This document shows, in pieces, positions 1 through 64,000 of a DNA stretch of 64,000 bases (position 1 is the stretch's first letter; the number at the start of each line of letters is the position of its first letter). Below the pieces are notes generated by a model, which made no database searches, was not told where the DNA came from, and worked only from the letters and a program-made list of their open reading frames with translations. The position numbers and the translations under genes were made by a program. Source of the DNA: a virus; IMG/VR virus record IMGVR_UViG_2889849113_000003, positions 3,716-67,715 of that record. One strand, written 5' to 3'.

Positions 1-312
1 CGAGAGCACGAACGGCGGGTTCGTGATGACGGCATCGCAGTCGTACTCGGTTGCGAGAAAGTCCTTGCCGCCAATGCCGTAGCCCGTTTGTCGAATGTCC
101 GTGCTGTAAACGGAATCGACGTACTGCGTCAACACGTCGCTCATTGCGCCCGCACCACACGCCGGCTCCCACACTGCCGCGTTGCGGGGAAGCGCAAGGA
201 ACTGCATCAGCGCGTGCGTGGCATCGGGCGGCGTCGGGTAGTAGTCCAGTTCGCGGCGCGGCTTGCTGCCGGCATTTGCGAGAGTAACGCCTTGATTTTG
301 GTTGTCGCTCAT
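1..312 (-). CDS. DNA N6-adenine methyltransferase, truncated by window edge
   Basis: Manual translation MSDNQNQG...YYPTP...WEPACGAGAM (motif I)...VITNPPF (motif IV); absent from ORF track because it runs off the edge. Confidence 0.85.
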   Translation of the reverse strand, partial: MSDNQNQGVTLANAGSKPRRELDYYPTPPDATHALMQFLALPRNAAVWEPACGAGAMSDVLTQYVDSVYSTDIRQTGYGIGGKDFLATEYDCDAVITNPPFVLS

Positions 313-403
313 GTTGGATTTGGTGATTTGATAATCAGGACGCGCGGCGGAATCAATGACGGCAATTCCGCGCTTCGGTCCAATATGCGGGACGGTTGCC
401 TAT

Positions 404-682
404 TTATTTGGCAGGCTTATTCAGGCCACGCCAGCATGGGTAGCTGTCAACTTGGCGCCAGTGCTGGTTCTTGTCCGGCCCGAACAGCCACGCCACGCCG
501 TTCCACCACTGGCGGTAGATGCCATCCGTGAACTGGCGCTCGTACCAGCCGATGCGCGCCGGGCGCACCGAGCATGCAAACCAGGGCGTCACGCCCTTGG
601 CCGGGCAGGGCCGGTGCTCGTTGACGAAGGCCAGCCACGTCGCGGCCGAGCGCATCGGACGCGGGGCAGGGGCGCCGCTCAT
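404..682 (-). CDS. Hypothetical phage protein, Trp-rich
   Basis: 92-aa ORF, ATGA-coupled to upstream gene. Confidence 0.6.
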   Translation of the reverse strand: MSGAPAPRPMRSAATWLAFVNEHRPCPAKGVTPWFACSVRPARIGWYERQFTDGIYRQWWNGVAWLFGPDKNQHWRQVDSYPCWRGLNKPAK

Positions 683-1305
683 GCTGCGGCTCCCTGGCCG
701 GCTTGCTCGGCGAGCTTCTTGCGCACGCCGTCGTAGCGCGCTTCCTCGGCTGCCTTCTCGCGGTCAAACCACGCCTGGGCGCCGCCTGCGGCCTTGGCGT
801 CGTTCAGGTCCGGGTACAGGCCGGGTAGGATCAGCGTGTTGGTGATCCAGCGCATCGCCTCCTCGGTATTGGTCTCCTCGGCCTCGATGGCGGCGGCCTG
901 CATCGGCAGCACCATCAGCATCCACATATGGCTGGCTCGGGCGTGGTCGGACTCGTGCTGCGCGGCCTGCTTGCGCAGCGTCGTGACCTGCGCGCGCAGC
1001 TGCTCAATGGCGTCTGCCGCGCGCTCCGTCATTGCCCCGCCGAACATGCGCAGCGTGGGCACCAGGTCGTGGTTCGGGTCTACCGGCCCCGCCAGCGCGC
1101 CGGCAATGTCGCGCCAGGTCAGCGGCACGATCTGCTTGCCCATGGGCGCCATGTCGCAGCACTTGCCGCACGTCGCGGAACGCAGGTTCCACGAGTCGCC
1201 ATCGGCACCGGTTTCCTCTTTGCGCCAGAGGCGCCAGAGGGCGCCGCACTCGGTGCAGCGGTGGGTCGGCGCTGCCGAATTGAAGTCGATGGGTTTGGTT
1301 TGCAT
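679..1305 (-). CDS. Hypothetical protein with N-terminal CxxC pairs
   Basis: Likely start MQTKPIDF; CTEC and CGKC motifs. Confidence 0.65.
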   Translation of the reverse strand: MQTKPIDFNSAAPTHRCTECGALWRLWRKEETGADGDSWNLRSATCGKCCDMAPMGKQIVPLTWRDIAGALAGPVDPNHDLVPTLRMFGGAMTERAADAIEQLRAQVTTLRKQAAQHESDHARASHMWMLMVLPMQAAAIEAEETNTEEAMRWITNTLILPGLYPDLNDAKAAGGAQAWFDREKAAEEARYDGVRKKLAEQAGQGAAA

Positions 1306-1336
1306 CTGTTTTTCTCTCTGTTGATATTGCGCCTTA

Positions 1337-1627
1337 TCAATGGAAGTCGGATGGGTATTCGACCGCAACCGTCTCCGACTTCGCCCGCTTGGCGCAGTGC
1401 TCGCACCACGCCCGGTGCACGGCCAGCGGCACGTCGTACTCATGGATCTCCAGCGCCAGCGCGCCCTGGTCCTCGCGCACCGTGCGCTGCGCCAGCAGGC
1501 CGCGGTCGAGCAGCTTCTTGACGCTCAAGGGGTGCGGTTGTGGCCGTCCGCAGCCGCGGCTCCAGCCTTGGAAGGTCAGCAGGGTTTGCTGCGATGGCGT
1601 CAGGCGCGAGAAGTCGTAGGTGTCCAT
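1337..1627 (-). CDS. Hypothetical protein
   Basis: Likely start MDTYDFS; operon context. Confidence 0.55.
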   Translation of the reverse strand: MDTYDFSRLTPSQQTLLTFQGWSRGCGRPQPHPLSVKKLLDRGLLAQRTVREDQGALALEIHEYDVPLAVHRAWCEHCAKRAKSETVAVEYPSDFH

Positions 1628-1629
1628 GC

Positions 1630-1809
1630 TTAGAAAAGCTCCTGCTGGTCTTCGGCGGCTGGCGCTGCCGGCCGCGCCGTGTCGGCGCCTTGCTTCTGGA
1701 TCTGCTCGCGCCACACGCCTTTCGTGGTGTCGCCGAGCTGGTCCCAGGTCGGGGCGCTGCGGGTGCTGGCCTCGTAGAGGCGGCGGGCCTGGGCGTCGAT
1801 GTCAGCCAC
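1630..1809 (-). CDS. Small hypothetical protein
   Basis: ORF in tightly packed operon. Confidence 0.5.
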   Translation of the reverse strand: MADIDAQARRLYEASTRSAPTWDQLGDTTKGVWREQIQKQGADTARPAAPAAEDQQELF

Positions 1810-1987
1810 GGCAGGGCTCCTTCGCATTGCTGATCGCCTCGGCCAGCGCCTGGCGCATGCGCGTCGCGCCGGCGGCGCTCTTCTCGGTGAGGTCGGCCAC
1901 GTAGCGGCCCAGCAGTTCGCCCAGCAGGCGCTCCAGGGCGGCGGCTTCGTCGGCAGGGAGGGTGGTGGTGATGCGCAGGGCGTCCAT
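1802..1987 (-). CDS. Small hypothetical protein
   Basis: 61-aa ORF in packed operon. Confidence 0.5.
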   Translation of the reverse strand: MDALRITTTLPADEAAALERLLGELLGRYVADLTEKSAAGATRMRQALAEAISNAKEPCRG

Positions 1988-1989
1988 GG

Positions 1990-2448
1990 TCAGCCTTTCA
2001 CGGTCTTTGGCTTGTCAGGTTTTGTTGGCGCGGTGTCAGCTTTCTTTGCTCGCTTCGCTGGCACCACACCTGGGCCGTAGCGCTTGGCATTGAGCTTGTC
2101 CACGTGGTCCTTGACCTTGTCGTGGTCGTCCGGGTGCGCATAGAGGTTGCCGATGGGCTTCAAGCCCAGGTCGCGTCGCCGCTGATCCAGCGCTGCCCAT
2201 CGTTCCTTGCCGGTCTTGGCCGTCGGCTTCTCAGAGGTCATTTCTGCTTGTAGTTCACTGCGCAACTTGTTCAGGCACTCGTTTGACTGCTCGATGTGGC
2301 GCTCGTAACGCTCGCGCAAGGCCATGGCCGTCTTGGTGCCGGGGTTGCGGGCCGATTGCATCAGCGCAGTGGTGGCGATGTTGTCGTGCCGGGTCATCTT
2401 GTCGAGCAGCGCCAGCCGCTGCGCCGGCGTGAGCGGCTTCGTGCTCAT
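1990..2448 (-). CDS. Hypothetical basic protein
   Basis: 152-aa ORF, Lys-rich tail. Confidence 0.6.
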   Translation of the reverse strand: MSTKPLTPAQRLALLDKMTRHDNIATTALMQSARNPGTKTAMALRERYERHIEQSNECLNKLRSELQAEMTSEKPTAKTGKERWAALDQRRRDLGLKPIGNLYAHPDDHDKVKDHVDKLNAKRYGPGVVPAKRAKKADTAPTKPDKPKTVKG

Positions 2449-2625
2449 TGGCGGAGCTTCAGGTAGCAGGCTGCCACGCGCTCGGTGACGTACTGGCCGC
2501 GCTTCGCGCCCATGCCGTCATAGCTGGACGACACCATTGCGTTGCACGCGCTGCACGATGGCCGGGGCATCGTGGTAGTACACCTTGGCTCCGTACTTCA
2601 GGGCATTGGCTTCTTCGTTGGTCAT
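2445..2625 (-). pseudogene. Frameshifted small gene (or sequencing error)
   Basis: 181-nt span; frame breaks after NGVV, shifted frame SYDGMGAKRGQ...KLRQ ends in a TGA overlapping the next ATG. Confidence 0.55.
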
Positions 2626-2861
2626 GACGTTTCCTGTTGTCGATGGGCCTATTATGCACCGTGTTGGTACTAACGCAATAGGCATGACGACAGCATGGCG
2701 CACGTCATCAGCCCTTCGTTTGCGTGTCTTCGCGGCGCTGCGCCGCTATGCGCTCGCAGTGCTCCCGCACGAGCCGCCGCGCATCCGGCTTCGACGCGAA
2801 CCAGGCGAACAGCGGGTAGCAGTCGTCCTGCGCCAGCGCAGGCGGTGGCCAGCCGGTGGCT

Positions 2862-3146
2862 TCAGGCGTCGTCGTCAAGGAAGGCGAGGTCGTAGACCCA
2901 CTGCGGCGCGCCGTCCGTGCACAGGCCGTACCAGTCCAGCACGCGGCCTTTCTCGTCGGCCGGAAACACGTTGAAGTTCTCGTCTCCAAGGATCGTCTCC
3001 AGACCCCAGGACGTGATGACGTGGAGCGCAACTGTTCCGTTGTCCAGCACGATCGGCGGCTCGACGCGGAAGAGGGCGCCGCCGTAGCCCTCGGCCGGCG
3101 TGACGCCTTGAACCTTCATGGCGGTTCTCGGTTGGCTTGCGTCCAT
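2862..3146 (-). CDS. Hypothetical acidic protein
   Basis: 94-aa ORF with globular composition. Confidence 0.55.
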   Translation of the reverse strand: MDASQPRTAMKVQGVTPAEGYGGALFRVEPPIVLDNGTVALHVITSWGLETILGDENFNVFPADEKGRVLDWYGLCTDGAPQWVYDLAFLDDDA

Positions 3147-3148
3147 GG

Positions 3149-3388
3149 TCAGTCCTTGCGCGTGCCCTTCGGCAGCGTGTCCTCAAAGTGCGCATGCTGC
3201 TCACCCTTGAGCCGCAGCCGGCCCAGGTTCTCGCAGGCTCCCATCACCACCCGCAGCCGCACGTTGTTGCCGTCGCCGAGCTGGTGGTGTAGCCAACCGA
3301 CGCAGTGCACGCCCTCGGCGCTGTCGTGCGGGTTCACGTCTTTGCGCCAGGGGCACTTGGCGCATTGGGTGGTGCGCCGGAGCTTCAC
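3149..3388 (-). CDS. Cys/His-containing phage hypothetical protein, possibly internally deleted
   Basis: QCAKCPWR...HCVGWLHHQLGDGNNV motifs. Confidence 0.6.
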   Translation of the reverse strand: MKLRRTTQCAKCPWRKDVNPHDSAEGVHCVGWLHHQLGDGNNVRLRVVMGACENLGRLRLKGEQHAHFEDTLPKGTRKD

Positions 3389-3645
3389 GGCCAGTCCTCC
3401 AACGCCAGCGAAACCCGCGCCGCGGCCACCATGGCTTCCAGGTCGATGATGCGCAACGACTGCTCCCGGTAGATGTCGAACTGCTTGGACAACATCTCCT
3501 CCTGCGCCTCCATGACTTCGACCGCCAGGCGCAGGCCTGCGGCGTCACGCGCCGTGAGCCGGTGGCCCGGGCGCGCGGCGAGGTCGCGCAGGCGCTCGAT
3601 GCTGGCCTTGCTCGCGCTCATGGTGCTGGCGCTGCTTCTTCGCAA
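3385..3645 (-). CDS. Hypothetical protein
   Basis: Overlap-coupled ORF; start uncertain. Confidence 0.5.
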   Translation of the reverse strand: MRRSSASTMSASKASIERLRDLAARPGHRLTARDAAGLRLAVEVMEAQEEMLSKQFDIYREQSLRIIDLEAMVAAARVSLALEDWP

Positions 3646-3992
3646 CCGGCCGTAGTCTGCTCTGTGGCCAAAGGTGAGGACTTTTGTGCATCGCCGTCGC
3701 CGTCCTGCGCCAGCCCCAGAAGCCGCCCGGCGCGCTCGACGGCCTCGGCCTCGCTGCCATCCGACATCCCGCCGCCGGTGAGGGCGAGGTACTTGCCGGC
3801 CAGTGAGTGCAACGCAAGCAGCGCGCTGCGTAGCTCGTTGAGCTCGCGGTTCTGCGCCTCGGCATCGGCCAAGACTTCGCTGGCCAGCAATTCCTCGCGC
3901 TCCAGGGCTTCAAGGCGGTCTGCGGCAGCGCGCAGCTGCTGAGGAAGCGTCGCGTCAGCCACGGGGAACCCCCTCCAGTCCGAGATCCGCAA
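3618..3992 (-). CDS. Hypothetical coiled-coil protein
   Basis: Helical heptad-like content; start uncertain. Confidence 0.5.
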   Translation of the reverse strand: MRISDWRGFPVADATLPQQLRAAADRLEALEREELLASEVLADAEAQNRELNELRSALLALHSLAGKYLALTGGGMSDGSEAEAVERAGRLLGLAQDGDGDAQKSSPLATEQTTAGCEEAAPAP

Positions 3993-4347
3993 TGGCCGCG
4001 CAGACGCCCCGCGCCAGTTCGGTAGAGGCGTTGCCGCATTCGTAGCTCTTGAGCGCGTGGAATGCGGCGCGCAGCAGCCGCTCGTGATCGACCTTGAGCG
4101 CCTGAAGCTGGCGCATCTCGGCAGCCTCGATGTCGGGCTGGCGCTCCATGCTGCCGCGCCCGGGCATCTTCTCGTTCCAGGCGTCGCCCAGCACCTGGCA
4201 GGAGCGGCCGTACCCGATGGTCTCGCCGATCTGGCGCAACTGGCGGATGTAGGGCGCCTCGAAGGAATCGAGGGCGCGGATGCGGTGGTCTGTGTCGGGG
4301 GTGGTCATGATTTGGTTCCTCTTATGGTTCTTCGGCCAGGCGCTCAA
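3955..4347 (-). CDS. Hypothetical protein
   Basis: ORF; likely start MTTPDTD. Confidence 0.55.
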   Translation of the reverse strand: MSAWPKNHKRNQIMTTPDTDHRIRALDSFEAPYIRQLRQIGETIGYGRSCQVLGDAWNEKMPGRGSMERQPDIEAAEMRQLQALKVDHERLLRAAFHALKSYECGNASTELARGVCAAIADLGLEGVPRG

Positions 4348-4603
4348 GGGCCTTGACCTGCTCCAGCGCTCGCTCCATCACAGCGAGCAGTCCTTGCGCC
4401 GCCGCCCGGATCTGCGGCGCGTTGTGTGCGCGCACCGGGCGCATGCCCTGGGAGCGGCTGCCGGCGACTTCGGCCAATACCTCCAGGGTGCTGGCCCGGT
4501 AGTCGCACGACGCGCACCTATAGCGGCGCCGCGTGCCTTGGTCCGTCGGGCGGCTCTCGATGCAGCGCATGCTGGCCCCGCAGGCTGGGCAGGGAAAGGC
4601 CAT
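4322..4603 (-). CDS. Zinc-ribbon protein (NrdR-N/Ogr-like), possible regulator
   Basis: CPAC...TRRRYRCASC motif. Confidence 0.7.
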   Translation of the reverse strand: MAFPCPACGASMRCIESRPTDQGTRRRYRCASCDYRASTLEVLAEVAGSRSQGMRPVRAHNAPQIRAAAQGLLAVMERALEQVKALERLAEEP

Positions 4604-4941
4604 CAGGGTGACTCCGCTGCTGGCGCTGACGCACCGATCGGCCGCGACCAGTTCCGCGCCATGTCGCCCGCGGTGTGATCCTCCTGCGCGTCCTGCATGC
4701 CGAAGGCCGCCAGCGCCAGCCGCGCATCGGCATCAGTGCAGCGGCAACCCATGACGCTGATGCCCAGCACGTGCTCCGGGACCGCGGTGGCGGTGTCCAC
4801 GGCGCTGAGCACGAACAGGCCCGTGGCCGGGTGCGTCCAGGCATCGACGCTGTACGTCGCAGACGCAAGGCCGGCGGGGCACTCCCACCACTGCGCCGGC
4901 TGCCAGTCCGGTGAGGTCGGGCGCAGCGGGGCAGGGTTCAC
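4603..4941 (-). CDS. Hypothetical protein, paralog of adjacent gene
   Basis: Shares HPATGLFVLSAV, RCT and ED..ARN motifs with 4938-5381. Confidence 0.65.
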   Translation of the reverse strand: MNPAPLRPTSPDWQPAQWWECPAGLASATYSVDAWTHPATGLFVLSAVDTATAVPEHVLGISVMGCRCTDADARLALAAFGMQDAQEDHTAGDMARNWSRPIGASAPAAESP

Positions 4942-5381
4942 CGCGTGACTCCGCGCCACACGTAGTCGCCCTTGTCCTCGCGCATCGCAGGCTCCTCATC
5001 CTGGCAGTGGCAGATGTGGCCGCTGAGCTTGTCGGCCACAGGGCGCCAGAAATTCCGCGCCCGTCCGCCGGGTACGTGGTTGTCCTCGGTCGCATCCGAC
5101 AGCCCGAAGGCGGCCAGCACGAACAGCGCATCGGCGGCGGTGCAGCGCCCGCCGTTGAGGGTGATCGAGAGGTGGTATTCGGGCCCCAGGTCCGGCTGGC
5201 CGGGATCGTGGGCCACTTCGACGGCAGACAGCGCGAACAGGCCGGAGGCAGGGTGTTCCCAGGGCTCGACGGGGTAGCCGAGTTCGGCCAGCTGCGGCGG
5301 GCACCGCCACCAGGTGGCGCGGCGCCAGCCCGGGCCCGTGGGCCGCTTCGGCTGGATGATGGAAAGGGTGCCGGTCATCAT
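4938..5381 (-). CDS. Hypothetical protein, paralog of adjacent gene
   Basis: HPASGLFALSAV...EYHLSIT...RCT...EDNHVPGGRARNFWRP. Confidence 0.7.
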   Translation of the reverse strand: MMTGTLSIIQPKRPTGPGWRRATWWRCPPQLAELGYPVEPWEHPASGLFALSAVEVAHDPGQPDLGPEYHLSITLNGGRCTAADALFVLAAFGLSDATEDNHVPGGRARNFWRPVADKLSGHICHCQDEEPAMREDKGDYVWRGVTR

Positions 5382-5647
5382 GCGGGGCGCTCGGTGGTTG
5401 CGGCGATTTGCGCGGCACCCTTCGCCGTCAGCCGGTACGTGAGCCACGGGTAGCCGTCGCCAGTGCCTTCCACAATCAATCCCTGCTGGCGCAGGTCACG
5501 GATCGCGCGATCCAGCCAGGGCGTCTCGCAGAGGTCGAAGGTGCTCACGCGCGGGTGGTTGGCGAGGCAGCGCAGCACGTTGCTGGCGGTGCGCTCGGCC
5601 GGCTCGAGACTGGCGGCCGGGCCGCTGAATGAGTCGAGGTGCATCAA
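5378..5647 (-). CDS. Winged-helix-like protein
   Basis: AIRDLRQQGLIVE...YRLTAKG wing signature. Confidence 0.55.
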   Translation of the reverse strand: MMHLDSFSGPAASLEPAERTASNVLRCLANHPRVSTFDLCETPWLDRAIRDLRQQGLIVEGTGDGYPWLTYRLTAKGAAQIAATTERPA

Positions 5648-6153
5648 GCTCCCCGGTAGTTGGTGACGGCGTAGGCGAAGCCATTCGGCGGCGCCGCCCG
5701 ATGCCAGGTCTGCGCCTCGACGTGGAAGCTGGATCGGTCGAAGTCCGGAAAGCGTGTGTCGCCGGCGAAGTCCTGCGCGATCTCGGTCAGCGCCAGCTCG
5801 TCAGCCAGTCCGAGCGACAGCGCTTCGGCATAGACCTGCGCGCCGCCGATGACGTAGACGACAGGCTCACCGGTTGCGCGCAGCAGCGCCAGCGCATTGC
5901 ACAGCGAGGACGCCACGATCACGCCGGGCGCGCGCCAAGCTGGGTCGCGCGACAGTACGACGTTCCTGCGGCCAGGCAGCGGGCGCACGGCGGCCGGCAG
6001 GCTGTCCCATGTGCGCCGGCCCATGATGACGGCCGCGCCCATCGTGAGGCGCTTGAAGTGCGCCAGGTCCTCGGGGAAGTGGCCCCAGGGCAGGGCACCC
6101 TGGTTGCCGATGACGCCATTGCTGGCCACGGCGGCGACGATGACGAGTCTCAT
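5644..6153 (-). CDS. folA: Dihydrofolate reductase
   Basis: AAVASNGVIG...LPW...EDLAHFKRLT...VIMGRRTWDSL...RPLPGRRNVVLSR...VIGGAQVY...GDTRFP. Confidence 0.95.
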   Translation of the reverse strand: MRLVIVAAVASNGVIGNQGALPWGHFPEDLAHFKRLTMGAAVIMGRRTWDSLPAAVRPLPGRRNVVLSRDPAWRAPGVIVASSLCNALALLRATGEPVVYVIGGAQVYAEALSLGLADELALTEIAQDFAGDTRFPDFDRSSFHVEAQTWHRAAPPNGFAYAVTNYRGA

Positions 6154-6407
6154 GAGGGTGATGCTCCGGGTGAGCTTTTTTGGGGCTTCGCCGCCGCCGG
6201 CTGCGCAGCACTCCAGGACTGCATCCCGGGCCAAATTGTCAGCGTCTCAGGCAGGCGGCCCTCGGCGCCTTCGCGCTGCTGGCGCAGCGAGTCGGCGGCG
6301 AACTTGCGCAGCTGCTCGGCGGTGGCCACGGGCATCTTCAAAGTCACGCCCGGGCCTTGGTCGCTGAAGACGAGGCGGGCCGTGACGAAGCCGGGTTCGG
6401 TGCTCAA
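6150..6407 (-). CDS. Hypothetical protein
   Basis: TTG start overlapping upstream stop. Confidence 0.5.
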   Translation of the reverse strand: MSTEPGFVTARLVFSDQGPGVTLKMPVATAEQLRKFAADSLRQQREGAEGRLPETLTIWPGMQSWSAAQPAAAKPQKSSPGASPS

Positions 6408-6742
6408 GGTGTTGCCTCCGCAGCTTGTTGTTCCTCGCGCCCCTCCAGCGCGTCGATGTCCGCCGGCGACACCACGCCGAACCGACCCAGCAGCCCGTCG
6501 AGCGCACCCCACAGCACCGCGATGCGGCCGTCCAGCGGCTTGCGCGCCTGGTGCGCTTCGAGCAGCCGGTACGCGGCCACGAAGAGGGCGGTCTGCGCCG
6601 CATCCGGCCCGGGCGCCGCGGCAGGGTCCTGCAGTGCCTCGCGGATGCGGGAGAGCAGCATCTGTGCGCGGGCAGGGCGATCCATGGCTAGGCCGGCGAG
6701 CTCGGTGAGTGCGGTCAGGGCGGCAGCGTGGGTGGTGGTCAT
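6404..6742 (-). CDS. Hypothetical helical protein
   Basis: ATGA-coupled ORF. Confidence 0.55.
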   Translation of the reverse strand: MTTTHAAALTALTELAGLAMDRPARAQMLLSRIREALQDPAAAPGPDAAQTALFVAAYRLLEAHQARKPLDGRIAVLWGALDGLLGRFGVVSPADIDALEGREEQQAAEATP

Positions 6743-7125
6743 GCCGTTGCCCCATCGGTGAACATGAACTCGATGCGCGTGACGACCGTCTCCGGCGTGC
6801 AACCCTTGTGCGAGTCGCAGAAGAAGCGCACGAACTCGGATGGCCAGCGCAGGGTGGCGTGATCGCCGAAGCCTTCCAACGCGCACTCGGCCAGGCCGTA
6901 GTCAACGTCGTCCTGCAACGCGCGCAGTTGCTCCTGACGCACGCTCACCACCAGCAGCGGGGCGCGCAGCGGCTGCACCTTCTCGCCGCGCTTGAGGCCT
7001 ATGCACTTGGCGACCGGGCGCAGCTGCTCGCCGGCCTGGAGGTGCTGCCAGCCGATGCGTCGCGTCACTGTCTTGGTGCCGGCGAGCAGTTGCGGTGTCG
7101 TCAGGGCGAAGGAGATGTTGCGCAT
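6739..7125 (-). CDS. ASCH/PUA-like domain protein
   Basis: ISF...LAGTKTVTRR...ALEGF...EF..FF...VTRIEF. Confidence 0.8.
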   Translation of the reverse strand: MRNISFALTTPQLLAGTKTVTRRIGWQHLQAGEQLRPVAKCIGLKRGEKVQPLRAPLLVVSVRQEQLRALQDDVDYGLAECALEGFGDHATLRWPSEFVRFFCDSHKGCTPETVVTRIEFMFTDGATA

Positions 7126-7135
7126 GGCGGCCGAC

Positions 7136-7387
7136 TCAGTCCTTCTTGAGCCGCATCCAGCCGGCCTTGCGGTCGAACACGATCACCTCGCGCTTGCGCA
7201 GCGCCTGGAGCCGGCGGTCGATGATTCGCCACTCCGGCGGCTTGAACCGCCCCGGCGCCGCCTGGCAGATCGGCTTGGCCAGCGCCAACAAGTCCTTCAT
7301 ACCGTCGAGGACCATCATCGTGTTGCGCCCGGCGTCGATGTGCGCCAGCAGCGCGGCGTCGAACGCGGTGTAGTCCGGCGCGCTCAA
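7136..7387 (-). CDS. Hypothetical protein, possible wHTH
   Basis: RIIDRRLQALRKREVIVF. Confidence 0.55.
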   Translation of the reverse strand: MSAPDYTAFDAALLAHIDAGRNTMMVLDGMKDLLALAKPICQAAPGRFKPPEWRIIDRRLQALRKREVIVFDRKAGWMRLKKD

Positions 7388-7635
7388 AGCGACGCCTCCG
7401 GCCCGGCCGCCTGCACCAGCCGCGTGAAGTCGGCCACCGTGCGGCACTTCTCGCAGTCGTCGTCGGCGAGCTCGATGCCGACCTCATCCTCCAGCGCCAT
7501 GACCAGTTCGACCAGGTCGAGGCTATCGTGCTTGTGCAGTTCGGTGTCCTGGCTCACGGTGGCGGGCGCGAGGCCCAGGACTTCTGCAGTGATGCGCTCG
7601 ACGCGCTGCTCGGTGGATTCGGTGGTGGTGTTCAT
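7384..7635 (-). CDS. Acyl carrier protein-like protein
   Basis: DSLDLVELVMALEDEVGIEL...TVAD; acidic 83 aa; phosphopantetheine Ser retained. Confidence 0.85.
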   Translation of the reverse strand: MNTTTESTEQRVERITAEVLGLAPATVSQDTELHKHDSLDLVELVMALEDEVGIELADDDCEKCRTVADFTRLVQAAGPEASL

Positions 7636-7824
7636 GGGTTTGCTTTCAGGACGTGGGCAGGTCGCGGCAAGGCTTCCAGGTCTCGCCGGGATCGGCCGCC
7701 GCAGGCTGCGGTTCAGGCGCGGCGCCTGCGGGATGCAGCGTGTTGGCCAGTGGCACGCCCAGGCTGGCGCTGTAGGCTGGCGGCGGCGCGAGGTCGCCGG
7801 AGTTGGTCGGGATGTAGAAACCCA

Positions 7825-8205
7825 TCAGTGGTGCTCCGTGATCGGCCGCAACTCCTGCAGCGTCTCCACCGCCACGAAGCGCACCAGGCGCTGCGGCTCG
7901 CTCACCGTGTCCGCAATGACCTGCATGACGGCAGCCATCTTCGGCATGGTTTCCTGGGACGCCTTGTTGTCCACCATGCACGCGGGCAGCACACCCATCG
8001 GCGTACCGATGCTGCGGATGCCGACCTTGTCGTGGCTTTCGTCCTTGCCGATCCAGGCAAGCATGGCCACGGGCGGCTCGGCCGATTCGTCAAGCGCCTG
8101 GCGCGCGATCTCCTTCATGGCCAGGGCGAGGGCGTGCGGGCCTATGTGGGCGTCCAGGCTCAGTGCCAGGATGCGCCGAAGGGCGTCTTCGTGGGTAGTG
8201 CTCAA
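7825..8205 (-). CDS. Hypothetical protein
   Basis: 126-aa coupled ORF. Confidence 0.55.
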   Translation of the reverse strand: MSTTHEDALRRILALSLDAHIGPHALALAMKEIARQALDESAEPPVAMLAWIGKDESHDKVGIRSIGTPMGVLPACMVDNKASQETMPKMAAVMQVIADTVSEPQRLVRFVAVETLQELRPITEHH

Positions 8206-8417
8206 GGGGTGCTTCCTTCTTTCGTGCGCCCGGCCTTGGCCGGCTGGCGCTGCTGTGCCGGCGCTGCGGCTTTGGCGTGCTCGCGGGCGATCTGCTCGAC
8301 AGCCTCGGTCGGCATGTCAAGCGACGCGGCTGCGCTGGCCAGCGCTTCGGGCGTCTTGCCCAGGTACTGCTGGGCAGTGGCCAAGACCTTGGCGACGTAG
8401 GTGGTCGGATACGTCAT
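8202..8417 (-). CDS. Small hypothetical protein
   Basis: ATGA-coupled ORF. Confidence 0.5.
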   Translation of the reverse strand: MTYPTTYVAKVLATAQQYLGKTPEALASAAASLDMPTEAVEQIAREHAKAAAPAQQRQPAKAGRTKEGSTP

Positions 8418-8872
8418 GCAGCGGCCCTCGGCCCCTCGCTTGCCTGCCGCACCGTGTCTGCGATCTTTTGCGCCGGCTCGAAGTCGATCACCAGGCCGAG
8501 TGCCGCGCACTGGTTGCGCCAGTAGTTGACCTTGGCCTGCATCTCGGCGGCCAACTGACGCGTCATGAACTCGTTGTCCAGTACGGCATCGAGGGCGCGG
8601 TAGCCACCACCCTCCTGTTTGCGGTCACTCGGAATGGACACGAATGCCTGCACGGCAACGGCCGGCTGATTCGGGACTTCAATCCGAACTGAGCGGATCA
8701 GCCTGCGCGCCTGCTCCAGTCGCCATTGGTGCGCGGCAGTCGTGTTGTCCCACTGGAAATGCTCGTGCAGCGGGTGCGCCTTGTCCGCAGCCTGCTTCAC
8801 CACGTCCTCGGGCCGCAGCAGGCCGTCGTGCTCTGCTGCGATCCGCTCCAACTCACTCTTGATCGTGTCCAT
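8414..8872 (-). CDS. 152-aa protein directly downstream of the pentamer array, putative accessory factor
   Basis: GGAG RBS; LRPEDVV..A....HPLHEHFQWDNTTAAHQWRLEQARRLIRSV. Confidence 0.8.
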   Translation of the reverse strand: MDTIKSELERIAAEHDGLLRPEDVVKQAADKAHPLHEHFQWDNTTAAHQWRLEQARRLIRSVRIEVPNQPAVAVQAFVSIPSDRKQEGGGYRALDAVLDNEFMTRQLAAEMQAKVNYWRNQCAALGLVIDFEPAQKIADTVRQASEGPRAAA

Positions 8873-8886
8873 CTTCAACTCCTGTT

Positions 8887-9405
8887 GTTCCGTGCCTGCT
8901 GAGCCAAGCCAAACCCCTCCAGGCCATTCCTTTCCATGCCTGCCAGTCCGCGCCGCGCCCCGCCTTGCCGTGCCCCGCCTTGCCTGCCTCACGACGCCCG
9001 ACTTCGCCCAGCCGGGCCATTCCTAGCCTGCTGAGCAAAGCCCCACCACGCCTTACTGCGCCCGGCCGGTCCATGCCTGCCCTACCTCGCCAGTCCACGC
9101 TGTTCCTCGCCGCGCCTAGCCTGCTATGCCAAGCGTCACCCCGCCTTGTGAAGCCTTTCCGCTCCACGCCGCGCCACACCGGCCTCACCTCGCCTTGCCC
9201 GGCAATGCCAAACATCGCCATGCCTGGCCTCACGTCGCCCAGCCCAGCCACGCCAGCTGCGCCGTACCTATCCCAGCGCCGCCTTGCCTTACCTGCCTTG
9301 CCGAGACGAACCGGTCCTGGCCTTGCCTTGCCAAGCCTCGCCTTGCCATGCCTGCCGCACCGCGCCTCGCCAATCCAAAACTCGCCATGCCATGCCTTGC
9401 CTGCT
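8887..9405 (-). repeat. GGH-NN pentamer tandem array, putative guide-RNA locus
   Basis: Hand-parsed: 95 pentamers plus 11 tetramers = 519 bp; 82/95 begin GG; position 3 never G; positions 4-5 variable. Confidence 0.9.
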
Positions 9406-9408
9406 GCG

Positions 9409-10071
9409 TCAGGCAATACCGAATTGCGCTCTCACCGATGCGTCTTGGTCCGTGCCAATCACCTCGAAAGTGCCCCAGCCGCACCCCGCACTGCTTTTGC
9501 TGTCCGGGCGCCCAGCACCGATGCCGACCTGAAGCCCAACCCGCGACATCAGGTTTATTACGTCAGCCGCCTTGAACTGGCTCTGGTCGAACTTGATGCG
9601 CAGCTTTGCCGCCCAGGACTGGTACTGAGGGCGGGCGCGCACATCAACCACGCCGGTGGCGTTGCGGGTGTGCGCGGAGAAGGTCCGGCTCTCGCCGTAG
9701 ATGCGGATCAGCGGCAGGCCGTCGATGCGGTCGAAACCATCCGCCTCGATAAAGCAGCTCAACTTGGCCAAAGTCATTTTGAAGCCGACCAGCCGGCACG
9801 CGGAAATCATTCCGGCACGGAACGCGGCAGCATTCATGCCCTCCCAGCCATCGAACGAGCGATAGCGAGCTTCCTCTGCTTCGCGCTCGTAGTCGCGCGC
9901 CTCTCTGACCTTTTTGGATTTCGCAACTGAACCTTCGGCCATGCGGCTCATGAGTTCGGCCTTTTTCGAGAAGCGCTCTATGACCAGCGGCGCTGTGCCG
10001 CGGATCAGAAGTTCCAGAACACCGAAGTTCGGTGCGCTGATGACGACGTTTTCTTGCTTGGTAGTGCTCAT
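9409..10071 (-). CDS. Stand-alone Cas7/RAMP-like protein, 220 aa
   Basis: First strand LELLIRGTAPLVI; RPQYQSWAAKLRIKFD; C-terminal Gly-rich loop VGIGAGRP...GCGWGTFEV. Confidence 0.75.
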   Translation of the reverse strand: MSTTKQENVVISAPNFGVLELLIRGTAPLVIERFSKKAELMSRMAEGSVAKSKKVREARDYEREAEEARYRSFDGWEGMNAAAFRAGMISACRLVGFKMTLAKLSCFIEADGFDRIDGLPLIRIYGESRTFSAHTRNATGVVDVRARPQYQSWAAKLRIKFDQSQFKAADVINLMSRVGLQVGIGAGRPDSKSSAGCGWGTFEVIGTDQDASVRAQFGIA

Positions 10072-11006
10072 GCCGGAGTTCCTGCTTCCTCGGTAATGGG
10101 TGAAGTGACGTTGCTGGTCTGCGGCTCGCCGCCGAGCGCATCCAGCAGCTCCGGGATCAGCCGGCTCAACTCGCCCGTTGCGATGGCCGCGTCGGCGTCG
10201 AAAGACTCGTCCTCGTCCACCACGTTGCGGCCTTCGAGGGCGGTGTCCAGGAACTGGAGCTTCTTCAGCAGCAGCGCGTCGGTCAGAACGAAGGCCACGC
10301 GCTCGTTCCAGCTCAGCGCCAGCCGCGTGGGCCGCTTGCCCGCTGCGATGTGCTGCTTCACCTCGTCGGTGTCGAGCGCGTGCTTGGCGTACCGCACGGT
10401 GGCCTTCGTCTCGTCCGCGGCCCGTACCTCGCACTCGCGGTCCAGGTAGAACCCGGCGGGCGCCTCGCCCTCGGCAAGCCACGCCGCCATGCAGCCCGCA
10501 GCCGACTGCTGCGTGACGATGGGCTTCACCGCGAAGCAATCCAGCGCCTTGACCAGCATGCTCACCACGGCGTCTGCCTGCTTGGCGCTGGCGTCGATGG
10601 CCAGGAGCCCGGCGCGCGGGTCGATCCAGACCTGGGTGCGGCTGCGCTTCGTGAACGCCATGGGCAGCAGTTCGTGCGTGGCCTGCTCGACCAGTTCCTT
10701 GCACTCCTTCTTGCCCGGCTTGTAGCCGCGCTCCTGCTCGATGGCTGCAGCGATGGCCTCGACGCGGTCCTTGACGACGGATGCCGGCAGCAGCCGCTTC
10801 TCGGCCATCAGCGCCAGCAGCCAGTGGCCGCCGACGACTTCGAGCAGCGGCGCGTGCGGCGTGCCTCGCGGCGGCACCCAGCCGGTGCTCAGAGGCTGCG
10901 TCGGCGCGCAGGGCGTGAAGGGCTCGCGGGCGAGGGCGGATTCGGTGGCTGCGGCGTCGGGCTGCCAAGTGGGCGCGATGCGCAGTAGCGTAAGGGTCTT
11001 GAACAT
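10068..11006 (-). CDS. rdgC: Recombination-associated protein RdgC
   Basis: MFKTL..FTPC.P....GWVPP, EKRLLPASVV, PTRLALSWNERVAFVLTD...KKLQF motifs; 312 aa. Confidence 0.92.
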   Translation of the reverse strand: MFKTLTLLRIAPTWQPDAAATESALAREPFTPCAPTQPLSTGWVPPRGTPHAPLLEVVGGHWLLALMAEKRLLPASVVKDRVEAIAAAIEQERGYKPGKKECKELVEQATHELLPMAFTKRSRTQVWIDPRAGLLAIDASAKQADAVVSMLVKALDCFAVKPIVTQQSAAGCMAAWLAEGEAPAGFYLDRECEVRAADETKATVRYAKHALDTDEVKQHIAAGKRPTRLALSWNERVAFVLTDALLLKKLQFLDTALEGRNVVDEDESFDADAAIATGELSRLIPELLDALGGEPQTSNVTSPITEEAGTPA

Positions 11007-11012
11007 GGTGCG

Positions 11013-11312
11013 TCAGCCCTCGGCCCCGTCATACGGGTGCGCCACCAAATACGCCCGCCCACCCGCGTTCTCCAGGTGCAGCGCGTGCGTCTCGATGTTG
11101 AAGCCGTTCTTGACGGCGAGCCGGATGTTCTTGATCCGCACCCGCTCGCCGACTTGGCTGCAGCGGCCTTCGAGCAGGTCCGTCATGAGCGCCATGCCGA
11201 CGACCTTGGCGGCGTCGGACTTCTTCTTGGCCCACTCATGAGCTTCAAGGTGGCCCATCCACATCCAGAGGTCGGAGAGGTGTTCGGGGTCGGTGATTTC
11301 GATTTTGAGCAT
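11013..11312 (-). CDS. Hypothetical protein
   Basis: 99-aa ORF in operon. Confidence 0.55.
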   Translation of the reverse strand: MLKIEITDPEHLSDLWMWMGHLEAHEWAKKKSDAAKVVGMALMTDLLEGRCSQVGERVRIKNIRLAVKNGFNIETHALHLENAGGRAYLVAHPYDGAEG

Positions 11313-11314
11313 GG

Positions 11315-11680
11315 TCAGCGGTCCCGCATCGCGCCCACGATGGCCTTGAACACGTAGTCCTTGGCCCGCTGCTCCGCCGGCAGGTCCGAGTACGGGACGA
11401 TGCAGGGGTGCAGCTTCAACTCCGGGTTCTTCACAGGGCCCCAGGTCCAGCCGTCGCGCAGCTTGTCGGCCATCCAGGCGTTGTGCTGCGCGTCCGGGCC
11501 GGCGTCGGGGTTGTCGATGGCGAACTGCACGCCGGCCACGGTGCTGTCGCGCTGCCACTGCTCGGCATCAGCCCAGGGCTTTTGCGAGTGGTCGCCGTGG
11601 GCTTCGCACAGGGCCTTGTTTGCCTCGTGGCAGGTGCGGGCGATGCGCTCCAGTTGGTCGGCGGTGAGGTTGGTGGGCAT
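11315..11680 (-). CDS. RyR-domain protein
   Basis: HNAWMADKLRDGWTWGPVKNPELKLHPCIVPYSDLPAEQRAKD. Confidence 0.85.
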   Translation of the reverse strand: MPTNLTADQLERIARTCHEANKALCEAHGDHSQKPWADAEQWQRDSTVAGVQFAIDNPDAGPDAQHNAWMADKLRDGWTWGPVKNPELKLHPCIVPYSDLPAEQRAKDYVFKAIVGAMRDR

Positions 11681-11891
11681 GCAGGGTCCTTGGGTGTTGG
11701 GTGAGGCCCGGCCCGCTCTTGCGTCGGGTCCGGGCGCTCGGTCTTCAGCAGCAGTTGCCGATGTGAAGAAAGTAGGGCGGCCACAGCAGTGGCGCGGCGC
11801 GGGAAGGTCTTGGCAGACAGGGAGGAATGGCACTGAACCCACGCCGCTGGAGTCGCCCTGAAAACTTGGGTTGGGTGGCGGCCCCTGGTGC

Positions 11892-12629
11892 TCAGGACGC
11901 GCCGCGCTGCAGGATTCGCCAGGACGACCGCGATGCGGCAACCGCAGCAGGGTCGTGCCACCGACCGTTGTCGCGATTCAGGGCGCTTCCGCTTTCCCAG
12001 CGGACCGCCATGCCGTCATTGGCGCGGCCCCGCAGTTGAACGACGACGCCGATGCTGCCGCGATATGCGCCCTCCAACTTCTCGATGCGGTCGCCGACCT
12101 GCAGCGGGCCGCTCAACGGGTCGAAGTCGGCCGCCGGCGCATCGGCCAGCCGCAACCAGGCCGTCTCGACCCGCCATCCCAGCGATTGCGTGTCGTGCTC
12201 CTCGCGGATGTCGGTGTCCACTGCGCCCAGGTGCGTCACCACGCACGGCGTTGCCATCAAGCGCCGGGCGGCTTCGGCGTCCACGCCGAGATCAAAGAAC
12301 TGTTCCTGCGTGGCTGTCACGTAGACGCGGCTGCCGTTGACGATGGCGCCCGTGGTCTTCCACTCCGCCCCGATGCCGTCGGGCAGCGCTGCTTCACAGG
12401 CCCAGGTGATGGGCGGCAGCGCCACGGGCTTGCAGGCGATCTGCTGGCCGGGCCGCGTGTAGTTCGGCGAGAACGCCATGCGGCCGGCGCCGTCCGTGGC
12501 CACCAGGCCCAGCGGCGTGGCGCGCGCGGTCAGTTGGGCCAGCCGCTGCGCGAGGTGCGGCTTCATGGCCGTGTGCGCGGCGCGCTCGTCAGTGAGGCGG
12601 TTGGAAACGACGGGTCCAAGTGCGTTCAT
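11892..12629 (-). CDS. Hypothetical protein
   Basis: 245-aa ORF with RBS. Confidence 0.6.
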   Translation of the reverse strand: MNALGPVVSNRLTDERAAHTAMKPHLAQRLAQLTARATPLGLVATDGAGRMAFSPNYTRPGQQIACKPVALPPITWACEAALPDGIGAEWKTTGAIVNGSRVYVTATQEQFFDLGVDAEAARRLMATPCVVTHLGAVDTDIREEHDTQSLGWRVETAWLRLADAPAADFDPLSGPLQVGDRIEKLEGAYRGSIGVVVQLRGRANDGMAVRWESGSALNRDNGRWHDPAAVAASRSSWRILQRGAS

Positions 12630-12781
12630 GGCGTTCTCCAGGGATCAGCGCCGATCGCCGGCGCGGCGGTTCAACATGAAGCGGTAGAGGCGGACGCCGC
12701 ACCACCAGCCGGCCGCGAAAACGGCGAGGTGCGAAGCGGCCAGGATCAGGTCAAGGGTGTGCATGCGTCCGCCGAAGCCGA

Positions 12782-13387
12782 TCAGTCGGCGATGGCCTTG
12801 AGGATCAGCTCGGCCGCGGAGCCGGCATTGACGAGGTCATCCATCGTGGCGGTGTCCACGATGTCGAACTTGGCACCCTTCTTGGTCAGGCCGTCGTCGA
12901 GCTGCTGCAGCCAGGCCTTGGCGGCGCTGTCGTAGCCGATCTGCACGAAGAGGACCGTGAGGGCGTCGTCGCTTTCCTGCTTGTTGGACTGCTCGATCAG
13001 GACGCGCTCCACGGCGGCCTTGTCGTCGGGCGTGCCGTCGAAGAACACCGCGATGAGGTCCTTCTTGCTGGACTTGCCCGCCAGCGTGAAGGCGGCCTGC
13101 AGCCAGGTGTGCAGCGGCGTGGAGCCGCCGGGACCGTAAGAGGCCAGCAGTTCCTTGATGTCGCGCGCGGTGACGCCGTCTTTCACGACGGGGCTGGAGC
13201 CCTTGCCGATGACGACACCGAGGCCGTCCTGGTCGATCTTGCCGATCTCGCGGGTGAAGGCGAGGGCGGTTTCTTGCATGAAGTCCCAGCGGGTCATGCC
13301 GCCGGGGCAGTCGTCGTCGGAGGTGGAGCCGGAGGCGTCGAAGACGGTGACGAAGTCGAACTCTTGCAGCTTGGCGATGTCGGGCAC
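12782..13387 (-). CDS. von Willebrand factor A domain protein
   Basis: MIDAS-like DASGS, GSTP, FDG.PDD, VLFVQIG. Confidence 0.85.
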   Translation of the reverse strand: MPDIAKLQEFDFVTVFDASGSTSDDDCPGGMTRWDFMQETALAFTREIGKIDQDGLGVVIGKGSSPVVKDGVTARDIKELLASYGPGGSTPLHTWLQAAFTLAGKSSKKDLIAVFFDGTPDDKAAVERVLIEQSNKQESDDALTVLFVQIGYDSAAKAWLQQLDDGLTKKGAKFDIVDTATMDDLVNAGSAAELILKAIAD

Positions 13388-13669
13388 GAGGTTTCCTTGT
13401 TGGAGTTGCCGGCGAGAGGAATGCGCCGCCGGCGCGCGCTGAACTTCAGTTCCGACCGCAGCCGCGCACGCTGGCGCTGGCCGGGCAGGTGTCGCGGTAT
13501 CGGCACTGCTGCTGGCAGCACGACGGGCATTCGTCGCCGGGCTGCACTTCGTCATGACAGGCGCCCGCATGGCGCTCGATGAGTGCTCCGGCGCTGGGGT
13601 CGTCCTTGCCGTAGCGACGGAGCCACTTGATCGCCGCCTGATGCTCGACCGTGCTCATGCCCGCCTCCG

Positions 13670-14071
13670 TCATCCGAGTTCGCCCAGCGCCCGCTGCGTT
13701 GCCCACGACGCGGACTCCTTGAGCATGCGGATCTGCTCCGTGAGCGAGTGCAGGTCCGCGAGCGTCACTTCGGTCGGGTCCGGCAGTCGCTGCACGGCTT
13801 GCGCTACCGTGAAGAGGTCCGGTGCGGCCTTGAGCAGGTGGGCCGTTTCACGGAACGGGAGTTGCACGCGGTCGGCTGCACCACTGACGACGATGGCCAC
13901 CAGGCGCTGCTTGCCGTCCTCGTCGGCGAAGACCATCTGCCCGTTGACCCCGACGAGGTACGGCCCCGGCGTGAAGCCGGGCTCCAGAGGCTGCGCAGGC
14001 TGCGTGTCCTCGAAGGCGACAGAACTGGTGTTGTTGCGCCGACGGTACAGAGAGAGAACGCTGGCCATCAC
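13670..14071 (-). CDS. Hypothetical protein
   Basis: FTPGPY...AHLLKAAPDL motif typical of phage early genes. Confidence 0.6.
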   Translation of the reverse strand: MMASVLSLYRRRNNTSSVAFEDTQPAQPLEPGFTPGPYLVGVNGQMVFADEDGKQRLVAIVVSGAADRVQLPFRETAHLLKAAPDLFTVAQAVQRLPDPTEVTLADLHSLTEQIRMLKESASWATQRALGELG

Positions 14072-14343
14072 TTTGGCTCCTGGTTGGTTGCGGCGGCGAA
14101 GGCTTCGACGGCGTCGCGGAAAAGTTTCTGGATGGCCTCGCGCTCGTGCACGGGGTACTGGTTGGCGAAGTGCTTGACCATCGCCGGGCAGTGCTGGCCG
14201 ATGTGGGCGAATTCCTTGAGCACGGGCAGCATCAGCGGCACAGCGGTGATGGCTGCGGCGTGGCGGCGCTGGTCCACGATGGCCACGCGGGCGCCGTCAG
14301 CGGCGCGGATCGCCTGACCGTCGGTGCAGGTCCAGCGGGTCAT
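14068..14343 (-). CDS. Hypothetical protein
   Basis: Coupled ORF. Confidence 0.5.
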   Translation of the reverse strand: MTRWTCTDGQAIRAADGARVAIVDQRRHAAAITAVPLMLPVLKEFAHIGQHCPAMVKHFANQYPVHEREAIQKLFRDAVEAFAAATNQEPK

Positions 14344-14546
14344 GCTGTCGCCTCGATGACGCGCGCCCGGGGCTCGTGGAACTTCGCCTCCGGCCCGCAA
14401 TGCACCGCCCGCATCTCGTCGCAGTGCCGACCCTCGGACAGCGGGTGCCGGCACACCGGAAAGTAGCCCTGGCTGGTGCAGCAGGAGTCGGTAATGGCAG
14501 CCCAGGACTTGTGCGCGCAGGACCAGCAGCGGGAGGGTGTTTTCAT
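14340..14546 (-). CDS. Cys-rich small protein
   Basis: CWSC...CRHP...C. Confidence 0.5.
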   Translation of the reverse strand: MKTPSRCWSCAHKSWAAITDSCCTSQGYFPVCRHPLSEGRHCDEMRAVHCGPEAKFHEPRARVIEATA

Positions 14547-14550
14547 GTCA

Positions 14551-14808
14551 TCAGCCCCTGAGTCGGTGGCGCCGGATTGCCGTGATGCCGTCGGGAAGGT
14601 TGTCGTTGCCGACGGCGTCGATGAAGTCGGACTCGCCGCCACCGTTGACCTTCAGGTAGTCGATCTCAACCTTGGCGGAGTCGATGAGGGTTTTGGCGAT
14701 CTCGTTGACGGCGCGGGCACGGTCCAGGTCCACGTCGCCACTGCGCACGCCGCGCAGCGTCTCGAAGAGGGCGGCGCGAAGGTCGCCCAGGGTGTTGCCG
14801 TCACTCAT
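14551..14808 (-). CDS. Phage hypothetical protein, HNH-adjacent
   Basis: LGDLRAALFETL...ARAVNEIAKTLIDSAKVE. Confidence 0.7.
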   Translation of the reverse strand: MSDGNTLGDLRAALFETLRGVRSGDVDLDRARAVNEIAKTLIDSAKVEIDYLKVNGGGESDFIDAVGNDNLPDGITAIRRHRLRG

Positions 14809-15469
14809 GGCCTTCAGCCTCCTTGGCGCGCTCACGCAACTCGCGTCCAAGCGCCGCGCGCAGGCGCATGGCATCGGCCACCTCGGGGCCGTAGCGGTGG
14901 ATGGTGTTGCGCAGCATCAACTCGCGCCGCGTGATGCACTCGACGGCATCCAGCGTGATGCGCTCGGGGTCCGTGCTGTGGCGGCCCGGCTTGAACACCA
15001 CGACGTGGCCGGCGGGCATCGGTCCGTTGGCTGCTTCCCAAACGAGGCGATGCACAGGCTTCCACCGCGCCGTGCGCGGACCCGGGTCGTCGCCCACCTT
15101 CTGCTCCAGCAGGCCGTCCGGGTTCACCGTGTAGGTGCCCACCGGCACCCAGGTCTGCGGACGGTGGCCCGGTTTGAACTGCGTGTACTGAGAGCCCTCG
15201 AATGTCTCGCCGCGGCGACCAGTGTTCCAAGGCACGATGCCCTGCTTGAACTGCGTCGCGCGCCCGCCATGGTTCACGCAGGAACGCATGCGCTCGGATG
15301 CGGCCTTCGCCACACGCTCGGCAGGCGCCTTCAGGCCCATTTGCATCGCCTTGCGGTAGATGGCCTGCACGTCACGGTCCAGCGTGGCGGCAATGATGCG
15401 TGCCGGCACTTCGCTGTAGCGCTTGCGCAGCCAGGCCACTTCGGATTCGGTCCAGTAGCGCCGGGTCAT
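14801..15469 (-). CDS. HNH endonuclease
   Basis: N-terminal WTESE..L; HRLVWEAANGPMPAGHVVVFK...ITRRELMLRN. Confidence 0.85.
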   Translation of the reverse strand: MTRRYWTESEVAWLRKRYSEVPARIIAATLDRDVQAIYRKAMQMGLKAPAERVAKAASERMRSCVNHGGRATQFKQGIVPWNTGRRGETFEGSQYTQFKPGHRPQTWVPVGTYTVNPDGLLEQKVGDDPGPRTARWKPVHRLVWEAANGPMPAGHVVVFKPGRHSTDPERITLDAVECITRRELMLRNTIHRYGPEVADAMRLRAALGRELRERAKEAEGHE

Positions 15470-15831
15470 GGCCGCGCTCCAGGGGCGGTCACCGTGTACC
15501 CGTGCTGGCGCAGCAGTTCCGCCGCACGCGCCAAGTCACGCTGCAGTTGCTGCGCCGGCCACTCGCGGTTGATGCGCCAAACCTTGTCGTGCACCACCAC
15601 TCGGCCGGAGTCGATGTGAGCCTTGAGCAGGCCCCAGATGCGCTTCGAGCACAGCCCGGTCATCTCGGACAACTCGATCGTGCTGAGGTCGCCGTGCTCG
15701 GCCAGCGCATGCAGCAGCAACTCGGTGCGCGAGCCCAGGCGGGCCGGGATGACCTCGGGCTCGCGCGGCGGCGGCAGGCGGTCGGCGTAGCCGCGCTCTG
15801 CGACGCGCTGGAGTTCGGCGAAGGGGTTCAA
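15466..15831 (-). CDS. HTH-containing protein
   Basis: LSTIELSEMTGLCSKRIWGLL. Confidence 0.6.
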   Translation of the reverse strand: MNPFAELQRVAERGYADRLPPPREPEVIPARLGSRTELLLHALAEHGDLSTIELSEMTGLCSKRIWGLLKAHIDSGRVVVHDKVWRINREWPAQQLQRDLARAAELLRQHGYTVTAPGARP

Positions 15832-16056
15832 GACGCACCTCCATTGCGCAACGCCAGCAGCAGCCGACAGCCATCGAGCACGCGCCGGATCGGCGCCGGC
15901 AACCAGGCGCAGCGCGGCTGGCGGGCAGACAGGGCAACAACGGCGCAGCGGATCGGGTGATGACGGTCCATGGTCAAACTCCTCCAGCCAGGATGCGAAC
16001 CAGCGTGCCGGTCAGTGCGAGCGCAACAGTGCCGGCGAGGGCGATGAGTTCGGAGG

Positions 16057-16713
16057 TCATGCATTTGCTCCGGTTTTCTCGGCGCGCAGGTACTCGACGA
16101 ACGCCGGCCAGAGGTCGCGCCAGAAGCCTTCTGCCTGCGGGTGTGCCTTGGTGGTCGTCAGTTCCCAGGGCTCTTGCAGCAGATGCACGACGGCATCCCG
16201 CTCGGCTTCACTCAGGGACTCGATCTCGCTGTCGAAGCTGTATCCATCGTTGAAGCGGTCGGCGATGTCGCGCATCTGCTCCACGAAGCTCGCATTGCTG
16301 TCCTCGCACTCGTTCTGGCAGGCGTTGATCTCCTGCCACAGCGCGCGGGCTGCGCCCTTGGTGATGTCGTTGCTGCGGCGCTGCTCCACGATCTGCTGGC
16401 GCAGGTTGCGCACCGAGCCCTCGCCGTCGAAGACCTGCAGATCGGAGCCCATGAACTTCGTGAAAACGTAGTCGAACTCCGCGTGCTGCAGGAACTCGCG
16501 GAACGGCTCGCCGAGGTGCGTCCACTGGAAGCCCCAGGCGCCGAAGGACGAATGGATCAGGATCTCGCCGAGGAAGCGGCTGCGCTCGCCGACCATATCG
16601 CCGCCGGCCGTCCACTCCCGAATGCAGATCGTGGCCCACTCGTAGCGGCCGTGGCCGCCGTGCACGCGGTAGCAGGTGAAGCCGTCGTCTCGGCTGACGC
16701 TGCCGGCGCTCAC
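16057..16713 (-). CDS. Phage hypothetical protein
   Basis: 218-aa ORF, SSFGAWGFQW motif. Confidence 0.7.
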   Translation of the reverse strand: MSAGSVSRDDGFTCYRVHGGHGRYEWATICIREWTAGGDMVGERSRFLGEILIHSSFGAWGFQWTHLGEPFREFLQHAEFDYVFTKFMGSDLQVFDGEGSVRNLRQQIVEQRRSNDITKGAARALWQEINACQNECEDSNASFVEQMRDIADRFNDGYSFDSEIESLSEAERDAVVHLLQEPWELTTTKAHPQAEGFWRDLWPAFVEYLRAEKTGANA

Positions 16714-16925
16714 TGCAGCACCTCGGCCGGTACCGGCCCCCAGGGCAGGTCCTGAAAGCGCGAAGGCGTCTCACAGCGCCGGGCCTGGTACGCATGCCAG
16801 CAGCCGCACATCCAGACGCCGCGATCAGCGTCGAAGCGCGCGAACGGCGGCAGCGAGTCCGGCACCTGGCGGCGGTACACGTCGGTGCGGTCGGGGCGGC
16901 CCTGGAGCCAGGCGAGGGCGCTCAT
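16710..16925 (-). CDS. Small hypothetical protein
   Basis: ATGA-coupled ORF. Confidence 0.5.
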   Translation of the reverse strand: MSALAWLQGRPDRTDVYRRQVPDSLPPFARFDADRGVWMCGCWHAYQARRCETPSRFQDLPWGPVPAEVLQ

Positions 16926-17422
16926 GCCGCAGCCCTCGCGACATTCATCCGGTCGATGAACGCCCCAAGCGCCACCGCAGCGCAGTGCTCCGTGTCGTCG
17001 AAGGCATTGCCGCCACAGCGGGCAACGTGCGTGGCCTGCGCCTCGCGCTCCCAGGCCTTCAACTGGCAAGGGCTGAAGTGGCAGGCGTCATCCAGCAGGC
17101 TGGCGCTCTTGCCGCCGATCCAAACGCTCACGGGCTGAGCAAAGCCGCTGGTGGCGGCGTACTCGACCGTGACAGGGATGGAGCCAAGAAGCGAGGGGAA
17201 GAAACCGTTTTCGTCGGGTTGTGTGGCAGCGGCAACAGACCCGGGAAATGCCCAGGGTTGGTGCATCGTCGCCGGGCACGCCTTTCGTGCACCTTTCACG
17301 CCGGAGCCGGGTTCTTGATGAAAGTCAGAGGTGGCGCAAGGACGTGGGCGGCCAAGGGCTCCAGCATGACTGACAGAGCAGGCGACGCTTCTTTGAGTCG
17401 GTGTACTGAGAGCGCTTTCCAT
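16922..17422 (-). CDS. First gene of leftward operon, hypothetical
   Basis: 166-aa ORF following AT-rich intergenic region. Confidence 0.5.
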   Translation of the reverse strand: MESALSTPTQRSVACSVSHAGALGRPRPCATSDFHQEPGSGVKGARKACPATMHQPWAFPGSVAAATQPDENGFFPSLLGSIPVTVEYAATSGFAQPVSVWIGGKSASLLDDACHFSPCQLKAWEREAQATHVARCGGNAFDDTEHCAAVALGAFIDRMNVARAAA

Positions 17423-17468
17423 GGCGGCTACATTCCATCCCTGTGCTTCTAAATTACGGGTGCAATGC

Positions 17469-17486
17469 TACTCTGGATTTAGAGTA
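17469..17486. promoter_or_regulatory. Palindromic operator candidate (left)
   Basis: TACTCT-N6-AGAGTA inverted repeat in AT-rich region. Confidence 0.6.
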
Positions 17487-17647
17487 CGAGGGACGGCGCG
17501 CCGCAAAAATTTCACGTTCACAAGGGAAAACCCGAGCGATCGTCAGAAAGTAAAAGTCAATTCCCATAAAGAAAAAGTGCTTAACATGGAAATCTGACTG
17601 TAAATATTTCCAGGGAACGACCGATACAACGGTCGTCATGAGGAGAA

Positions 17648-18115
17648 GTGGTGATGGAGATGTGCGCGACCAGCTCCGCAGTGACGTGCGAGCTGCGCGG
17701 CGACGCTGTGGTGCTCACGGCTCGTGGAGTGCTCAACGAGGAGCAATGGATGCAGGCCCGAGTCAAGGGGTGGGCGATGCTGTCGCCGGAGGTCTGCGGC
17801 GTGGTGTTCGATCTGCGCCAGGCGGTGCTGGTACTTGACGCCTCAGAGATGAAGCAGATCAGCAACGGCCTGCGCGAGGTCGTCGCGGTGTTGGGGCGCC
17901 GCCCGGTAGCCTACGTCACGGCGGACGTGTCTCTACCCGGGTTGGCCGACTACCTCGTTCAGATGGCCATGCACGGGCTGCGTGCCCGCATGTTCATCAA
18001 TCCCGCTGAGGCGCTCGCTTGGGTGTGGCGCCGCGGGGATCGAGTCGAGCCGCGCCGGGTCCGCGGGGCCGGCTTTGCTCGGTTGACGCCGCCGGCGTCG
18101 GTGGCCTGTCCTTGA
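17648..18115 (+). CDS. STAS/SpoIIAA-like protein
   Basis: VVLTARGVL...VVFDLRQA...RPVAYV...RMFINPAEALAWV pattern. Confidence 0.6.
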   Translation: MVMEMCATSSAVTCELRGDAVVLTARGVLNEEQWMQARVKGWAMLSPEVCGVVFDLRQAVLVLDASEMKQISNGLREVVAVLGRRPVAYVTADVSLPGLADYLVQMAMHGLRARMFINPAEALAWVWRRGDRVEPRRVRGAGFARLTPPASVACP

Positions 18116-18500
18116 GCGCGACATCTATGGCGAGGTGGCACAGCGCCACCGCGCGCTCCAGGGCGTCAGGTTGCAGGGGCGCGAGGCGCTGACCCAGTTC
18201 CACAAGTGCCGAGCAATGCTCGGCATCCATCATCGCGATGTCGATGTTGGGGATCAGCAGCTGCCAAGTCTCCATGTTCAAGGCGTAGGCCAGGCGATCA
18301 AGCATGTCCATGCCCAGCGAAACATCTTGGTTTCGCACCAGGTGCAGGACCGATGAGGGCAGCACTGGCTTTTCCTCGCCGACCTTCTTCGTGAGAAGGC
18401 TTGGTGAGGTCTGTTTGGTTTGAATCAGGTGCTCAAGGATTGCGGCCAGGACTGGGCGCGACCGCTTCTTGGGGTCCTGATCGTCTTGGTTGCCTCGCAT
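17997..18500 (-). CDS. CI-like XRE HTH repressor
   Basis: VSLGMDMLDRLAYALNMETWQLL; divergent from Cro-like gene. Confidence 0.7.
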   Translation of the reverse strand: MRGNQDDQDPKKRSRPVLAAILEHLIQTKQTSPSLLTKKVGEEKPVLPSSVLHLVRNQDVSLGMDMLDRLAYALNMETWQLLIPNIDIAMMDAEHCSALVELGQRLAPLQPDALERAVALCHLAIDVALKDRPPTPAASTEQSRPRGPGAARLDPRGATPKRAPQRD

Positions 18501-18545
18501 GTCGCTATGGTGCGCGACATCGCTCACATGGCTTAGAGTGATCGA

Positions 18546-18563
18546 CGCTCTATATTTAGAGTT
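18546..18563. promoter_or_regulatory. Operator candidate (right)
   Basis: CGCTCT-ATATTT-AGAGTT resembles 17469-17486; lies between the divergent regulators. Confidence 0.55.
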
Positions 18564-18575
18564 AAGATCGGGTCC

Positions 18576-18800
18576 ATGGACCCCTTCTCCAAGACCCTCG
18601 ACAGCCTCCGGCGCCGGCTTCGCAGCCTGGAACCCAGGACCGTCCAGCGACTCCGGTTGATCGGGCGGGCTGCCGGTTGCAGCGAGCAACTCCCCGAACA
18701 CGTTCTGTACGAGACCAATCGCTGCTTCAAGCCGCGCACGGTCCAGCCCCTTCTGAGTTTCTTCGCCGACGTTGACGCCGGCCGCCGGCAACTTCCTTGA
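18576..18800 (+). CDS. Cro-like small regulator
   Basis: 74 aa, positional inference. Confidence 0.5.
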   Translation: MDPFSKTLDSLRRRLRSLEPRTVQRLRLIGRAAGCSEQLPEHVLYETNRCFKPRTVQPLLSFFADVDAGRRQLP

Positions 18801-19128
18801 CCGGCCGGGCCTGGACTTCGTCATGGCTTCCACCGCCTTCGCTTCCTGCGCTACTTCCATGGCATTCATGGCGGGAGTTTCGCGCAGTGCGTCAGCGAGT
18901 GCAGCACGGCCGGTCAAGCGTGTCCCTATTCCGAGTGCTGGTTTTTCCGCCGTGATGGCGGGCGCTTCGGCTTCAAGCAGGTCGATGGCGTCACAGGTCA
19001 TGGGAAGCAATGGTCGCGCCCGATTCCTCGGTCGGACTACCCCCAAAGGGGCGAGTGGCGATCGGGTTTGTTTGGGAGTGCAACACTCTTCGGTTGCTGG
19101 CGCAACCGTTCGGCACAAAGGGTCGGTA

Positions 19129-20007
19129 ATGGGTGGCTTTTCCGGCATTCGCTGCCGTGTCTGCGGCGAACTCACTGGCCGCGGCCGTGGCTCCCGATAC
19201 TGCGCAGCACACATTCCTGCGTCGCCGCGCATTGCTGCGCCGACTCGGCAGTACATGCGCGACGACTCGCCGCTGTACGTCGATGGCGTCCACTGCTGCG
19301 CCGACTGCTTTCGTCCAATTCGCCCTTGGCGCAGCGGCATTCATGGCCTTTGCTGCTATTCGTGCGGTTTGGCGCGGTGCATGGGTATTCACGGCGACGG
19401 CTCGATGCGACAGCAGGCGTGGAGGGCGGTCAATCGTGCTGTCAGGCGTGGCGAACTGCCGCCGATCAAGAGCCAGTTGTGCGTGGACTGCCCGCCTGAT
19501 CGCCGGCGTCAAGCCAAGTTCTACGACCACCGGGATTACAGCAATCCGCTGGACGTTGACCCGACGTGCGGCTCTTGCAACCGCATGCGCGGTCCAGCGA
19601 TCTCGCACAGGACCGGCGCTTACCTGGGGCGCGCAATGCGCAACGCCGGGCTCGGCGACATGGGCAGGCTTGCCGCCAAGCTGACCGCAGCGCATGGGCG
19701 GCTGCGTCAGGGCATGGATGCGTGGCTCACGGTGGACCGGAAGCAGCGGCATGTCGTCCGTTGCCTCCCTAGCGCCGCCGAGCAGGAGGCGCATCGCAAA
19801 GAACTCCTGCGCCTGCAAGCCCTGGTGTTTCTGCGCGATGACCACCACTGCGCGTTTTGCGGCGGCAACCAGCGCCTGACCTGTGAATACATCGTGGCGC
19901 CGCAGTTTGGCGGCAAGACGGTGCTGGACAACCTTGCGACCGCTTGTTGGGCCTGCCGGCTTCCTGATGGGCCGAGTCAATGGATTGGGTGGAGGGTGTA
20001 TGCGTAA
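19129..20007 (+). CDS. Zn-finger protein with two HNH-like modules, second degenerate
   Basis: CVDC...YDHRDYSNPLDVDPTCGSCN; CAFC...TCEYIVAPQFGG...NLATACWAC; start uncertain. Confidence 0.65.
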   Translation: MGGFSGIRCRVCGELTGRGRGSRYCAAHIPASPRIAAPTRQYMRDDSPLYVDGVHCCADCFRPIRPWRSGIHGLCCYSCGLARCMGIHGDGSMRQQAWRAVNRAVRRGELPPIKSQLCVDCPPDRRRQAKFYDHRDYSNPLDVDPTCGSCNRMRGPAISHRTGAYLGRAMRNAGLGDMGRLAAKLTAAHGRLRQGMDAWLTVDRKQRHVVRCLPSAAEQEAHRKELLRLQALVFLRDDHHCAFCGGNQRLTCEYIVAPQFGGKTVLDNLATACWACRLPDGPSQWIGWRVYA

Positions 20008-20254
20008 GAAGGCGCACCCCCTGGGCGAGAACGCCCCAGGCCTGGACCAGTTCCCCAAGCGCACCGGCCTGGGCCGCTTGACGCGCCCTGAGCCGCGACC
20101 GGCGGCAGTTGGTGGGGTGCAAGTGGAGCACTGCCCGGCGCGCGGCATTGCTGGTGGCCACGACCCGCGCTTCCAGGTCCGCGAGGGCGAGGCGGTGCGT
20201 GGTGCAGGGTTCTCGGCGGAGTGGGAGCGGCTGCGCAGCGGGGGCAAGGCATGA
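20000..20254 (+). CDS. Hypothetical protein
   Basis: Coupled ORF. Confidence 0.5.
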   Translation: MRKKAHPLGENAPGLDQFPKRTGLGRLTRPEPRPAAVGGVQVEHCPARGIAGGHDPRFQVREGEAVRGAGFSAEWERLRSGGKA

Positions 20255-20919
20255 AGCGCGAGGTCATCGGCGATGCGGTGCTGTACCTAGCGGACTGCCG
20301 CGAGGTGCTGCCGACGCTTCAGCGAGTGGCGGCCGTCATTGTTGACCCGCCCTACGGCATCGGCGACACGGATGCGCGCGCTCGCGCAACGAAGTGGCAG
20401 CGTGCCGCCGGCATGGAAGCCCGCGAGTGGGATCGAGAACCGGTCAGTGAACTCGCTGAGGTGCTGGCGCTTGGCGATGTGCAGGTCGTTTGGGGCGGCA
20501 ACTACTACCCGCTGAAGCCGTCGCGCGGCTGGCTGACGTGGTTCAAGCCGGATGCGCCGCCGAGCATGGCCAGTCTGGAGCTGGCGTGGACGAATCTTGA
20601 CCGCAACGCGCGGCAGTTCTCATGGTCTATCGGCGCCACCAATGCGGAGCGCGTCGGGCATCCAACCCAGAAGCCACTTGCTCTCATGCGCTGGTGCCAA
20701 GAGCAGGCCGGCAACCCGGCATCGGTGCTGGACGCCTACATGGGCAGCGGCACAACCGGCGTGGCTGCGGTCATGGCTGGCGCCAGCTTCATCGGCATCG
20801 AGCGCGAGCCGGCGTATTTCGACATCGCCTGCCGCCGCATCGAACAGGCCCAGCGCCAAGCCGCCCTGTTCGCCCACGACGCGCCGGCAGCCATGGAACA
20901 GGCCGGGCTGGGGTTCTGA
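20251..20919 (+). CDS. DNA methyltransferase (N4/N6, beta class)
   Basis: VDPPYG; HPTQKP; VLDAYMGSGTTG. Confidence 0.92.
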   Translation: MKREVIGDAVLYLADCREVLPTLQRVAAVIVDPPYGIGDTDARARATKWQRAAGMEAREWDREPVSELAEVLALGDVQVVWGGNYYPLKPSRGWLTWFKPDAPPSMASLELAWTNLDRNARQFSWSIGATNAERVGHPTQKPLALMRWCQEQAGNPASVLDAYMGSGTTGVAAVMAGASFIGIEREPAYFDIACRRIEQAQRQAALFAHDAPAAMEQAGLGF

Positions 20920-20920
20920 C

Positions 20921-21715
20921 GTGAAGAAGACCCCGCGCTATGCCACCGAGGCCGCCCTGTGCGCCGACTTCATCACCTGGGTGAAGGCGGAAGCCGGCAA
21001 GCGCTGGCGCGGCATCGAAACGCCGTCTTGGACACCCTACGCCGAGACGGCTGATTGGGACATCTTGCTGGTGGGCGCGGATGGAACGCAGATCGGCATT
21101 CAGGCCAAGCTGCGCTTCAACATGAAGGTGCTCGACCAGAGCATCCCCGACGACTTCAGGGCCTGGAGCGATACCGGCCCGGACTATCGCGCCATCCTGA
21201 TCCCGGAGTGCGACGCCACGGCGACCAAGATTTGCGGCGCCCTCGGCTTGATGGTGTTCGCGCCAGAACGCGGCGGCTGGGGGCCTGTCGGCTTCGCACC
21301 CGGCCTCAGCATGGAGCACTCCACGGGCTGGCACTACTGGAGCCCCAAGCGGCGCTGCGAACTGCCGGAGTTTGTGCCTGATGTCGCCGCCGGCTGCAGT
21401 GCGCCGCTGCAGCTCACGAAGTGGAAGGTCAAGGCGCTTCGCGTGCTGGCCGCGCTGGAGATCGCTGGCCACGTCACGCGCAAGGACCTCAAGAGCATCG
21501 GCATTGACCCGCGGCCGTGGACAGGCTCCACCGGCTGGCTCGTTCCTGGCGAGAAGCCCGGCGAGTTCGTCCGCGGGCCCGGCCTCGACTTCGACCGCCA
21601 GCACCCCGATGTCTACGCACAGGTGCTGGTGCAGGAGTGCGCGAAGCACGAGGAGCAGCTTGGCTTGAAGTGCCAGGCGGAGCTTCAGCAACTTTCCATC
21701 GGGGGTGCGGCTTGA
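20921..21715 (+). CDS. Phage protein with possible PD-(D/E)xK fold
   Basis: YAET..WDILLV...IGIQAKL. Confidence 0.65.
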   Translation: MKKTPRYATEAALCADFITWVKAEAGKRWRGIETPSWTPYAETADWDILLVGADGTQIGIQAKLRFNMKVLDQSIPDDFRAWSDTGPDYRAILIPECDATATKICGALGLMVFAPERGGWGPVGFAPGLSMEHSTGWHYWSPKRRCELPEFVPDVAAGCSAPLQLTKWKVKALRVLAALEIAGHVTRKDLKSIGIDPRPWTGSTGWLVPGEKPGEFVRGPGLDFDRQHPDVYAQVLVQECAKHEEQLGLKCQAELQQLSIGGAA

Positions 21716-21827
21716 GCTGCGCCCCGTCGTTTACAGCAGCGGCTCAGGGCCGTACACCCGAAAAGGCGGACTCCCGGCCCGCCCTGCCGCTGCTCCCTTT
21801 TGCCGGGCCTGCACCGGGCAGGATGAA

Positions 21828-22589
21828 ATGACGACAGAACGAAAGTCGATCAGCAAGAAGACCCGCTTCGAGGTCTTCAAGCGCGACGGATTCAAGTGCC
21901 AATACTGCGGCGCCGCGGCGCCTGACGTGCTGCTGCAGGTGGACCACATCCACCCTGTGAGCCAGGACGGCGACAACGACATGATGAACTTCATCACGTC
22001 GTGCCAGCCCTGCAATGCCGGCAAGAGCGATCGCCTCTTGAGCGACGACACAGCCATCAAGAAGCAGCAGGCGCAGATGGAGGTGCTGCACGAGCGCCGC
22101 GAGCAGCTGGAAATGATGCTGCAGTGGCGCGAAGGGCTGAAGGACATCGAGGGCGACCAGATCGACGCCATCGCGAAGGCTTGGCAGAGCGCCGTGAAAG
22201 GCTCTTGGTTGACTGACAACGGTCTCCAGCAGATGCGCAAGCTCCTGAAGCGCCATGGCCTACCGCGTGTTCTCGATGCGATCGACACCGCTGCCGAGCA
22301 GTACGTCGTGCTCAACGAGAACGGTAAGGCCACCACGGAAAGCGCAGAGCTGGCCATAAGCAAGGTGGGTGGCATCTGCGCATTGGCAGGAGCCCCGGAA
22401 GACGAGCGCCGCCTGTACTACGTCCGCGGGATTCTCAACAACCGCCTGAGCTATGTGCCGGCGCGCCTGATGGGCGAGTTGAAGGCGGCACTGAAAGCCG
22501 GCGTGCCAGTTGACGACATGGTGGAGGAGGCGAAGTCCTGCAGCAGCTGGACGGCCTTCAAGAACTGGCTCTACGACCAGTACGAGTAG
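21828..22589 (+). CDS. HNH endonuclease
   Basis: RFEVFKRDGFKCQYCG...VDHIHP...TSCQPCNAGK. Confidence 0.9.
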   Translation: MTTERKSISKKTRFEVFKRDGFKCQYCGAAAPDVLLQVDHIHPVSQDGDNDMMNFITSCQPCNAGKSDRLLSDDTAIKKQQAQMEVLHERREQLEMMLQWREGLKDIEGDQIDAIAKAWQSAVKGSWLTDNGLQQMRKLLKRHGLPRVLDAIDTAAEQYVVLNENGKATTESAELAISKVGGICALAGAPEDERRLYYVRGILNNRLSYVPARLMGELKAALKAGVPVDDMVEEAKSCSSWTAFKNWLYDQYE

Positions 22590-22594
22590 ACGCC

Positions 22595-23224
22595 ATGGCA
22601 CGCGCCCGCAACATCAAAACCGGGTTCTTCAAGAACGAAGACCTTGCCGAGTGCTCGCCCTGGGCGCGGCTGCTGTTCATCGGCCTATGGCAACTCGCTG
22701 ACCGCGAGGGCCGGCTGGAAGACCGCCCGAAGCGCATCAAGGCCGAGTTGTTCGCCTTCGACTCCATCGACGCCGAGCCGCTGCTGGCCGAGCTGGAGCG
22801 CTTCGGCTTCGTGCTGCGCTACCAGGTGAAGGACATGCGGCTGATCCAGGTGGTGAACTTCGCCAAACACCAGAACCCGCACCACCGCGAGCCGGCTAGT
22901 GAATTCCCGCCGCCGGCATCCATGCCGGAAAGGACTGCCAACAGGCGTCAGCGCTTCGCACGTGGCGCCCGCCAGCCGCGCGCGGGTCGAGGCCCTGCCG
23001 CAAGTCCGTCGGCATGGAATGCGTTGCGTACCAAGGTTTTTGAGCGCGACGGACACCGCTGCGTCTACTGCGGGAGCGCAGAAGACCTTGAGTGCGACCA
23101 CGTCCACCCGCGTGCTCGCGGCGGAACCGACGCGCTTGAGAACTTGGCCACCGCCTGCAAGCCCTGCAATACGTCCAAGGGGGCAAAAACACTGGCCGAG
23201 TGGAAGGGGGTGCGTCATGCGTAA
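22595..23224 (+). CDS. Replication-initiator-like N-terminus fused to HNH
   Basis: MARARNIKTGFFKNEDL...DREGRLEDRPKRIK; C-terminal CVYC..DHVHP..CKPCNTSKG. Confidence 0.8.
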   Translation: MARARNIKTGFFKNEDLAECSPWARLLFIGLWQLADREGRLEDRPKRIKAELFAFDSIDAEPLLAELERFGFVLRYQVKDMRLIQVVNFAKHQNPHHREPASEFPPPASMPERTANRRQRFARGARQPRAGRGPAASPSAWNALRTKVFERDGHRCVYCGSAEDLECDHVHPRARGGTDALENLATACKPCNTSKGAKTLAEWKGVRHA

Positions 23225-24323
23225 GTACGCCCAGATCGGACCGCAGTTCTGGTCCAGCAGCGCCACCGGCCGCGCGATCCGCAAGAAGGGTTCCGAGGCT
23301 GTCGTGGTGGCGCTGTACCTGATGAGTTCGCCGCACTCAAACATGCTGGGGCTGTACTACCAGCCAATGCTCTACATGGCCCACGAAACCGGCCTTGGCA
23401 TTGAAGGGGCTACGAAGGGGCTTCAGAGGTGCATCGAAGCCAACTTCTGTTCCTACGATGAGGCTTCGGAGATGGTCTGGGTGCATGAAATGGCCCTGTA
23501 CCAGATCGCTGAAGAACTCAGTCCCGGCGACAAGCGCGTGACTGGCGTGCAGAAGGAGTACGACGCAGTGCCGGACTGCCCGTACCTCGTGGCCTTCTTC
23601 GAGCGATATGGCGGCAACTTCCACATGACGCGCAAGCGCTTCCCTTCCGGGTGGATCGCAAGCCACTTGGAAGCCCCTTCGATGCCCCATGCAAGCCAAG
23701 AACAAGAACAGGAGCATTTCCAGGAGCAGGGAACAATTGACGACGACGACCCCCGCGCGAGCGCGCCCGCACACACGCACGAGGGCGCGCACGAGGCGGG
23801 CGCTGGCGGCACCCCCTCACTAGACGACGACCTCGACGACCCTCAGACCGCAGAGAAGCCCAGCCAGTGGCTGCGGTTCTTCGCCGACCGCGGCCACGAC
23901 GTGGACTCGACCTGCGAGCGCACCCGCAAGACGCTGGCTCGCTGGATCGCCGACAAGGTCACCCGCGGCGAGGTGCGCCAGGCGCTGAAGCGGTCGAAGG
24001 AAAAGGGCGCCGGCCCGATCGGCGACATCGTGGCCTACGTCGCAAGCGTGGTGCAGGACCGCCGCACCGCCGCTGCCGAGGCCGCCAACACCAGCAAGCC
24101 GACCGCGCCGCGCGAGTACGGCGGCAGCCGCCGTGACGCCGCGCCGCCGCCGGTGTGCCCAACGCCTACCGCAGCCGAAACCAAGGCCGCGATGGACGCT
24201 GACCGCGCCAGCTTCGACCCAGACGCTGCGGCTGCGCGCGCCCAGGAGGCCAAGGCGTGGAAGCGCAAGCGCGTGGCGCTGGGCGGTGCTGGCGCTGCCG
24301 TTCCCACCGGAGCTTCGGCATGA
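23217..24323 (+). CDS. Phage replication initiator (replisome organiser)
   Basis: MRKYAQIGPQFW...YLMSSPHSNMLGLY...AHETG; QEQEQE linker. Confidence 0.75.
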   Translation: MRKYAQIGPQFWSSSATGRAIRKKGSEAVVVALYLMSSPHSNMLGLYYQPMLYMAHETGLGIEGATKGLQRCIEANFCSYDEASEMVWVHEMALYQIAEELSPGDKRVTGVQKEYDAVPDCPYLVAFFERYGGNFHMTRKRFPSGWIASHLEAPSMPHASQEQEQEHFQEQGTIDDDDPRASAPAHTHEGAHEAGAGGTPSLDDDLDDPQTAEKPSQWLRFFADRGHDVDSTCERTRKTLARWIADKVTRGEVRQALKRSKEKGAGPIGDIVAYVASVVQDRRTAAAEAANTSKPTAPREYGGSRRDAAPPPVCPTPTAAETKAAMDADRASFDPDAAAARAQEAKAWKRKRVALGGAGAAVPTGASA

Positions 24324-25210
24324 GACCCGTCGAAACCACCAACCCCGCGCCGGCCTTCTCCGCGCCCATCGCCGGCCCCGGCATGACGATGACGCGCCGC
24401 TGCGACGCCTGCCGCACGATCAAACCCGAGGGGCCTGATGCGCAGGGCCGGCGCTGGCGCTTCGTAAACCGCCTGTGGTGGCACTGCCCGGCGTGCGCGC
24501 CGCAGGACGAGCCCAGGACGCGGCGCAAGGCCGTGGCGCAGGCCGCCACCGAGGCTGTCGCCAACGACGCGGCGCAGCGCCCGTTTCGCATCCGCAGCCT
24601 GGCCGACCTGAAGGCGTGGTGCCGCGTCGATGCCGCCAGCGGCTGCTGGCACTGGACGCGTTCGCGCCGCAAGGGCGACGAGTTGCCGGCGGTGCGCTAC
24701 ATCGACCCGCGCAGCGAGTGCGACACCGTGCACAACGGCCGCCGTGCAGCGCTCAACCTGGCGCGCAAGCAGCCGGTGCCGGCATCGCACATCGCCTGGG
24801 CCAAGGCGGCATGCCTGTCGCTGGACTGCGTGAACCCGGCGCACGCCATGAGCGGCACACGGGCGCAGCGTGGTGCCTACCTGCGCCAGCACGGCCTGTC
24901 CGAGGTGTTCCGCGAGGTTTTCACGCCGATGCTGCGCGAGTTCGCGGCCAGGCGCCGCGTCATCACGCCGCAGCAGGCGGTCGAGCTGCGCCGCCGCATG
25001 GTTGAGGGAGGCGAGACGGCTGCGGCGCTGGCCCGCGAGTTCGGCATCAGCCGCTCCGTGATGAGCCTCATCAAGCTCGGCAAGCGGCCCTGTGACCAGG
25101 GCGTGCGCGGCAAGGACCGGGCCGTGGCGCGCAACGCCAGCGTCTTCGCGCTGGCGGCATCGCTGGCGGGCGAGACGGCCTGCAGCAACCACGAAAGGGA
25201 GGCCGCGTAA
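24320..25210 (+). CDS. Zn-finger, degenerate HNH and C-terminal HTH protein
   Basis: SGCWHW, CVNPAH, ALAREFGISRSVMS. Confidence 0.65.
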   Translation: MRPVETTNPAPAFSAPIAGPGMTMTRRCDACRTIKPEGPDAQGRRWRFVNRLWWHCPACAPQDEPRTRRKAVAQAATEAVANDAAQRPFRIRSLADLKAWCRVDAASGCWHWTRSRRKGDELPAVRYIDPRSECDTVHNGRRAALNLARKQPVPASHIAWAKAACLSLDCVNPAHAMSGTRAQRGAYLRQHGLSEVFREVFTPMLREFAARRRVITPQQAVELRRRMVEGGETAAALAREFGISRSVMSLIKLGKRPCDQGVRGKDRAVARNASVFALAASLAGETACSNHEREAA

Positions 25211-25731
25211 TGCAAAGCCTGCTCACCCCCATCGCCGAAGTCGTGCAGAACCTGCTCGGGCCGATCCCCGACTACAACCAGTTCCGCAGCTACATCCTCC
25301 CGGACGCGCAGGGAACGCTGGCGCGCGACGACCAGACGCGGCTTTGCTACTGGTATCTCGACAGCCTCGGCGCCATGAAGCACGGCCGCGGTGTGCGCCG
25401 CGATGCGGAGCGCATGGGGCAGATGGTCACCGCCACCTGGCTGCTGGCCGAGCGCGGCATCGGCGCGGAGTACCTGCCGCTGGTGGAGGAAGCCAAGGAC
25501 GCGCTGCGCCGGCTCAAGGAGCGCGTGGAGCGCATGGAAGCCGCCCGCCGTCCGGTGTCCTGGGTGCTCGACGGCCCCGGCTACCAGGCGCTGCTGTCCT
25601 GCACGGACCTGCACGAAGCGCAACTGGAGCACGAGGACTGCACGCAGGCCACGCTGGCGTGGCTGATCCAGGAGGCCGAGCTGCGGCTGCGCCTGGGACA
25701 CATCACGTGGATCACGAGAGGACTTGGCTGA
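25210..25731 (+). CDS. Hypothetical protein
   Basis: 173-aa coupled ORF. Confidence 0.65.
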   Translation: MQSLLTPIAEVVQNLLGPIPDYNQFRSYILPDAQGTLARDDQTRLCYWYLDSLGAMKHGRGVRRDAERMGQMVTATWLLAERGIGAEYLPLVEEAKDALRRLKERVERMEAARRPVSWVLDGPGYQALLSCTDLHEAQLEHEDCTQATLAWLIQEAELRLRLGHITWITRGLG

Positions 25732-26111
25732 TGAGCCCGAAACCCGCCACCCTTGCCGACGAGGTGCAGATGCACCTGGCGCTGGTCACCGACTGCCTTG
25801 ATGCGGACCACGACTCGCCCGCAGGGCGCTCGATGGCGTACCTGGCGCAAATGGCGAACCAGTACCTCGACCTGATGCGGCTCAACGGCATGGACCCCAG
25901 CAACGACCCCATCAAGGGCGCCGTCTGGACGTTCATGGGCAAGGGCAGGGAAGTGCTGAAGGCTGAAGGCACGGGCCGCGTGTTGGGCGAGATCCGCAGC
26001 TACTTCGGGGCCGAGCTCTACCACGTGGACGGACTCGGCGAGGGCTACGTCGGCGCCGCCAACGCGCGGGCTGCCGCCGAGCGCTTGGCGCGGCAAAGGG
26101 CAATGCCGTGA
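25731..26111 (+). CDS. Hypothetical protein
   Basis: Coupled ORF. Confidence 0.6.
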   Translation: MSPKPATLADEVQMHLALVTDCLDADHDSPAGRSMAYLAQMANQYLDLMRLNGMDPSNDPIKGAVWTFMGKGREVLKAEGTGRVLGEIRSYFGAELYHVDGLGEGYVGAANARAAAERLARQRAMP

Positions 26112-26467
26112 GCACGAACGTGAAGCCGGGCGATGTCGCCATGGTGAAGGCGCCCTACGCGGAGCCCGGGCGTGGCGCCGTGGTGCAGGTGTTGCGGGCG
26201 TCCCGGACCGCTGAGTGCATCGACGGCAAGAGCTACTTCTGCGAAGCCGTGGGCTGGGTGGTGGAGGGCTGGGTCAGGGACCACGGCGGAACGCTGCAGG
26301 GCCCGCGCCTGGCCATCGCCGATGAGTGCCTGCGCCCGCTGCGCTGGAGCAACGGCGAGGACGAGGTGCTGCGCATTGCAGGCAAGCCGCAGGAAATCGT
26401 GCGCGACCTCACGCGCCAGGTGGAGCAACTGCGCGCCGCCATGCGCCGCGCAGCGGAGGGCTTCTGA
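26108..26467 (+). CDS. Hypothetical protein
   Basis: VKPGDVAMV...DECLRPLR phage motif. Confidence 0.65.
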   Translation: MSTNVKPGDVAMVKAPYAEPGRGAVVQVLRASRTAECIDGKSYFCEAVGWVVEGWVRDHGGTLQGPRLAIADECLRPLRWSNGEDEVLRIAGKPQEIVRDLTRQVEQLRAAMRRAAEGF

Positions 26468-26793
26468 TGCTGCGCGCCGCAATTCAGGCATTCGCTGCCG
26501 TGGCCATCGGCGCAATGCTGGCCGCGCTGCTGATGGTGTCGCTGGACTTTCCTTGGATCGGAGGTTGAGCCGTGGCCGAGTTCTTCGGGTTCGACGTGAT
26601 CGAGGCGGCGTACTGGTCGCTCATCACCGTGCTGGTCGTGTTTGTGGCCGTCGCTGGCCGACAAGGGGTGCTTGATGCTGATGACGGCCGTTGAGCGGGC
26701 AATCGTGTCCTGGTGGTGCTGGTGGCTGCGCTGGTGCGCAAGCGCGGTGCGCGCGTCCGATGCGCAGTGGCTGGCGCTGGCGGGGCAGTTGGC

Positions 26794-27006
26794 ATGGTGA
26801 GCCTCGAAACCATCAAGACCCCGACGACCGAGGTGTTCGTGCAGGGCCGCGAAGGCTTCGCCGTGGTGACCACGAACTGGTCGAATCACGAGGGCGTCAA
26901 CGTGATCGCCACGGGCAAGGACTGCGCCGTGCGCTTCGCCGCCTCGCTGCGGCACGAGGAGGTCGATGCGCTGATGCTGGCGCTGCAGGCGGCGAGGGCG
27001 GCGTGA
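26794..27006 (+). CDS. Small hypothetical protein
   Basis: Coupled ORF. Confidence 0.5.
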   Translation: MVSLETIKTPTTEVFVQGREGFAVVTTNWSNHEGVNVIATGKDCAVRFAASLRHEEVDALMLALQAARAA

Positions 27007-27200
27007 TGGATCTTCAGCCCCTGGACCTCTGCCGCATCACGCGCAGCGCCCACGGCAACGAGGGTGTGCGCTGCGTGCTGGATTGGCGCGGCGAGATCGG
27101 CGGCCGGGCCTTCTGGTGGTGCCACCTCGCCGGCGGGAACGTGTCGGAAGGGCTCGCGTGGGAAGCGGATTTGGAGTTGGTGAAGCGGGGTGCCGCATGA
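27006..27200 (+). CDS. Small hypothetical protein
   Basis: Coupled ORF. Confidence 0.5.
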   Translation: MDLQPLDLCRITRSAHGNEGVRCVLDWRGEIGGRAFWWCHLAGGNVSEGLAWEADLELVKRGAA

Positions 27201-27751
27201 TCCGCGCCGCCTTTGCCGACCCTCCGTATCTCGGCTGCGGCCAGAAGCACTACGGCGCGCTGCACCCGCAGGCGGCCGACTACGACGACCCGCGCACGCA
27301 CCATCGGCTCATCCAGCGCCTGTGCGACGAGTTCGACTGCTGGGCGCTGAGCCTGCACGAGCCGTCGCTGGCCACGATCCTGAAGATGTGTCCGGGGGGG
27401 GTGCGGGTAGGCGCCTGGGTCAAGCCCTTCGCCGCGTTCAAGCGCAACGTCACCAGGGCCTGGACCTGGGAGCCGGTCATCTTCAGTTTCTCGCCTGCCC
27501 GATCTCGCAGCGTCGAGCAGGACACCTGGCGCGATCACTTGAGCGAGCCCATTGCCATGCGCAAGGGCTTCCCCGGCGCAAAGCCGGAGCGCTTCAGCTT
27601 CTGGGTGTTCGAGGGCCTGAACCTGCAGCCCGGCGACGACTTCCACGACCTGTTCCCGGGCTCCGGTGCGGTAGGGCAGGCATGGGCGAAGTGGCGCCGC
27701 GCGCAGGAGCCGGCGGAGCAGTTCACGCTCGGAATGGAGGTTGAGACGTGA
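27197..27751 (+). CDS. Minimal methyltransferase-like protein
   Basis: FADPPYLG and DLFPGSGAVG motifs in 184 aa. Confidence 0.7.
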   Translation: MIRAAFADPPYLGCGQKHYGALHPQAADYDDPRTHHRLIQRLCDEFDCWALSLHEPSLATILKMCPGGVRVGAWVKPFAAFKRNVTRAWTWEPVIFSFSPARSRSVEQDTWRDHLSEPIAMRKGFPGAKPERFSFWVFEGLNLQPGDDFHDLFPGSGAVGQAWAKWRRAQEPAEQFTLGMEVET

Positions 27752-28224
27752 CGGCCATCCTCGCCCTCGACCCCGGCACCGAGCAGACCGGCTTCTGCCT
27801 GCTCGACGGCCGCCGCGTGCTTGAAAGCGGCGTGCTGCCCAACGACCGGATGCTGGCGCTGGTGTCCTGCTACGGGCGTGGTGCGCAGGTCGCCTCCTGC
27901 GCCATCGAGATGGTGGCGAGCTACGGCATGCCCGTGGGCCGCGAGGTGTTCGAGACCGTGCGCTGGGTGGGCCGCTTCCAGCAGGCGTGGCGCGACCCCG
28001 AGGCCGTGCGCCTGGTGTACCGCGCCGAGGTGAAGTCGCACCTGTGCCGCAGCCAGAAGGCCACGGACGCGACGATCTGGCAGGCGCTGGTGGACCTGTT
28101 CGGGCCCGGCAAGGACAAGGCCGTGGGGCGCAAGGCGTCGCCGGGGCCGCTCTACGGCGTCACCAGCCACGCGCGTTCGGCGCTGGCCGTGGCGGTCACT
28201 GCGCAGGAGGTCGGCCGTGGTTGA
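27748..28224 (+). CDS. RuvC-like Holliday junction resolvase
   Basis: ILALDPGTEQTG; AIEMVA; ARSALAVA. Confidence 0.8.
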   Translation: MTAILALDPGTEQTGFCLLDGRRVLESGVLPNDRMLALVSCYGRGAQVASCAIEMVASYGMPVGREVFETVRWVGRFQQAWRDPEAVRLVYRAEVKSHLCRSQKATDATIWQALVDLFGPGKDKAVGRKASPGPLYGVTSHARSALAVAVTAQEVGRG

Positions 28225-28408
28225 CCGCAACACCCCGCCCACCACGATCCAGCGCCACGAGTTCGACGACGACGCCTGCTGCCGCCACTGCGGGTTCGAC
28301 GGCGCCGAGTGGTCCTGGCTCAAGCGCCAGGGCTACTGCAGCGGCGAGACGCAGCCGCTGTGCATCCCGCGCCGGGCGCCGCAGCAGCACGAGGAGCCTC
28401 GCGCATGA
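28217..28408 (+). CDS. Small Cys-containing protein
   Basis: HEF...CCRHCG. Confidence 0.5.
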   Translation: MVDRNTPPTTIQRHEFDDDACCRHCGFDGAEWSWLKRQGYCSGETQPLCIPRRAPQQHEEPRA

Positions 28409-28605
28409 AGCACCACCTCGCCGCCATCCTCCTCTCCATCCCCGTGCTCGCCCTGCTGGCCGCGGCCTGGTGGCTGCTCGACCGCGCGCAGCAGCGCGTC
28501 GAGCGCCGCGCCCGCGCGCACGCCAGGAACGCGCTGAGGGCGCGCGCCCTGGGCGCCTTCTTCGCCAGGCGCGCCCGCGACAACGCGCAACAGCCCAAGA
28601 CCTGA
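28405..28605 (+). CDS. Small membrane protein
   Basis: N-terminal hydrophobic helix. Confidence 0.5.
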   Translation: MKHHLAAILLSIPVLALLAAAWWLLDRAQQRVERRARAHARNALRARALGAFFARRARDNAQQPKT

Positions 28606-28617
28606 CCCACAGCACAT

Positions 28618-29164
28618 ACACGGAACACAACCCCCCTTCACCCCGACCCGACCGACCCCCGCCCGATGCCCGACCAAACCCCACCCCCTCCCGCGCAAAT
28701 CGTCTTCCCCTTCATCCAGCCTCGAACCTGGGACGAAGTCCTCGACGCCACCCCCGACCCCCGACCCCTGACGACGCAGCGCATCCTGGCTCTCGCCCAG
28801 ATGCGCCGGGCCGACCCCACGACACCCCCGCCGTGGGACCTGCAGCAGGCCTACGCCTACCAGGCGCGCAAGCGCGCCATGGGCAGCGACTTCCACGGCG
28901 CCGAGGCCTGGGGCCCGTGGGTGTGGGTCGAGGCGTACCTGCAGGGCGTGGCCGACGTGATCGAGGCGCAGTACGACGCCGAGGCCGCGCGCCGTGGGCT
29001 CACGAAGGAGCAGTTGCTGGCCGAGCACCAGGCGCTGGCCGCGGGCGGGGCGCAGGAAGGGGGAGGCAAGGGAAGCCAGGAAATGCAGGCTGGGCAGGGA
29101 CGGGGGGAGGGGTCGGCTTCGCGGGGGGAGTTGGGCGGGGAGCCGCTGGGGGTTAGTTCCGTGT
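28618..29164. repeat. Segment bounded by imperfect inverted repeats
   Basis: ACACGGAAC-ACAACCCCCC at 28618-28636; reverse complement ACACGGAAC-TAACCCCC at 29148-29164. Confidence 0.55.
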
Positions 29165-29181
29165 CGGGGGTGCGGGCGTGA
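28666..29181 (+). CDS. Hypothetical protein
   Basis: 171-aa ORF with low-complexity ends. Confidence 0.5.
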   Translation: MPDQTPPPPAQIVFPFIQPRTWDEVLDATPDPRPLTTQRILALAQMRRADPTTPPPWDLQQAYAYQARKRAMGSDFHGAEAWGPWVWVEAYLQGVADVIEAQYDAEAARRGLTKEQLLAEHQALAAGGAQEGGGKGSQEMQAGQGRGEGSASRGELGGEPLGVSSVSGVRA

Positions 29182-31169
29182 GCGCCGACATCGTGCCCCG
29201 CCTGCGCAACACCCTGGGCCTCACGGCGCTTGCGGCCGAGCTGCGCCAGCGCGCGGCCGACGAGATCGAGCGGCTGCGCACCGAGAACGCCTACCTGCGC
29301 GAGCGGCTGGAAGCGTTCTGCGCCGACGCGATGCGCTACCGCTGGCTGCGCGACACGCAAAACGAGACGCACCGCCTCGACCACGCCGACGACAGCATGG
29401 ACGTGGTCGGCGCGGTGCAGAACATCTTCGTGTGCGAGGGGCCTGGCATGTGGACCGCACTCAACGACACCGACCTGGATGCGGCAGTGGATGCCGCCAT
29501 GAAGGCCGCCGGGATCGTGGTCGGGCCAGAAGTGCCGCAGGCGCCGCCCGCCGACGAGTTCTGCGGCGACAACGCGCAACTCATTGGCTGCATCGACGCG
29601 CTGCTGAGCCTGGACGCCGAGGGCGCGCTGAAGCCGCACGGCATCGGCGGACACGCGCGTGTGCTGCTGGCTGCTGCTGCCGCACGGATTCCTGCGGCGT
29701 ACCCTCTGCCCGACGATTTCTACGCAGGCTCCAAGGACTGGCTCAGCGGCGACTACGCCCAGCGCGTGGAGTGGCTGCACATGTCCTATGAGAGCACCAA
29801 GGCCGAGCGCGACACCCTGCTGGCGCAGTTGGGGGCCGTCCAGCCCGACGCCGACCCGACCGCGCCCTGGCTCAGCGAGGCCCACGCGCTGTGCGCGGAG
29901 CACGGCATCCCGCCGGGTCACATCACCGAGCGGCTGCAAGCGCTGCGCAAGTTGCTGCAGACGCCTCCAGCCCCGGAAGAGGGTGGCAAGGCGCGTCCGC
30001 GCTTCGCGGAGCAGGAGCAGCGGCTGCGGTTCGAGAAGTGGGCCCGGGGCTGGGTCGCGCTGAATCCCACGGAGGCCACCTTGACGCAGTGGGGCAGCCC
30101 GCTGAGTCGCGCGGCATGGACGGGGTGGTGCGGCCGGGCATTCGACAAGGCGCCGCAACCCAAGCTCGACCCGGCCCAGCAGTGGAAGTGCGGCGACGAG
30201 TTCCTTCCCTTCCACCCGCAGGCCTCGCACGTCCCGGCGGACTACCGGGATGGCTGGAATGCGTGCTTCCGCGCGGCGCAGGTCGCCGTGCCGGCACCGA
30301 TGCGGGCCGCCGACCTCGTGGCCCAGCTGGAATCGCTCATCGGGCGCTACTGGAACCTGGCCGTGGCCGAAGGGCAGCAGGGGCGCGAGCACGACACGCC
30401 CGAAGGCGATGCCGCACGCACGTGGCTGGAGATCACCGACGCCCTGCGCGAGCTCGCCGCCATGGCCGCACCCGCCGTGCTGCACGGCGGCACGCTGGAG
30501 CAGTGGCAAAAGCTCGCCAGCGATCTCGGCGACGACATGGCCGAGCGCACGAAGCGCGAGGCCGAGGTGGTCAACGCGCTCATGCCGCTGCTGACCGAGG
30601 AGGAGAAGTGTGGCCAATGGGGCGCAAGCGGGCTGCCGGAACTCGCCCGCCGCGCCATGGCGCAGATCGCCGGCTTCCGCGCGATGGCACTGGAGGCAAC
30701 CGCCCGCGCGAGCGGCTACACCAGCGCAGCCGAGTTCGTGGCCAGCAACGTGCAAGGCGCGCCGGCGGACAAGGGCCCGTGGCTCATCGAGCGCGTCGAG
30801 TACCCGATGACGCTGGCCAGCGACGACTTCGAGCACGACGTGACGATCAAGGTCAGTGGCGACTTCGGCAGTGATGAGGCGCGCGAGCGGTATGCCTTGT
30901 GGCTGCTCGAAGCACTCAATGCCGCCGCTCGGCAACGGCGACCGGACCCGGGTGCGACGCTGGAAGACGGCGAACTGCCCAAGCCCATCGGCGCCGCAAT
31001 CCGTGCCGTCGTCAAGACCGCCTGCATGCAGCAGGCGTCGCCCAGCGTGAACAACCAGAACGCCCATTGGGCTGCGCGCCTGAACCTTGAGGGTGCGATC
31101 TGGGGCGAGCTGCGCGCCGCGCTGCGCCAGGCGCCGCAGCAGCCCACCAGCCACGACAAGAGCGCCTGA
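29178..31169 (+). CDS. Mosaic multi-domain phage hypothetical protein
   Basis: 663 aa, short modules separated by Ala/Pro linkers. Confidence 0.7.
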   Translation: MSADIVPRLRNTLGLTALAAELRQRAADEIERLRTENAYLRERLEAFCADAMRYRWLRDTQNETHRLDHADDSMDVVGAVQNIFVCEGPGMWTALNDTDLDAAVDAAMKAAGIVVGPEVPQAPPADEFCGDNAQLIGCIDALLSLDAEGALKPHGIGGHARVLLAAAAARIPAAYPLPDDFYAGSKDWLSGDYAQRVEWLHMSYESTKAERDTLLAQLGAVQPDADPTAPWLSEAHALCAEHGIPPGHITERLQALRKLLQTPPAPEEGGKARPRFAEQEQRLRFEKWARGWVALNPTEATLTQWGSPLSRAAWTGWCGRAFDKAPQPKLDPAQQWKCGDEFLPFHPQASHVPADYRDGWNACFRAAQVAVPAPMRAADLVAQLESLIGRYWNLAVAEGQQGREHDTPEGDAARTWLEITDALRELAAMAAPAVLHGGTLEQWQKLASDLGDDMAERTKREAEVVNALMPLLTEEEKCGQWGASGLPELARRAMAQIAGFRAMALEATARASGYTSAAEFVASNVQGAPADKGPWLIERVEYPMTLASDDFEHDVTIKVSGDFGSDEARERYALWLLEALNAAARQRRPDPGATLEDGELPKPIGAAIRAVVKTACMQQASPSVNNQNAHWAARLNLEGAIWGELRAALRQAPQQPTSHDKSA

Positions 31170-31194
31170 GCGCGCATCAGAAAGGACCTCCCCC

Positions 31195-31665
31195 ATGGAC
31201 TTCTTCCTCGGCCTGGTCACGGGCTACATGCTCAACTGGGCTGCGCTGGCGGTGCTGCTCCTGCTGGCCATCTTCTTCGAGGCGCTTGAATGCACCGGCA
31301 CGGCGCTGCTGGTCACAGCCTTCACCGCCTTCGTGGCCTACCTCTTCTTCGGCGTGCCGCTGCGCATCGTGCTCTACGGCGCGCTGGCCTACGCCGCGGT
31401 CGGCGTGCTGTGGAGCATCTGGCGATACCGGCGCTACGTGCATGAGCGGGTTGCGCTGATTCCCGACGCCAAGGATCACAGCTACCTGGCGCCCAAGAAC
31501 CAGACCAGGCGCATCGTGCACTGGATGGTGGTGTGGCCTGTGAGCATGGCCAGCAGCGTCGTCGGCGACGTGCTGGTGCTGGCCAAGACGGTGGTCACGA
31601 AGTGGCTGCGCGGCATCTACGAGGCGATCTACCAGGGGGCCGTGTCGTCGGCCCGCAAGCCGTGA
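31195..31665 (+). CDS. Multi-pass membrane protein
   Basis: Several hydrophobic segments. Confidence 0.7.
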   Translation: MDFFLGLVTGYMLNWAALAVLLLLAIFFEALECTGTALLVTAFTAFVAYLFFGVPLRIVLYGALAYAAVGVLWSIWRYRRYVHERVALIPDAKDHSYLAPKNQTRRIVHWMVVWPVSMASSVVGDVLVLAKTVVTKWLRGIYEAIYQGAVSSARKP

Positions 31666-31858
31666 GCCGCACCCTCTACGTCTTCACGCCCTCGCTGCTG
31701 GCGCTGCTCGCCCTGGGCCTTGTCGTCGCCGGCGCCACTGCAGCGGCCATCGTGATGCTGCTGGCCAATCCCTTCGTGCCGTCCTGTCCGACAGATGCCG
31801 GACTGGCTGAGCAGCACCGCGCGGTGCTTGTTGCCGCTGCAAATTCCCAGGAGAACCC

Positions 31859-32098
31859 TTGAGCGAGTTCCGCACCTTGAAGCCCCGCGCCGCGCGCCCC
31901 GGCGAGGTGTCCGAACACTTCCCGCCCGACGTGCGCAGCCGGCTCATCGACGCCGCGGCCGTGGACTGCGATGTCCGCCGCAGCCACCAGGTCTGTGAAG
32001 CGGAGGCCTGGGCGCAGCGCTGCTACCCGGAACTGTTCCGCAGCCCATCCGACCCGCTGCCGCCGCTCCTGCGCCGGCCGTGGCCGAAGGCGGCCTGA
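31859..32098 (+). CDS. Hypothetical protein
   Basis: 79-aa ORF. Confidence 0.5.
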   Translation: MSEFRTLKPRAARPGEVSEHFPPDVRSRLIDAAAVDCDVRRSHQVCEAEAWAQRCYPELFRSPSDPLPPLLRRPWPKAA

Positions 32099-32114
32099 AG
32101 CGAAGGAGCAAGCC

Positions 32115-32780
32115 ATGGAATGGTCCTACTTCCTTCCCGTGCTGGTGTTCCTTGCCACGGCGCTGGCGCTGTGGGTCATCGGCGCCTTTGTCGGACGCCG
32201 CCGCGACCCGGCGCCGCCAGGCGACCCGGTGTGGGGGCATTCGTCCTGGCTCGACACGCAACCGATGGAGCCCGCGCGCCGCGAGCCGCCGGCCAGCAGC
32301 ATCCACCCGCTGCCGCGCGTGGTCGGCCGCCACGACAGCGCGGCGTCGCTGGCGCGCAGGACCGTAGCACCGCAGGCGCCGCCCATGCCGGCCGCCAAGG
32401 GTTGCGCCGCCGGCTCCAGATGCTGCGGCGGCTGCTCGACGCCCAAGCGCGCCACGGTGCAGGCGCCGCCGCGGCGCAATCCGGGCGAGCCACCCAAGCC
32501 GGCCGCCAGCGCCAGCCGGGCGAGGGATGCGGACGCAGCCGGCGACTACGGCAGCGCACGCGGCCTGGTGGAGTTCGGCGAGGCTCCGGCACCCGCGCCA
32601 GCGGTCGCCACCTTCGCCAGCAGCATGGGCGGAACCTTCGGCGGTGGTGGCGCATCGAGCCGGTGGGAGTCACCGGGCGACGCCTGCTCCAGCCGCTACG
32701 ACAGCGGCAGCAGCTGGTCGTCGAGCGACAGCAGTTCGAGCAGCAGCGACAGCGGTTCGTCGTCTTGCAGCAGTGATTGA
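32115..32780 (+). CDS. Membrane-anchored protein with Gly/Ser-rich tail
   Basis: N-terminal TM helix; GGTFGGGGASSRW; poly-Ser end. Confidence 0.65.
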   Translation: MEWSYFLPVLVFLATALALWVIGAFVGRRRDPAPPGDPVWGHSSWLDTQPMEPARREPPASSIHPLPRVVGRHDSAASLARRTVAPQAPPMPAAKGCAAGSRCCGGCSTPKRATVQAPPRRNPGEPPKPAASASRARDADAAGDYGSARGLVEFGEAPAPAPAVATFASSMGGTFGGGGASSRWESPGDACSSRYDSGSSWSSSDSSSSSSDSGSSSCSSD

Positions 32781-32790
32781 GAAGGAAACC

Positions 32791-33165
32791 ATGAAAGTCC
32801 TGATCGACGGCGTCCAGTACGCCCCCATTCCCGAGCCGCAGACCGACAAGGGGCTTCTGGCCGCGCTGGATGTTCGCTTCGACAGCGATGCCGGCGAAGG
32901 CATTACCGTGCGCGACTACCTGCGCCGGCTACTGGAAACCCTGTGGGACGAGGGCGAGTGCTTCAGCGGCAAACGGCCGTTCGGCAACAGCGGCTGGGAA
33001 TGGGATCTCTTCCACCCGCTGGCTGTGGCCGGCTTCATCCCGGGCACGGTGCAAGACGGCGCCATCATCGACCTTGACGACAAGCAGAGGCGCGAAGCCA
33101 TCGCCTTCGTCCGCCGGCTCATCGTGGCTGCGTTCCATGGCGTGCAGGAGGGCGAGGCGCGATGA
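32791..33165 (+). CDS. Phage hypothetical protein
   Basis: LWDEGECFSGKRPFGNSGWEWDL. Confidence 0.7.
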   Translation: MKVLIDGVQYAPIPEPQTDKGLLAALDVRFDSDAGEGITVRDYLRRLLETLWDEGECFSGKRPFGNSGWEWDLFHPLAVAGFIPGTVQDGAIIDLDDKQRREAIAFVRRLIVAAFHGVQEGEAR

Positions 33166-33659
33166 CCAGACTTGTGTTTCTGGACCTGGACGGAGTGGTT
33201 AACAGTACCCGCACGCAAGTCGCCTTCGGCGGCTACCCGCAAGAGCTTCACCACCCGCAGTGGGACGAGGTCTCGCTGGCGCTGCTGCGCCGCTTGAGCC
33301 ACAGCGCCGGCATCCAGTTCGTTCTGTCCTCGGCCTGGCGCAACTTCTGCGACTTCAAGGACGCGGCCAAGGCGCTCGATCTGCCCATCATCGACCGCAC
33401 GCCGAGCCTGTGCGGCTGCCGCGGCGACGAGATCGCACACTGGCTTGCCGAGCACCCCGAGGTCGAAGCCTGGGCCATCCTGGACGACACGCCGGACATG
33501 CTTGAAGAACAGCAGTCCCGCTTCGTGCAGACGAACCCGGAAGAGGGGTTGTCCTGGGCCAACTTCGTGCGGCTGTGTGACCTGTTCGGCGAGAGCCCGT
33601 TTGCCGGCGAGGCGCGGCGGCGGGAGTGGCGCACCGAGAAGCTGGCCTGGGAGCGGTGA
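33162..33659 (+). CDS. HAD-superfamily phosphatase (RNA-repair/SAK type)
   Basis: FLDLDGVVN; VLSSAWR; RGDEI; WAILDD. Confidence 0.85.
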   Translation: MTRLVFLDLDGVVNSTRTQVAFGGYPQELHHPQWDEVSLALLRRLSHSAGIQFVLSSAWRNFCDFKDAAKALDLPIIDRTPSLCGCRGDEIAHWLAEHPEVEAWAILDDTPDMLEEQQSRFVQTNPEEGLSWANFVRLCDLFGESPFAGEARRREWRTEKLAWER

Positions 33660-33865
33660 TGACACCCATCAAGTTCACCCGCTACGCACCCCACATGCCC
33701 GACCCGTGGATGGTGGCCGAGCAGATCGTGCGCTGGCACCGCACCCAAGACTCCAGCCGCACGACGCTGATCCTGGCCAACGGGCAGGAGGTCTGGGTCG
33801 CTGAAACGCCCGAGCAGGTCGCCGAGGCGATCCGCAAGGCGCAGGAGGGCCGAGCATGCGCCTGA
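33659..33865 (+). CDS. FlbD-like small protein
   Basis: TTLILANG...VAETPEQV. Confidence 0.55.
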   Translation: MTPIKFTRYAPHMPDPWMVAEQIVRWHRTQDSSRTTLILANGQEVWVAETPEQVAEAIRKAQEGRACA

Positions 33866-34134
33866 GCGTCGATCCCGAAGACCCCGACTTCCTCGATGGC
33901 TGCAATCACATGGGCGTGCGCGTGTTCCTCGACGGCACGGAGCGCAGCGAGGTCGTCACCGCGGACGAGGAGCGGGGATTGTTGGTCCGCTACGTCACCG
34001 ACGAGCGCGGCAAGCTGGTGTTGAACGCGGCCCGGACCGAGCCATTGCGCGAGACGCTGCACGGGGCCGTGGCCATTGAGGCGCCGCACTTCCTGCGTGC
34101 GATCCAGGCTGAAAAGGAAGGGGCTGGCCAGTGA
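33856..34134 (+). CDS. Hypothetical protein
   Basis: VFLDG...VVTADEERG. Confidence 0.6.
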   Translation: MRLSVDPEDPDFLDGCNHMGVRVFLDGTERSEVVTADEERGLLVRYVTDERGKLVLNAARTEPLRETLHGAVAIEAPHFLRAIQAEKEGAGQ

Positions 34135-34361
34135 ACACGGTTGCGGACATGAAAGCCCGCGCGCAACGCCACCTGGACGGCTGCCGCGTGAATACCGACC
34201 GCATGGCCATGGACGTGCTCGCGCTGGCCGACCTGGCGGAGCGGCTGCAGCAGCAACTCCACGAGCAGCGCCAGCCGGCGCAGGCCGCCGCGCGCGCGAG
34301 CGGGCCGATGGCTGGCGCCATTGATGACATCCTGGCCGGCGCCTTCGGCAAGCAGGGCTGA
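34131..34361 (+). CDS. Hypothetical protein
   Basis: Coupled ORF. Confidence 0.5.
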   Translation: MNTVADMKARAQRHLDGCRVNTDRMAMDVLALADLAERLQQQLHEQRQPAQAAARASGPMAGAIDDILAGAFGKQG

Positions 34362-34363
34362 CC

Positions 34364-34588
34364 GTGGCCGCCGCACCGAAGCCCATCGCCGTGCAGCAGC
34401 TGCGCGAAGCCCGCGCCGCGCTGGAGCAGCGGCTGACCACCGCCATCCAGCGCCAGCTTCTGGACTTCGAGGCCGCAACCGGACTGCAGCCGGTTGCCAT
34501 CGAGGTCCGCATGCTCGCCGTTGCCTTCTTGAGTGATTCCCGCCCGCGGCATGTGCTGGACGGCGTGCGGGTGACCCTGGACATCTGA
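34364..34588 (+). CDS. Hypothetical protein
   Basis: 74-aa ORF. Confidence 0.5.
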   Translation: MAAAPKPIAVQQLREARAALEQRLTTAIQRQLLDFEAATGLQPVAIEVRMLAVAFLSDSRPRHVLDGVRVTLDI

Positions 34589-34605
34589 AACCACCGGAGT
34601 AGTAC

Positions 34606-35571
34606 GTGACGGACGAAAAACCCAGCATCCGCGAGCAGTACGTCGTCGCGATGAACTCCACGCACCTGGAAGCGCACGCGGAGCGACTTCGCGCGGTGGA
34701 CCGCTTCATCGTGGCCGGCTGGGTCGCCGGCGGCGCGGTGGAGCGCCAGCGCCTGCGCCGAGTCGAGCAGCGGCGCCGGCTGCAGGGGCTGCCGCCGATC
34801 CCTGCGCTTGAGATCCCCGTGCCGGGCGCTGTCGCACCGGCGCGCATCACCGAACTCGGCCCGCTGCTGCTGCGTCTGGCGCAGGAGTGGGACAGCGTCA
34901 AGGCGCAGCACGCGCTGTCGCTGCGCTGGCAGGAGGCCCGCGAGGTCGCCATCCGCGAGACGGCGCGGGACCTGGCGCGCGAGCAGCAGGCGCTGGCCAA
35001 GGCGCCGGGGCGCGATGCGTCGCGAGCCGTCGAGCTCGCCGAATCCCTGCGGCGCCAGCAGCGCGAGGCACACGGCACCGCCGTGAGCGAGCAGGCCATG
35101 ATGCTGACGAAGCTGCGGACCTTGCCCGCGGCACGAGAGGCGCTGGGGCGCTGGGCGCTGGCGCAGGCGTCGAAATGGCCGGTGCAGGGGTTACCGCACC
35201 ACGCGCGGCCGGCGCAGGTCCGCGAGGCCATGGCGGCGAACCCGCTGCCGAACGATGACGGCGTCATGGCCATCGTCGGGCGCGTGCTCAAGGCGTGGCT
35301 TTCACCGCGGTGCGCGGCCTGCGGCGGCACTGGCCTGGTCTTTCAGCACGCCAGCGGCAAGAAGGCCAAGCGCACCGAGGCTGAGGCGGGCTATGGGCAC
35401 CTCACGCAATGCTCGTGCGGCGCCTGCAAGGGAACTGGCCTGGTGCGCGAGTCGCTGGGCGAGACGGATTCCGAGCGGCGCTTTGCGCACCACCTGCTGG
35501 ACCGTATGGGCGAGATGCTGACCGAGGTCGAGCGGGCGATGCGGGACTTTCTGCGGGGGCGCGAGGCGTAG
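34606..35571 (+). CDS. Q-like antiterminator with DnaJ-type Zn finger
   Basis: CAACGGTG and CGACKGTG repeats; last gene of rightward early operon. Confidence 0.65.
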   Translation: MTDEKPSIREQYVVAMNSTHLEAHAERLRAVDRFIVAGWVAGGAVERQRLRRVEQRRRLQGLPPIPALEIPVPGAVAPARITELGPLLLRLAQEWDSVKAQHALSLRWQEAREVAIRETARDLAREQQALAKAPGRDASRAVELAESLRRQQREAHGTAVSEQAMMLTKLRTLPAAREALGRWALAQASKWPVQGLPHHARPAQVREAMAANPLPNDDGVMAIVGRVLKAWLSPRCAACGGTGLVFQHASGKKAKRTEAEAGYGHLTQCSCGACKGTGLVRESLGETDSERRFAHHLLDRMGEMLTEVERAMRDFLRGREA

Positions 35572-35595
35572 CGGCTCGGAATCGCCCGGAAGGGG

Positions 35596-35790
35596 TCAAG
35601 CCGGCCGCTCGGCGATCCAGTGCGTGCCCTCGCCGAACTCTGCGCAGCACATCGCCACCTGGCGCTCGAAGCTCGCGAGCACGGCGTCGGTCTTCAGGCG
35701 CCAGGGGCAGCCGCCGGCCAGGCCGTTCAGGCGCCACTCGATCCGAATTTCCACCGCCGCGGCGCCGTCGGTTTCGGGCTGGTCGCTCAT
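35596..35790 (-). CDS. Small hypothetical protein
   Basis: Last gene of leftward accessory operon. Confidence 0.5.
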   Translation of the reverse strand: MSDQPETDGAAAVEIRIEWRLNGLAGGCPWRLKTDAVLASFERQVAMCCAEFGEGTHWIAERPA

Positions 35791-35891
35791 GGCGTAAATC
35801 CTCTGGAAGGGGTGCTGTGCAACTAAGCTTGAACTGATCTGCGCGTCTTGTGCAAATAGCCTTGAACGGGTGCCAAACCGCCGGAAGGGGG

Positions 35892-37202
35892 TCAAGCCTC
35901 GCCGGCCACGCGCCGGATGACCGTCGGCAGCTTCGCCGGGTCCTCGATGTTCACGGGGATCGGTGGCAGCCAGTTCAGCTTGAAGCGCCGCGGCCCGGTT
36001 CTCGGGCCGGTCCAGACGCCGTGCCAGTGCGCCGCTCGCACGTGTGGTCGCATCGGCGCCCGGCTGCCGTCGATGGTGATTTCAGGCTCGCGGCGCGCTG
36101 CATGCGCTGCCCGGATCGCGCCACCGATGCGCACCGCCACGTCCCACTCGCGCGGCTTCTGTGGCGGAAAGAGGCGCGGCCCCCGCTTGGTCTTCACCGG
36201 CTCCGGCCGCTGCGGCATCTCGCCGCCCAAGTCCGGCGCGTCGGTGCACAGGTACAACGTGAGCGACAGGATCGGCATGACCTGGCGCATGACGCGCGCC
36301 AGCGCCTCGGGCGGCAGGGTGTAGCCGGGGTCCAACTGGCGCACCGCGCGCTCGACGCACTCCGGCAACGACCACGGGCCCAGCGCGATGGCGACCGAGT
36401 CCAGGGTGTCGCGGGCCAGGAACGTGATGAGCAGGTGGGGATGGGTGTCGGGCTGCCCCGGCGCATGGCCTGGATCGAGGCCGACGAAAGCGCCCGTGAG
36501 CGGGTCCGGCGCACCCTGGCCGACATCCATGCCCGGCGTCTCGATGAAGACGCACCACTCCGGCAGCCGGGTCAGCACGTTGTGCGGGATGTCGCCCCTG
36601 ACCTCGGTGTCGATGAGCGCCCGGTACACGTCGGGGTCGAAGCGGTAGACGCCCTGCGACGGCCGCCAGGCGCCCAGCAGCGTCAGCATCGTGGCCTGGT
36701 TGACGGCATCCGCCGCGCTGATGCCGCGAGCGCGCAACTCGGCTTCGATCTCGTGCAGCACGAGATGCGACGGGATGAAGCACCACGCGGGCCAGATGGC
36801 CTCGCGCGTGGTCTTCGGGATCTCGCCGCGGCGCGCGCGCACCACGTCGAGCCGCCTCCACAGGTCCGGGTGCGCCATCTCCACGCCCTTGAGCGCGGCG
36901 CGGGCCTGCATCGCCGCGGCGATGGCCGGGCGGCCAATGTCGCTGCGCACCTCCAGGCCGATCGCCTCGCACACCGCATCCGGCGCACCGCCGGCCTCGC
37001 GGTGCAGGCGATACCAGCGCTCCATCACGTCGCCGGCATCAACCTGCGCGAGGTCAAGGCCGTTGCCTTGCGCGAATGCCTGCAGCGGCGCGACGTTGAA
37101 GCTGATGTCCAAGCTCACCGGGTCGCGCTTGATCGCGAGGTCTGCGAAGCGAAGGCCGGGCACGAGGCGAAGCCGGGAAAGGGGGTCGGGGGCGAAGGGC
37201 AT
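35892..37202 (-). CDS. AcrVA2-family anti-CRISPR-like protein with N-terminal extension
   Basis: WPAWCFIP, WRPSQGVYRFDPD, LPEWCVFIETPG, LYLC, KTKRGPRLFP, RPHVRAAHWHGVWTG, WLPP; family recognised from memory. Confidence 0.75.
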   Translation of the reverse strand: MPFAPDPLSRLRLVPGLRFADLAIKRDPVSLDISFNVAPLQAFAQGNGLDLAQVDAGDVMERWYRLHREAGGAPDAVCEAIGLEVRSDIGRPAIAAAMQARAALKGVEMAHPDLWRRLDVVRARRGEIPKTTREAIWPAWCFIPSHLVLHEIEAELRARGISAADAVNQATMLTLLGAWRPSQGVYRFDPDVYRALIDTEVRGDIPHNVLTRLPEWCVFIETPGMDVGQGAPDPLTGAFVGLDPGHAPGQPDTHPHLLITFLARDTLDSVAIALGPWSLPECVERAVRQLDPGYTLPPEALARVMRQVMPILSLTLYLCTDAPDLGGEMPQRPEPVKTKRGPRLFPPQKPREWDVAVRIGGAIRAAHAARREPEITIDGSRAPMRPHVRAAHWHGVWTGPRTGPRRFKLNWLPPIPVNIEDPAKLPTVIRRVAGEA

Positions 37203-37207
37203 GAGCG

Positions 37208-37717
37208 TTAAGAGTCGGCGTTTCCGCCGGAGAGGGCGGCAGCGCCAGCCTCGGCCGCCTCCAGCGCTGCCTTGACATTCATGGCGACATCCATCACGTC
37301 CTCCACCACTTCGGCGGCGGTCCATCGCTTCTGTTCCATCGGCGTGAAGCCGGTCACCGGCTCAAGGCCGCGATCCTCGCGCCAATCGTTGAAGTGTTCG
37401 AGCAGTGCACGTCGGAAGTCGTCTATGCGCTCCTGCCACTCCGGCGACAGCGGCGGCAGGTCCACAACATCAGTGCAGTGGCCGTAGTCCCAGCCCCACC
37501 AGTACCAGCCGGCAGGGCGCATCATGCCCTCGCCCTCGCCCTCAAACGTGATGCCCCAATGGCACCTGAAGTCCAGATCAGTGCCGGCGGCCCAGTGGTC
37601 GAGCGGGACGCCAATGTAGGCCAGCAGCGACATCGGGCCACGCAGCACCAGGGCGCGGAGCGGCGTGCCGGCGATGGGGAAGTCCGCGAGCGGAGGTTGA
37701 GGGGTGAAAAATTCCAT
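37208..37717 (-). CDS. Phage hypothetical protein
   Basis: YIGVP...HWGITF...WWGWDYGH. Confidence 0.7.
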   Translation of the reverse strand: MEFFTPQPPLADFPIAGTPLRALVLRGPMSLLAYIGVPLDHWAAGTDLDFRCHWGITFEGEGEGMMRPAGWYWWGWDYGHCTDVVDLPPLSPEWQERIDDFRRALLEHFNDWREDRGLEPVTGFTPMEQKRWTAAEVVEDVMDVAMNVKAALEAAEAGAAALSGGNADS

Positions 37718-37791
37718 GGGTCGGGGCGCGCGTTGCGCTGGAAGAGGTCGGCCCGGCGGGCGGCCGGGCCAGGGGTTGCACGGGAAGGGGC

Positions 37792-38289
37792 TCAGCGCCC
37801 CGCGCTCTTGGCCCACTGGCCGTGGCGCTCGACCTTGAACGCCCAGCCGGTGCTGTAGGAGCACTCGATGCCCGCGGCCAGGACGCCATCGACCCAGACG
37901 TTCGCGCTGCCGCCGTCGCCGTCGCCGGCCCACCGCATTTCCTGCTGCGCCGCCCGAATCGCCTCCTCAACGCTGGCGGCCGGTTTCGAGACGGCGCCGC
38001 AGGTCCACCGCACGCCCTTCACGCGCTCGGCCTCCTTGCGCTTTTGCAAGTGGGCCGTGGCGTTGTCCAGCGAGCGGAAGGACACGACGCCATCGGGCGG
38101 GTACGGGCCGCCCTGGTCGCGCGGATCGCCGGTGTAGCGGGTCTGCGTGTCGTCGCGCCCGGTGATGTCCGTGACCGTGCGCCGCATCACGCCATCGGCG
38201 CGCCGCTCCACGAGGATGATGCGATCGCCGCTGCTGAAGGTGCCGGGGTTCTCCTTGATGCCGCCGACGGGCTGCCAGGTGTCTTGCAT
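37792..38289 (-). CDS. Hypothetical protein
   Basis: AGGAG RBS, cassette context. Confidence 0.65.
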   Translation of the reverse strand: MQDTWQPVGGIKENPGTFSSGDRIILVERRADGVMRRTVTDITGRDDTQTRYTGDPRDQGGPYPPDGVVSFRSLDNATAHLQKRKEAERVKGVRWTCGAVSKPAASVEEAIRAAQQEMRWAGDGDGGSANVWVDGVLAAGIECSYSTGWAFKVERHGQWAKSAGR

Positions 38290-38353
38290 GGTGAATCTCC
38301 TGCGAAGTTGCAACGATGCCGGCGGCGCGGACCGCCGGTGAAAGGCGGAAGGG

Positions 38354-38623
38354 TCAGGCCTCTTGCGCCTCGAGCGCCGCCCGCGCTTCGCGCTGCATGC
38401 GGTCCCACTCGCCATTGCCCTCGTGCACGTCGCGCAGCCAGGCCAGGCCCACGGCCGAGATGCGCTCGATGGCATCGGTGGACAGTTCGCAGTTGCAGCC
38501 GTTGCTTGCGTAGCGGTCGATGCTGTCCGTGTCGTGCAGCGCGGCTTCGACGGCGGCGCGGTCCTTGAGCATGTCGCCGGTCTGCTCGATGTAGCCGGAC
38601 AGGATGTTGAAGAGGTCGGGCAT
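38354..38623 (-). CDS. Small acidic protein, anti-defence candidate
   Basis: 89 aa, acidic, RBS. Confidence 0.65.
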   Translation of the reverse strand: MPDLFNILSGYIEQTGDMLKDRAAVEAALHDTDSIDRYASNGCNCELSTDAIERISAVGLAWLRDVHEGNGEWDRMQREARAALEAQEA

Positions 38624-38706
38624 AGGGGCTCCTGGGAAGTGCGGGAAAGGGTCTGCCTGTGCGGCAGTCAAGGCGCACCACGCTGGCGCAGCGCGCCGGG
38701 TGTGCG

Positions 38707-39231
38707 TCAGCCGCGGCGCACCGCGTACTCGTAGGAGCGGCCCGCCTTGTCCATGAGCCAGCCCAGCTGCGTGCCGCTGTAGATCGTCTCGTCGCCGTCG
38801 CGCTCCTCGTCCGTGAGCGTCAGACCCTCCACGGTCACGATGTCGTCGCGGTCGAATGTGGCGCTGGCGCGGCCCTCCTCGGCCACGATGGCGGCCTCCA
38901 TATCGGAGCCGTCGGGCTCGCAGGCGATCAGCAGCCCGGTGCTCTTGAGGCAGGCAATCGTGTAGGTCGGCGCAGCGTTGGGAAACGCCTTGTCGAGTTC
39001 GCGATCCCACAGCGATTGCACGAAGTCCCGCACGCCGAAGCCGTCATCCCAGCCGCTGTCGCCATCCACGAACAGTTGGTCATTGCTGAGGCGGTTGTCA
39101 GCTCGCGCGGACACCTCGGCGTCCGGGAACTGCTCGCGCAGCCGCTTTGCCACGTAGGCCGCCCAGGTGGCTGCATCGGCTTCGGTGGCGTTGCCCATGG
39201 TCTGTGCGGTGGCGATGAATTCGATCTTCAT
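38707..39231 (-). CDS. Acidic protein, anti-defence candidate
   Basis: First gene after promoter 39307-39335. Confidence 0.65.
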   Translation of the reverse strand: MKIEFIATAQTMGNATEADAATWAAYVAKRLREQFPDAEVSARADNRLSNDQLFVDGDSGWDDGFGVRDFVQSLWDRELDKAFPNAAPTYTIACLKSTGLLIACEPDGSDMEAAIVAEEGRASATFDRDDIVTVEGLTLTDEERDGDETIYSGTQLGWLMDKAGRSYEYAVRRG

Positions 39232-39306
39232 GGCTGGTTTCCTGGGAAGCGTGCCGCGCGCTGCGGCGGGTTTGTCGGGGATCAATCGCGGTGAGGCGAT
39301 GGATGA

Positions 39307-39335
39307 ATATTAGGCGAATGGCATGAAAACCACAA
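39307..39335 (-). promoter_or_regulatory. Sigma70-like promoter with CATGCC-N3-CGCC spacer
   Basis: TTGTGG-17-TAATAT. Confidence 0.7.
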
Positions 39336-39349
39336 GCCCCTAGATTCAT

Positions 39350-39889
39350 TCATTCGGATGACTTCACAACCAATCGCAACGACGGGTGCTCCCCCAGCCG
39401 CAGCAGCAGCAGCTCATGCGCCGCCGGCTGCGGTCGCTGCGCCGACACGCCGCCGCTGCGCCGGTAGCGGCTGAAGGTGTTGGGGTCGGCAATGCGCATG
39501 AGCCGCGCGCCCTGGGCGTTGCTCAGGCCGTGCGCCTGCGCCAGCGCCTCGATGGCGGCGCCGTCACAGGGAGGCAGCGCCGGCAGGTCGCGCTCCGGGT
39601 GCGGCTCGGTGCGCGTCTCGTCGCGCCAGGCCAGCCGCAGCGTCGGGTGCCGGTCCAGGCGCAGCAGCAGCATCTCCAGAGTCGCCGCGGGGATCGCGCG
39701 CAGGCCGGTGCGGTAGCGCGTGAAGCTGACAGAGTCGAGCAGCCGCACCAGCGCCGCAGCACCCGCGTCTGTCAGGTTGTGCTGGCGCGCCAGGCGCTCG
39801 ACGGCTTCCGGCGTGCCCGGCGGCAGTTCGGGGATGTCGTCGGCGCGCGGGCGCGCGGGGGCTTGTAGGGCAGGCATTCGTGTTTCCAC
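39350..39889 (-). CDS. Tandem double-HTH protein, Aca-like regulator candidate
   Basis: Internal duplication: two LA..H.L..A..A.L......F.RYR...LLLLRL..HP.LRL halves. Confidence 0.7.
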   Translation of the reverse strand: METRMPALQAPARPRADDIPELPPGTPEAVERLARQHNLTDAGAAALVRLLDSVSFTRYRTGLRAIPAATLEMLLLRLDRHPTLRLAWRDETRTEPHPERDLPALPPCDGAAIEALAQAHGLSNAQGARLMRIADPNTFSRYRRSGGVSAQRPQPAAHELLLLRLGEHPSLRLVVKSSE

Positions 39890-39968
39890 TGCAAGGGGTG
39901 GGCGCAGTATGTCGCCAAGCGCCTAAATGCGGAAGGGGGGTGCGGAAAGGTCGGGAAGGGGTCGGGCT

Positions 39969-40457
39969 TCAGGCACCCACAGCCTCGGCCACGGCATCCG
40001 CGGCACGCTCGCACAGCAGCTGGTGCTGCTCGCCCGGCGTCAGGTCCAGCGGCGCATGCCACGCCTCGCGCAGGATCAGTGCGCGCCCGTCGCGCCGCCG
40101 TCCGGCGACGGTCAGCAGTGCCCGGGCCGGGTCGTAGTGGGCGGCGTAGATTTCGGCGCGGCCGTCGTCCAGCGCCAGAGCGCGGGCATCGGCAGTGATG
40201 TCGAGCACACCGGCGCGGCGCAATGCGGCCTGCATGGCGCGGCGGCAGGCGCGCGCGGTTTCGAGCAGCAGCCGCCGCAGTTCCGCGGGCAGCGTGCCGG
40301 CGGCGCGCCGGGCCTGGGCCGCGGCCTGCAGCACCTCGCGGCGCTCGCGCGCCAGGTCGGGCATGAGGATTTCAAGCACGTTGGCGCGCGTGCGCGGGTC
40401 GTGGAAGGGCGCGGCGTGGCAGGCGTCGGCGTACCAGGCGAGGTGTCCGATGAGCAT
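39969..40457 (-). CDS. Hypothetical protein, paralog of 42752-43105
   Basis: LDIT...AAHYD....L.V.GR...W.PLD. Confidence 0.65.
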   Translation of the reverse strand: MLIGHLAWYADACHAAPFHDPRTRANVLEILMPDLARERREVLQAAAQARRAAGTLPAELRRLLLETARACRRAMQAALRRAGVLDITADARALALDDGRAEIYAAHYDPARALLTVAGRRRDGRALILREAWHAPLDLTPGEQHQLLCERAADAVAEAVGA

Positions 40458-40487
40458 GGCGGGGATCCTGTAAGCGGCGGAAGGGGG

Positions 40488-41147
40488 TCAGGCGTCCATG
40501 GCCGCAGCCATGTCATGCAGCCGCTCGGCCAGGTCTGCGGCGACTTGTCCGAGGTCGTCGTCGCCTGCGTTCAGCAGGCGCTTTTCTGCCTGCTCGCACA
40601 GCGCTAGGTGCAGCGCGCCCATGCCACCCAGGCCCACGGGCGGGCGGTACGTCCAGTACATGCCGTACACCTCCCAAACCTCGATGACGGACCCCGACCA
40701 CTGAATGGCATAGAGGGGGTCGCCGTCGGCGCCATTCATTGCCCTGATGGGCTCAATCGCGGCCAAGAACTGGGCTTTGCTGAAGCCCTCGGGTGCTTGC
40801 ACCTCGGCAACGCGGCAGCCGCAGGCGTGCATGGTGCTGGTGTTCGGGTCGAAGAACACCGCGGCCGGCGCATCGAAATAGTCATAGCTGGAGCGCTCGG
40901 TGCGGACCGTGGTGCGGCGCGCATCGCCGCCCATGAGCAGCGTGCGCACATCCTGGGTGATGTCGATGAGTTGGGCCGGCGTCGGGCTGGATTCCCCGGG
41001 AGGGGTGAAGGCCAGCGCCTGGGCAACGCCTTCTTTCCATGCTTGCGCCGTGCGTTCACCGATCCGGTACAGGCATTGCCCGGCGCGGTGGAAGTCCCAG
41101 GCGGTTTTCAGGCTGGCGCGCTGGGCTTCGGTGAGGGTGGGTTGCAT
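40488..41147 (-). CDS. Hypothetical protein
   Basis: 219 aa, RBS, cassette. Confidence 0.65.
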   Translation of the reverse strand: MQPTLTEAQRASLKTAWDFHRAGQCLYRIGERTAQAWKEGVAQALAFTPPGESSPTPAQLIDITQDVRTLLMGGDARRTTVRTERSSYDYFDAPAAVFFDPNTSTMHACGCRVAEVQAPEGFSKAQFLAAIEPIRAMNGADGDPLYAIQWSGSVIEVWEVYGMYWTYRPPVGLGGMGALHLALCEQAEKRLLNAGDDDLGQVAADLAERLHDMAAAMDA

Positions 41148-41198
41148 GATCGGGGCTCCTGAATGCGTCAGAGGGGGTGCGGATTGCGATGGAAGGGG

Positions 41199-41642
41199 TC
41201 AAACGTTGCGCGCGCTGGCGATGGCCGCATCAATGCCCGTCATGTCATAGCCGCCCTTGCGCAGCGTGCGATGCGCGCGCTGAAGCTCCGCGCGCAGCGT
41301 CTCGACCTGGCCGCACGGTTCGGCGGGCTCGGGCGTCGCTGCCGGCGCGGGCTCGAAGTGCGCCATGAGCGCCGGCACGCAGCGCCAGCCGCGATAGGCA
41401 CCACTGCTGGTCATGCTGCCGTCCGGGTCAACCGCCAGCGAGCCCCAGCCATCGGCGCGGGGCAGGCCTTCGGGCCAAATGCACATCAGGCCCGGGCAGT
41501 TGGCGTGCTCGGCAACGATGAACACCATGCCGGCCGGGAAGGTGGCCGCGTTGCGGGTCCAGTCGTTGCGCGCGCGGCGGTCGTGCGCCGGGTTTGGCAC
41601 GTCGGCGGTGAGGTGGAAGCGACCAGGGATGAGGGTTTGCAT
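41199..41642 (-). CDS. Hypothetical protein
   Basis: Start MQTLIPG, RBS. Confidence 0.6.
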   Translation of the reverse strand: MQTLIPGRFHLTADVPNPAHDRRARNDWTRNAATFPAGMVFIVAEHANCPGLMCIWPEGLPRADGWGSLAVDPDGSMTSSGAYRGWRCVPALMAHFEPAPAATPEPAEPCGQVETLRAELQRAHRTLRKGGYDMTGIDAAIASARNV

Positions 41643-41676
41643 GTCGGGTTCTCCTGTCAAAGGCGCGAAAGGGGTC

Positions 41677-42075
41677 TCAGCACTGCGCCGCGCGCGGCAC
41701 CTTGATGTGGTCGGGGATGGTCCAGCTACCCAGGGCGAACGTGAGCAGCGCATGCGCGGCCTGCGCACGCCGCACACACACGCAGCCCCAGGCCGTGGCG
41801 TCGCGCGAGTCGGCATCAACCCACGCGCAGTGCGCCGCCACCAGCGCGGCATGCCGCTTGGTCCAGCCGCGCCGCGTCTTCGCGCGCTCAACGGTGGGCT
41901 GGCGCAGGCCGCGGGGCTCGGCGAGGTAAGCCAGCGCCTGGCGGGTGAATTCGTTGCAGTCCTCGGCAATCTGCAGAGCGCGCGCGGTGTCCTCGCTGGT
42001 GCGCCGGGCTTCGCCTTGCGCATCGGTCTGCCGGCGGATCAGGGCATTGCCCCGGTGTTCTGCTGCTGCGCCCAT
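41677..42075 (-). CDS. Hypothetical protein
   Basis: Start MGAAAEH, RBS. Confidence 0.55.
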   Translation of the reverse strand: MGAAAEHRGNALIRRQTDAQGEARRTSEDTARALQIAEDCNEFTRQALAYLAEPRGLRQPTVERAKTRRGWTKRHAALVAAHCAWVDADSRDATAWGCVCVRRAQAAHALLTFALGSWTIPDHIKVPRAAQC

Positions 42076-42109
42076 GGTGCTGGCTCCTGTTGTTAAGCGC
42101 CGGAAGGGG

Positions 42110-42541
42110 TTAGGCGATAGCCAGGCCGGCAGCAGCCCGCGCGAGGCGGTGCCGGTAGAAGCGAAAGGGCGCGCCCGCCACCAGCACATCGCCCAGCGCC
42201 CAAGCCGTGGCCAGCGCATCGGAAAGCCCGGCCTCTCGTTGGCACGCGACCCTGAATTCCATCGAGATCTCCACGCCGCCGTCGATGGCCTTGACCTGAA
42301 TCCCCGGCGGCGGGGACTCGACCGCGAGGCCCGCGGGCGTGGCCACGGTGCAGCGCAGTTCCCCGCTCGTCAGCGTCCAGCCCGTGGCGGGCTCGTAGAA
42401 CGATGCGTGGACGTTCTCGTGCGGGGCGGCCTGCTTCCACAGTGGCAGCTCGTGGATTGCGCCGCTGATGCGGTCGGCGTACTTGAGGGCGAAGGCGGCG
42501 CAGTAGCCTTCGCGGCACAGATCGGCGAGTGTGATTTCCAT
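42110..42541 (-). CDS. Hypothetical protein
   Basis: 143 aa, RBS. Confidence 0.6.
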   Translation of the reverse strand: MEITLADLCREGYCAAFALKYADRISGAIHELPLWKQAAPHENVHASFYEPATGWTLTSGELRCTVATPAGLAVESPPPGIQVKAIDGGVEISMEFRVACQREAGLSDALATAWALGDVLVAGAPFRFYRHRLARAAAGLAIA

Positions 42542-42568
42542 GGCGTTCTCCTGAAGCGGAAGGGGATG

Positions 42569-42751
42569 TCAATCGGCCAGCGCTTGCGCTGCGTCCGAGA
42601 GGTCGTCGGAGTCGTGCGGCTCGATGTCCTTCGTGCCACAGGCTGGGCATTCGTCGTTGCACATGCAGTCCCATTCGTCGGACCACTCCACGCCCGGCTC
42701 CTCCGGGCATTCGTCGTGGCGGTAGTGGTTGCGAAACCAGGGGTTGCTCAT
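42569..42751 (-). CDS. Small acidic Cys/Trp zinc-binding protein
   Basis: FRNHYRH..C...W.DEWDCMCNDECPACG; own RBS. Confidence 0.7.
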   Translation of the reverse strand: MSNPWFRNHYRHDECPEEPGVEWSDEWDCMCNDECPACGTKDIEPHDSDDLSDAAQALAD

Positions 42752-43105
42752 GGCGGGCTCCTGTGAAACGGCGGGAAGGGGACAGAACTCCGTGACGGCC
42801 TCGGCCACGGCCTGCGCCGCGAACTCGGCCAGCGCGATTGCCTGGTCGCCGAATCCCATGTCCAGCGGCAGCCAGTAGGCCGCGCGCACCTCCAGCGGTT
42901 GCCCGTCAGGCTTGCGCCCGGTCACGGCCAGCAGGCCGGCGGCTGCGTCGTAGTGCGCCGCCTCGATCTTGATGTCCTCCACGGGCGTGACATCGCCGAA
43001 AGCTGCCGCGTGCCATTCCAGCGCGCGGCGCACGTCATCAGTGATGTCCAGTGGCGCATGGCCTGCGTAGTGGGCAGCTTGGGATTGCGGGGCGGTGGTG
43101 TGCAT
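42752..43105 (-). CDS. Hypothetical protein reading through in frame into the next gene
   Basis: TGT at 42782-42784 where sibling cassettes have TGA. Confidence 0.6.
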
Positions 43106-43135
43106 GGTGGCTTCTGTCAAAAGCGGTGAAGGGGG

Positions 43136-43555
43136 TCAGAACAACGCGGCCGGTGCATCGGCCTGCGCCAGCGCGGCGCGGTACGCGCGCACCGCCGCAG
43201 CGTTGACGCCCGGGGCGATGCGGGCGACAGCATCGGCCGCGTGGCCGCGCAGTTCGGTGAAGTAGCCGACGACTTCGCCGGCTGGCGTGCGTCCGTAGTC
43301 CTGTGTCATGGCTTCGAGCCGGGAGTAAACGCGGCCGTCGGCACTGCGGATCGCCGATACGCGCCAAGCCCAGACGGTGGCCGGCAGGTCATAGGTCTTC
43401 TGGTCGTAGCCGCGCACCTTCGTTTTGCGCGGCAGGATCTCGGACGACACGGCGCGTTCGCCCTCGCGCAGCGGCACGGGGGCGCTTGCGCGGTAGGGCA
43501 TGGGAGCGACGAGCGGGCCGAGGTTCACGGTGAAGGCTTCGCCGGTGGCGGTCAT
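43136..43555 (-). CDS. Hypothetical protein
   Basis: 139 aa, RBS. Confidence 0.6.
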   Translation of the reverse strand: MTATGEAFTVNLGPLVAPMPYRASAPVPLREGERAVSSEILPRKTKVRGYDQKTYDLPATVWAWRVSAIRSADGRVYSRLEAMTQDYGRTPAGEVVGYFTELRGHAADAVARIAPGVNAAAVRAYRAALAQADAPAALF

Positions 43556-43596
43556 GGTGGGGGCTCCTGTGTCAAAGGCGGGGAAGGGGGCGAGGC

Positions 43597-43950
43597 TCAG
43601 AACCCGTGCGCGGCCAGCATCTCGCGCGGCGTGGCGTCAACGAAGCCCAGCGCCAGCAGCACGTCACACATGGCTTGCGGCGTCACGTCCCGGCCGTCCA
43701 TCTCGGCCACCGCCGCGAGGAGGTCCGGGCACTGCGCCAGCGCCGCCCAGGAATCGTGGAAGACGCGCAGGCACGGCGCCGGGCCGCGGTCGAGCTTTCG
43801 CCACTGCAGGACGATTTCCCCGGACCCCTTCGGGGTGCGCACGGTCAGCGTGATCTCGTCGTGAATGCGGGCCTCGGCGCGCACGTGGTGCGCATACCAG
43901 GCGGCACCGAGGTGCGAAAACTGGCGCGCGGGCTTGGCGGTCTTGTCCAT
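43597..43950 (-). CDS. Phage/plasmid hypothetical protein
   Basis: LRVFHDSWAAL...LLALGFVDATPRE. Confidence 0.7.
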   Translation of the reverse strand: MDKTAKPARQFSHLGAAWYAHHVRAEARIHDEITLTVRTPKGSGEIVLQWRKLDRGPAPCLRVFHDSWAALAQCPDLLAAVAEMDGRDVTPQAMCDVLLALGFVDATPREMLAAHGF

Positions 43951-43990
43951 GGTCTAGGGCTCCTGTCAAAGCGGCGGAAGGGGGTACGGG

Positions 43991-44383
43991 TCAGGCGTTG
44001 CCCTGGGCCCGGGCGACGCGGTCGAAGATGGCGCGCACGTGCGGCGGCATGTCTTCGGGCCCGATCAAGTCGCCGTCCGGGTCCATGAAAAGCGCGTCGT
44101 CGCCGATGGGGTCGAATTCGCACCCGTAGCCGGTGCCGTGCAGCGCGGCGTGCATCTGCGCGCACCAGGCGGCGCGCTGCTCGGGCGTGGGGTCATCGCC
44201 ACATGCGGTGATGGCGGCATCCCGGCGCGTGGCGCGGACATGGGCCACGGCGCGGCAGTTGAGGCAGGCGCCGCAGCCGCAGGCCTCGGCGGAAACCTCG
44301 GCTTGCCAGAAGTCGGCGACGGTGGGCAGGGTCACGGCCTGGCCGTCGTGGCGGAAAACCGCGTAGGGGGTCGAGTCGGGCAT
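43991..44383 (-). CDS. Hypothetical protein with CGCGACLNC motif
   Basis: Own AGGAG RBS; in frame with large upstream ORF. Confidence 0.6.
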   Translation of the reverse strand: MPDSTPYAVFRHDGQAVTLPTVADFWQAEVSAEACGCGACLNCRAVAHVRATRRDAAITACGDDPTPEQRAAWCAQMHAALHGTGYGCEFDPIGDDALFMDPDGDLIGPEDMPPHVRAIFDRVARAQGNA

Positions 44384-46312
44384 GGTGCGATCTCCTGCCG
44401 CCGCTGCGCGCGGCGGTCTCAATTCACGGGAAGGGGTGAAGGGGGGGCGACTGGCGCTGGCCGGTGGCGCCTGCGCGCCCAGCGCCACGGGCCGCAGCCC
44501 TCGTGCCGCTCGCATGCCTGCCGTGCCGCAACGCGCCCGGATGCGTGCGCACCGCACCAGCTGCTGCGCGAGCCGCGCGCGCCGCGGCCAGGCTGGCGCC
44601 GCGTGGCGCACCCGGACCCGTCGAGCCGGCGGCGCGCTGGCGCTGGTGCGCTCCCGCGCTACCCGGCTTGCCAGGTCCGCGCCGTCGTTGCGCTGCAGCG
44701 TGGCCACGCATTCCGCGATGTCGTCAGCCCAGGTCCTGTAACCGCACCCGGGCACGGCGCCCGCGTGCATGTAGCGCGTGGCGCAGCGCCCGGCGCGGTA
44801 GTCGGCCACGGTCGGCGGCGCCGCGATGCCCCAGACGTGCGCGAGCCATGCGATGGCGCGGCCGATCAACGCATCCACGGCGGCGCGGTCCGCGGCTGGC
44901 GCTGGCGGTTGCGCCGCAGGGGGTGCGCTTTCCACCGGAGCGGGGCCGGGCGCCGTTTCCGCCGCAGGGGGTGGCGCCTGCGCCGCGTCATATTCGGCCA
45001 GGAGCGCATCTGCTGCCGCGTGGTCGAGCTCGCGCGCGTTGATCCGCCGGATCAGGTCGGCCGCGAAGTTGCCCCGCTGGAAAGCCGCGGTTGTCGCGAG
45101 CCGGTCTAGCGCGCCATCGTCGCGCGTGGTGAATCCCTCGCCGACGGCCAGGCGCACGCATTGCGCCATGTCGGCGTGCAACTCGTGCCCGGAGAATCCG
45201 CGCGCGTCGAATCGTTGAATCCGCCACCGGCCGCAGCCGCCCACGTCGGGCAGCACGAATGCCCAGCGCTGGCCGTCGCGATGGCGCAGGATGCCTCCAT
45301 CCGTGAAGTCTCCCGCGGCGCGGATCTCGCGCGCCAGTTGCGCCGCCGCTTCGCGCGCCATGCGAACCAGCGAAGTGACCGGGCGCCCGGGCGCGTAAAG
45401 CGTGGCGGGCCCGGGCGGCGTGGCGGCTTCGCTTTCCATCGGAGCGGGCGCCGCCTCCTGCGCGATCTCGGCCGGTGCGGCGCTTTCCACCGCAGGGGCT
45501 GGCGCACTGGCGCCGCTTTCCACCGAAGCCGGGTCCGCGGCTTCGTGCTCCTGGGTGGTCTCGTGCTGCGCCGCGATGGCGCGCGCTTCGTGATAGGCGC
45601 GGAAGGCGGCCGACTTCGCCGCGTCGCCGCTCAAGCCGTCGCACGCCTCGAAGGCGGCGCGCGCGGCGCGCTGGTCATACTCGGCCGCCTCTTCAATGGC
45701 GCGGATCATCCGCAGCCGGTATCCCTGCTCGAATTCGTCGCGGTGTATCAGTTCCAGCCGCGCGACGGCATCCGCCACGGTGCGCGGCGCGCCCTTGTCG
45801 CGGTTCGGTGCCGCCAGCCCGGACGCCTCGTGAATGATGTAGATATGGCCATCGTCGGCGCCGCGCGTGATAACCCAACGCCGGCCCTCGTGCTCGACGC
45901 GCTGCACGACTTGATGCAGCGCAGGAACGGGGGCATTGCCGAAAAACACCGCGCCGCCGCGGCCCTCCAGCGCGGCCAGCGCTTCAATCCGGGCGCCGGT
46001 CTTGAGCAGCGCGCGTGCCGTGGTGAGGGGGTTTGCAGTGGGCACGGTGCGCGCCGCCGGCTTGCGCCGGGCCTTGCCGTCGAAGGCCGCCGCGTTGCGC
46101 TGCACCTCCTGCGCCAGCGCCAGGAGTCGCGGCCGAGTGTCAAGCACGCGCAATGCGCCGCGCGTGCCGTGCGCGTCGGTGTACTCGAAAGCGACGAAGT
46201 CGGTCGCGGGCCGGCGCGGCGCGTGGCCGCGTGGCGCTTCCGGCGCCGGGCGCGTGAGCGGCGCCACCTCGGCCGCCGCCTTGATGCGTGCAATGAGGTC
46301 CTGTGCGGACAT
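44384..46312 (-). CDS. Large polyvalent-type multi-domain protein; 3' end ambiguous
   Basis: Start MSAQDLIAR; globular modules such as WAFVLPD...WRIQRFDARGFSGH with Ala/Pro linkers. Confidence 0.6.
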
Positions 46313-46382
46313 AACGAAGCCTCCTGCAGCGGCGCGCGTGGCGCCGCCGGGTGAGTGGGGAGCGGAAAACCGGGGAAAGGGG

Positions 46383-46649
46383 TTAGGCCGTGGTCTTGTG
46401 CACCCCGCGCGCCGTCGCCTTGTCGAAGCCGGCCGGCTTGCGGTCGTTGCGGTTCGCCATCTGCAGATCGGCCACATGCGGGCCCGGCGCGGCGGCGCTG
46501 AAACGCGGCAGGTACTCCAGCGCTTCCGCAAAGGTCATCTCCCGGGTTTCCTCGGCCAAGGTGCAGCCCGGGCCAAAGGTCATGGTCACGAAGTGGGCGG
46601 AAAACTCCGCGCGCTGGGCCTTGAAACGAAAGGCGTAGGTCTTGGCCAT
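46383..46649 (-). CDS. Hypothetical protein
   Basis: 88 aa, RBS. Confidence 0.6.
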   Translation of the reverse strand: MAKTYAFRFKAQRAEFSAHFVTMTFGPGCTLAEETREMTFAEALEYLPRFSAAAPGPHVADLQMANRNDRKPAGFDKATARGVHKTTA

Positions 46650-46721
46650 GGTGCGATCTCCTGCAAGGCAGCCGCCGCGGCGCGCGACGGGTTGAGGTGG
46701 AAACGAAAGGGCGGGAAGGGA

Positions 46722-47066
46722 TCAGGCCGCAGCCGTCGTGCCGTAGCGCTTGCGGGCCTTGGCCAGCGTGGCGCGGAATTTCTCGACGCCGACGCGGTCG
46801 GCCAGGTCGGCGACCTGGGCGCGCGCGGCCATCGCGGCGGCGCTTTGCGTGAGGTGCGCACTAGTGCAGGGGCAGCCCTTGTAAGTGCCCCACAAGCGGT
46901 GCACGCGCGCGCCGCTCGCCGGATCGGAAACGATCCATTCGCTTTGCTTGTCCGGCCGATGCAGCGCCAGCGCTTCCGGCGTGCCGTCGATGTCCACGGC
47001 GAGCGGCAAATACTCGACGGCATCGCCGCGCGAGCCGTCCGGGTTGCGGAGGTGGAATTTCGGCAT
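46722..47066 (-). CDS. Hypothetical protein
   Basis: EWIVSDPASG; RBS. Confidence 0.6.
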   Translation of the reverse strand: MPKFHLRNPDGSRGDAVEYLPLAVDIDGTPEALALHRPDKQSEWIVSDPASGARVHRLWGTYKGCPCTSAHLTQSAAAMAARAQVADLADRVGVEKFRATLAKARKRYGTTAAA

Positions 47067-47100
47067 GGTCTGCACTCCTGGGCGGTTGATGCGGAAGGGG

Positions 47101-47340
47101 TCAGGCGCAAGCGCGAAGCGCGGCAATCACGGCCGCCGTGCGCGGGTTCGCCGTCGAGTAGTTGCGCGCGATGCGGTCGGCAAAAGCGGCCAGCGAAAGC
47201 CGCTCGCCGCGCTGCACGAGGTATGCAAAGCAGTCCACGCCATGGCGGGCCGTGGTGAGCGTTTCCGGGTCCGCGTGGGCGGGCAGCGCGGCGCGGGTGG
47301 CGTTGACGCGGTCGCGCTCGACGTAAAAGGGGGTTTGCAT
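47101..47340 (-). CDS. Hypothetical protein
   Basis: Start MQTPFY. Confidence 0.5.
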   Translation of the reverse strand: MQTPFYVERDRVNATRAALPAHADPETLTTARHGVDCFAYLVQRGERLSLAAFADRIARNYSTANPRTAAVIAALRACA

Positions 47341-47348
47341 GCGCCGCC

Positions 47349-47624
47349 TCACGCCTTGCGGATATCGAAGACGGCCAGGCGATACCCGCGGCGCGGCTCG
47401 ACGGTGCACGAGATGGCGACGGGGCCGCACAACAGCTGGTTCAACTCGGCCGCGTCGCGCATCTGACCGGAGCCGATTTGCATGGTCCGGCCGTTGCCGG
47501 CGCGCACCAGCTCGCGGCAGCACTGGAACTTGGCCGCCGGGTCCATGGCATCGAAGGCGGGCAGCGTTGCGCTACCGGCGTAAAAGGCTTGACTCAGCCC
47601 CTTAAGTATCACGGTCACTTTCAC
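47349..47624 (-). CDS. First gene of leftward accessory operon
   Basis: GGAGG RBS, GTG start. Confidence 0.55.
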   Translation of the reverse strand: MKVTVILKGLSQAFYAGSATLPAFDAMDPAAKFQCCRELVRAGNGRTMQIGSGQMRDAAELNQLLCGPVAISCTVEPRRGYRLAVFDIRKA

Positions 47625-47682
47625 GGCAAAACCTCCTGTGTCGGCACCCCTGCGGCGCCGGGTTCGCTTGATGCGTGAACAC

Positions 47683-47711
47683 AGAATAGGCGAACGGCAT
47701 GCAATGCGCAA
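47683..47711 (-). promoter_or_regulatory. Sigma70-like promoter with CATGCC-N3-CGCC spacer
   Basis: TTGCGC-17-TATTCT. Confidence 0.7.
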
Positions 47712-47737
47712 TAGACCATGGCACACAAATGAGTGCA

Positions 47738-47766
47738 TTGCGTTAAACATGCCAAACGCCTAATCT
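47738..47766 (+). promoter_or_regulatory. Sigma70-like promoter with CATGCC-N3-CGCC spacer, divergent partner
   Basis: TTGCGT-17-TAATCT. Confidence 0.7.
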
Positions 47767-47977
47767 TTAGCCATCCGATCAACGCGCCGCCCGGCGCACC
47801 TCGTGGAGGTCGTATGTCGCCGCTTTCGTCAATGGCTCTGGAGTACGCCTTAAACGTCTTGATCCATGCCCGCCACTGCGGCGGCATCGCCGCCAGGCTG
47901 CAAACCGCGGCCCTCATTCACTCGACCGTCAACGCCATCCGCGCCGCACGGCGCGCCATCTGAAAGGACCACGCACC

Positions 47978-48805
47978 ATGAATGCAGACGCTCAAAACGT
48001 CATCGGACTGGGGATCGAATACACCGGCGACATGGCCAACACCCCGGGCCGCGGCGCCGTGGTGGCCGTGCGCGAGGGTTTCGGCGGTCATGCGGCGCTG
48101 GACATCATCTTGAAGGACGGCCGCGAGTGGCGCGCCGTGTCGCCGCTCAGCATCAAGCACCCCGGCGAAGAGGGAAAGCCGGGCGCCCGCTTCCACGCGC
48201 TGCCGCTGGTGCTCACCGCTGAAGAGGTGGCGGAGCTGCAAGCCGGCGCCGCCATGCGCAAGGCCAGCGAAAAGGCCAAGGCCGACGAAGCCGCGGCGCG
48301 CTTTGCGGCCGAGTGCACGCGGCTGCGCCAGGAATTCCCTTACCTGGAGGTCGGCCAGTATTCCAAGACGGCCGCCGCGAACTTGCGCAAGATGCTGAAA
48401 ACCGCGTTCCCGCGGGTCAAATTCTCGGTGCGGTGCGACCATAGCAGCATCAATGTCCGGTGGACCGATGGCCCGACGGCCGCGGCAGTGTGCGAGATCG
48501 CGCACCGCTTCAAGGCGGGGCATTTCGACGGCATGACGGACTGCTACGAATACAGCCGCAGCCCGTGGGGCGAAACCTTCGGCAGTGCCGAATACGTGTT
48601 CGAGCACCGGGAAATTTCGGATGCGCTCCTGGCGCGCGCCATCGAAGCCGCCGCACAGAAGCATGGCCAGAAGGACCGGCCCAGCGTCGCCGACTACCGC
48701 GCCGGGCGCGCGGACCGCGTCAGCCCGTTGTCTGACACCTGGGGCGGCGCCTATTGCTGGCAGTCGATCATTTACCGCACCGTCAACGAGATGGCAGGGG
48801 AGTGA
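47978..48805 (+). CDS. LPD29-like large polyvalent protein-associated domain protein
   Basis: AANLRKMLKTAFPRVKFSVR...VRWTDGPT...HFDGMTDCY. Confidence 0.8.
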   Translation: MNADAQNVIGLGIEYTGDMANTPGRGAVVAVREGFGGHAALDIILKDGREWRAVSPLSIKHPGEEGKPGARFHALPLVLTAEEVAELQAGAAMRKASEKAKADEAAARFAAECTRLRQEFPYLEVGQYSKTAAANLRKMLKTAFPRVKFSVRCDHSSINVRWTDGPTAAAVCEIAHRFKAGHFDGMTDCYEYSRSPWGETFGSAEYVFEHREISDALLARAIEAAAQKHGQKDRPSVADYRAGRADRVSPLSDTWGGAYCWQSIIYRTVNEMAGE

Positions 48806-48807
48806 CC

Positions 48808-49032
48808 ATGGAACGCACCTACTGGCTTTCCGTGCTGCGGCGCCATGACAACCCGGGCCGTTTCAACATCCCCGGGACGGTTTCGGTGCTGGTGCTGCGC
48901 GTCACCGTGGCGCAGCCGCTGGAATGGGTCCGCGCCCACGCCGACGAGATCGCCCAGCGCGCGCACCCGGAGCCGTACTGCGCGCTTTGGCTCGACATGC
49001 AACCGCCGGAAGGGGTGAAGCTGGGCGCCTGA
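48808..49032 (+). CDS. Small hypothetical protein
   Basis: 74 aa. Confidence 0.5.
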   Translation: MERTYWLSVLRRHDNPGRFNIPGTVSVLVLRVTVAQPLEWVRAHADEIAQRAHPEPYCALWLDMQPPEGVKLGA

Positions 49033-49055
49033 TTCGCTGCGCCACCTCACCCGCC

Positions 49056-49085
49056 AGGCCCGCCACGCGCGGGCCTTTTGCTTTT
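49056..49085 (+). terminator. Intrinsic terminator
   Basis: GGCCCGC/GCGGGCC stem plus TTTTGCTTTT. Confidence 0.7.
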
Positions 49086-49569
49086 CCGGGTCTCAATTCC
49101 CGGGAAGGGGTCCGCAAAACCGGGAAAGGGGGTGCGCCAGGCGCGCGGCGCGCTGGGCGTTTCCGCTGCAGGGGGTTGTGAAACCCCGGGAAGGGGTCCG
49201 GCCGTGCGGCGCAGCCGGCCGCCGCTTGGCGCCAGCGCCGGGGCGACGGCACCAGCTGCGCCGGGCGCCCGGGTCGATCTCGGCCAGCGCCGCCAGCGCG
49301 CGCCGCCGCGCCGCGCCAGCGCTGCAGGTCGAGTGCAGCGTGCGCCATGCCGCAGCCGCGCCACTGCGGTGCGGCAGGTCGAGCACTCGCACCAGCGCGC
49401 GCCGCGCCATCTGCCCGGGCCCATGCCCTGGAGTGCTCATGACATGCGGCAGCGCGCGCCGATCAATCGACCGGCGCGCATGCGGCAGCGCTGCACCACT
49501 GGCGCAGCCGCTTCTATTAGTAGCGCGCTGCAGGCTGGCGCGCGCCACTCATTCGAGGGGTAACAGGGC

Positions 49570-49598
49570 TTGTGCATTACATGCCAACCGCCTATTCT
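49570..49598 (+). promoter_or_regulatory. Sigma70-like promoter with CATGCC-N3-CGCC spacer
   Basis: TTGTGC-17-TATTCT. Confidence 0.7.
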
Positions 49599-49804
49599 AC
49601 AGACATGCAAACCGAAGCACGCCAACAAAGCCAAGCCGAACAACCGGCCTGCGCGCGCTTTGGGTCTGGAGTCGCCATGCGCCAGTGGTTCAAGATCGCC
49701 GTTACCGACCGCACGACGGGTGAATACCTCGTGCTCAGTGTGTATGCGCACGACGTGAACGAAGCGGCTGACGTGCCTTCGTGGGCGAAGTTTGAAGCGG
49801 TGCT

Positions 49805-50044
49805 GTGACCATGGAAGCATTGAAGCAAAGCCGCCGCGCAGTGATTGCGTACCTGATCGGCGCCGCCGCTTTCCTTGCGCTGGCCATCTTCGCCGGTATC
49901 CACTGGCGTGAGCCCTTGGCCATGCGGCTTTGCATCGGCGCCGCTCTGGCCGCGCTGGTGCTTTTCGGCATGGCGGAAGGCGAAGCATCGGATTATTTCA
50001 AGCGGAAGGCGAACGGCGGCCGTCTGCCGATTGCCCACTACTGA
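49805..50044 (+). CDS. Small membrane protein
   Basis: Two hydrophobic helices. Confidence 0.6.
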   Translation: MTMEALKQSRRAVIAYLIGAAAFLALAIFAGIHWREPLAMRLCIGAALAALVLFGMAEGEASDYFKRKANGGRLPIAHY

Positions 50045-50054
50045 GGTGCAAGCC

Positions 50055-50423
50055 ATGGAAACCCGTTTTTTCATCGCCGGTGAATTCTTCACGCTGGCGC
50101 AGATGCTGGAAGTCAATTCCGATGCGGAAATGGTCTGCGAATGGCTCAAGTCCGCAAAGCCCGGTGATGTCATGACCGGCTTGCATGAGGAGGAGGTCCG
50201 TTGCGTGGCTGCCGCGCCGCAGGACATGACCGCGCGCGTTCTGCATCTCGCGAATGGCGCTCACGTCGAGTACGAATCGCCGGTCTTCACTTGCGGCGCG
50301 GCAGTGCATGAGGGCATGACTCCGGCGCTTTCGCTCATGCTGTCCGCGCGCGAACTGAGGCACCGCGCCGCAATGATGCTCAAGTCCGCCACGCGGATGG
50401 AACAAGCGGCGCAACTGGTCTGA
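50055..50423 (+). CDS. Hypothetical protein
   Basis: GAGGTG RBS. Confidence 0.6.
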   Translation: METRFFIAGEFFTLAQMLEVNSDAEMVCEWLKSAKPGDVMTGLHEEEVRCVAAAPQDMTARVLHLANGAHVEYESPVFTCGAAVHEGMTPALSLMLSARELRHRAAMMLKSATRMEQAAQLV

Positions 50424-50433
50424 GGTGCAAGCC

Positions 50434-50724
50434 ATGCCAGCAATTGCCAACTACACCCACGCTGCCGAAACCCAGGGGCAGCAACCCGACACGAAGCCGG
50501 GCGCCTACTTCGTGTCCGTCGTCGATGGTCAGCGCGTAGGGCTGCTCTTGGGCCCGTTCGTGGACAACCACGCTGCAGCGCTGGCGCGCGTAGACATGGT
50601 CCGCGCCAAAGCGGAAGAAATGGACTCGCGCGCAGTGTTCTATGCGTTCGGTACTGTGCGGCTTGATGCGGACCACCCGCGCGCCGAGAAGCACGGGATT
50701 CTCAATTCACACTTTGGGATGTGA
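50434..50724 (+). CDS. Hypothetical protein
   Basis: YFVSVVDG...LLGPF..H.AAL. Confidence 0.65.
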   Translation: MPAIANYTHAAETQGQQPDTKPGAYFVSVVDGQRVGLLLGPFVDNHAAALARVDMVRAKAEEMDSRAVFYAFGTVRLDADHPRAEKHGILNSHFGM

Positions 50725-50732
50725 GGTGCGCC

Positions 50733-50900
50733 ATGACTATCGGCGAAGCAATCGAGCACGCAAAGCAGGAGGTGAAAGCTGGCTTTGCTGGGGCGTACAT
50801 GGTCGAGGATGGCCGGGTCTTTGTCCTTTTGGACGATGGCCGCGCATGGCGTGAATTCTGGCCATGTGAGTTTGAATATGACCCGGCTTTTGATCTGTGA
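50733..50900 (+). CDS. 55-aa acidic protein
   Basis: Manual translation MTIGEAIEHAK...EYDPAFDL; GAGGTG RBS. Confidence 0.6.
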   Translation: MTIGEAIEHAKQEVKAGFAGAYMVEDGRVFVLLDDGRAWREFWPCEFEYDPAFDL

Positions 50901-50910
50901 GAGGTGAGCC

Positions 50911-51138
50911 ATGGAACTGACGACTACCTATGCCGCATGGCAACTGGCCGCAAAGAAGATGGTGGCCGATGCCTGCATGGTCGAGTACCGCAAAGCGAAC
51001 GACGGCAAGAAGCGGCATGTACCGTACCGCATCCCGGAGTGGTGCATGCCGCTGCTGAATGCAGTTGAGCGGGACGACGAAGAAGAGACGAAGCGAATAA
51101 TGCACGCCGTGCGCATCGGGTGCCTCACGCTGGTCTAG
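50911..51138 (+). CDS. Small hypothetical protein
   Basis: 75 aa, GAGGTG RBS. Confidence 0.6.
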   Translation: MELTTTYAAWQLAAKKMVADACMVEYRKANDGKKRHVPYRIPEWCMPLLNAVERDDEEETKRIMHAVRIGCLTLV

Positions 51139-51160
51139 CGTCACCTCACCTCAGCAGCGA

Positions 51161-51189
51161 AGCCCGGGACAGCCCGGGCTTTTGCTTTT
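51161..51189 (+). terminator. Intrinsic terminator
   Basis: AGCCCGGG-ACAG-CCCGGGCT plus TTTGCTTTT. Confidence 0.75.
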
Positions 51190-51989
51190 GTGCCCCCCAA
51201 TGGCCCGGCTTGCCCGGGCTTTCGTGCGTCTGGGCCCAGCGTGGCGCGCGCGGCATGGATCGACAGGAGCGGCCAGCGCTGGCGCAGTGTGGCGGGATGC
51301 CGCAGGCACCAGCGCTGCGGATCGGCGCGGCTTGCCATGGCTTGCAGTGGGGACGCCAGTGCAGGGAGTGGCGTCCCCACTCGGCCAGCGGCAGGCACCA
51401 GCGCGCGGCAGGAGATCGCAGGAGCGGCGCGCCACGGGCAACCCGGGCCACGCCAGCCACGGCACGGCATGCGCGCGGCAGCATCAAGCGGCAGGCACTC
51501 GGCCAGCGCGCGGCAGGGATGCCCGGGCCCGGTGCTGGCGCGGCGCGCGTGCTCGAGATCGCATGCTTGCATGCTGGCGCGCGCTGGAACTCCGCGCCCG
51601 GGTCGAGTCAGGCAGCCATGCGCCGCGCGCTGGTGCTGGTGCTGGTGCGCCAGCGTGGCCAGGGTCAAGCGGCGCGGCGCGCGTGCTCACCTCGGCCAGC
51701 GCATACCGGCGCAGGAGGTGGCGCGCGTGCTCAGGTCGAGCGGCGCGCGTGGACTCGGCCAGCATCAAACGGCGCGCGCTGGTGCGGATCGGCAGTCAAT
51801 CGAGCGGCGCGGCAGCTGGTGCGGTAGGAGCAGGAGCGGCAGGGATGCGGCGCGCCGATTCGGCCAGCGCCAGCGCCACGCATCAAGCGGCAGGAGGTGC
51901 GGCGCGGCGCGCGCCACCTTGGCCAGTGCTGGCGCGGCAGGGGTGAGCGGCAGGGGAGCAGGGGAGCGGCGCGCGGCGCGCTGGCGCGG

Positions 51990-52100
51990 CCAGCCGCCAC
52001 CCCCGGGGCGGCGCCAGGTCTTGCCAGCCTGCGATTACAACACCACCTGTCTATCCCTTTTCGCACCGCCGAGGGATAGAGGAAAAATTTTGGGCACGCG
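51990..52100. other. Candidate cos/packaging region
   Basis: Non-coding; CCCCCGGGG then TTTTCGCACCGCCG and AAAAATTTT, upstream of HNH-terS-terL. Confidence 0.35.
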
Positions 52101-52212
52101 CACACATGGGTTTTTATCCAGTATTTCGCCCTGAAAGCGAAAATGGCGAGGCTCGGAAGTGCTTGCAACACCACCGAGCCTCTTTCCACCCCAACCTGTT
52201 TGAGAGGTTGAA

Positions 52213-53421
52213 ATGGACGACGGCAACTATAAGCGCCTGAAGGTCGGCGCACTGCAAGGCTCACTGCGTTGGCTGGTTTATTGTTCACGCCCAGGGCGGG
52301 GTGGGCCACGCCCCAACTCTGGTGGCAAGCGGCCTGGCGCGGGTCGGCCGCGCAAGCATCCGATTGATGAACCCAAGAAGCCGCGTACCAAGCAATGCGT
52401 GATCTGCGGGGCTGACTACGCCGTGACTCGGGGCAGGCAGAAGTATTGCGTCCCGTGCGGGACGGAGCGATGTCTGTCGCAGCACCGCAGTCGGCATGCC
52501 TGCGAACATCCGAAGCCGCTTTTCAGCAATGGCCGCGAGCGCAAGCACTGCTATGACTGCGTCCCGGCGCCGCCGAAAAAGCCCAAAAAGCCAAAGCCTG
52601 AACCAAGGCGCGTCCGGCGCTACGGCTGCCTCGTCGAAGGCTGCCAAGGCAAGCATGACTCGCTAGGCTATTGCACGCGGCACTATGAGCACATCAAGCG
52701 TTTTGGTGAAATTCGGGAAGACGCAACGCACTGCCGACACTGCGGGATAGAGATAAGTGTCAAAAATGTCAAGAGGATGTATTGCAGTAAGCGATGCGCC
52801 ACTGAAGCCTGGAGAATAGCAAATCCAGAGCGCACGCGGGAGTTTGAGAAGAAGCATTCTCAGCAAACATATTGCACATACTATGCAATTTATTGTTCTG
52901 ATTGTGGAGAAGCATTCGGCAGTCGTCGGATGAAGTCGCGATGCGATCCGTGCAGAACAGAGTATGAGCGAGTCAAAAGCAGCGAAAGTAATTACGCCGC
53001 CAATCTCAAGAAGCATAATGATGCCGGCGCTGTAGTGAAATGCAAAGAATGTGGAATTGAGTATTGTCCGTTATACGGAAACAAGGGGCGAGACTTGTGT
53101 TTTGATTGCGCCCGCGCCAGAAAAAGAGCGGCAGTGCGCATAAGCAAAGTGGCTCGAAAGATGCGCCAAAGAGGCGTGACCTCGGAGCCTGTCAATCCGA
53201 TAAAGGTATTTGAGCGCGACGGGTGGCGCTGCCACCTGTGCAGGCGCAAGACGCCAAAATCGAAGCGCGGAACTTATGCGGACAATGCGCCTGAATTAGA
53301 TCACATTCTTCCAATATCTCAGGGCGGCAAGCACGCATATTCAAATGTCGCCTGCTGTTGCCGCAAGTGCAATTGGGACAAGGGCGCCAAGCCGCTGGGA
53401 CAGCTTCTGCTGATCGGCTGA
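52213..53421 (+). CDS. Multi-Zn-finger HNH homing endonuclease
   Basis: Many CxxC pairs; FERDGWRCHLC...LDHILP...CRKCNWDKG; visibly more AT-rich than neighbours. Confidence 0.85.
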   Translation: MDDGNYKRLKVGALQGSLRWLVYCSRPGRGGPRPNSGGKRPGAGRPRKHPIDEPKKPRTKQCVICGADYAVTRGRQKYCVPCGTERCLSQHRSRHACEHPKPLFSNGRERKHCYDCVPAPPKKPKKPKPEPRRVRRYGCLVEGCQGKHDSLGYCTRHYEHIKRFGEIREDATHCRHCGIEISVKNVKRMYCSKRCATEAWRIANPERTREFEKKHSQQTYCTYYAIYCSDCGEAFGSRRMKSRCDPCRTEYERVKSSESNYAANLKKHNDAGAVVKCKECGIEYCPLYGNKGRDLCFDCARARKRAAVRISKVARKMRQRGVTSEPVNPIKVFERDGWRCHLCRRKTPKSKRGTYADNAPELDHILPISQGGKHAYSNVACCCRKCNWDKGAKPLGQLLLIG

Positions 53422-53613
53422 CACACATGAAACGCGCAACGTCTTGACGGCAGGCGTTGCGTGTGCAAGCAAACAGCGCATAGAATCGCGCCACGTCCCG
53501 TTCCGGTGCTGCCTGCGGGAACGAATTCGCCGCCGTGGTTGACGGCCCCCGCCACCCTCAAGGGCGGAGCGTTCCCGGGCGAATCCTGAAGGCCAGCACC
53601 GAACCGAATCACC

Positions 53614-53646
53614 AAGCCCGCCGCGCGCACGCCCGGCGGGCTTTTT
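53614..53646 (+). terminator. Intrinsic terminator
   Basis: GCCCGCCG/CGGCGGGC stem plus T5. Confidence 0.65.
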
Positions 53647-53661
53647 CATGTCCGGCTCGCC

Positions 53662-53958
53662 ATGACTGAACGAGTCCGCGGCCACCGTCTCCGCCAGTTC
53701 CGCGACTGGTACTTGCGCATGCACCCGCTCTGCGTGCGGTGCAGCAGCAAGCAAAGGGTCACGCTCGCTACCTGTTTAGACCATGTGAAGGCACTGGCCA
53801 ACGGGGGCGATGATTTCTTTGACCCGGCGACCGGCGCCTGGCGCACGGAGAACGCGCAATCTCTTTGTGACGATTGTCACAAAGAGAAATCCCGCAAGGA
53901 TTTGGGCTATCGGCCAAGACCCCGGATCGGACTCGATGGCTGGCCGGTGAAGGAATAG
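53662..53958 (+). CDS. Packaging-associated HNH (HK97 gp74-like)
   Basis: HPLCVRC...DHVKALANGG...QSLCDDCHKEKS; adjacent to terS. Confidence 0.85.
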   Translation: MTERVRGHRLRQFRDWYLRMHPLCVRCSSKQRVTLATCLDHVKALANGGDDFFDPATGAWRTENAQSLCDDCHKEKSRKDLGYRPRPRIGLDGWPVKE

Positions 53959-53960
53959 CC

Positions 53961-54434
53961 ATGCCGGGCCCGCCCCCGAAGCCCTCGCACCTAAAAATAA
54001 TCTCCGGCAATCCTGGGAAGAAGCCGCTCAACAAGCGCGAGCCCAAGCCGCGCCGCGAGATTCCCAGCTGCCCCGCGCACCTGCCCGACGAGGCCAAGGT
54101 CGCCTGGGGCCGCATGTCTGTGCTGCTCGACCGCATGGGCGTGCTCACCGAGGCCGACGCCTACGCCCTGGAGCGCGGCTGTGCGGTGTACGCCGAGATC
54201 CTGACCTACCAGAAGCTGGTGGACGAGAGCGGCGCGACCTACACGACGACGAGCACGCAGGGCGACACCGTCATCAAGGCCAACCCGGCGGTGGCGATGC
54301 TGGCCGACGCGGACCGGCGCTTCAAGGCGTGGCTGGTGGAGTTCGGGCTGACGCCGGCGGCAAGAAGCAAGGTCCATGTCCAAAACCCCGACGACGCCGA
54401 AAAGAAGGACCCGCTCAGCGAATTCTTCGGATAA
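53961..54434 (+). CDS. Terminase small subunit (P27 family)
   Basis: GPPPKP...GNPGK; ANPAV...EFGLTPAAR. Confidence 0.9.
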   Translation: MPGPPPKPSHLKIISGNPGKKPLNKREPKPRREIPSCPAHLPDEAKVAWGRMSVLLDRMGVLTEADAYALERGCAVYAEILTYQKLVDESGATYTTTSTQGDTVIKANPAVAMLADADRRFKAWLVEFGLTPAARSKVHVQNPDDAEKKDPLSEFFG

Positions 54435-56124
54435 AGCGAAGGCGCCGCCCACCGATCCCGTCACCGCCTACGCGCAGTCGGTCGTTGACGGTGTCCGCAT
54501 CGCCGGCCCGCATGTGCGCGCCGCGTGTGCGCGGCACCTGCGCGACCTGGAGTGCGGCCCGGCCCGCGGCCTGAAGTGGGACTCGGACGCCGCCAACAAG
54601 GCGCTGCGCTTCTTCGAGAAGGTGCTGAAGCTCAACGGCGGCGACTTCGAGGGCAAGCCCTTCGTGCTGCTGCCCTGGCAGCAGTTCGTCATCGGCAGCC
54701 TGCACGGATGGAAAGGCGCCGACGGCTGGCGGCGCTTCCGCGTCGCCTACATCGAGACGGCCAAGGGCTCGGGCAAGAGTCCGCTGTCGGCGGGCATCGG
54801 CCTGCACGGCATGGTGGCCGACAACGAGGCCCGGGCCGAGGTCTATGCCGCCGCGACGAAGAAGGATCAGGCCATGATCCTCTTCCGCGACGCCGTGGCC
54901 ATGGTGGACCAGTCGCCGGAGCTCGCGAAACGGCTGACCAAGAGCGGCACGGGTGAGCGCTGCTGGAACCTGGCCTACCTCCAGGCCGGCAGCTTCTTCC
55001 GGCCCGTGTCGTCGGACGATGGACAGAGCGGACCGCGCCCGCACATCGCGCTGATCGACGAGTTCCACGAGCACAAGACGAACACGGTCGTGGAGATGAT
55101 GCGCGCCGGCACCAAGAGCCGGCGGCAGGCGCTCATCTTCATCATCACCAACAGCGGCTCCAACAAGCAAAGCCCCTGCTGGCACTACCACGAGTACGGC
55201 GCCAAGGTGGCCGCGGGCACGCTCGAAGACGATGCCCTGTTCACCTTCATCTGCGCTCTGGACGAGAAGGACGACCCCTTCGCGGACGAGTCCTGCTGGG
55301 TGAAGGCCAACCCCTCGCTTCAGGACGCCGACCTGCCGGGCATGAAGTACCTGCGCGAGCAGGTCACCGAGGCGCGCGGCATGCCGTCGAAGGAAGCCAT
55401 CGTGCGGCGCCTGAACTTCTGCCAGTGGACCGAAGCCGAATCGCCATGGCTGTCGGCCGACGTGTGGAAGTCGGTGAAGCTGGAGTTCGACTGGCGCAAC
55501 CTGCGCGGGCGTCGCGCCTGGGGCGGGCTGGACCTCTCATCGACCACCGACCTCACCGGCCTGGTGTTCCTGGTGGAGCCGGAGCGCAGTGGCGAGCCTT
55601 GGCTGCTGGTGCCGTTTTGCTGGCTGCCTGACGAGGGCCTGCAGAAGAAGGCCGACAACGACAAGGTGCCCTACGTGGCCTGGAAGGCCAAGGGCTTCCT
55701 GGAGACCACGCCGGGCCGCGCGATCAGCAAGCGCGTCGTGCTGCAGCGCCTCACGGCGCTGGCCGAGTTCTTCGACATCCAGAAGATCGCCTACGACCGC
55801 TGGCGCATCGAGGATCTGATCGCTCTGGCATCGGACGAAGGCATCAGCCTGCCGCCGATGGAGCCCTTCGGCCAGGGATACAAGGAAATCAGCCCCGCCA
55901 TCGAGGAATTCGAGCGGATGCTGCTCAACGGCGAGCTTGCGCACGCCGACCACCCGGTGCTGAACTGGAACGCCAGCAACGCCGTGACGGTCCAGGACGA
56001 CGCCGAGAACCGCAAGCTGTCCAAGGAAAAGGCCACCGGCCGCATCGACCTGATCGTGGCTGCCGTCATGGCCGTGGGCCTGATGGCGCGCGAGCCGGTC
56101 GCCGAAGAATCGTTCTGGGAATAG
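54376..56124 (+). CDS. Terminase large subunit
   Basis: Walker A AKGSGKS, Walker B LIDEFH, GLDLSS, RIDLIVA. Confidence 0.95.
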   Translation: MSKTPTTPKRRTRSANSSDKAKAPPTDPVTAYAQSVVDGVRIAGPHVRAACARHLRDLECGPARGLKWDSDAANKALRFFEKVLKLNGGDFEGKPFVLLPWQQFVIGSLHGWKGADGWRRFRVAYIETAKGSGKSPLSAGIGLHGMVADNEARAEVYAAATKKDQAMILFRDAVAMVDQSPELAKRLTKSGTGERCWNLAYLQAGSFFRPVSSDDGQSGPRPHIALIDEFHEHKTNTVVEMMRAGTKSRRQALIFIITNSGSNKQSPCWHYHEYGAKVAAGTLEDDALFTFICALDEKDDPFADESCWVKANPSLQDADLPGMKYLREQVTEARGMPSKEAIVRRLNFCQWTEAESPWLSADVWKSVKLEFDWRNLRGRRAWGGLDLSSTTDLTGLVFLVEPERSGEPWLLVPFCWLPDEGLQKKADNDKVPYVAWKAKGFLETTPGRAISKRVVLQRLTALAEFFDIQKIAYDRWRIEDLIALASDEGISLPPMEPFGQGYKEISPAIEEFERMLLNGELAHADHPVLNWNASNAVTVQDDAENRKLSKEKATGRIDLIVAAVMAVGLMAREPVAEESFWE

Positions 56125-56127
56125 CCC

Positions 56128-56349
56128 ATGTCCAACCCCTCTACCACCGCCGCGCGCCTCGCCTCCGGCCTGGTGCGGGGAAGCCGCGCATGCGCGGCCC
56201 TGGCAGCCGCCTCCATCCCCGACGCCCTGGTGCTGGGCGGCTCGGCCGCGCTTGCGCACGGCGCCTGGCTGCTGCTGCCCGCGGCGGGCTGGCTCACCGG
56301 CGGCGCGCTGGCGCTGGTGGCCGGCATCCTGGCGGCGCGCCGCGGCTGA
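56128..56349 (+). CDS. Small membrane protein preceding portal
   Basis: Two hydrophobic segments, position typical of HK97-like phages. Confidence 0.6.
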   Translation: MSNPSTTAARLASGLVRGSRACAALAAASIPDALVLGGSAALAHGAWLLLPAAGWLTGGALALVAGILAARRG

Positions 56350-56354
56350 AGCAG

Positions 56355-57635
56355 GTGAGCTTTTTCGGGAAACTGCTGGCGCCGCGCGAGCGCCAGGCGC
56401 AGGCCTGGGGTGGTGAGGGCTTCTGGGAGTCCTTCGGCTTCGGTGGCCGGGCGAAGTCCGGCATGGCCGTCACGGTGGACCGGGCGCTGCAGGTGACCGT
56501 GGTGCTGGCCTGCCTGCGCGTGATCGCCGAAGGCGTGGCGCAGGTGCCGTTCGCCATCCACCGCAAGCGCAAGGGCGAGGCCGGCGGTTCCGACGTGGCT
56601 GACGACCATCCCTTGCACTGGCTGCTGTCGCGCCGGCCGAACCCCTGGCAGACGAGCTTTGAGTTCTTCGAGCAGGTCGTCTTCCACACGGCGCTGTGTG
56701 GGCGGTTCATCGCGTTCAAGAACGTCGTGCGCGGCCAGGTGCGCGAGCTGATCCCGTTCCTGCCCAATGAGGTTCAGGTCGAGCAGGACGAGTTCCGGCG
56801 CCTGACGTACCGGGTCACGAGCCGCAACGGCGAGTACGCGGTGCTTTCGGCGGATCAGGTGTGGCACGTCAAGGGCCCGGCCTGGGACCTGAAGGACGGC
56901 TTGCAGATCCTGAATCTGGCGCGCGAGGCCATCGGCCTGTCGATCGCGGCCGAGGAGTCGCATGCAGTGATGCACGCCAATGGCGGGCAGACCAGCGGCG
57001 TGTACTCGATCGAGGGCACGCTGAACAAGGATCAGTACAAGACCTTGCGCGACTGGATCGCCACGCAGGTCACCGGGGACAACCGCTTCCGGCCCTTCGT
57101 GCTGGACCGCGGGGCCAAGTACACGCCCACCACGATGACGGGCGTGGACCAGCAGCACCTTGAGGTGCGTCGTCATCAAGTGGAAGAGATTTGCCGGGCG
57201 TTTAGGTGCGCGCCATTGATGGTCGGTTACTCCGACAAGACCGCCACCTACGCCAGCGCGGAGCAGATGTTTCTCGCGCACGTCGTGCACTGCCTGGCCC
57301 CGTGGTATCGGCGCCTGGAAATGAGCATCGACGTGAACCTGCTGACCGACGCGGAGATGCGCAGCGGGCTCTACGCGAAGTTCAACCCCAACGGCCTGAT
57401 GCGCGGCGCCCACAAGGACCGCGCCGACTTCTACCGCTCGCTGTTCGACATGGGGGCCATCAACCCCAACGAAATCCGCGCGCTGGAAGAGATGAACCCC
57501 TACGACGGCGGCGACACCTACCGCGTGCAGCTCAACCTCACCGACGCCAGCAAGCCGACACCGGACCCGGTGCCGGGCGCGAGCGGGTTGCAGCAGCCGG
57601 CTGCGGAACCGGCGTCGGCTCCCGCCGAGGAGTAG
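56355..57635 (+). CDS. Portal protein, HK97 family
   Basis: IAEGVAQVPF, RPNPWQT, VEEICRAF, INPNEIRALE. Confidence 0.93.
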   Translation: MSFFGKLLAPRERQAQAWGGEGFWESFGFGGRAKSGMAVTVDRALQVTVVLACLRVIAEGVAQVPFAIHRKRKGEAGGSDVADDHPLHWLLSRRPNPWQTSFEFFEQVVFHTALCGRFIAFKNVVRGQVRELIPFLPNEVQVEQDEFRRLTYRVTSRNGEYAVLSADQVWHVKGPAWDLKDGLQILNLAREAIGLSIAAEESHAVMHANGGQTSGVYSIEGTLNKDQYKTLRDWIATQVTGDNRFRPFVLDRGAKYTPTTMTGVDQQHLEVRRHQVEEICRAFRCAPLMVGYSDKTATYASAEQMFLAHVVHCLAPWYRRLEMSIDVNLLTDAEMRSGLYAKFNPNGLMRGAHKDRADFYRSLFDMGAINPNEIRALEEMNPYDGGDTYRVQLNLTDASKPTPDPVPGASGLQQPAAEPASAPAEE

Positions 57636-57638
57636 CCC

Positions 57639-58736
57639 ATGGGCAACCGCAACAACGCCGGGCGCGTGCTGAGCGCGCGCAACGAGCAACGCATTCGCGA
57701 CGCGCAAGACGCGCTCGCCGCAGTCCTGGCCGAACTGCCGGCCGCGGACGACGACACGCAGGAAGGAAACACCATGGCCAAGCCGATCATCGACTTGAGC
57801 GCCCTGTCGGCCACCGCGCGCAACCGCGCACCGCAGGCGCTGGGCCCGGGGCACGTGCGCGTGGCCGCCAGCACCGAGGAAGCCGACACCGCCGACGTGT
57901 GGATCTATGGCGACATCGGTGGCTGGTGGGATGGCGTGCAGGCCGAGGACTTCGCCAAGGAGATCGCCGCACTCGACGTGAGCACGCTCAACGTGCGGCT
58001 GAACTCGCCCGGCGGCGCTGTCTTCGACGGCACGGCCATCTACAACGCCCTGGCCGCGCACCCGGCCAGGGTCATCGTGCACATCGACGGCATCGCGGCA
58101 TCCATCGCCTCGATCATCGCCATGGCCGGCGACGAAATCCGCATCAGCGAGGGTGCGAGCATGATGATCCACAAGCCGTGGAGCCTCGCAATCGGGGACG
58201 CGGAGGCCATGCGCAAGGAGGCCGACGTGCTCGACGGGCTCCAGGAGGGCCTGGTGGACATCTACGCCGCGCGCACCGGCGCGGACCGCGCCGACATCCA
58301 GGCTTGGGTGAACGCCGAGACGTGGTTCCGCGGCCAGAAGGCCGTGGACGAAGGCTTCGCCGACGTGCTGGTGCCGGCGAAGAAGAAGGAGGACAAGAAG
58401 GCCGCCCGCGCGCACGCGCGCTCGGCCATGCTGCCCCTCTTCCGCAACGCTCCGCAGGACCTGCTGGACGCCGGCGGCGACGACGCCAGCGCCTCCAACG
58501 AGGTCCGCATCCTTGAACGCCAACTGCGCGACGTGGTTGGCCTCTCCGCGGCCGACGCCAAGTGCGCCATCGCACTGGCCAAGGCCGCACTGCACACCGG
58601 GCCTCGCGACGAGATCCGGGAACCCGCCGCTGCCGCCGCGCCCGCGCCGGCCGCGGCTCCACCCGCCCCTCGCGACGAGGGCGCGACCGAGCTCCAGCGC
58701 CTCGCAGCCTTCCTGAAGGCCCTGCCGAGCGCCTAG
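57639..58736 (+). CDS. ClpP-like (S14) prohead protease
   Basis: LNSPGGAVF, AASIAS, MMIHKPW, ETWF. Confidence 0.92.
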   Translation: MGNRNNAGRVLSARNEQRIRDAQDALAAVLAELPAADDDTQEGNTMAKPIIDLSALSATARNRAPQALGPGHVRVAASTEEADTADVWIYGDIGGWWDGVQAEDFAKEIAALDVSTLNVRLNSPGGAVFDGTAIYNALAAHPARVIVHIDGIAASIASIIAMAGDEIRISEGASMMIHKPWSLAIGDAEAMRKEADVLDGLQEGLVDIYAARTGADRADIQAWVNAETWFRGQKAVDEGFADVLVPAKKKEDKKAARAHARSAMLPLFRNAPQDLLDAGGDDASASNEVRILERQLRDVVGLSAADAKCAIALAKAALHTGPRDEIREPAAAAAPAPAAAPPAPRDEGATELQRLAAFLKALPSA

Positions 58737-58763
58737 AGCCCGCTCCCTCCCACCAGCCCAACG

Positions 58764-58786
58764 AAGCCCGCACCAGCGGGCTTTTT
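58764..58786 (+). terminator. Hairpin/terminator between protease and capsid
   Basis: AAGCCCGC-ACCA-GCGGGCTT-TTT. Confidence 0.55.
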
Positions 58787-58808
58787 GCATTCCAGAAGGA
58801 AACACGTC

Positions 58809-60062
58809 ATGTCCGACGACACCAAGAAGGCCGTCCAGGAAGTCATGGAAGCCGTCACGCAGCTGCGTGAGAACAACGACAAGCTGCTCGCGGCGAAGGC
58901 CGACGGCAAGGCCGTGGGCGACCTGACCGCCAAGGTCGAGAAGATCAGCGACAAGCTCGACCAGTACGAGAACACCAACCAGCAGATCGTGCTGGCGCAG
59001 AAGACGCAGCAGGCCCAGCAGGAGCAGCTGGACCGGCTGGAGACGCTGCTGAATCGCGCCGCGGTCGGCGGCGGCGGCGCCAAGGGCGAGGACGATGCGC
59101 AGAAGCTGCGCGCCGCGTTCGACCGCGTCATGCGCACCCGCCACGAGAACCGCGCCCCCGAGGACGTGAGCCTGCTCAAGCAGCACATGGCCGCCCTGGT
59201 CAAGGGCGACGACGCCTCGGCCGGCTACCTGCTGGCACCCCCGGACCTGGAGCGCGCGATCCTCAAGGACATCATCGAGATGTCGCCCATCCGCGCCCTG
59301 GCCACCGTGCGCACCATCGGCGCCCACTCCTACAAGTGGCCCAAGCGCATCGGCACCGGCAGCGCCACCCGCGTGGGCGAGGTGCAGCCGCGCCCCAACA
59401 GCACCGACCCGCGCTACGGCATGGGCGAGATCCTGGCGCCCGAGATGTTCGCGCGCCACGAGGTCTCGCAGCAGATGCTCGAAGACAGCGGCTACGACCT
59501 GATGGCCGAGCTGCGCGAGGAGGTGTCCGAACAGATGGCCGTCAAGGAAGGCATCGAGTCCGTGAGCGGCACCGGCAACGCCAACCACCAGATGGAAGGC
59601 TTCCTGGTCGCGTCGGGCATCGGCGAGGTCGTCTCCGGCCACGCCAGCCAGATCACGGCCGACGGGCTGCTGAACCTGTTCTACGAGCTCAAGACGGTCT
59701 ACACCCGCTCGGCCGTGTGGGCGATGAACCGCCGCACGATCCGCGACATCCGCAAGCTCAAGGACAACCAGGGCCAGTACCTCTGGGTGGCCGGTATCGC
59801 CAACGCGGCGCCCAACACCATCAACGGCACGGCCTACGTCGAGTTCCCGGACATGCCCGATGTCGGCGCCGGCGCCTACCCGGTGGCCTTCGGCGACTTC
59901 AAGCGCGCCTACACCATCGTGGACCGCGTGGGTCTCGGCTTCATGCCCGACTACATCACCGGCGCCGATGACGGCCTGGTGGTGTACCGCGCGCGCAAGC
60001 GCGTCGGCGGCGGCGTCAAAAAGAGCGAGGCGCTGAAGAAGCTCAAGATCGGCACCGCCTGA
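58809..60062 (+). CDS. Major capsid protein, HK97 fold
   Basis: Coiled delta domain, AGYLLAP, SQQMLEDS, AFGDFKRAYTIVDR. Confidence 0.95.
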   Translation: MSDDTKKAVQEVMEAVTQLRENNDKLLAAKADGKAVGDLTAKVEKISDKLDQYENTNQQIVLAQKTQQAQQEQLDRLETLLNRAAVGGGGAKGEDDAQKLRAAFDRVMRTRHENRAPEDVSLLKQHMAALVKGDDASAGYLLAPPDLERAILKDIIEMSPIRALATVRTIGAHSYKWPKRIGTGSATRVGEVQPRPNSTDPRYGMGEILAPEMFARHEVSQQMLEDSGYDLMAELREEVSEQMAVKEGIESVSGTGNANHQMEGFLVASGIGEVVSGHASQITADGLLNLFYELKTVYTRSAVWAMNRRTIRDIRKLKDNQGQYLWVAGIANAAPNTINGTAYVEFPDMPDVGAGAYPVAFGDFKRAYTIVDRVGLGFMPDYITGADDGLVVYRARKRVGGGVKKSEALKKLKIGTA

Positions 60063-60133
60063 TCGGCCCGACAGCCAGCCAACAGGGCCCGCTGCGCGGG
60101 CCTGCTTGAACACCCAACATCGAAGGAATCGTC

Positions 60134-60580
60134 ATGCGCGACCTCTTCTCCAACCTGGCGCTGCAGCAGACGCTGTCGCCGGCCGTCTACACCGCCGACC
60201 AGAACGGCGCCGCGGTGGACCGCAAGGGCTTCGACGCCATCCTGCATGTCGTCAACGTCGGCATCACGGCCGACACGCTCTCCGGCTCGGTCAAGATCGA
60301 CTTCAAGCTGCAGGAGTCCGACGACGGCGCCACCTGGAACGCCGTCACCCGGGCCTACGACGTGAAGCAGTCCACGACCGCGCCCTACGTGGCGGTGGAT
60401 GCCAACGGCACGTTCCTGACCGTGGACGACAACGCCGAGGACGACGCGGTCTACAAGGTTGGCTACATCGGCAACAAGCGCTACTCGCGCGTGGTGGCCG
60501 ACTACACCGGCACGCACACCAACGGCATCGAGTTGTCGATGACCGCCGTCAAGGGCTACCCGGCCAGCCAGCCGGTCTGA
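60134..60580 (+). CDS. Capsid decoration/cement-like protein
   Basis: AVDRKGF...KLQESDDGATW...YIGNKRYSR; follows MCP. Confidence 0.65.
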   Translation: MRDLFSNLALQQTLSPAVYTADQNGAAVDRKGFDAILHVVNVGITADTLSGSVKIDFKLQESDDGATWNAVTRAYDVKQSTTAPYVAVDANGTFLTVDDNAEDDAVYKVGYIGNKRYSRVVADYTGTHTNGIELSMTAVKGYPASQPV

Positions 60581-60600
60581 GCCTGATCCGCTGACGCACC

Positions 60601-60630
60601 GGGCCGCCGCGAGGCGGCCCTTTCACTTTC
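60601..60630 (+). terminator. Intrinsic terminator
   Basis: GGGCCGCC-GCGA-GGCGGCCC-TTT. Confidence 0.65.
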
Positions 60631-60645
60631 TGAAGGAGGAGGCGC

Positions 60646-61134
60646 ATGCCTGCTACCGTTCGCATCATCCAGAAGACGGGCGCCGGCGGCACCGCCACCG
60701 ACGCCTCCGGCGGCATCCGCTTCAAGAACGCCGATAACGCCACCGTGGATCTGGTCAACCCCATGGTCAAGCCCGCCAGCGGCAGCGACTTCTCGTTCGA
60801 GAAGTGGCTGCGCCTGGAGGTGACCGGGGGCACCTACACCCAGATCACCAACATCCGCGCCTACAGCGACGGCGCCAACGGCATGGGCACCGGCATCAAC
60901 CTGTGGGCCAAGGCCGTGACGAACTACGCGCAGCCGGCCGAGCCCACCAGCACGAGCGGCTTCACGAACTTCTTCTCCTACACCTCCGCCTCGCCGCTGA
61001 GCCTGGGCGCGGGCCCCTACACCGGCAACGGCGAGAAGGGCGACCACGTGGTGCTGATGATGGAAGTGCAGAGCACGGCGTCGGGCGGGCTGACGGCGAC
61101 GGAGACCGCATCTTTTTCTTGGGATGAGATTTAA
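60646..61134 (+). CDS. Putative virion structural protein
   Basis: Thr/Gly/Ser-rich beta composition. Confidence 0.65.
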   Translation: MPATVRIIQKTGAGGTATDASGGIRFKNADNATVDLVNPMVKPASGSDFSFEKWLRLEVTGGTYTQITNIRAYSDGANGMGTGINLWAKAVTNYAQPAEPTSTSGFTNFFSYTSASPLSLGAGPYTGNGEKGDHVVLMMEVQSTASGGLTATETASFSWDEI

Positions 61135-61190
61135 TAACTAATTATTTTGTCTGAGATATACTGCGCACCCGACCTCACGAAAGGTGCGCC

Positions 61191-61841
61191 ATGGAATCCA
61201 GACTCACGATCCTTGAGAGGGTTGGCATCGACAAGCACGGCCACACGGCCGTGCGTGTTCGATGCATCTGCGGCACAGAAAGGGTGCTGCCTGAGACGGT
61301 GGTCAGGACCGGAAGAACCAAGAGTTGCGGCTGCCTCAAAGACGAAGTTCAGCGCGCGCGCTGGGCCAGGGGCCGCGAAGATCGTTTCTGGGTTCAAGTG
61401 GACAAGCGCAGTAAGAAGGAATGCTGGCGCTGGCTCGGTTTCTCATCGCAAGGACCGAACAACTCGTCTCCTTACGGGGTTGCGTCCTACGAGGGCAAGC
61501 AGTGGCGCACGCATCGACTGGCCTACAGGCTTGTCAAAGGTGAAATTCCCGAGGGCGCAATGGTTTTGCACACGTGCGACAACACCTTGTGTTGCAACCC
61601 AAATCACCTGTACCTCGGTGACCACAAGCAGAACATGCGAGATGTCGCGGAACGCGGACTGCGCAAGAACATCAACACCGGCGAGCAAAACGGCCGCGCC
61701 AAACTGACCCAGGAACAGGCCGACGAGATCCGCGCGCTCTACGCCACCAGCAGCCGTTCCCAACAGTCCATCGCCGACGAGTACGGGGTCAGCCAGTTCG
61801 CCGTCAGCCAGATCGTCCGCAACAAGCGCTACTGCACCTGA
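61191..61841 (+). CDS. HNH homing endonuclease
   Basis: TKSCGC, ECWRW, HRLAY, VLHTCDN..CCNPNHL, AKLT HTH. Confidence 0.9.
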   Translation: MESRLTILERVGIDKHGHTAVRVRCICGTERVLPETVVRTGRTKSCGCLKDEVQRARWARGREDRFWVQVDKRSKKECWRWLGFSSQGPNNSSPYGVASYEGKQWRTHRLAYRLVKGEIPEGAMVLHTCDNTLCCNPNHLYLGDHKQNMRDVAERGLRKNINTGEQNGRAKLTQEQADEIRALYATSSRSQQSIADEYGVSQFAVSQIVRNKRYCT

Positions 61842-61864
61842 CCCGCAGCAGCCCCAGAACATCC

Positions 61865-61887
61865 AAGCCGCCTCCGGGCGGCTTTTT
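61865..61887 (+). terminator. Intrinsic terminator
   Basis: AAGCCGCC-TCCG-GGCGGCTT-TTT. Confidence 0.65.
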
Positions 61888-61900
61888 CACGCCCCAGCCG

Positions 61901-62161
61901 ATGACCAAGCAACTTGAAGAGGTGATCGGCGTCGATGTCACCTTCGACCTCGAAGACCTCAAACCCGGCGTCGAGTACGACGTGGTGTTCGGCGAGTTCG
62001 ACTCCAGCGTGCAGGGCGCCTTTCGCTCGGTCCTCGCCGCTAAGACCCAGGACGGCATCACCCTCTGGGGCAACGGCGTGACGCTCGCCGGCGTCAACGT
62101 CTCCTTCTTCGTGCCCGAGCCCGGCGCCGAGCCGCAGCTGCCCCGATCGTTCGCCGTATGA
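61901..62161 (+). CDS. Hypothetical protein
   Basis: 86 aa. Confidence 0.55.
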   Translation: MTKQLEEVIGVDVTFDLEDLKPGVEYDVVFGEFDSSVQGAFRSVLAAKTQDGITLWGNGVTLAGVNVSFFVPEPGAEPQLPRSFAV

Positions 62162-62403
62162 CCAACCCGACCCCCTTTGAGATCGCCGCCGACGCCGCCA
62201 CGGGCGCGCGCGCGGCGAGCAACGGCGCTGCCCGCCTGATCCTCACCGAGGCCGACGGCGTGATGTTCCGCCGCCGCGGCGTGCGCAACGCCGGCACCGA
62301 GGCGCAGCAGGGCGTGGAGCTCGCCGTGGCCGAGGTCAACGGTGTCCGCGTGTACTTCGACGGCACGACCGTGATCGTCTCGCGGGCGGACCTGTACCCC
62401 TGA
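62158..62403 (+). CDS. Hypothetical protein
   Basis: 81 aa, ATGA-coupled. Confidence 0.6.
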   Translation: MTNPTPFEIAADAATGARAASNGAARLILTEADGVMFRRRGVRNAGTEAQQGVELAVAEVNGVRVYFDGTTVIVSRADLYP

Positions 62404-62438
62404 GCCCGGCTTTCCCCTGAATCTTCGCGAGCAGCCCC

Positions 62439-62882
62439 ATGCCTATCTTCAGCATCACGCGCACCGCCACGGCCCTGTCCACCTCGGCCGACCTGCTCAC
62501 GCTGGTCGCGGCCAACAACAAGCCGCTGCGCGTGCTCATGGTGGACTTGAAGGGCATGGGCACCACGTCAAGTGCGAACGAGGTGCTGATGTCGCGCTCG
62601 ACGGGCGGCACCGGCGCCGGCGGCGCCCTCGCGGCCGAGAAGGTCAACTCCAACTCTGCCGCGGCGAGCTTTTCCGCCTTCACCACCTGGGGCGCGCAGC
62701 CCACGCTCGCGGCGCGGCCGATCTGGGCCTTCGGGCCCAACACCAACGGCGGCATCGACAAGTTCGTGGCCGTGCCCGGCGCCGAGATCAGTGTGCCGGC
62801 CTCGGGCCAGCTGAGCTTTCGCGCCGCGGCCGGCACCGGGCCCGTGACGATCGCGGTGCTGGTCGAGGAAATCGACGGCTGA
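62439..62882 (+). CDS. Putative structural beta-sandwich protein
   Basis: Ala/Thr/Gly-rich 147 aa. Confidence 0.65.
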   Translation: MPIFSITRTATALSTSADLLTLVAANNKPLRVLMVDLKGMGTTSSANEVLMSRSTGGTGAGGALAAEKVNSNSAAASFSAFTTWGAQPTLAARPIWAFGPNTNGGIDKFVAVPGAEISVPASGQLSFRAAAGTGPVTIAVLVEEIDG

Positions 62883-62886
62883 CGCG

Positions 62887-64000
62887 ATGGCAGGCCGTCC
62901 CCTTCGTGCGCGCTCCGGCATGGGGCGCATGCCGCGCTCGCGCATCGTCGAGACGGCGCCGCCGCCGTCGCTCACCCGCTTCGCCACAGCCCCGCTGAGC
63001 GTTGCGCTTCGCGCGGAGCGGCTGCTGCAGGCGTCGCTTTCGGCGCAGGTGGACGTGGTCGGCACCGGCACGGGCAACGCGGCGTTCCGCTACGTCGGCC
63101 CCACAGCCGCAGGCAACGGCAGCGGCAGCACCTGGGCGAACCGCGCGCAGTGGAGCACGCTCACGTTCCAGCGCGGCCTGACCTACTACCTGATGGCGGG
63201 CAACTACACCGCCCGCACCTACAACACGTCGGGCACGGCCCCCATCACGATCAGGAAGGCCACGGCCGAGGACCATGGCGAGGACGCCAGCGGCGGCTGG
63301 ACGAACTCCATGGCCACGGGCGTCTGCGCCTTCACGGGCACGCACGAGTTCGCCTCGAGCTTCTGGACCTTCGACGGCGTCACCGGCGGCGGCCCCGGCG
63401 CCTGGACCAGCGGCCACGGCTTCGAGTGCACGCAGACCAGCCCTTCTGCCCCGGTGTTCCGCATGAGCGGCGGCAACAACATCTTCGTGCGCCACGTCAA
63501 GCTCATCGGCATGAACTCGGCCGGCACCAGTGGCGGCTCGGCAGGCAACGACGGCTTCGCGGTGGTCAACTTCTCCACCGGGCAGGGCAGTTCCTTCACC
63601 GCGAGCCACTGCTGGTTCTTCGGCATCGGCCGGTGCCCGGTGTGGGCGCCCAGCACCGGCGCGATCGGCCACACCATCGAGCACAGCTACGTCGATCGGT
63701 TCAACTTCGGCTCGTCGGTGCACGGCGAGGTCGCATCCACCTACGGCTCCACCGGCACAAGCTGCGTCGTGACCTGGCGCTGGAACATCATCACCGACGT
63801 GCAGAGCACCGGCGGCCTACAGTGGTCGGCCACCGGCAGCAACAAGACGGCCGAGTTCCGCGTCTACGGCAACGTGTTCTACCGCCCTGCGAGCCGCACC
63901 TGGGCGCCGGCGGCCAACGGCTGCATCGGCGGCTGGACCGGCAACCCCAACGGGGACCGCGAGACCTGGCACAACACCAAGGTCTACAACAACACGTTCT
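62887..64000 (+). CDS. Parallel beta-helix (pectate-lyase-like) protein, truncated by window edge
   Basis: Manual translation open to window end: AGNGSGSTWAN, YYLMAGNY, NIFVRHV, NDG, TIEHSYV, VYGNVFY, KVYNNTF. Confidence 0.7.
   Translation, partial: MAGRPLRARSGMGRMPRSRIVETAPPPSLTRFATAPLSVALRAERLLQASLSAQVDVVGTGTGNAAFRYVGPTAAGNGSGSTWANRAQWSTLTFQRGLTYYLMAGNYTARTYNTSGTAPITIRKATAEDHGEDASGGWTNSMATGVCAFTGTHEFASSFWTFDGVTGGGPGAWTSGHGFECTQTSPSAPVFRMSGGNNIFVRHVKLIGMNSAGTSGGSAGNDGFAVVNFSTGQGSSFTASHCWFFGIGRCPVWAPSTGAIGHTIEHSYVDRFNFGSSVHGEVASTYGSTGTSCVVTWRWNIITDVQSTGGLQWSATGSNKTAEFRVYGNVFYRPASRTWAPAANGCIGGWTGNPNGDRETWHNTKVYNNTF

Follow-up and report, generated by a model that had tools for sequence, protein, structure and literature searches.

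[quoted passage not shown] They have been described in a series of 2026 preprints, the first of which appeared in April (bioRxiv 10.64898/2026.04.26.720920). According to that preprint, a VIPR system pairs a single RAMP protein, Vipr, with an accessory vap gene and with vrRNAs of 9-16 YNNGG repeats, in which GGY is conserved and NN is hypervariable (10.64898/2026.04.26.720920). VIPR types are numbered I-VII, and the published vap genes are vap1-6. The vrRNAs co-purify with Vipr, and the DNA targets follow a one-base-skip (xNN) rule, demonstrated for type II VIPR systems, in which the skipped base falls mostly on codon wobble positions (10.64898/2026.04.26.720920). Natural targets are rival satellites and prophages, and there is no self-targeting (10.64898/2026.04.26.720920). 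For the systems of Escherichia phage SUSP1 and of a Pseudomonas fulva prophage, RNP formation, xNN targeting of dsDNA and transcriptional silencing of rivals have been shown experimentally (10.64898/2026.04.26.720920; 10.64898/2026.04.26.720927; 10.64898/2026.10.15.759431). Cryo-EM places one protomer on each repeat, with G1 and G2 held by a G-loop and thumb and a Y3 pocket that excludes purines (10.64898/2026.04.26.720927). A biology preprint of October 2026 deals with satellites and ‘solo’ vrRNAs and reports that satellite-encoded vrRNAs redirect Vipr to decoy sites (10.64898/2026.10.15.759431), and a language-model survey recovers VIPR arrays and reports non-canonical triplets (10.64898/2026.10.21.760802).

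Besides the tailed guides of type II, the April preprint recognizes ‘staggered arrays with overlapping vrRNAs’ as one architecture (10.64898/2026.04.26.720920). In what that preprint gives with its fig. S18, the guides of staggered arrays overlap by 1 nt. Small-RNA sequencing confirmed the other two alternative architectures, with no such statement for the staggered one (10.64898/2026.04.26.720920). The staggered, tail-less array is the least characterised VIPR array type, having been inferred from sequence in the preprint, and the locus described here is a clean example of it.

The locus lies in a window of 64,000 nt (positions 3,716 to 67,715 of IMG/VR record IMGVR_UViG_2889849113_000003), whose own genome is 7.8 Mb in size with 70% GC. 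Positions 8414-10071 of the minus strand are very probably a prophage VIPR system, comprising vipr, a vrRNA array and a vap-like gene, that would work by a four-step guide mechanism (Table 1). The array fills the whole gap between the 220-aa gene, whose stop codon is 3 nt away, and the ribosome-binding site of the 152-aa gene, all on the minus strand. A search of 8200-11300, the vipr-vap operon stretch, revealed no promoter-like or terminator-like site.

Table 1. Features of the proposed VIPR locus, in window coordinates
Feature	Position	Strand	Remarks
vipr gene, 220 aa, P0001	9409..10071	-	lone RAMP-fold protein (modelled), presumed RNA-binding subunit
vrRNA array	8887..9405	-	ten putative guide units plus a 2-pentamer remnant; staggered (tail-less) architecture
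junction 1, AGCA	9402..9405	-	3 nt past vipr stop; u1 = 9357-9401 (9 pentamers)
junction 2, GGCA	9353..9356	-	u2 = 9298-9352 (11 pentamers)
junction 3, GGCA	9294..9297	-	u3 = 9259-9293 (7 pentamers)
junction 4, AGCT, atypical	9255..9258	-	u4 = 9185-9254 (14 pentamers)
junction 5, GGCC, atypical	9181..9184	-	u5 = 9126-9180 (11 pentamers)
junction 6, AGCA	9122..9125	-	u6 = 9082-9121 (8 pentamers)
junction 7, GGCA	9078..9081	-	u7 = 9033-9077 (9 pentamers)
junction 8, AGCA	9029..9032	-	u8 = 8989-9028 (8 pentamers)
junction 9, GGCA	8985..8988	-	u9 = 8945-8984 (8 pentamers)
junction 10, GGCA	8941..8944	-	u10 = 8901-8940 (8 pentamers)
junction 11, AGCA	8897..8900	-	followed by 2-pentamer remnant 8887-8896, then AGGAG ribosome-binding site of next gene
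vap-like putative accessory gene, 152 aa, P0002	8414..8872	-	directly after array; probably co-transcribed with it

The minus strand of the tract was parsed by dynamic programming, with G, G and a pyrimidine rewarded at positions 1-3 and an equal penalty charged for 4-base and 6-base steps. This resolved 8887-9405 into 95 GGH-NN pentamers, 82 of which start with GG, and eleven tetramers (AGCA four times, GGCA five times, AGCT and GGCC once each) that separate runs of 9, 11, 7, 14, 11, 8, 9, 8, 8, 8 and 2 pentamers. Under this even-handed penalty no 6-base step was found in the window array. Position 3 is C in 65 pentamers, T in 16, A in 14 and G in none, the last having a chance probability of ~1e-18 given the 35% G of the window's own genome. 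All 16 dinucleotides occur at the NN positions, which have 42% GC against the 70% of the genome. An earlier first-pass annotation, made from the letters alone, had proposed this same parse with its counts, tetramers and run lengths, all of which were reproduced exactly, and the NN strings that it gave for u1, u2, u5, u8 and u10 are correct. The autocorrelation of the tract has maxima at lag 5 (0.53) and lag 44 (0.52), the latter being the length of 8 pentamers and one tetramer, and the peak moves to lags 5k-1 as the -1 steps accumulate. The tract has periods of 5 nt and of ~44-49 nt, both built from the same pentamers.

The gene on the upstream side of the array, with its 220 codons at 9412-10071, encodes P0001, which has no Pfam family but matches phrog_4652 (E 4e-17). 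Over 6000 homologues are found in public data, hardly any of them with a name. An AF2 model built from a 90-sequence alignment reached a pLDDT of 93.8, whereas folding of the single sequence gave a pLDDT of 40. The top PDB matches of the model are all CRISPR RAMPs, namely Csm3, Cmr4, Cmr6, Cas7-11 and the Cas7 proteins of types VII, IV and I-D, with Foldseek E values down to 1e-5 and VIA-align Z scores up to 10.4. In the AFDB, the best five clusters are A0A0F9A1L0 (TM 0.74), X1U2U4, A0A661D0E2, A0A2D6XG06 and A0A1F4YLN4. The same five accessions are the founding Viprs named in the methods of the first VIPR preprint (bioRxiv 10.64898/2026.04.26.720920). Because the top five AFDB matches are exactly these founding members, P0001 is a Vipr as judged by its predicted fold. 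Within the alignment of P0001 homologues, the G-loop residues G179, G187, R188, G196 and G200 are invariant. A tblastn search with P0001 (E <= 0.01) did not recover Escherichia phage SUSP1, so that kinship to the system of that phage is visible by fold alone.

Downstream of the array, P0002, with its 152 codons at 8417-8872, matches phrog_15946 (E 2e-23), and a homologue that is 47% identical occupies the same post-array position in a related phage contig (L022). P0002 falls in virus-only Atlas clusters and has weak winged-helix-like structural neighbours (TM ~0.4). The setting is viral, in that P0001 and P0002 both match PHROG families and relatives are found on IMG/VR contigs as well as on contigs that bear terminase and portal genes; rdgC is found directly upstream of P0001. 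At 7384-7635 on the minus strand, downstream of the VIPR operon and within the early region of the prophage, a small acyl-carrier-protein-like gene (PF00550, E 7e-10) was also noted.

Comparison with the published systems reveals both a shared plan and several departures from it. Like the window locus, where the accessory gene is a candidate, the type II systems of SUSP1 and the P. fulva prophage combine a lone RAMP protein and an accessory gene with GGY/NN guides of ~9-16 repeats in a phage or prophage. Type II guides, however, end in a conserved ~40-nt 3' tail with a pseudoknot, which is absent from the window array: its units lie 4 nt apart, and an Rfam search of 8000-10500 (E up to 10) returned no match, including no CRISPR repeat. 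The locus is therefore not to be filed under type II. The staggered arrays, as far as fig. S18 of the April preprint presents them, are likewise tail-less runs of GGY/NN pentamers beside vipr with guides overlapping by 1 nt. An overlap of 1 nt between two 5-nt registers amounts to a 4-base step, which is the phase break that the first-pass annotation had described. The window array has this staggered architecture, with eleven 4-nt steps and no spacer or tail. Its position 3 follows GGH (C > T > A, never G) in contrast to the strict GGY of published VIPR, and it accepts A in 15% of pentamers although the published Y3 pocket excludes purines (10.64898/2026.04.26.720927); across the clade, A makes up 13-27% of position 3 per column. 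The published G-loop contacts D177, W178 and R179 are also without an obvious counterpart in the P0001 loop, GCGWG.

The Cas7 backbone proteins of Class 1 CRISPR systems (Csm3, Cmr4, Cas7) have in common with Vipr a RAMP fold with G-loop and thumb, and both place one subunit on each fixed step of guide RNA, leaving periodic unpaired bases. The steps themselves differ, being 5 nt with 2 pairing bases in VIPR and 6 nt with 5 pairing bases in Cas7. CRISPR arrays alternate direct repeats of ~25-40 nt with spacers of similar size, whereas the window array has no repeat-spacer units.

Related arrays were compared across 19 Vipr-encoding loci, 14 from genome and viral collections and five from contigs whose Viprs are 79-90% identical to P0001. 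In all 19, a GGH-NN array runs on the same strand as vipr, and as a rule no more than ~10 nt separate its start from the stop codon; this co-occurrence of protein and array spans Proteobacteria-type, cyanophage and actinophage relatives. GGCA is read at 113 of the ~131 breaks in related arrays. Six-base steps are confined to two loosely parsed arrays (L002 and L018); random indels would yield steps of both signs, whereas the breaks are near-exclusively -1. The junction GGCA/GGC, with the slash closing the tetramer, is nearly invariant in a logo of the 113 unique junctions, where G, C and A of the tetramer stand at 100%, 100% and 93% and the following GG at 98%. Non-junction units in the same logo read G, G, not-G, N, N, with ~0.03 bits per NN position. 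The rarer tetramer forms have parallels as well, since GGCC and GGCT junctions occur in L020 and L021. Units most often contain 8-10 pentamers in 20 related arrays, compared with 7-14 in the window (one more with the junction pentamer included), which fits the roughly 9-16 repeats of published guides. Directly behind a junction, the first NN was observed to be biased to A/T (AA, AT and TA being commonest; ~0.3 bits per base over the 113 junctions), unlike non-junction NN, and so this dinucleotide may help to mark the boundary instead of being free guide sequence.

When the NN strings of units were compared between arrays, 36 pairs in 16 families outscored every shuffled pair, and 30 of the 36 align at offset 0, both members beginning with the same pentamer behind the tetramer. 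Related phages have entire units in common, have lost others and carry them in different orders: one family (A) stands sixth, sixth, seventh, fifth, eighth and fourth among the units of L009, L011, L012, L013, L014 and L016, respectively, and another (D) precedes it in L012 and L013 but follows it in L014. Since units are shared as whole cassettes that begin right after a tetramer, the tetramers delimit what are presumed to be guide units, and on comparison of the arrays they bound exchangeable, putative guide-unit cassettes. The suggestion of the first-pass annotation that tetramers mark unit boundaries is thereby borne out. No convincing unit is common to the window and the loci whose Vipr is 90% identical to P0001, the NN strings there being almost wholly different; the sole window unit with a weak relative elsewhere is u10, which agrees with the last unit of L020 at 13 of 18 NN bases. 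A second short GGH-NN array was also noticed upstream of vipr, or ~0.5 kb from the main array, in three loci (L007 9790-9921, L019 9776-9894 and L010 10669-10800), so that array number and placement vary within the clade.

In the mechanism that we propose, the array would be transcribed together with the flanking vipr and vap-like gene. By the type II cryo-EM model, one Vipr protomer would then settle on each pentamer, gripping G1, G2 and the non-G base 3 and leaving NN free. A 4-base step breaks the 5-nt register between two GGC motifs, so that GGCA/GG would end one guide and start the next, giving ten guides of 7-14 repeats (8-15 with the shared junction pentamer GGCAG). The RNA may be cleaved at these steps; the unit boundaries themselves come from the array comparison. 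By analogy with type II VIPR, the filament of Vipr and guide would bind dsDNA, reading it as NN-x-NN-x, and silence it, and its targets would most likely be genes of rival phages or prophages.

Target searches were carried out at several scales. In the window's own genome, with the array masked, the ten units were searched at skips of 0-3 against 40 shuffles of NN order per unit; no excess survived correction for 40 tests and no perfect match was found, the best matches carrying one mismatch and being given solely by units of 7-8 pentamers. This agrees with the reported absence of self-targeting (10.64898/2026.04.26.720920). When 116 units from 17 arrays were compared with 278 kb of related loci and the window, matches at skip 1 equalled those of shuffled units. 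With as many as 3 mismatches allowed, u2 had 0 matches in 301 family genomes, among which the genus is represented by three species-level genomes, against 1 for the reversed control. Exact scans of IMG/VR with u2, u5, both halves of u4 and two conserved units of relatives returned nothing, or one match that was read as chance. That lone match was rejected as a target, being intergenic on a small contig that resembles an RNA phage by our reading of a coat-protein-like ORF.

Exact matches did turn up for two units. Two matches to u2 were found in JGI metagenomes, and one agrees at 22 of 22 NN bases and lies in frame (MKEFKNHPSSK) in an unannotated 532-aa ORF of a marine contig with 44% GC (L026 2004-2032; JGI Ga0115568_10046958). 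The other unit is u1 with its junction AG, whose match of 20 of 20 bases lies in frame at codons 9-18 (KIIELFEAAR) of a 68-aa ORF. This ORFan belongs to a family of 3 members and comes from a viral contig with 47% GC (L028 6334-6362; IMG/VR UViG_3300020049_005056). By a rough composition-based estimate, ~0.1-0.5 such matches are expected by chance for each unit, and codon-like patterns tend to match in frame. At 44% and 47% GC, the two contigs are unlikely to meet a host of 70% GC. The exact matches of u1 and u2 are thus indistinguishable from chance, and as targets they are unproven. The databases searched sample the phages of this host poorly, and the absence of targets is therefore no refutation. 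The idea in the first-pass annotation that targets read as NN-x-NN-x leave the free base on codon wobble positions coincides with the published one-base-skip rule of type II VIPR, but its expectation of enriched gapped matches found no support at skips of 0-3 in the sequences searched.

The lack of targets at these skips is also what might be expected if the tract were one long Vipr-bound scaffold, sponge or decoy RNA in which the tetramers are tolerated register slips and neither boundaries nor processing sites. No tail caps each guide, and satellite vrRNAs are reported to redirect Vipr to decoy sites (10.64898/2026.10.15.759431), both of which fit such an RNA. We nonetheless consider it quite improbable, because functionless slips should also go by +1 and should not give GGCA at 113 of ~131 breaks, because units travel between arrays as cassettes that begin right after the tetramer, and because the NN positions are maximally diverse, as is expected of bases that bear specificity. 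A role of the tract as DNA, whether through R-loops or two-tetrad G-quadruplexes on the G-rich non-template strand or as replication or packaging iterons, appears highly improbable. Its strong GC skew (G 241, C 114), its GG runs spaced 3 nt apart and the adjoining recombination genes, such as rdgC, would suit that role; yet G is excluded at position 3, the opposite of what selection for a G-quadruplex or R-loop would favour, and NN is hypervariable even between near-identical phages. Across phyla, moreover, the tract always lies beside a RAMP RNA-binding protein and on its strand, and in the published biochemistry such RNAs co-purify with Vipr (10.64898/2026.04.26.720920).

It is scarcely conceivable that the tract is a decaying slippage microsatellite or part of a protein-coding gene (a 187-aa ORF at 8853-9416). 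Open frames span it on both strands and TRF reports short period-5 and period-15 runs in it, but chance alone should give long ORFs at 70% GC and the arrays of relatives vary in length and content, with 4-nt steps that shift the frame. Decay, for its part, would not hold three positions fixed while two are near-random, nor would it give -1 steps alone. A real slippage repeat is at hand in the same genome: contig C174 carries, at ~43.86-44.12 kb (L004 1490-1760), a pure (AAGGC)n/(GCCTT)n tract of >50 copies with an assembly gap inside. It came up as the second own-genome match to the array and was set aside as an ordinary slippage microsatellite, unrelated to the VIPR array. The two have in common a period of 5 and a GGC core on one strand, but the C174 repeat is perfectly uniform whereas in the array a constant scaffold surrounds near-random NN and the -1 junctions are conserved; the distinction between array and microsatellite that had been drawn from the letters therefore holds. 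A TRAP-like ring-protein site, Rho or CsrA binding, primase sites and class-switch-like repeats were dropped as candidates in light of the RAMP neighbour and the VIPR preprints.

The guide-array reading, of which the first-pass annotation had most of the outline right, returns the locus to known ground. It is a further example of VIPR, and the system, its gapped code, the wobble argument and the staggered architecture have all been in print since April 2026, so that the locus by itself opens no new question. The remaining interest lies in the processing of staggered arrays, the junction consensus and the exchange of cassettes: the GGCA/GGC junction, the near-exclusive -1 steps and the reordering of cassettes offer hypotheses for how guides might be set apart and replaced in a system with neither tail nor adaptation machinery. 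In a bolder and rather unlikely version, the junction would be a register break that ends and seeds Vipr filaments, one transcript would carry ~10 independent filaments, junctions would serve as recombination points for guide swapping, and A at position 3 would reflect a distinct recognition pocket of this Vipr clade. If true, this would amount to spacer-like guide turnover between phages without Cas1/Cas2.

A Vipr homologue is also encoded by Cluster F mycobacteriophages (Cheoctovirus), with gp57 of phage Quico being 36% identical to P0001 (E 2e-18). An array of GGCNN pentamers, interrupted by GGCA, lies in the gp57-gp56 gap of Quico (NC_028751.1, ~37.3-37.6 kb; L001 2502-2742), and Brocalys, Florinda, Pippy, Donkeykong and others carry a Vipr homologue and an array as in Quico. 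These phages, which share the grammar described here and are well studied, would be a convenient laboratory system for staggered VIPR arrays. The gene that follows the Quico array, gp56, was considered as a counterpart of P0002 and is not homologous to it. The mycobacteriophage vipr loci are annotated as hypothetical or are unannotated, and in Brocalys an annotated ORF extends a few bases into the array. Vipr homologues were likewise seen in Gordonia phages and in Cyanophage Cy-LDV1 (52% identity).

Follow-up and report, generated by a model that had tools for sequence, protein, structure and literature searches.

Which protein does an AcrVA2-like inhibitor act on when its host has no Cas12a, and what does an additional N-terminal domain contribute to it? 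Both questions are raised by a prophage gene on the minus strand, at 35892..37202 of the window (by which we mean the whole stretch of 64,000 nt that was analysed), the 436-aa product of which joins an N-terminal module to an AcrVA2-like core. AcrVA2 binds the N-terminal LSKT peptide of Cas12a, upon which translation-dependent loss of the cas12a mRNA follows, and its activity is abolished by the substitutions H286A, R288A and H291A and weakened by W79A and D89A (Marino et al., bioRxiv 10.1101/2022.11.29.518452). Its homologue FinQ lowers the mRNA of F transfer genes, and the AcrVA2/FinQ family numbers ~1,800 members, most of them found where the host lacks Cas12a (bioRxiv 10.1101/2022.11.29.518452). 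No bacterial protein other than AcrVA2 is reported to bring about the destruction of one particular mRNA upon recognition of the nascent protein, and the mechanism of AcrVA2 is itself incompletely understood, notably at the step of mRNA destruction.

The AcrVA2-like core and its prophage setting

The reading frame runs from an ATG at 37202 to a stop codon at 35892-35894, which is included in the coordinates. Its GC content is 0.87 at third codon positions (GC3) versus 0.53 at second positions (GC2), in DNA of 70% GC, and since GC3 exceeds GC2 and the protein has hundreds of homologues, we regard the frame as coding rather than as a chance product of high GC content. A chance ORF of 453 aa lies on the strand opposite the gene; therefore, the length of a frame is by itself no evidence of coding, and it is homology that counts.

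The core (residues ~95-436, at 35895..36920 on the minus strand) matches AcrVA2 both in sequence and in predicted fold. In a phmmer search of PDB sequences, AcrVA2 (7CI1/7CI2) was matched at E 8.1e-18, with residues 163-418 of the query aligned to residues 64-317 of the chain, and in PHROGs a significant family match was obtained to phrog_6160 (E 2.3e-40; query residues 131-420 against profile positions 34-319 of 322). A large protein collection yielded 278 relatives; PF26125, named 'AcrVA2-like' in a contig look-up, is present on all 120 of the 120 listed, and several carry the NCBI name 'AcrVA2 family anti-CRISPR protein'. Searches of the whole protein against Pfam and NCBIfam returned no match, a silence that is not evidence against membership, because the local copies searched lack the PF26125 model. 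Family members are typically 300-390 aa long, and because they cover just ~74-78% of the query, ~90-95 residues at its N-terminus are extra.

Among nucleotide records, tblastn placed relatives in 37 phage records (with hosts such as Erwinia, Leptospira, Lactobacillus and Pasteurella), including a Shewanella phage gene annotated AcrVA2, and in 541 plasmid records, mostly of conjugative plasmids. Plasmid genes annotated 'protein finQ' are among the latter (27% identity, E 1e-13), and none of the matches in the 541 plasmid records covers residues 1-74 of the query. Megablast of the 22 kb around the gene against phage records gave no match.

The AlphaFold2 model of the whole protein, built from an alignment of cores only, has a pLDDT of 83.6 and a pTM of 0.78. 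In the PDB, Foldseek matched this model to AcrVA2 only (7CI2_A and 7CI1; E 1e-14, probability 1.00, TM 0.70-0.72 by target), the next PDB match having an E of 0.38. Moreover, all five mutationally important residues of AcrVA2 are kept, as mapped from the HMMER alignment to 7CI1 with an offset for the one extra N-terminal residue of the PDB chain. The signature motif RPHVRAAHWHGVWTG (residues 385-399, 36006..36050, minus strand) contains H387, R389 and H392, which correspond to AcrVA2 H286, R288 and H291 and are invariant in 120 relatives, whereas W179 and D189, the counterparts of W79 and D89 in the stretch GAWRPSQGVYRFD (residues 177-189, 36636..36674, minus strand), are nearly invariant.

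Given that sequence, modelled fold and signature residues agree, the C-terminal ~340 residues can be securely assigned to the AcrVA2/FinQ family as a bona fide member, as the earlier note had proposed for this part of the protein. As applied to the 436-aa protein, 'anti-CRISPR' is the name of the family and a putative activity. The branch leading to the core is very long (1.56 substitutions per site in a quick maximum-likelihood tree), and the function of the core may have changed accordingly.

The window is a prophage, within which the gene lies between a recombination exonuclease gene (10.1-11.0 kb) and the genes for the large terminase (54.4-56.1 kb), the head protease (57.6-58.7 kb) and the major head protein (58.7-60.1 kb); an HNH endonuclease gene is found at 21.7-22.6 kb. 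The gene is the fifth of a leftward run, and it is probably transcribed together with the four co-oriented, unannotated genes upstream of it (37208..39231, minus strand; ~173, 165, 89 and 174 aa), none of which has a Pfam family above curated cut-offs. Still further upstream is a gene for a 179-aa protein with a weak match to an MqsA-type helix-turn-helix (HTH) (39350..39889, minus strand; PF15731, E 2e-4, below the curated cut-off). Directly downstream of the AcrVA2-like gene are a 64-aa ORF without a Pfam match (35596..35790, minus strand) and a convergent 321-aa CxxC-rich gene (34606..35571, plus strand). The CxxC-rich gene serves as a syntenic anchor to another locus with a fused gene, L001, the corresponding gene of which matches it in tblastn at 39% identity (E 2e-22). 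The fused gene of L001 lies at the corresponding place relative to the CxxC-gene homologue but has different upstream cargo, the four upstream genes of the window not being conserved there, and because position is shared and cargo is not, the site appears to be a variable accessory slot in related phages. A scan for promoters and terminators across 35.3-40.2 kb gave nothing useful.

At 8.4-10.1 kb of the same prophage, 26 kb from the AcrVA2-like gene, are an array of pentamer repeats and a RAMP-like gene, which together form a candidate locus of the VIPR class (described in bioRxiv 10.64898/2026.04.26.720920). The co-occurrence of an Acr-like gene and a Cas7-like (RAMP) module in one phage, pointed out in the earlier note, is thus borne out, and no functional tie between the two loci was seen across these 26 kb.

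Host defence systems and the likely target

The earlier note had suspected a natural target other than Cas12a and had suggested a survey of defence systems in the host clade. In the host genome (7.8 Mb in 215 contigs, 99.5% complete), a search with TIGR04330 found no Cas12a, whereas the same search, as a positive control, found a Cas12a of 1,416 aa in one of 401 genomes of the class. Because a host genome of this completeness lacks Cas12a and the control search was positive elsewhere, a target other than Cas12a is likely, in keeping with the suspicion.

Two typed CRISPR-Cas systems are present in the host instead. The type I-E system, on contig C155, comprises 108 repeats with a period of 61 bp together with Cas1, Cas7e, Cse1 and Cas3, and the type I-U/I-G system, on C33, comprises 15 repeats of 37 nt together with GSU0053, GSU0054 and a Cas3-type helicase. 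The 118 spacers extracted from them (106 of type I-E and 12 of type I-U/I-G) include none that matches the window. The best off-array match, a candidate self-targeting spacer with 27 of 33 positions identical at C24:34157-34183, 2 kb to the left of the window, was rejected as a chance-level match: it has no AAG PAM, and ~0.06 such matches are expected over all spacers.

The N-terminal module, its family and its possible role

The N-terminal module (residues ~8-90, at 36933..37181 on the minus strand) belongs to a family of stand-alone proteins of ~100 aa. With the whole protein as query, seven other places in its own genome matched residues 10-91 only, at E 5e-11 to 2e-5, and all seven are stand-alone genes of ~103 aa, the products of which end in ...GGGF[SAF]Y[AP]PGHA. 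When 1.84 billion representatives were scored with a module profile, 144 proteins were matched at E up to 1e-3; almost all of them have 85-125 aa, and the sole AcrVA2-like entry among them is the cluster of the 436-aa protein itself. Conversely, a profile of 60 members matches the 436-aa protein at E 1.2e-24 over positions 5-92 of 104. A WY-xHR-xGGxPDPV core and an IPxG-xF-DL motif are shared by the module and the stand-alone family. When folded with 60 relatives, the module is modelled with a pLDDT of 87 as a beta-hairpin followed by three helices, and in the full-length model residues 80-91, directly before the core, have a pLDDT below 50.

Only one relative shares the N-terminal extension, namely P0004, a 437-aa protein encoded on a 5.7-kb metagenome contig and 67% identical to the 436-aa protein. 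Over residues 12-100 the extensions of the two are 60% identical, and dN/dS in this pair is 0.45 for the module versus 0.26 for the core, at a dS of ~0.85 that is near saturation; purifying selection thus acts on the module as part of the fusion. No match to the module family was found in Pfam, PHROGs or NCBIfam (with Pfam and PHROGs also run on 60 members), and a profile search of PDB sequences gave nothing usable. The same was true of structure searches, in which the best PDB match by Foldseek had an E of 0.87, the best match of the wide VIA search a Z of 2.9, and the atlas matches a TM below 0.4. As judged from these comparisons and from the model, the module is best described as a distinct domain family without a Pfam, PHROG, NCBIfam or PDB match, and constitutes the new part of the gene. 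The suggestion that the ~90 N-terminal residues form a separate fused domain is thus upheld by a family of their own, a confidently predicted fold and their presence in P0004.

How the module is related to AcrVA2-like genes can be judged from fusions and from neighbourhoods. In a word-based search of 5.8 billion clusters, restricted to proteins of 239-763 aa, the fusions amounted to two proteins, the 436-aa protein and P0004. Neighbourhoods were inspected at 80 genomic AcrVA2-like loci and 160 further viral and metagenomic ones, and each set contributed one case. In the genomic set, this is the locus L069, from an MAG of Blastocatellia (Acidobacteriota, a distant phylum), where a small integrative element, delimited by an integrase and a tRNA-Arg, contains a 346-aa AcrVA2-like gene and, ending 85 nt upstream of it, an intact module gene of 104 aa (E 3.5e-28; 32% identity to the N-module of the 436-aa protein). 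In the other set, the AcrVA2-like gene of L202 is followed, after 30 nt, by a truncated module gene on the opposite strand (...GGERDPVQDDLIAEV...QPGQA). A quick maximum-likelihood tree does not join the core of L069 to the fused clade as its sister, which, as both form long branches, is weak evidence against a tight partnership.

Modules are scarce in the order of the host, with 15 matches in 201 genomes, eight of them in the host itself, and because of this scarcity chance adjacency would account for ~0.03 occurrences in ~1.5 Mb of flanks, a rough estimate with a background taken from one order only. On the other hand, the module is absent near AcrVA2-like genes at 238 of 240 other loci, no AcrVA2-like gene was found in five module-carrying genomes, and the host has one AcrVA2-like gene versus seven stand-alone modules. 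The link between module and core is therefore recurrent but rare, and a partnership of the two is facultative at best.

The stand-alone copies themselves show no neighbour common to all. Some of the seven copies in the host chromosome have apparently ordinary surroundings; a Lys/Ala-rich ORF precedes four of the seven and a ~150-aa ORF follows two, neither with a Pfam family, and in small genomes of the host's order one copy is flanked by thrC and an mrp-type gene. Other members of the family are encoded on mobile elements, within series of small genes, e.g. behind DUF3846 and ParB_N genes. In addition, P0128 and P0129 carry the module C-terminal to Aca2/YdiL domains (PF08965, 55 bits; cut-off 23.8), P0130 carries it after an HTH_31 domain, and at L029 the last of four consecutive small genes next to an integrase is an Aca2-module gene. 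As far as sequence comparison goes, the fusion, the adjacency and the joins to Aca2/YdiL point to a real functional link of the module with anti-defence loci.

The reading that we consider fairly probable is that of a two-domain prophage accessory protein, in which an AcrVA2/FinQ-type silencer core is combined with an accessory binding or regulatory N-module and is directed at a target other than Cas12a. By analogy with AcrVA2, the core would bind a short stretch of one target protein, probably as a nascent chain at the ribosome; the mRNA of that protein would then be lost, in a step expected to depend on the conserved HxR..H motif. The target would more likely belong to the defences of the host or to a rival mobile element, and the Cas proteins of the host's type I-E and type I-U/I-G systems are the obvious candidates. 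The N-module, which presumably originated from the family of small stand-alone proteins, would fold independently, joined to the core by the poorly modelled stretch, and would most likely act as an accessory binding or regulatory unit, for example by providing a second contact to the target or a contact to a host factor. In order of likelihood, we place such an accessory domain before an independent anti-defence protein fused for co-delivery, and the latter before an auto-inhibitor or DNA-binding autoregulator. A further-reaching proposal, which we put forward only tentatively, is that the module family represents a new class of partners or adaptors for AcrVA2/FinQ-type silencers, or a broader domain associated with anti-defence, which here might retarget or gate the core toward a non-Cas12a system such as type I-E or I-U/I-G.

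It is conceivable, if rather unlikely, that the protein combines two inhibitors in one chain, the N-module being itself a small Acr-like protein, so that the dual strategy of AcrVA1 plus AcrVA2 would be realized within a single polypeptide. The position of the module behind the Aca2/YdiL HTH in P0128 and P0129, as in known Acr-Aca fusions, would fit this view, as would the resemblance of the four-gene run of L029 next to an integrase to an acr-aca operon, the stand-alone copies in small-gene operons on mobile elements, and the low model confidence just before the core. Yet seven chromosomal copies in the host, together with the placement between thrC and an mrp-type gene, would be unusual for an Acr, and no known Acr or defence-related family was matched. 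Furthermore, YdiL-like domains are not restricted to acr loci.

We think it quite improbable that the module serves to curb harmful mRNA silencing, be it as an auto-inhibitory, antitoxin-like regulator of the core or as an Aca-like DNA-binding autorepressor. At L069 a small gene does precede a larger effector gene, and the fusion of the module behind DNA-binding domains recalls the toxin-binding domains of type II antitoxins; nevertheless, most modules have no adjacent effector gene, and since nearly all family members of 300-390 aa do without the module, the core needs no such regulator. A DNA-binding role could be read from weak structural matches to the N-terminal HTH domains of TetR-type proteins (Z 2.8) and from XRE-type HTH clusters among the language-model neighbours of one stand-alone member (score 0.88, a lead only according to the tool's note). 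According to the notes of the tools, however, neither score rises above noise, the module has no Pfam HTH match, and its modelled hairpin and helices do not form a classical helix-turn-helix.

Finally, that the extension is an annotation artefact, with translation beginning at an internal start (e.g. M60 or M97) and the upstream frame open by chance in 70% GC DNA, is very unlikely: long chance ORFs such as the one on the opposite strand are common here, ATG 37202 has no clear Shine-Dalgarno sequence upstream, and the protein collection holds a 423-aa product, P0003, that begins at an alternative GTG start at codon 14, but the N-terminal region matches a protein family (E 1e-24), is conserved in P0004 at the protein level with the dN/dS given above, and folds confidently in the model, while ATG 37202 lies only 5 nt past the stop of the upstream gene and the homologous ATG of L001 follows a GAGGG box and an upstream stop. 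As to the choice between the two N-terminal starts, stand-alone module proteins align from their own first residues with residues ~8-22 of the 436-aa protein, and because the match to the module family begins at residue ~8, ATG 37202 is favoured over the GTG.

Comparison with known systems

The two-domain silencer that we favour would be of interest mainly as a tractable way to learn what members of the AcrVA2/FinQ family act on and which accessory factors they use. Because its host has two typed CRISPR-Cas systems but lacks Cas12a, it offers a concrete case in which to seek a non-Cas12a target, and the rare fusion or adjacency with a small domain that also joins Aca2 provides a lead on such accessory factors that can be tested. 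Should the partner or adaptor proposal prove true, it would give a first handle on target choice in this large family; should the module be irrelevant, the gene would merely be one further family member.

The closest system is AcrVA2 of a Moraxella bovoculi prophage (7CI1/7CI2; PF26125), with which the 436-aa protein is homologous over ~255-340 residues, shares the fold as modelled and has the same five key residues, including HxR..H; both are prophage accessory genes. The two differ in that identity is ~20%, with a long branch, that the 436-aa protein adds a 90-residue N-terminal domain, and that it is found in a host without Cas12a and with no AcrVA1 neighbour seen. FinQ, the fertility inhibitor of IncI and F-like plasmids, is of the same family, and shows that the family is able to act on non-CRISPR targets. 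In contrast to the prophage-encoded protein described here, FinQ is found on enterobacterial conjugative plasmids and lacks the N-module.

For the module itself, the nearest match is the ~100-aa family exemplified by WP_051242624.1, a 'hypothetical protein' of Azohydromonas australica, with which the N-module aligns along its own full length; the C-terminal tail of the stand-alone proteins, often ending in PG[HRQ]A, is replaced in the fusion by the link to the core. Fusions of Acr and Aca proteins, such as AcrIIA1, are known, and because the module is joined to Aca2/YdiL (PF08965) elsewhere and to an Acr-family core here, it keeps company typical of acr loci. Unlike those fusions, the 436-aa protein has no recognizable HTH, and its domain order differs from theirs.

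Surroundings of the stand-alone module genes

In the host genome, four of the seven stand-alone copies of the module gene (contigs C145, C46, C155 and C168) are preceded by a conserved, histone-H1-like ORF of about 230 aa that is rich in lysine and alanine (MPTRKTAATKKVAAKK...; for example, L006:1902-2603, minus strand) and has no Pfam family. The DNA similarity among these four copies reaches 0.5-1.4 kb upstream of the module gene. At the protein level, many stand-alone module proteins share a conserved C-terminal tail of the form ...G-x-x-x-x-PG[HRQ]A (alignment A3), and the fused forms of the module are without the PG[HRQ]A tail. In P0132, a module protein of 113 aa encoded on an ENA contig, the C-terminal tail matches Clp protease (E 3e-8), and this ORF is probably chimeric or misassembled.

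CRISPR-Cas loci of the host and a spacer match near the window

The host genome carries two CRISPR-Cas loci. The type I-E locus (C155:7723-25039; loci L026 and L027) comprises Cas1, Cas7e, Cse1 and Cas3 genes together with an array of 108 repeats (GGTTCATCCCCGCTCGTGCGGGAAATAC) with a 61-bp period, and one of the stand-alone module genes (C155:2427-2753) lies 5 kb from the end of this array. The second locus, of type I-U/I-G (C33:429-8155; locus L028), consists of 15 repeats of 37 nt each that adjoin genes encoding GSU0053, GSU0054 and a Cas3-like helicase; contig C58 has three further repeats. Spacer 24 of the type I-E array matches C24:34157-34183, a site 2 kb to the left of the window start and inside the same phage-like region, with 27 of 33 bases identical and the first 14 matching perfectly; the AAG PAM is absent at this site. 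Because about 0.06 such hits are expected across all spacers, the match is probably due to chance.

Sequence motifs and repeats within the window

The motif CCCC(C)TT(T)CC(C)GG occurs on the minus strand after the stop codon of the AcrVA2-like gene (window 35880-35895) and again after that of the 64-aa ORF directly downstream of it (window 35590-35600). A third occurrence (window 37170-37195, minus strand) is located just within the 5′ end of the AcrVA2-like coding sequence, past the stop codon of the upstream gene. Elsewhere in the window, TRF detected a pentamer-periodic region, with periods of 5, 10 and 15 between positions 8952 and 9353, which is flanked by a 152-aa gene and a RAMP-like gene of about 216 aa (8414-10059 with the flanking genes); a Pfam family was found for neither gene.

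Integrative elements that carry the module

A small integrative element in a Blastocatellia MAG contig (JANNYF010000227.1; L069:80-4047) encodes, in this order, an AlpA-like excisionase, a 181-aa protein, a 104-aa module protein, a 346-aa AcrVA2-like protein and an integrase, followed by tRNA-Arg. On a Logan contig from SRR14932485 (L029:3234-6539), a DUF932 gene lies upstream of a run of four small genes (93, 152, 56 and 66 aa), after which come an Aca2/YdiL-module fusion gene and an integrase gene. This arrangement is similar to that of an acr-aca operon situated at the border of an integrative element.
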